Of a stretch of 20,175 nt of DNA, positions 1 to 20,175 are shown one piece after another. Each line of letters begins with the position of its first letter. Positions within the stretch are counted from its first letter, which is position 1. The notes beneath the pieces were generated by a model. That model was not told where the DNA came from, ran no database searches, and was given only the letters and a program-made list of their open reading frames with translations. The position numbers and the translations under genes are program-made. Origin of the DNA: Gemmatimonadales bacterium (GTDB lineage Bacteria > Gemmatimonadota > Gemmatimonadetes > Gemmatimonadales > GWC2-71-9). The DNA is taken from NCBI GenBank assembly GCA_041615815.1, contig JBFJCP010000048.1, positions 1 through 20,175 of the forward strand. Direction: 5' to 3'.

Positions 1-342
1 CACCCCGACGACATCGTAGGAACCCGACTCGACTTCGCCAGCGCCCAGCAGAGTCGCCTGCAGCCCGGTGGCGCACGCCTGCTCCACGTGATACCCGGGG
101 ATCCGATGGCCAAGGCAGAATGCCACGAGTGGCGCATTCCAGAACTTCCAATGCCACGGGACGGTGGAGCCGATGACGAGGTACTCCAGCTCGGTCTTCG
201 GTACGCCTCGAAGTCCGAGAATGTGATTCATGGATTCACCGGCAAACTGTCCGATATTGACTTCAGCCAGCGCCGAAGTCTGCCAGGCGGGGAAGTAACT
301 GCTTCCCCAGGTCCCGTAGGGGATCCTCGCCTTCGAGAGCAT
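1..342 (-). CDS. Thiolase (acetyl-CoA C-acyltransferase) family protein, N-terminal 114 codons; runs off the left edge of the window
   Basis: Not in ORF track. Manual translation of minus strand from ATG at 342 (GGGAG RBS at 351-355) is open to base 1: MLSKARIPYGTWGSSYFPAWQTSALAEVNIG...YLVIGSTV...GYHVEQACATGLQATLLGAGEVESGSYDVVGV. QACATG puts Cys at codon 90 (nt 73-75), matching the thiolase acylated Cys (about residue 89) motif. Confidence 0.85.
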   Translation of the reverse strand, partial: MLSKARIPYGTWGSSYFPAWQTSALAEVNIGQFAGESMNHILGLRGVPKTELEYLVIGSTVPWHWKFWNAPLVAFCLGHRIPGYHVEQACATGLQATLLGAGEVESGSYDVVGV

Positions 343-561
343 TGGCGGTACTCCCTGTTTCGTGTGAGCGCGTTGCAACGGATCTGGCGGCGGTCGTTGG
401 AGGACCGCGCGGATGGCGCCCCGTGCGACGTGACACCAGCGCCGTCGAGAAACTTAACCGAGCGCGGGCCCGCGTGTGGAGCCGGTACCGATGGAAGGAC
501 CGACATCACATCTTTCGCGAGCGCTCCGACGCACACACGCCTTTTGGCTCGGGGAGAGCAC

Positions 562-1008
562 ATGAAACTGACCGTGTACTTGGCAGGTGAAATCCACAGT
601 GACTGGCGGGATCGGATCGTTCACGGACTCGAGGAGGAGAAACTGCCGGTGTCGGTCCTCTCACCGGTGACCGACCATCCCGCGAGCGACGACGTGGGGG
701 TCCAGATCCTGGGCCAGGAAGAGAAGCCATTTTGGAAGGACCATAAGGGTGCCAAGATCAACGCTTTACGCACCCGGACGGCGATCGAGAAGGCGGACCT
801 CGTGGTCGTGAAGTTTGGCGAGAAATATCGGCAATGGAACGCCGCGTTCGACGCGGGCTATGCAGCGGCGCTCGGCAAGCCGATCATCACCCTGCACGAC
901 TCGAGCCTCACCCATCCCCTGAAGGAGGTAGACGGCGCCGCCATGGCGGTGGCCGAAACCCCGGAGCAGGTGGTAGAAATCATTCGATATGTGACCACAA
1001 AGGGCTGA
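562..1008 (+). CDS. ytoQ: YtoQ family protein (nucleoside 2-deoxyribosyltransferase-like fold), 148 aa
   Basis: MKLTVYLAGEIHSDWRD...DLVVVKFGEKYRQWNAAFDAGYAAALGKPII...HPLKEVD is the characteristic YtoQ signature. GGGGAGAG RBS at 551-558 before ATG 562; the longer track ORF from 88 overlaps the thiolase. Confidence 0.92.
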   Translation: MKLTVYLAGEIHSDWRDRIVHGLEEEKLPVSVLSPVTDHPASDDVGVQILGQEEKPFWKDHKGAKINALRTRTAIEKADLVVVKFGEKYRQWNAAFDAGYAAALGKPIITLHDSSLTHPLKEVDGAAMAVAETPEQVVEIIRYVTTKG

Positions 1009-1009
1009 T

Positions 1010-1045
1010 CGAGGAAGGCGCCCGGTCGAGACCGGGCGCTCCTCG
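1010..1045. terminator. GC-rich hairpin between convergent genes, possible bidirectional terminator
   Basis: GCGCCCGGT-CGAG-ACCGGGCGC (1018-1039), extendable by CGAGGA/TCCTCG (1010-1015/1040-1045). No U-tract on either side. Confidence 0.6.
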
Positions 1046-1063
1046 GCGTGACTGATCGCACGA

Positions 1064-1699
1064 TCATCGCTGCGCACCCGCCGGTGCGTACACTTCCTTC
1101 CACTCGGCAAGTACCTCGGCAGTCGTCCGGAGTTGCCGCTCCGCATCGCTGGCGTACCACGTCTCGAAATACTCGAGACCTGCGCGGTGCGCCTCAGCGG
1201 TGAATGCCTGCAAGGCATCCGTAATCCACACCAGATCGTAGCCCCGCTGGAACGCGTCGCCGGAGGTATGGCGAGCACAACAGTCGGTATGGAGTCCTGT
1301 GATGTAGAGCCGCTTGATTCCCCGCGTCGTGAGCTGCTCGTCCATGTCGCTGCTCACGAACGGGCTGTAGGTGCGCTTGGCAATCACGAGGTCGCCTGGC
1401 TTGGGAGCTAGTTCGGGAACGATCTCCGCCCACTTGGTGCCCCTCATGGCGTGCGGCGACCATTTGGCGAGCTCGCTGTCGCCCGGTTCGTGAGCATCCG
1501 TGGCGTACACCACGGTGATCCCGACATCGTGAGCGGCTTGGATCAGCTTGGCGAGCCGCGGGAGCATGGCCTGCGCTCGCTGTTGATACTCGGTGCCGCC
1601 GGCATCGGCGATGACACCGCCGGGATAGACGAAATCGTTAGCTAGGTCGATGACCACTAACGCGCAGTCTTTCGGCGATACCGTAGTTTGCTTGGACAT
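1064..1699 (-). CDS. Isochorismatase-family cysteine hydrolase (nicotinamidase/pyrazinamidase-like), 211 aa
   Basis: Triad motifs VVIDLANDF (Asp), AKRTYSPF (Lys), GLHTDCCA (Cys); DAH...WSPH resembles the PncA metal site. GGGAGAG RBS upstream of ATG 1699. Confidence 0.9.
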   Translation of the reverse strand: MSKQTTVSPKDCALVVIDLANDFVYPGGVIADAGGTEYQQRAQAMLPRLAKLIQAAHDVGITVVYATDAHEPGDSELAKWSPHAMRGTKWAEIVPELAPKPGDLVIAKRTYSPFVSSDMDEQLTTRGIKRLYITGLHTDCCARHTSGDAFQRGYDLVWITDALQAFTAEAHRAGLEYFETWYASDAERQLRTTAEVLAEWKEVYAPAGAQR

Positions 1700-1875
1700 G
1701 TGTAGCTCTCCCATTGGTAGAGGGTGCGCTGATGGGGGGCCGTTTGGGGAACGCCTTGGCTCGCGGGGGATCGTGAGCCGCTCCCACCAGGGTGACCGTG
1801 CTAGGGCCACTACAGTTAAAATAACCGATCCGACCGCGCGAAAACCGCAAGAGCCATTTATGAAGGAGATATCCC

Positions 1876-3468
1876 ATGTCCCGGTCGTGCTCGCTCCTGC
1901 TCAGTCTGCTCTCCATCCCCGCGGCAACGGCGCTCCACGCGCAAAGCTTCCCGACGAACGATTCTGTTCTCGTACGTATCTGGCAGGAGGGAATGGAACA
2001 CTCCCAGGCCCAGGATCTAGCGCAGGTTCTGCTGGACTCGATCGGTCCGCGCCTCACGGGGACCCCGCAAATCGCAGCCGGCAACGAGTGGCTGGTGCGG
2101 ACATATCGGAGCTGGGGAATCGAGGCCTCTAACGAGCAGTATGGAACCTGGATGCACTGGAGCCGCGGGCGTACGCACGTGGATCTCGTGGAACCGCGTG
2201 TGCGAACGCTCGAAGCGACGTTGCTGGCATGGAGCGGCGGCACGCAGGGCAAGACCGTTCGGGGGGAGGTCGTGTTGTTCCCCGACGTCGCCGACTCGAG
2301 CGAGTTTGTCCGGTGGCTGCCGCAGGCCCGTGGCAAGTTCGTCGCGATCTCCTTTGCGGAGCCCACGTGCCGTCCGGACGACGACTGGGAGCAGTGGGCC
2401 ACCGAAGAGTCGTTCCAGCAGATGCATGAACGCCGGGAGGCGGCTCGGGACGGGTGGGAGGAACGGGTTGCACGTGCGGGATTTCCGACTCGAGGGAGTG
2501 CGACGACTCGGCGAATTGCCGAACGTCTCGAAGCGGAGGGCGTGGCCGGCGTACTCACATCCCGGTGGTCCAATGGATGGGGCGTTCAGAAGGTCTTCAA
2601 TGCCAGCACGGAGCGGATTCCGACCTTGGACGTGAGTTGCGAAGATTATGGACTCTTGTGGCGTCTCGCGTCTCACAATCAGGGACCGGTGATCGAGGTG
2701 TTCGCCGAAGCGCTATTCGGCGGTGAAGGACCCGTGTTCAATACCATCGCACGCATTCCCGGCACCGAACGACCCGGGGAATACGTAATGCTCTCCGCAC
2801 ACTTCGATTCATGGGACGGCGCTTCCGGCGCCACGGACAACGGTACCGGCACCATTACCATGCTCGAGGCCATGCGCATTCTCCAGATCGCGTATCCGAA
2901 ACCAAAGCGGACGATTCTGGTGGGTCACTGGTCTGGCGAGGAACAAGGCCTCAACGGATCCCGTGCGTTTGCAGCCGATCACCCCGAGGTGGTCACGGGG
3001 CTTCAGGCCTTGTTCAATCAAGACAATGGCACGGGCCGCGTGGCGAACATGTCCAGTTCGGGATTCACGAGTGCCGCCGAGAGCCTTGCTCGCTGGCTGA
3101 CGCGGGTGCCGGACGACATCACGAGACACATCGAGTTGCGTTTCCCGGGAACGCCCTCAGGCGGGGGGAGCGACCACGCGTCGTTCCTGTGCCACGGTGC
3201 GCCAGCGTTCTTTCTGCGATCCCTCAGCTGGAACTACGGGACCTATACCTGGCACACCAACCGCGACACCTTCGACAAAATCGCGTTCGACGAACTCAAG
3301 AACAACGCTACCCTGACCGCGATGATGGTCTATCTCGCTTCCGAGGATCCGGAGCGGGTGTCCAGAGAGAGGCGAACGGAGTTCCCGCCCAATCGGTTTA
3401 CCAGCCGAGCGGGGTCATGGCCCGAATGTCAGCCCCCGAGACGGTCGTGGGAGGAGCGGAGGCGGTAA
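1876..3468 (+). CDS. Secreted M28 family metallopeptidase (carboxypeptidase Q-like), 530 aa
   Basis: Signal peptide ending ALHA-Q; zinc motifs SAHFDSW, GATDNGTG, GEEQGLNGS, NQDNG, SDHASF, WHTNRDT; AAGGAG RBS at 1863-1868. Confidence 0.92.
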   Translation: MSRSCSLLLSLLSIPAATALHAQSFPTNDSVLVRIWQEGMEHSQAQDLAQVLLDSIGPRLTGTPQIAAGNEWLVRTYRSWGIEASNEQYGTWMHWSRGRTHVDLVEPRVRTLEATLLAWSGGTQGKTVRGEVVLFPDVADSSEFVRWLPQARGKFVAISFAEPTCRPDDDWEQWATEESFQQMHERREAARDGWEERVARAGFPTRGSATTRRIAERLEAEGVAGVLTSRWSNGWGVQKVFNASTERIPTLDVSCEDYGLLWRLASHNQGPVIEVFAEALFGGEGPVFNTIARIPGTERPGEYVMLSAHFDSWDGASGATDNGTGTITMLEAMRILQIAYPKPKRTILVGHWSGEEQGLNGSRAFAADHPEVVTGLQALFNQDNGTGRVANMSSSGFTSAAESLARWLTRVPDDITRHIELRFPGTPSGGGSDHASFLCHGAPAFFLRSLSWNYGTYTWHTNRDTFDKIAFDELKNNATLTAMMVYLASEDPERVSRERRTEFPPNRFTSRAGSWPECQPPRRSWEERRR

Positions 3469-3494
3469 CCACGGCGGGGGGCGTCGCACGCCGC

Positions 3495-4592
3495 TCAGGG
3501 CCGTGAGCCGCTCAGCAATCTCCCCGGTAACTCGGCCACGATCTGCTCGGCCTCGGTCACGATTCGGTCCACCAGCTCGCGCACGGAAGGGAGGTCGTGA
3601 ATCCGGCCAGCGACCTCCCCGCCGAGCATCAACGAACCGTCCGCATCGCCGCCGGTCACGAGACGCGAGAGCCCGGCGAGTTCGAGAGCCAGGATTTCGG
3701 GGTCCAGACCCACCGGCCGGCCCCTGAGTAGGTCGGGGGCATGCTCCAGCGTCTTGTCCACCAATTGATCGGCAAACCTATTCTTCAGAAGCCGCATGGG
3801 GCCGAACATCCCGCGTCCCACTACCGTGTCGCGATCGGAGCTCTGAAGCACTCGCGTTTTCCACACCTCCCAGAAATCACATTCCTTCGTCGCAATGAAG
3901 CGGGTCCCCATCTGCACGCCGACGGCTCCCATCGCCAGTGCAGCCGCTACCGTGCGGCCATCACAGATGCCGCCGGCCGCGATCACCGGTAACGATGTCG
4001 CTTCGACCACGCCGGGAATCAGCACCATCGAGTGAACGGGTTGCCAAGAAACATGGCCACCCGCTTCGTGACCAGAGGCGATCACGGCATCGACCCCAGC
4101 TCGCTCGGCGCTACGGACGTGGTCGATGGAGGGAACTACGTGAAACCACAGAAGATCCGACTCGCGAATCAATGCTGCGTGCGTTCGCGGGTCACCAGCA
4201 GAGGTAATCACCACCTTGAGGCGGTCCCGAAGCTCGCGATCGGACGCGCGACTTGCGATCACCGCGTTAAGAAGCCGCGTGGCGGCTCGGGTGAACTCGG
4301 CCGATACGGGGCAGTTGACTCCGAAAATCCCTGCCGATTGCCTCGTCTGACGCATGACCTGCTGCAAGCTACGCTCGACGTACTCTTCCGTCGTGCCCTC
4401 TCCGAAGACCGTGATAGGATCCACCGGAGTGACATCACAGTGCTGCACACCCATGCCCATGAGGCTCACGATCCCAAGGCCTCCCGCGTTTGCCACCGCC
4501 GCGCAGAGCCCGTTCGTGCTATAGGGCCCCATGCCACCCTGGATGATAGGGTGCGTGATCTCGAGCGTGTCAGTGAGCCACGTTTTGAACAT
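3495..4592 (-). CDS. Nitronate monooxygenase / FabK-like FMN-dependent oxidoreductase, 365 aa
   Basis: HPIIQGGMG, VANAGGLG, GHEAGGH, VIAAGGICDG, GAVGVQMGTRFIATKEC motifs. Start moved to ATG 4592 (MFKTWLTDTLEI) by family alignment and GGAAGG RBS. Confidence 0.9.
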   Translation of the reverse strand: MFKTWLTDTLEITHPIIQGGMGPYSTNGLCAAVANAGGLGIVSLMGMGVQHCDVTPVDPITVFGEGTTEEYVERSLQQVMRQTRQSAGIFGVNCPVSAEFTRAATRLLNAVIASRASDRELRDRLKVVITSAGDPRTHAALIRESDLLWFHVVPSIDHVRSAERAGVDAVIASGHEAGGHVSWQPVHSMVLIPGVVEATSLPVIAAGGICDGRTVAAALAMGAVGVQMGTRFIATKECDFWEVWKTRVLQSSDRDTVVGRGMFGPMRLLKNRFADQLVDKTLEHAPDLLRGRPVGLDPEILALELAGLSRLVTGGDADGSLMLGGEVAGRIHDLPSVRELVDRIVTEAEQIVAELPGRLLSGSRP

Positions 4593-4736
4593 GATCGCCT
4601 TCCGGCTGATTGCGGCCGTAAACCAATGCCTCGGCCGACGGCAGGTGCCCATCCTCGGGGTTGCGAACAAGGAGGAGCTGGGACGTTAGCGACCTCTCCA
4701 TGGTCGGAGCCGGAACGCCGTGGCTCGGACTGGCAA

Positions 4737-4771
4737 GAGTAGGCTATATCTACTCATTGTTGCAGCAATGA
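4737..4771. promoter_or_regulatory. Two abutting inverted repeats in an AT-rich patch, candidate operator sites
   Basis: GAGTAG-N7-CTACTC (4737-4755) and TCATTGTTGCAGCAATGA (4754-4771; one mismatched pair), upstream of the nitronate monooxygenase gene. Confidence 0.35.
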
Positions 4772-4793
4772 CACCGTGCGCCACGTCAGACCT

Positions 4794-5798
4794 TCAGTGG
4801 CCACCAACCCGGAAATCGGAAATCTGGATCTCCTTTCCGACGTCGGCGTAATCTCCATCCGTTCGCCGCTGACGAAACATGCCCCAATTCACCGGACGAT
4901 ACCTCGGAGCCTCCCGCCCCAATGGCTCGAGCGGTGTGCAATTGGTCTCGTACGCCGGGTTGAAGAAGAACGGGATGCTGAACCGCTCTCGCTGCGTGCG
5001 CGGGAGCACTCGGTGGAGCGCAGCACGATACCGATCATTGGACCAAATCTGCATCATGTCCCCGAGGTTGATCACGAACGCGCCGTCAATGGGCTCCACG
5101 TCTATCCAGCGCCCGGACCAAGCGACTTGCAACCCACCTACGTCATCTTGCAACAGGATCGTGAGCGCGCCGGCGTCAGTGTGGTGATGCAATGCCATGT
5201 CACCCAGCGGCGTGACGCCAACCGCTTGCTCCGATTCGAGGGGATCGTGAAGGGGATAGTAGTTGAGACGTACAAAGCTCGTGTGTTTGGGCACGAAATG
5301 CCGCTCCACCGCATCCGGAGCAACACCAAGTCCCGCGCAGAACGCTTTTAGGATGGTGAGACCGAGGTCTCGACAGGCTCGGAAGTACTCCTGCATTGTT
5401 GGCTTGAACTCCGGCAAGCCGTCTGGCCACCGATTGAATCCATCCACGGCAGCGCAGTTCCTGGGGTCGTCCTCGGAGAGGTGTGGTTGATCCACGTCGC
5501 CGAAGTCGAACACCTCTTTCAGATCACGCGCATTTTTGGTGAGCTCGCGGTCGTAGTATCCCCGAGGGTTCTCCTCGGTGCGCGCAAGGGACTGCTTCTG
5601 GTCTCTGGAAAGCGCAAAGAAGTTGCGTGTTTGTTCCCACACGCGATGGATCAGGAGGTCGGGCACCCCGTGATTCACGACTTGAAAAAATCCCAGGGTC
5701 CCACACGCATCTCGAATGACCTCGACCACGTCTTCGGTACCGGATGGCGCACGATTCCTGAGGGGACCGATGTCGACGACTGGGATCTGGGGAACCAC
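4794..5798 (-). CDS. 2-oxoglutarate/Fe(II)-dependent dioxygenase, isopenicillin N synthase/DIOX family, 334 aa
   Basis: IPVVDI, GFFQVVNHGVP, RLNYYP, HTD...H facial triad (HHTDAG, ALHRV) and RFS 2OG-binding motif. GTG start at 5798 with AGGAG RBS at 5804-5808. Confidence 0.92.
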   Translation of the reverse strand: MVPQIPVVDIGPLRNRAPSGTEDVVEVIRDACGTLGFFQVVNHGVPDLLIHRVWEQTRNFFALSRDQKQSLARTEENPRGYYDRELTKNARDLKEVFDFGDVDQPHLSEDDPRNCAAVDGFNRWPDGLPEFKPTMQEYFRACRDLGLTILKAFCAGLGVAPDAVERHFVPKHTSFVRLNYYPLHDPLESEQAVGVTPLGDMALHHHTDAGALTILLQDDVGGLQVAWSGRWIDVEPIDGAFVINLGDMMQIWSNDRYRAALHRVLPRTQRERFSIPFFFNPAYETNCTPLEPLGREAPRYRPVNWGMFRQRRTDGDYADVGKEIQISDFRVGGH

Positions 5799-5944
5799 CG
5801 ACACTCCTGGATTCGGGTTCCTGCTCACTGATAGATGGACGTGTCGGCACAGGGGATGCAAGCCTCGATAACACCGCTCTTCACATTGGGCCGCCGGAGC
5901 GACAGGATACTCCTACCTGTTCCACTCGTGTAATGGGAGATCAT

Positions 5945-7084
5945 ATGGCCGTACTCGATATGCGGTGCTCGATCCTCTTTTTGGCCTTGCTAGGAAGCCT
6001 CGGCGGGAGTGCGGAAGCACAGGGCGAGGACCACGGCTTTGTCTATTTCTCGAATGTGACTGGCGCCACCGCTGCCGATCAGGTGCTCACAACCGTGGAA
6101 GATCAGACCGTGCGGGCGCTGGATCGTCTGGGCGAGCTGCTGCGAGAGCGGGGATTGGACTACCGCCACGTCGTGGTCTCGAACGTGTTTCTGAAGGACA
6201 CGAGGCACTTTCCCGCTATGAACGCGGTGTATCGGCGGTACTTCGCGACCGATCCGCCCACCAGAGCGACCGTTCGGGCCGATCTCCCCGATCCCGATGC
6301 GCTCATTCAGATCTCAGTCGTCGCGGCACGGGGCGACAAACACGTGGTCGTGCCGCGCGGGATGCAATCACCGGCCCTGCCATACTCCTGGGGGATCAAG
6401 GTGGGCCAGACCTTGTTCATCGCCGGCGCGACGAGCAGAAGTCCCGAAACCTACCAGCCGGTACCCGGTGACGTGGCGACGCAGACGCGAAGGATTCTGG
6501 GCAACGTCGGACTGGTACTCGACGAAGCGGGAATGGACTACGGAGACCTCGTGAGCTGCCGAGTGTTTCTCGACGACGCCCGGCGGTTCGGCGAAATGAA
6601 CCGCGCCTACGCCGAGTTCGTGTCTAGGGAAGACCCGCCTGCCCGTGCCACCGTGCGGTCGGGTTTGATGAATCCTCTTTTCGATGCGGAAATCCAATGC
6701 ATCGCTGAGCGATCAACACGACGAGAAGTCGTCGTCGGTGCAGGTCGGCAGCGGTCCCGCTCGCCGTTCTCGCCGGCGATATCGACGGGCAATCGTCTCT
6801 ACCTGGCCGGAATGGTGGGGAGCGGGTTCGATGGCGTGCCGGCGCAGGTGATCGGTCAGACGCGAAACGCGCTGGCGAACCTCGAGGCCACACTCGCTGC
6901 AGCCGACATGGATTTCACGGACGTGGTTGACGTGTGGGTATATGTCACCGATATCCGCCAGTGGAGCGACGTACAAAACGTGCTGCAGGAGGTGCTGCCA
7001 GCGGGCCTGCCGCAGACCGTGGTCGGGACGCCGCTCATGGGCAGCAGCCTCCTCGTGGAGATTCAGATGGTGGCGGAGCGCTAG
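5945..7084 (+). CDS. Predicted exported RidA/YjgF-family protein with three tandem Rid domains, about 379 aa
   Basis: Three repeats of the Rid core (QTxRxLxxL/V...G/DMDxxxVV...VFL/VYV...PPxRATV...xE/QIxxxA). Signal peptide ILFLALLGSLGGSAEA-Q. GGGAGA RBS before ATG 5945 (ATG 5933 or 5960 are alternatives). Confidence 0.9.
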   Translation: MAVLDMRCSILFLALLGSLGGSAEAQGEDHGFVYFSNVTGATAADQVLTTVEDQTVRALDRLGELLRERGLDYRHVVVSNVFLKDTRHFPAMNAVYRRYFATDPPTRATVRADLPDPDALIQISVVAARGDKHVVVPRGMQSPALPYSWGIKVGQTLFIAGATSRSPETYQPVPGDVATQTRRILGNVGLVLDEAGMDYGDLVSCRVFLDDARRFGEMNRAYAEFVSREDPPARATVRSGLMNPLFDAEIQCIAERSTRREVVVGAGRQRSRSPFSPAISTGNRLYLAGMVGSGFDGVPAQVIGQTRNALANLEATLAAADMDFTDVVDVWVYVTDIRQWSDVQNVLQEVLPAGLPQTVVGTPLMGSSLLVEIQMVAER

Positions 7085-7110
7085 CGGAAGAGCGCTCGCC
7101 AACGGCGTAC

Positions 7111-7986
7111 TTATGGCGGGTCGAGGCGGAGTCGCATGGCCCGCCGCACGGCGTCGACGACCGCCTGCGGTCGCTCTTCTTGAATGAAGTGCCCCACGTC
7201 TGGGATCGAGTCGATGACAAGCGACGGCACCAGCGCTTTGAGCAACGCGACTTCCTCGTCAGGCGGGCCGCTCTTGTGGGGCTCGGCACCGATCAGCAGG
7301 AAGATCGGGCTGCGAATGTGCGGCAGCCGTTCCTGGAGGTTTTCCGGCTCTTCGGACCGCGCCATGCCTCGGTAGGCATCCATGGTAGCCCCAAAATCGG
7401 CGAGATCTCCCGCGACGTAGCTCTCGACCAGGGCCTCATTGATCCATGTGGTGTCTGCGGACGACTTGATCAAGTCCCGGTGAATCATGCGCTGCATCAG
7501 CACGGGACCATTGAAGAGCTTGCTCAACGGCGCGAGCTTGAGCCACCGGCGAAAGCCTGGCGTCGTTGCCGCTTCGGCAGGCCCACCCTCCAGCGACACC
7601 ACCGCTCCCGCCAAATCGGGACGCCGGTACGCGAGGCGAAGCGCGATGGAAGCCCCTACCGAATGCGCCACGATGACCGCTCGTGCCACATCCAGTGTGT
7701 CGAGGACCCCCGCAATCCGATCCGCCTGGGCAGTGAGAGAATAGTCCGCTTCTTTGACCCGTGCAGAAGAGCCGATACCCAGTGGCTCGATCACGATGGA
7801 CCGATAGCCGCTCTCGGCGAGTAGCGGCACCAGCTTGCGAAACCCGTGGGCGGTGCCGAAGAGCCCAGGGATGAGAACCACGGGTTCGCCCGTACCGACG
7901 GCGCTAACCGAGAGCGCTTCGCCGGGCACGGCCGCTGCCTGTGTGCTGGGCAGGACCGTCAGGAGCGACATGGTGAGCAGGAGCAC
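7111..7986 (-). CDS. Alpha/beta fold hydrolase, probably exported, about 291 aa
   Basis: GEPVVLIPGLFG oxyanion region, nucleophile elbow AHSVG, C-terminal GHFIQEERP. GTG 7986 preceded by GGAGGA (ATG 7998 is an alternative); hydrophobic N-terminus. Confidence 0.88.
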   Translation of the reverse strand: MLLLTMSLLTVLPSTQAAAVPGEALSVSAVGTGEPVVLIPGLFGTAHGFRKLVPLLAESGYRSIVIEPLGIGSSARVKEADYSLTAQADRIAGVLDTLDVARAVIVAHSVGASIALRLAYRRPDLAGAVVSLEGGPAEAATTPGFRRWLKLAPLSKLFNGPVLMQRMIHRDLIKSSADTTWINEALVESYVAGDLADFGATMDAYRGMARSEEPENLQERLPHIRSPIFLLIGAEPHKSGPPDEEVALLKALVPSLVIDSIPDVGHFIQEERPQAVVDAVRRAMRLRLDPP

Positions 7987-8154
7987 GTCTTCCTCCATTG
8001 GCGAGTCCCGTTCGTCGGACTCAGGAGCGAGTGGTGCGAAGGGCGAGCAGGTTCGAGGATAGGCGAACGGACCGCTGTCGGCCAGTCCCGGGGGCCGCCG
8101 CATTCCACCCCGCCCTCAGCTGCACTTGCATTGGTGCTGCGACGACCGGGATGC

Positions 8155-9462
8155 CTACTCCGTCTCGGGGCGGCGACTCAATCGATAGAGCAACACAGCC
8201 GCACGCTTGGCCTGCAGGGTCAACGTTGGCAAGTCGATGCGCTCGTTCACCGTGTGATCGTCACCGCCTCCGGGGCCCAACCCATCGATGGCCATTTCGA
8301 CCAGCCCCGCAGTAAAGGAGATGTCTGCAGCGCCTGCGGACCGGGGATCGACCGCGGTCACGGGGCCGAACCCCAGATCGCGACTCACCCGATCAAAGAG
8401 CGCCAGCAGCTGTCGATTGCCTTCGGTGGGTGCGAGTGGCGGATACGAATCATTGAACGTCAGATCGGCCGAGGTGAGCGGGAGATTGTGTGCGGCGATC
8501 CGTTGCATCCGCTCTTTGGCATGGGCGAGTTGTTCAGCGGATATGGTCCGAATATCGCCGCTCACCACGGCGTGCTCCGCCACGACGTTGCTCTTGCCAA
8601 AGGCGCCACCGCGGGACTGGCTGTCGTCATACTCGACCTCGGTGCCAGCGACCATGACGCCGGGATTGAACGTCAAGAAACGCTCGCCGGAGAGATCTTC
8701 GAAGAACCTATACAGAATGCGCGAAGCCTCGTAGATCGCACCCACGCCCACGTTGTCGCGAAAAATCTGAGAGGAATGGGCCGCACGCCCGGTGACCCGA
8801 AGCTGCCACCCAGTGGAGCCGCGGCGCGCGATCACGGCCGTCCGCGGATCGCTGTCCCCGTTTTCGAAACCGATGGCGATGTCCGCCCACTCTGCAGCCT
8901 CGACCAACACCTTTCTCGCACGATCCAGGGGTCTTCCGCTCCTCTCTTCGTCCCCGGTCATCACTACCGTCACATTCATGCCGTCGAGCGCACCGGCGGC
9001 CTGGAGAGCCTTGAGCGCGTACACGATCACCACGTCGCCGCCCTTCATGTCGACAACGCCCGGTCCGAGCGCGGTCGAAGCGTCCGTGGCCTGGAAACGC
9101 TGAAAAGGGCTGTCAAGCTCGAAGACCGTGTCGAGATGCCCAATCAGGAGGAGCCGTGGTCCGCTTCCCCGCCGGTGAGCCACCAGGTGACCGGCCCGCT
9201 CGAACGCAGCCCCGTCGATCCATTCGGTTGCAAAGCCGAGCGCATCCAGCTCGGCACGAAATACGCCCCCCACCTCACGCACCCCGCTGAAGTTCATCGT
9301 ACCGCTGTTGATGTTGACCACCCGCTCCAGGAGGGCGCGGGCGCCCGACGCCTGGGCATCGAGGTATTCCACGAGCTGCCGTTCCGTGAGAGCATCCTGG
9401 GCGGCGAGGGGGAGGCCGCCCGCAAACAGGGTAACGGCCGTGAGCAAAGTGATTATGCGCAT
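8155..9462 (-). CDS. Secreted M20 family metallopeptidase (glutamate carboxypeptidase G2-like), 435 aa
   Basis: GHLDTVF, GPGVVDMKGG, GDEE, GRAAHSS, AADISF, DHTVNE motifs; signal peptide MRIITLLTAVTLFAGGLPLAA-Q; GAGGAG RBS at 9467-9472. Confidence 0.92.
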   Translation of the reverse strand: MRIITLLTAVTLFAGGLPLAAQDALTERQLVEYLDAQASGARALLERVVNINSGTMNFSGVREVGGVFRAELDALGFATEWIDGAAFERAGHLVAHRRGSGPRLLLIGHLDTVFELDSPFQRFQATDASTALGPGVVDMKGGDVVIVYALKALQAAGALDGMNVTVVMTGDEERSGRPLDRARKVLVEAAEWADIAIGFENGDSDPRTAVIARRGSTGWQLRVTGRAAHSSQIFRDNVGVGAIYEASRILYRFFEDLSGERFLTFNPGVMVAGTEVEYDDSQSRGGAFGKSNVVAEHAVVSGDIRTISAEQLAHAKERMQRIAAHNLPLTSADLTFNDSYPPLAPTEGNRQLLALFDRVSRDLGFGPVTAVDPRSAGAADISFTAGLVEMAIDGLGPGGGDDHTVNERIDLPTLTLQAKRAAVLLYRLSRRPETE

Positions 9463-9629
9463 GGGGCTCCTCATGAGAGCGGAACGCCGGATCCGCGCCA
9501 CTCGCGGATCATGTTTCCGGAACGCATCTTCATGTCGTTCAATGAATGATAGCACCAGGAGAAGCGAACGGACGTGCACAACATGATCATGCCCGGGCCG
9601 CAGAGGAAGCCGCACACCAGGGACGGTTC

Positions 9630-10091
9630 GTGACCGCCCGGCACCTCAAGCTCGGCCTCGTCATCTTTTGGGCGGTTTGGTCATCGGTCGTCTTTCTCAC
9701 AAACGTCACCGACGCACTGCGTGAGATGGGTGTACTTCCGCCCGAGTACCCCTTGGCCTCCGGCAACTACGCGGCTGTGGTGGAAGTGACGGCGATTTAC
9801 CCCCTCCCCGGTGCTGTTGCCGGGCTCCTCTTCACCATCGTGCTCGTCTGGGAGGGCGGAAACGCAGCGTTGTTCTGGCGCGCCCTCCGGCTGCGGACGC
9901 GGTGGCAGGGCGGCGACCTCCGATCCGTGAACACCGCGTTCATCGTGGCGCTCGCGCTCTGGGCCGCCTTCATGGTAATGGATGAAGTGTTCCTCGCATA
10001 CAAGGTCGCCAGTTTCGAGCAAACCCACCGCGCGATCTTCATCGCAATGCTCGTATCGTTCTTGGCGGTGAGGTTATTGCCGGATCGGTGA
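9630..10091 (+). CDS. Small integral membrane protein (about 4 TM), resembles DUF2165, 153 aa
   Basis: Four hydrophobic segments; N-V-T-D after TM1, W-E in TM2 and F-M-x-x-x-E-x-F after TM3 recall DUF2165 from memory. GTG start at 9630 is inferred. Confidence 0.7.
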   Translation: MTARHLKLGLVIFWAVWSSVVFLTNVTDALREMGVLPPEYPLASGNYAAVVEVTAIYPLPGAVAGLLFTIVLVWEGGNAALFWRALRLRTRWQGGDLRSVNTAFIVALALWAAFMVMDEVFLAYKVASFEQTHRAIFIAMLVSFLAVRLLPDR

Positions 10092-10154
10092 GGAGCCAGA
10101 ACGCAGCGGCAGCAACGACAGGAGCGACAGACGAAATCTCAGCCAGGAGCTTCG

Positions 10155-10562
10155 ATGAACGTTCAGGTCGGCCAAACCGCCACTCGCACGATGACCGTCA
10201 CCGCGGAACAGGTGGAGACCTACGCACAGCTCACCGGGGACCGCAATCCGCTGCATTTCGACCAGGCGTTCGCCTCGGCAACCCGGTTTGGTGGCCTCGT
10301 GGCGCAGGGTGGGCTCACCACGGGACTGCTCCATGCTCTCGTGGCCATGGACATGCCTGGCCCCGGCACCGTCTTCTTGAGCCAGAACTGGCGATTCACC
10401 GCTCCGGTCTATATCGGGGAGACCATCACCGCGCAGGCCACGGTACGGTCCGTCCATGACTCGAAGCCCGTGACGGAACTGTCCATCTCGATCGCCAAGC
10501 AGGACGGCACCGTGGTCCTAGAGGGCGACGCCTGGTGTTACGTCATGGCCGCACAATCGTGA
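10155..10562 (+). CDS. MaoC family hot-dog-fold dehydratase ((R)-enoyl-CoA hydratase/PhaJ-like), 135 aa
   Basis: Hydratase motif YAQLTGDRNPLHFD, plus MPGPGTVFLSQNWRFTAPVYIGETI; AGGAG RBS at 10145-10149. Confidence 0.93.
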   Translation: MNVQVGQTATRTMTVTAEQVETYAQLTGDRNPLHFDQAFASATRFGGLVAQGGLTTGLLHALVAMDMPGPGTVFLSQNWRFTAPVYIGETITAQATVRSVHDSKPVTELSISIAKQDGTVVLEGDAWCYVMAAQS

Positions 10563-10627
10563 ACACTCGCGAAATGCTCTTGCAGGATACATTTGTGCTC
10601 GAGCATACCCATCCCACGAGGTCAACC

Positions 10628-11524
10628 ATGGTCTTCCCCAAGATTCTCACGTTCACCACCCTAGCGTTGGTAGCCGCGCCCGGCCTCGCCCGGTCCCAGG
10701 ATGACATGGCCAACGTCCAGATCGAGATCGTTCCGGTCGCTGACGGCGTCTACATGCTGAAGGGGCGCGGCGGGAACATCGGTCTTTCCGTGGGCGAGGA
10801 TGGGGCGTTTCTCGTCGACGACCAATTCGCTCCGCTCACGCCCAAGATCCAGGCAGCGGTGTCTGCCGTGAGCACCCAGGCTATCGCCTTTGTGCTCAAC
10901 ACGCATTGGCACGGCGATCACACGGGGGGGAACGAAAACCTTGGCAAGGCGGGGGCGCTGATCGTGGCACATGAGAACGTGCGGAAGAGGATGAATCCGC
11001 AGGAGTTCAAGGACCTCGTCGGGCGCTCTCGACAAGATCCACCGGATGCCCTCCCCGTCGTGACGTTCAGCGATGCGATCAACTTCCACTGGAACGGCGA
11101 ACACATTCGTGGCTTCCACGTGGCGCATGCCCATACCGACGGCGATGTCGTGGTCATGTTTACGAACGCCAATGTGGTCCATATGGGCGATCTCTTCTTC
11201 AATGGCCGGTATCCCTTTGTGGATATGGAGAGTGGGGGAGGTCTGTACGGGGTGATCGCGGCGGCGAACCAGGTGCTCGAGATGGCCGATCCCCGGACCA
11301 AGATCGTCCCGGGTCACGGGGAGCTCGCGGCTCCTGTGGACCTCGAGGCCTATCGGGACATGCTCGTGACCGTGCGCGACCGCGTGCAGCGCCTCATGAG
11401 GGAAGGCAAGACGGAGGATCAGGTCGTGGCGGCGAACCCGACGGCCGATCTGGACGCCACGTGGGGAACCAACGCCGAGCGCTTTGTTCGCGCGGTATAC
11501 AAGAGCGTGGGGAGCGGTCGATGA
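10628..11524 (+). CDS. Secreted MBL-fold metallo-hydrolase (cyclase-like subgroup), 298 aa
   Basis: NTHWHGDHTGGN, AHTDGD, HMGDLFF, IVPGHG motifs; signal peptide ending LARS-Q; GAGG RBS before ATG 10628. Confidence 0.92.
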   Translation: MVFPKILTFTTLALVAAPGLARSQDDMANVQIEIVPVADGVYMLKGRGGNIGLSVGEDGAFLVDDQFAPLTPKIQAAVSAVSTQAIAFVLNTHWHGDHTGGNENLGKAGALIVAHENVRKRMNPQEFKDLVGRSRQDPPDALPVVTFSDAINFHWNGEHIRGFHVAHAHTDGDVVVMFTNANVVHMGDLFFNGRYPFVDMESGGGLYGVIAAANQVLEMADPRTKIVPGHGELAAPVDLEAYRDMLVTVRDRVQRLMREGKTEDQVVAANPTADLDATWGTNAERFVRAVYKSVGSGR

Positions 11525-11633
11525 ACCACCTGATTGATGCGCGACCGCTACACAGCGGGGATTAACATGACTGGCGCGAGCGAATCTCAGGCACCACATT
11601 GAATCGACTCCGCCCCTTCCTCGATCGCGCCAG

Positions 11634-13091
11634 ATGAAGACGACGCAGGAAACTCCTCCCTCTCGGCCGGCGATCCACGTATATGTCGCCGGGCAGGACA
11701 CGTCCGCCAAGTTCATGCAGGCCTTCCACATCGGGCGCGCGCCGAGCAACGATGTCGTCCTGGATGACGAGTCCGTGAGTCTCGAGCATGCCGAAGTCTG
11801 GTACGAGCGGGGACAGTGGTGGATACGAGACCTCGACAGTACCAACGGGACGATCGTCGGTGGGCGCGCCGTGGACCAAGCGCCGGTGACAGGGTCGCTC
11901 AAGCTGCGACTCGGCTTCGACGGCCCCGCGCTCACTCTGTCGTTGGAGGGAGCCGAGCATCACCGTCGCGAGACTCTCGCGACACAACCCTCGGATGACG
12001 AGATCGTCGAGCGGTATCTCGGCGACGAGGAACCGGATGACATGAGCAGGCGCACCGAAATGGTGCGACGGGTCTTGAAGCACGAACACGAACGGCGCTC
12101 GCAAAAGTACGTCTTCTTTCTCCTGATCCTCTTTCTCACCGCCGTCGGAGCAGGCGCCTACGCCTTCATTCAACGCCAGGCGGTGCAGCGACAGCGGGCG
12201 GCAGCGGCGGAGCTATTCTACGCCATGAAGGCCGTGGAGTTGGACGTGGCCAGTTTGCAGCTGAGCGCGAGCGAGCAGCAGACCTATCGTGACCGTCGCG
12301 CAGATCTCGAAAAGCGCTACCAGAATTTCATCGAGGAGTTGGGCATCTACGGAGCCGGAACTCCGGAGGTTGAACGACTCATCTACCGTGTCGTCCACAA
12401 GTTCGGAGAATCCGAAGTCAACGTTCCGAAGGCGTTCATCAAGGAGATCCGGCGCTATATCGACCGTTGGAAACGCTCCCCCCACCTCCCAGAAGCGATC
12501 GCTCGGGCCGGCAAACAGTCTTACGGACCGAGAATAGGGCAGATCATGCTGCAGCATGACATGCCGCCCGAGTTCTTCTACTTGGCACTCCAAGAGAGCG
12601 AATTCAAGCTCGAAGCGGTCGGTCCACAAACCCGTTTCGGTATCGCGAAGGGGATGTGGCAGATGATTCCCGGGACCGCGCGTGCGTACGGTCTCAAGAC
12701 TGGACCGCTCGTTGGAACCCGACGATACGATCCTCGCGACGACCGTCACGATTTCGAGAAGTCCACGGCGGCCGCCGCCGAGTACCTCCGCGACATCTAC
12801 ACGACTGACGCACAGGCCTCCGGACTGCTCGTCATGGCATCGTACAACTGGGGGCAGACCCGGCTTCTCCGCTTGATTCGCACGTTCCCAGAAAGCCCGG
12901 AAGAGCGGAACTTCTGGAAACTCCTGTCGCGATACCGCGACCGAATCCCGCAGGAGACCTACGACTACGTTCTCAAGATCGTGTCGGCCACGGTGATCGG
13001 TGAGAATCCGGCCTTGTTCGGACTGCAGTTCGACCCGCCGCTGGCATTTCTAGACGACCCGGCTGCCCAAAGCGAGCTCTTCGGTCCCTGA
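11634..13091 (+). CDS. FHA domain - transmembrane helix - MltD-like lytic transglycosylase (SLT) fusion, 485 aa
   Basis: FHA: IGRAPSNDVVL, VSLEHA, DLDSTNGT. TM: YVFFLLILFLTAVGAGAYAFI (about 12108-12170). SLT: LALQESEF (Glu 12594-12596), AKGMWQMIPGTA, ASYNWG, PQETYDYVLKI. Confidence 0.9.
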   Translation: MKTTQETPPSRPAIHVYVAGQDTSAKFMQAFHIGRAPSNDVVLDDESVSLEHAEVWYERGQWWIRDLDSTNGTIVGGRAVDQAPVTGSLKLRLGFDGPALTLSLEGAEHHRRETLATQPSDDEIVERYLGDEEPDDMSRRTEMVRRVLKHEHERRSQKYVFFLLILFLTAVGAGAYAFIQRQAVQRQRAAAAELFYAMKAVELDVASLQLSASEQQTYRDRRADLEKRYQNFIEELGIYGAGTPEVERLIYRVVHKFGESEVNVPKAFIKEIRRYIDRWKRSPHLPEAIARAGKQSYGPRIGQIMLQHDMPPEFFYLALQESEFKLEAVGPQTRFGIAKGMWQMIPGTARAYGLKTGPLVGTRRYDPRDDRHDFEKSTAAAAEYLRDIYTTDAQASGLLVMASYNWGQTRLLRLIRTFPESPEERNFWKLLSRYRDRIPQETYDYVLKIVSATVIGENPALFGLQFDPPLAFLDDPAAQSELFGP

Positions 13092-13177
13092 CCGACCGCC
13101 GTTCGTCCAGCGTCATCAACGAACTCCTTCACCACCCTGTGCGGTCAGAGTATCCGAACGTCATGAGGAGACATGGT

Positions 13178-14656
13178 ATGCCTGCGAACACCGAGCGGTA
13201 TTCGGCCAGCGAGCCGGCATCTCGACGACCATCGAGACACCACACGGCGTCCCAGGCGCGATTGATCACCGTAATCGTGGTAACCATGGCCGGCATCGCC
13301 ATCTGGCCGCCCATCCTAGCGGGGCAGAGCGAAGACGCATCAGCCTGGCAGCAACTGAGCCGCGACATCCTGCACGAGCTCATCGAGATCAATACGACGC
13401 ATTCCTCAGGGAGTACGACGAAAGCGGCCGAGGCCGTGGCCGCCCGTCTCCGGACCGAGGGTTTTCCGGAGGAGGACATCCACATACTGGGCCCGCACCC
13501 CGCCAAGGGAAACCTCGTCGTCCGATATCGCGGTCGAGGTGAGCGGCCACCGCTTCTCCTGCTCGCTCACCTCGACGTCGTGGAGGCCTTGCCGGAGGAC
13601 TGGTCGTTGGACCCGTTCACATTTCGCGAAGAGGATAGGTATTTCTACGGTCGTGGGACGACGGACGACAAGGATATGGCCGCTGCCTGGGTGGCCAACC
13701 TCATCAGGTGGAAGCGTGAGGCGTATCAGCCGAGTCGCGATCTGATTGTGGCGCTCACGGCCGACGAGGAAGGTGGACAATACAACGGTGTAGCCTGGCT
13801 CTTGGCCAACTATCGCGAACTCGTGGATGCCGAATACGCATTCAACGAGGGTGGGAGTGGACTACTCAAGAAGGGTGAGCCGCTCCTCAACGAGCTTCAG
13901 GCAAGTGAAAAAGTCTATTTGAGTTTCCGTCTGGAGGTAACCGATCCGGGAGGCCACAGCTCCCGGCCACGAAAGAACAATGCTATCTACCGACTGGCCG
14001 CCGCGCTCAGCCGGTTAGCCACCTACGATTTCCCCGTCACGCTCAATGAGATCACCCGCACCTTTTTCCTCCGGATGGCGCAGATCGAGACGGGCCAGAC
14101 GGCGACCGACATGTATGGGGTGACGCAGCGTCCGCCGGACCCCGAGGCCGTGGAGCGACTCGCGACCTCACCCTATTTCAACGCCATCATGCGAACCACC
14201 TGCGTGGCGACGTTGTTGGAGGCCGGGCATGCCGAAAACGCCTTGCCACAAACCGCCCGCGCGACGGTGAACTGTCGCATACTCCCGGACCACTCGCCGG
14301 AGGCGGTTGAGCGTACGCTGGTCCGTGTTCTAGCGGACACGGCCATCGGCATTTCACGTATCGGTATCCCCACGCCGAGCCCACCCTCACCGCTCGCTCC
14401 GGAGATCATGGAAGCAGCCGAACGGGTGACCGATGAGATCTGGCCGCGAACACCCGTGGTGCCCGTCATGCTCACCGGTGCAACCGACGGACTCTATCTT
14501 CGCAACGCGGGGATTCCAACGTATGGCATCTCCGGAATGTTTCACGACATCGATGACGTCCGCGCACACGGCAGAGATGAGCGCATTGCTGTTGGGGCAT
14601 TTTACGATGAGGTGCAGTTTCTGTACCGGTTGGTGAAGGAGCTGGCCGGGGGTTAG
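13178..14656 (+). CDS. Exported M20/M25/M40 family metallo-hydrolase, about 492 aa
   Basis: LAHLDVV, GRGTTDDK, TADEE, NEGG, GGHSSRP, GATDG, AHGRDER motifs. GAGGAG RBS at 13165-13170 before ATG 13178; hydrophobic segment ending ILAG-Q. Confidence 0.9.
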   Translation: MPANTERYSASEPASRRPSRHHTASQARLITVIVVTMAGIAIWPPILAGQSEDASAWQQLSRDILHELIEINTTHSSGSTTKAAEAVAARLRTEGFPEEDIHILGPHPAKGNLVVRYRGRGERPPLLLLAHLDVVEALPEDWSLDPFTFREEDRYFYGRGTTDDKDMAAAWVANLIRWKREAYQPSRDLIVALTADEEGGQYNGVAWLLANYRELVDAEYAFNEGGSGLLKKGEPLLNELQASEKVYLSFRLEVTDPGGHSSRPRKNNAIYRLAAALSRLATYDFPVTLNEITRTFFLRMAQIETGQTATDMYGVTQRPPDPEAVERLATSPYFNAIMRTTCVATLLEAGHAENALPQTARATVNCRILPDHSPEAVERTLVRVLADTAIGISRIGIPTPSPPSPLAPEIMEAAERVTDEIWPRTPVVPVMLTGATDGLYLRNAGIPTYGISGMFHDIDDVRAHGRDERIAVGAFYDEVQFLYRLVKELAGG

Positions 14657-14744
14657 GGGTTGGAATGAACAGTGACATGCTACGAGATGAGGAAAGTGAC
14701 GGAGTCGGATGTTGGGGGACCTGAAGTCACCCGCGAAGCAAGCG

Positions 14745-16178
14745 TTAGTTCACCCTCTGAAGTAACACCTGGAACCTCGGGTCGTCTTGAAGTGCAGCGA
14801 AACTGGGATCCCCCCGGAGGGTGGCGGCTGGTACGGGCACGTTGGAGACATAGCACTCGAGCTCCGCCAGAGCCTCCTCGCTCCGACCGAGTTGGGCAAA
14901 GGCGCGAGCGCGCTGGATGCAGAGACGCGGGTGGCCTGGTTTTACCACTTCCGCGATCGCGAGCATGGCGAGGGCGTGCCGAGGACGTTCCTGTTCGAGG
15001 AACATTCGGGGCTCGTAGAACGAGCTCCGTGAGAACACGTTCTCCAAGAGACGCTGCGCGGCTTGCGCTCGGAGACGATTATCGGTGTTCGCCGCATGGC
15101 GCTGGAGCTGCTCGACATCCAGCCGTTCGAGGGCTTGCTCCAGCGACGGAGGATCCTCGGCCGAGTCGACTTCGCCAAGAAACCGTTGCAGCTGTGCCAA
15201 GTACCTCGAGAAACGATCGACAGCAGCCGTGAGCTCTTTGCTCGTCTCCTGAACCTCAGGGGCGGTTCCGAGTCGTCTCGCCTCCGCCGCGGCCGCGTCC
15301 ACGTCACGAAGCCCCTCGAAGTCCTCGACCATGGCCTGATAGCGCTCGAAGGCCTGGTAAAGGTCTTGAGCCTCCAGGTGTCGCGCAGCATCCTCTGCCC
15401 GTGCGCGATAGAGGGAATCGATGAGAGCGGTGTCCCTCTTGCGGAGTCCATCGAGCATCGCACCGAGCTCCATCCACTCTATGGCACGCTCGAGAACGTC
15501 CTGCGGTGGCCAGGAGTGGGAGCCCTCGAAATACTCGATCCGATGGCGAATTCCGAACGCCTCCAGGGCGTCATCGAGCGCTCGGACCTCGTCGAAGTTG
15601 AAATCCGCAGTCCCGACGGCCCCGTAGTACGCGAACGGGGTTCCCATGGCCGGAGTGATGCGTGACAGGAATGCAGGCTCGGGGATGCCGGCGCCGAAGC
15701 CGATCACCCCTGCCACGTGCCCGCTCAACTGATATCCGAATAGCCAGCTCACGCGGGCCGTCCCTGAGAATCCAACCAGGTAGATTCGTCTCACGTCGGC
15801 AGCGAAACGGCGCTCGGTCTCGTCCACCAAGGCTTCGAGGGCCCGAGCATTGGGCTCGTGCGGGCCATCGCTCAGGGTATTGTACGAGCTCAGGACGATA
15901 TAGCCGCGGCGCTCAGCCACCGTTCGCAGCAAGCGCATCGGTACGAGAGCCCTGCCCCGCGGATCCATGGCGTAGATGATGGGCCATGCTCGATCCTCGC
16001 GGTATGCCGAGGGCAGATACAGCGCATAGGCCTGCGCAGAATCCGAGCGAGCGACAACCCGCTCCACGATCTCACCGAGCGGGAAGTCCCTCCCGCGGTG
16101 AGGCGATTCCTGGGCGAGCGCGCTGGAGCCTGCCACCAGCAGGACAACGACCGACGCCATTGGGCTGCGCATTTGCAT
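14745..16178 (-). CDS. Secreted alpha/beta hydrolase (esterase-like) with helical/TPR-like C-terminal half, about 477 aa
   Basis: YALYLPS, MDPRGRA, GFSGTAR elbow, GTADFN (Asp), FEGSHSWP (His); C-terminal ARAFAQLGRSEEALAEL...DPSFAALQDDPRF typical of TPR-type tails. Start uncertain (ATG 16178, 16172 or 16160). Confidence 0.8.
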   Translation of the reverse strand: MQMRSPMASVVVLLVAGSSALAQESPHRGRDFPLGEIVERVVARSDSAQAYALYLPSAYREDRAWPIIYAMDPRGRALVPMRLLRTVAERRGYIVLSSYNTLSDGPHEPNARALEALVDETERRFAADVRRIYLVGFSGTARVSWLFGYQLSGHVAGVIGFGAGIPEPAFLSRITPAMGTPFAYYGAVGTADFNFDEVRALDDALEAFGIRHRIEYFEGSHSWPPQDVLERAIEWMELGAMLDGLRKRDTALIDSLYRARAEDAARHLEAQDLYQAFERYQAMVEDFEGLRDVDAAAAEARRLGTAPEVQETSKELTAAVDRFSRYLAQLQRFLGEVDSAEDPPSLEQALERLDVEQLQRHAANTDNRLRAQAAQRLLENVFSRSSFYEPRMFLEQERPRHALAMLAIAEVVKPGHPRLCIQRARAFAQLGRSEEALAELECYVSNVPVPAATLRGDPSFAALQDDPRFQVLLQRVN

Positions 16179-16357
16179 CAAACGATACAACTCGAATCCG
16201 AACGGATGTCACACCATACACGACGGCCGATGGGAGGTTTCACCAACGGCCACTGGCGAGCGGTTCGCGCAAGGCCAATCTTTCCTTCGCCATACGACGA
16301 CCGCGTCGTCGTCCGCGTCTCGCGAATAGGCCCTCCACGTTCTCAAGGTCTCGAGCG

Positions 16358-19138
16358 ATGCCGATCATGACAGCCTTCGTACTTCCTGCACTGCTTCTCC
16401 TGCTCCAAGCCAGCGATTCCGTTATCGGAGGTGCGCGAGATCCTGCGCTGGCACCGGACGGGAGACTGGCGGTGAGCATTCGCGGTGATCTGTGGGTGCG
16501 CATGGCCATGCCGGATACCAACCGCTGGATCCAAGTCACCTCGGATCCTGCCTGGGATCGACAACCTGCCTGGAGTTCGGATGGCGAAGGCATCGTTTTC
16601 GCGTCGGATCGGGCCGGATCATTTGCCATTTGGCAGATCCCGATGGCGACTGGCGCGGGCGAGCCCGTGCGGCTCACCACGTCCGTCGAGTTCGAAGGCG
16701 AGCCGAGTGTGGGTCCCGGCGGGGGGGTGGTGTTCGTCCGAGGTTTGGGACCGATGGCACGGCTCTGGATCCGGGAGGCCACGGGGGAGGAGCGCCGCCT
16801 CACGGACGGAAAGTCGGCAGAGCGATGGCCATCCGTGTCGCCGGACGGAGCGAAGGTCGCCTACGTCTCCATCCGCGAAGACCGTCACGAGCTGCGGGTA
16901 TGGTGGCGGGACGGCGATTCGAGCAGCACGGTCCTACGGAACCGGTGGGCCGAATCTCCCACGTGGTCACCCGACGGTCGGCATCTGGCCTTTGCGACGC
17001 GTAGAGGCGAGCCAGGGGTCTGGATAACAGCATCGACCGGCGCCTGGGTGAACCTGGTGACTCGTCGGGCGGCGCAGCCGGCCTGGACCTTTGACGGAAA
17101 GACCGTGGTGTTGGTCGAGTTGCCCGGCGCCGATCCGGGCTACAACGGTGATCCCGATCGCCTCGGAGATCGCGACGCTTCCGATGTGTTTCCCGATGCC
17201 GGCGCGATCTGGACGATCCCAGCGCCATCCGTGCCGGATGCGGGGCTGGCTGTTGTGGCCATATCCCACACCGGTGATCGTCGGGCGGCCAACCGTCACG
17301 CGTTCGAGCGCATCTGGGATCGGACGGCGCAACTCTATTACGGACCGATGGATGCGGATCCACGACGGGCGCGCTGGAAGGAGCTCGGAGACAAGTACCG
17401 GTCGCTCGCCCTCGACGCTTCCACAGACGTGGAGTTCGAAACGATCGTCCACCGAATGTTGGCGGACCGTCCTCCACTGCGACGCGCGGCCACGGGGCGC
17501 GCGGCCGTGTCCAGCGCGCACCCCGTGGCAACCGAAGCGGGGCTGGAGATTCTGCGACGTGGCGGCAACGTGGTCGACGCGGCGATTGCCGTCTCGTTCG
17601 CGCTCGGCGTGGTCGAACCGGATGCGAGCGGCATCGGCGGCTACGGCCAGATGCTCATTCACCGGACCGGAATGACGTACCCCGCGCTCATCGAGTTCAT
17701 GACCAAAGCGCCCGAGGAGGCCACACTCAGTAACGCGGCCCTTCTCGACGGCGGCGACTATCCTGATGACGGGCCGGTTTTGGCAAACGTACCGGGCACC
17801 GTGGCGGGTATGTACCTCGCGCTCCAAAAGTATGGGAGCGGCCGCGTGAGTTGGGCGGAGATCATCGATCCGGCCATTCGGGCGGCGGAAGCAGGATATG
17901 AAGTCAGTGATGGTTTGGCCACGACGCTCGCCCGCGAGCGCGAGCGATACCTGAAGTATGAGGGGCCGCAGGCACTTTTCTTTCGCGACGGTGAGCCGCT
18001 GCAGGCCGGAGACACGCTCAAGAACCCCGATTTGGCGTGGACCCTGCGACGAATTGCCGAGGACGGACCGGAGGCGTTCTACAGCGGCGAGGTGGGACGC
18101 CGGATGGTACGGGATCTCCGCGGGAAGGGAAACGCCATGCGGATGAGCGATCTCGAGCGGTATTTCGCCGTGGAGCGGGAGCCCGTGTCCACGACGTACC
18201 GAGGCCATACGGTGTACTCCAGCACGCCGCCGGTCTCGGGTGGGTCCAGCCTCGCCGCGATGCTCAATCACCTGGAAGGCTTTCGGAATCCTCGACCCTA
18301 CGCGGAGGATGCCGCCACCTTGCATGCGATGATCGAGGCTTGGAAGCTCACACCGCCGGGGTTCGGGCGTATCGCAGATCCAGGACTCTGGCCCGTCGAG
18401 ATCGAAACATTTGTGAGTAAGGACTCCGCGCGCACGCGCTGGAGTTGTTTCCAGTCCGCCCGCGCTCTCACGTATGCCGACGTTCGCCCGGATTCGCTCC
18501 CCTGTCTGGAACGGGACACACCGGCCACGGACGGCAAACGGGGGGGTACGACCTCGTTCGCAGTGGCCGACGCGGATGGTAACGTGGTGGCCGTAACCCA
18601 AACACTCGGGACTTGGGGGGGGAACTTCTACGTGACACCTGGTCTGGGCTTTATCTACAACGACAAGCTCACGTCGTATGCGACCAACCCGGATCGATTC
18701 GGTGCAAGGTTACCGCACGCGCGGCACTCGAGCAGCATCACGCCGACGATCGTGTTTCGCGGCACTGGCAATCGCGCCCGACCTGTCCTCGCCACCGGTG
18801 CTGCGGGAAACCGGTGGATCACGTCCGCCGTCTATTCCATCGTCGTCGGAGCGGTGGATCAGGGGTTGGATCCTCAGCAGGCTATCGAGCTGCCCCGCAT
18901 CTTGCTCACGACCCGTTCGAGCGGCGATGCCACCTCGCGGCGGTACATTGTCCAGGTCGAGGACATGATCGCCCCTTCCGTCATCCGCCGTCTGGAAGCG
19001 CTCGGCCACGAGTTGCAGGTGATCTCGCTCAAAGGTGAGCTTCGGATGGGATACGCCGCTGCCGTGGCTATCGGAAACGGGTCGGTGACGGCGGGCGCAG
19101 ATCCACGACGATCGGGAGCGGCGGGAGCCATACGCTGA
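16358..19138 (+). CDS. Gamma-glutamyltransferase (Ntn hydrolase) family protein fused to N-terminal PD40/TolB-like beta-propeller and helical linker, about 926 aa
   Basis: Six PD40-like repeats (P-x-W/V/L-S/x-x-D-G) about 16430-17120. GGT motifs SSAHPVAT, GGNVVDAAIA, VEPDASGIGG, VPGTVAG, TTSFAVADADGNVVAVT (Thr nucleophile 18548-18550), GADPRR. Signal-like N-terminus from ATG 16358 or 16367. Confidence 0.9.
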   Translation: MPIMTAFVLPALLLLLQASDSVIGGARDPALAPDGRLAVSIRGDLWVRMAMPDTNRWIQVTSDPAWDRQPAWSSDGEGIVFASDRAGSFAIWQIPMATGAGEPVRLTTSVEFEGEPSVGPGGGVVFVRGLGPMARLWIREATGEERRLTDGKSAERWPSVSPDGAKVAYVSIREDRHELRVWWRDGDSSSTVLRNRWAESPTWSPDGRHLAFATRRGEPGVWITASTGAWVNLVTRRAAQPAWTFDGKTVVLVELPGADPGYNGDPDRLGDRDASDVFPDAGAIWTIPAPSVPDAGLAVVAISHTGDRRAANRHAFERIWDRTAQLYYGPMDADPRRARWKELGDKYRSLALDASTDVEFETIVHRMLADRPPLRRAATGRAAVSSAHPVATEAGLEILRRGGNVVDAAIAVSFALGVVEPDASGIGGYGQMLIHRTGMTYPALIEFMTKAPEEATLSNAALLDGGDYPDDGPVLANVPGTVAGMYLALQKYGSGRVSWAEIIDPAIRAAEAGYEVSDGLATTLARERERYLKYEGPQALFFRDGEPLQAGDTLKNPDLAWTLRRIAEDGPEAFYSGEVGRRMVRDLRGKGNAMRMSDLERYFAVEREPVSTTYRGHTVYSSTPPVSGGSSLAAMLNHLEGFRNPRPYAEDAATLHAMIEAWKLTPPGFGRIADPGLWPVEIETFVSKDSARTRWSCFQSARALTYADVRPDSLPCLERDTPATDGKRGGTTSFAVADADGNVVAVTQTLGTWGGNFYVTPGLGFIYNDKLTSYATNPDRFGARLPHARHSSSITPTIVFRGTGNRARPVLATGAAGNRWITSAVYSIVVGAVDQGLDPQQAIELPRILLTTRSSGDATSRRYIVQVEDMIAPSVIRRLEALGHELQVISLKGELRMGYAAAVAIGNGSVTAGADPRRSGAAGAIR

Positions 19139-19257
19139 TCATCCAACTGCATTTGCAGCCCGGTCATCGCCCGAGCAGTTTGTACCTATGGCTACGGCGG
19201 CGTGGGCGCCAGGCCTCCCGCGACCGCCGTCATCGCACTCGCTCCCCCGGAGAAACC

Positions 19258-20166
19258 ATGCGTCTGCGTGGAACCCTGCTGACCTTGTTCTCGCTGTTCG
19301 TGACCCAGCCGCTCATTGCACAAACCGTGCTGCAGAAGCAGGGCCGCTACTCTCCGGGCACGCGGGTCGCGTCCCCATGGAGCGGTGTTTCATTCGTGAT
19401 ACCGGCCGATTTCGTCGCTGGCTTCGATACCGACGCAGAAACCATCTTGCTGACGTCTCCAGCTCGACCCGGTGTAGCCGTGGGTGTGTATGCGTACTCG
19501 GAGACGGATCTCGAGGAGATGGCCGACATGGTGGTCGCTCACTTGGGGAAGCTGGGCATTCAGCTCACACCTCTCGAGCCGCCAGTGCAGGATGCGAGTA
19601 CCGCGCGAGGGTGGTATCAGGCCCTCACGCCGGATGGTCCGGGTGTCCTGTACGGCGTGGTGAGGACCGGCGCGCCGGGAAACGCCATCGCCGTGGTGGC
19701 GCTGAGCCCGGCAGGACAGGACTCGGTCATCCGGCCGTTGGTGGACGATCTCCTGGCCTCGACGCAGTTCTCTCGCCCCAGTGCCGCCGATTGGCGTCGG
19801 CAAGCGGGAGGGCAGCGATTCTCCACGTCAGGTGGGAGCTCGGATTACAGTCCCGGTGGTGCGGGAGCCGGTGGTATGGCCTCGAGCCGCGACGCCGAAT
19901 TGGAGCTGTGTAGTGATGGAACGTACGGATATCAGTATCGCTCGGAGATGTATATCTCGGTGGAGGGAGCCGGATCCGCGGAGCGAACGGAGCAGGATCA
20001 ACATCAAGGACGTTGGTGGCTCGTCGCGGACCTACTCGGCACTGCCACCTTGGTCTTAGAGGCCACGGACGGTCGCGAGTTCTTTTGGCCGGTGGCTGAG
20101 CAGCAACGAGCCGTGCTGATCAACGAGACGAGCTTTTATGCCGCGCCGAGCGCGCGGTGTCCATGA
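19258..20166 (+). CDS. Secreted hypothetical protein, 302 aa
   Basis: GGAGA RBS then MRLRGTLLTLFSLFVTQPLIA-Q signal peptide; protein-like composition; no family recognised. Confidence 0.8.
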   Translation: MRLRGTLLTLFSLFVTQPLIAQTVLQKQGRYSPGTRVASPWSGVSFVIPADFVAGFDTDAETILLTSPARPGVAVGVYAYSETDLEEMADMVVAHLGKLGIQLTPLEPPVQDASTARGWYQALTPDGPGVLYGVVRTGAPGNAIAVVALSPAGQDSVIRPLVDDLLASTQFSRPSAADWRRQAGGQRFSTSGGSSDYSPGGAGAGGMASSRDAELELCSDGTYGYQYRSEMYISVEGAGSAERTEQDQHQGRWWLVADLLGTATLVLEATDGREFFWPVAEQQRAVLINETSFYAAPSARCP

Positions 20167-20175
20167 TTCGAGGAC

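Follow-up and report, generated by a model that had tools for sequence, protein, structure and literature searches.

The window (the whole stretch of 20,175 nucleotides that was analysed) carries on its forward strand, at positions 5945-7084, an uninterrupted open reading frame that translates into 379 amino acids with zero internal stops. PF01042 was the sole Pfam family in the chain and matched it in three stretches (214 bits against a cut-off of 27.3, E 5.5e-64), with each domain passing the cut-off alone (61.7, 88.8 and 70.9 bits); the count of exactly three Rid domains in a first-pass annotation was thereby borne out. The TIGR00004 score of 171.8 bits lies above its cut-off of 106.25 bits, but is a sum over the three domains. 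An identity as RutC was rejected, since the TIGR03610 cut-off was missed (120.5 versus 169.1 bits) even with three domains summed. The gene is solitary in the window, with a divergent 2OG-Fe(II) oxygenase gene on one side and a convergent alpha/beta hydrolase gene on the other. Also present in the window are a fusion of an FHA domain and a lytic transglycosylase (SLT) domain with a hydrophobic segment in between (11634-13091, +), a PD40 beta-propeller with a weak tricorn C1 match fused to gamma-glutamyltranspeptidase (15986-19138, +), and two apparent genes that gave no Pfam match, for a small hydrophobic protein (9546-10091, +) and a probably secreted protein (19153-20166, +). The features of the triple-Rid gene were as follows.

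5945..7084, + strand: triple-Rid (3x-RidA) gene, 379 aa, stop codon included (PF01042 in three stretches; TIGR00004)
5935..5939, + strand: GGGAG, likely ribosome-binding site, 5 nt before the ATG at 5945 (read from the sequence; putative function)
5945..6019, + strand: likely Sec signal peptide, residues 1-25, predicted cleavage after Ala-Glu-Ala (AEA, before Q; sequence heuristic)
6020..6334, + strand: Rid domain 1 (residues 26-130), Arg face intact: F89, N93, R107
6335..6715, + strand: Rid domain 2 (residues 131-257), both faces intact: Y147, G161, N187, E249; N219, R234
6716..7081, + strand: Rid domain 3 (residues 258-379), Tyr/Glu face kept: F275, G289, N312, E372
6263..6265, + strand: R107, Arg105 equivalent of site 1/2; putative partners E249 (6689-6691) and Y147 (6383-6385)
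6644..6646, + strand: R234, Arg105 equivalent of site 2/3; putative partners E372 (7058-7060) and F275 (6767-6769)
6308..6310, + strand: Q122, Glu120 to Gln at the degenerate 3/1 seam (sequence, homologue conservation)
6053-6055, 6974-6976, 7013-7015 and 7016-7018, + strand: other 3/1 seam residues, N37, Q344, Q357 and T358
6557..6559, + strand: C205, likely in a cross-strand disulfide with C252 (6698-6700), as covariation suggests

In RidA, the active site combines Arg105 and Asn88 of one subunit with Glu120 and Gly31 of the adjacent subunit. RidA numbering follows the canonical RidA encoded in the same genome (L001), together with the seven conserved pocket residues of TdcF, namely Tyr17, Gly31, Asn56, Asn88, Arg105, Pro114 and Glu120 (PMC1884159). 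Domain 1 opens with its third strand: strands one and two are deleted together with the Tyr17 loop. Gly31 and Glu120 are replaced by N37 and Q122, and the Arg face with R107 is kept. Both faces are found in domain 2 (Y147, G161 and E249; N219 and R234), and domain 3 retains its Tyr/Gly/Glu face (F275, G289, E372) but has Q344 and Q357 at the positions of Asn88 and Arg105. This is the distribution of kept and lost faces that the first-pass annotation had described for each domain, and its codon positions for R107, Q122 and R234 were also right. Sets of Arg105, Asn88, Gly31 and Glu120 are complete at sites 1/2 and 2/3 and absent at 3/1. Site 1/2 keeps six of the seven conserved RidA pocket residues, the exception being Pro114 (M242), and site 2/3 keeps five of the seven, with Phe in place of Tyr and M365 in place of Pro114, which is thus Met at both live sites.

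A protein search gave 501 matches, the best 120 of which were analysed (query included; the others 59-72% identical). Across these best 120 of 501, R107, N93, F89, Y147, G161, N187, E249, R234, G289 and Q122 were invariant (120/120), with N219 and E372 present in 119/120 each and N37 in 111/120. Arg was found at the Arg105 position of domain 3 in 0/120, where Pro prevailed (90/120), Asn at its Asn88 position in 0/120, and the P[FYL]S Tyr-loop motif in domain 1 of 0/120. The Met replacing Pro114 was kept in 118/120 (M242) and 80/120 (M365), and the 'Tyr' position of domain 3 was Phe, Leu or Tyr in 55, 47 and 17 of the 120, a variation which indicates that the second site (2/3) is less constrained than the first (1/2). 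Mean entropies of the two faces were 0.00 and 0.02 bits for site 1/2 and 0.32 and 0.64 bits for site 2/3; the 3/1 faces were the loosest (1.53 and 0.97 bits, the alignment of the domain 3 loop being ambiguous). An outgroup search from P0123 (best 120 of 913 matches) supplied 119 sisters outside the query's set, and R107 and R234 were again each present in 119/119. The residue pattern, being shared across the best 120 of 501 matches, is non-random, just as the first-pass annotation had required of homologues; the loss pattern is a family trait and not chance. By title, the best 80 genome loci comprised 69 from Gemmatimonadota, 4 from Acidobacteriota, 4 from Gammaproteobacteria and 3 others. The gene is patchy, occurring in 16/201 genomes of the phylum sample (E up to 1e-40) and at full length in 2/21 near relatives.

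Structure prediction of the single chain gave a confident model (pTM 0.89), and a structure search with this model matched the whole chain to the closed pseudo-trimer 5A3K. The chain is predicted to close alone into the usual RidA ring, in which the Arg face of domain n would pair with the Tyr/Glu face of domain n+1. Together with the residue sets, the predicted ring supports the asymmetric single-chain trimer with two intact sites that had been proposed from the letters. Co-loss of the 3-to-1 faces across triple Rids agrees with a linked trimer unit; the tree-controlled values for the two other sites were not significant (site 1/2, 6.5 versus 0.6 of 10, p 0.06; site 2/3, 3.7 versus 0.2 of 14, p 0.22, and p 0.55 in a plain 2x2 table).

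With the opposite handedness, or with an open chain or oligomer, R107 would meet domain 3's face and R234 the degenerate face of domain 1, leaving a single canonical site, or the degenerate faces would pair between chains. We consider this very improbable: the ring pairing in the query is a predicted one, but the confident single-chain model matches a closed pseudo-trimer and all three counter-handed pairings gave zero co-loss signal (rho -0.14, -0.09 and -0.11; independent pairs 1.9 versus 2.0, 4.0 versus 2.6 and 4.3 versus 1.9). Another alternative keeps the same ring and the two live sites and lets the 3/1 seam bind a ligand or a partner protein, through Q122, N37 and the surface exposed by the loss of the two N-terminal strands. 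Consistent with such reuse, several seam replacements are fixed or nearly so in the best 120 of 501 (Q122 120/120, W331 119/120, T358 118/120, V343 116/120, N37 111/120), Q, V and T dominate there too in the 56 sisters that are without the 3/1 site (0.89, 0.88 and 0.96), the Asn88 position of domain 3 is Arg or Lys in 61/120, and new sites can arise in rings of concatenated Rid domains, as AtzD illustrates (PMC3758960). However, that same Asn88 position holds 11 different residues, domain 1 varies at its Asn56 position in the best 120 of 501, the lid loop is deleted, and the site was lost in several lineages, where the replacements differ. The fixed replacements, moreover, coincide with positions of known packing roles: in TdcF, Glu120 makes a cross-interface bond to the backbone of residue 107, and Gly31 is conserved because space is lacking (PMC1884159), and position 106 bonds the Glu122 equivalent (PMC4960622). 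From these patterns we read the 3/1 cleft as a filled structural seam, a reading that we clearly prefer to reuse, which appears unlikely.

All three sites are kept in 63/119 sisters. Among sisters without domain 3's Arg, 0/34 keep the aromatic of domain 1, and 21/85 of those keeping this Arg are already without the aromatic. A tree of the 119 sisters and 30 of the 120 close matches was built with the 3/1 columns left out and without inferring a root; in it, the query clade (starred, 99) adjoins a starred 19-row clade in which domain 1's face is lost and domain 3's Arg retained (join support 93). The losses likely began with the lid and Glu of domain 1 and continued with Asn88 and Arg105, the change of Gly31 to Asn coming last, with the direction of this order following from the three-site RidA being taken as ancestral. 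In such a history, fusion would have freed the three sites to diverge, and domain 1 would have shed its two N-terminal strands (the Tyr lid) and exchanged Glu for Gln, domain 3's Asn and Arg decaying afterwards. In a wider set of 88 triple Rids, the Arg is kept in 77, 74 and 58 for domains 1, 2 and 3, with 7, 11 and 17 changes on the tree; 3/1 is the site most often lost, and other lineages lost 1/2 or 2/3 instead. Because sites were lost in several lineages, site loss is a general tendency of triple fusions and not unique to the query gene. Four other triple Rids (P0231, P0232, P0248 and P0265) have no signal peptide and lack Arg105 in all three domains with Tyr/Gly/Glu kept, making them triple forms of the Rid4-7 type. 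P0121, P0141, P0176 and P0256 comprise triple-Rid fusions to Amidohydro_2, a haem-binding domain (PF14376) and a HAD hydrolase, and a six-domain Rid chain.

Besides the Met at the Pro114 position of both live sites and the variable 'Tyr' position of domain 3, two more features had gone unremarked in the first-pass annotation. Residues 1-25 contain an Arg, a hydrophobic run and an AxA end followed by Q, and residues 6-19 form a low-confidence helix outside the fold in the predicted model. A signal-like N-terminus, called by a hydropathy heuristic and not by SignalP, was found in 107/120 close homologues (best 120 of 501) and in 60/88 distant triple-Rid proteins, some of the non-signal-like calls being incomplete database entries. 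The other feature is the cysteine pair of domain 2, as C205 and C252 were each present in 120/120 of the best 120 of 501. Over 370 Rid domains, 55 had both cysteines, 1 the first only, 25 the second only and 289 neither; the pair occurred in 24/60 signal-like proteins versus 1/28 others (raw counts, kinship ignored). In the same genome, the cytoplasmic RidA L001 has no such pair. The protein is likely exported from the cytoplasm by its Sec signal peptide, and we infer a C205-C252 disulfide, the mark of an oxidising compartment. The same genome also encodes a single-domain RidA that combines a signal-like N-terminus with this cysteine pair (L002:1483-1929, minus strand, G000 C11), which passes TIGR00004 (116.8 versus 106.25 bits) and suggests that exported single-domain Rids exist beside the triple form. 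Signal-like triple Rids with the cysteine pair in all three domains were P0201, P0142, P0215, P0235 and P0249; P0201 comes from a eukaryote transcriptome, and the exported triple form may therefore not be bacterial alone.

With two complete residue sets, both under full constraint, the protein is best read as a two-site imine deaminase. By analogy with RidA chemistry, R107, held by N93, would bind the carboxylate of a 2-imino acid, Y147, G161 and E249 of domain 2 would complete the pocket, and water would hydrolyse the imine to a 2-oxo acid and ammonia. R234 and N219 with F275, G289 and E372 would perform the same reaction at a second, more relaxed site, and the Met replacing Pro114 may alter which substrates are preferred. 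Imine hydrolysis depends decisively on Arg105, and RidA acts on imines formed by FAD amino-acid oxidases as well; in S. enterica RidA, mutating Glu120 has little effect (PMC4433059). Rid1-3 proteins that carry the Arg show activity (PMC5619798). The protein probably has periplasmic imine/enamine deaminase activity at two sites. With moderate confidence, we view the exported single-chain ring as a whole as a two-site imine/enamine deaminase of the periplasm whose third cleft was likely remodelled into a structural seam. Exported flavin amine or amino-acid oxidases could, as a guess, be the physiological source of imines. Two DAO-family flavoproteins with twin-arginine-like leaders are encoded in the genome (L100:1399-2625 and L096:1414-2592; G000 C10 and C24), their nearest models being N-methyltryptophan oxidase and glycine oxidase ThiO, both below cut-off. 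These candidates do not track the gene: one occurs in 7/16 carrier versus 36/185 other genomes, the other in 1/201 genomes, the own genome only. No flavin oxidase was found in the 24 neighbour families scanned from 81 loci, and the neighbourhoods of homologues are not conserved with the window.

2-Aminoacrylate, the classic substrate of RidA, comes from cytoplasmic PLP enzymes, and a chaperone action has been recorded for chlorinated E. coli RidA. The origin of this substrate favours an exported protein of carboxylate-binding or holdase type, whose Arg105 pockets would bind 2-oxo or amino acids without useful catalysis, and so do the lack of imine-producing neighbours or co-occurring oxidases (zero found) and the TdcF pockets that bind ketobutyrate, serine and propionate (PMC1884159). 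Yet the Arg105-bearing Rid subfamilies that were assayed deaminate imines (PMC5619798, PMC4433059), and zero consistent transporter or sensor neighbours were found; we deem such a binder quite unlikely. Its stress-chaperone variant, which would be equally devoid of useful catalysis, seems just as doubtful. A different C-N hydrolysis at the two live sites, comparable to the 2-aminomuconate deaminase branch and serving periplasmic nitrogen scavenging beside secreted amidohydrolases, would fit the Met at the Pro114 position of both sites, the fusion of homologue P0121 to an amidohydrolase, and the recurrent neighbours at 81 loci, which are an amidase (31/81), a creatininase-family protein (13/81, in Gemmatimonadota and Acidobacteriota records), a peptidase and other mostly secreted hydrolases. 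The amidase link, however, derives mostly from closely related Longimicrobiales records, none of the amidase, creatininase or peptidase neighbours flanks the gene in the window, and secreted hydrolases are frequent throughout the window too, and we find this chemistry similarly improbable. The imine/enamine deaminase remains the reading that we prefer.

Two other Rid domains were noted: a C-terminal one without Arg105 that follows a part judged by eye to be aldo/keto-reductase-like (L005:76-1842, +, G000 C3), and one that by eye resembles 2-aminomuconate deaminase, downstream of an aldehyde dehydrogenase-like gene (L003:820-1890, +, G000 C8).

Work on Rid proteins has dealt with homotrimers of the cytoplasm or of organelles whose three sites are equal. 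A single-chain form that is exported, if true, would point to periplasmic imine chemistry, and a single chain permits changing one site at a time, which a homotrimer does not; the significance would be lesser if the protein were a redundant RidA minus one site. Since three-site sisters such as P0126 and P0270, intermediates such as the Arg-retaining P0364 and two-site relatives coexist, the path by which asymmetric pseudo-trimers such as chorismatase and AtzD arose from a symmetric RidA trimer is open to direct testing. More speculatively, and we would not expect all of it to hold, the family could belong to an unrecognised broad branch of exported, disulfide-marked Rids devoted to periplasmic metabolite-damage control or new C-N chemistry, in which the clefts of triple fusions specialise; the clade would then be a living intermediate between RidA and one-site pseudo-trimers of the chorismatase kind, its two sites differing in specificity and its third seam reused for binding.

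The name '3x-RidA' was introduced in 2015 for presumed linked trimers such as Enterococcus faecalis EF_0115 (Niehaus et al. 2015, PMC4433059), the only paper with this term in the literature searched. With three Rid domains in one chain, the query fits that definition, and it is a covalently linked trimer unit by prediction (pTM 0.89, the 5A3K match, co-loss); the likeness to EF_0115 is one of name and presumption. Export, disulfide and site asymmetry are undescribed in the available portions of PMC4433059, the supplement of which scores Gemmatimonas aurantiaca with 0 3x-RidA copies, and the literature searched, subscription papers aside, gave no description of an exported or asymmetric 3x-RidA. 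Compared with the RidA/TdcF/YjgF homotrimers (TIGR00004), the query has the same fold (single domains at rmsd 1.3-2 A and 27-35% identity) and shares Tyr17, Gly31, Asn56, Asn88, Arg105 and Glu120 at its site 1/2, but is one chain and not three, has two sites and not three, carries Met for Pro114, adds a signal peptide and a cysteine pair, and has a domain 1 without two strands. Pseudo-trimers derived from YjgF have been solved for chorismatases, AtzD and the FIST domain (PMC11185555, PMC3758960). The single-chain three-repeat YjgF-like fold is common to the query and the chorismatases FkbO and Hyg5 (PDB 5A3K, 5AG3, 4BPS). These have one active site and perform chorismate chemistry, whereas the query keeps RidA-like residues at two sites; Hyg5 has its catalytic Glu334 near the C-terminus (PMC7170507), like E372 of the query. 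Sequence kinship with chorismatases was rejected, as identity in structural alignments was 15-17%, Pfam gave PF01042 alone and no chorismatase was among the 51 PDB sequence matches (E up to 0.001). In AtzD and barbiturase (Toblerone fold) catalysis has moved to the central barrel, and the FIST domain of FBXO22 has no obvious pocket, whereas the query keeps the outer inter-domain clefts. The three-in-one architecture is thus already known; what appear to be new are the export, the cysteine pair, the ring handedness to which co-loss points, and a stepwise loss whose intermediates still exist.
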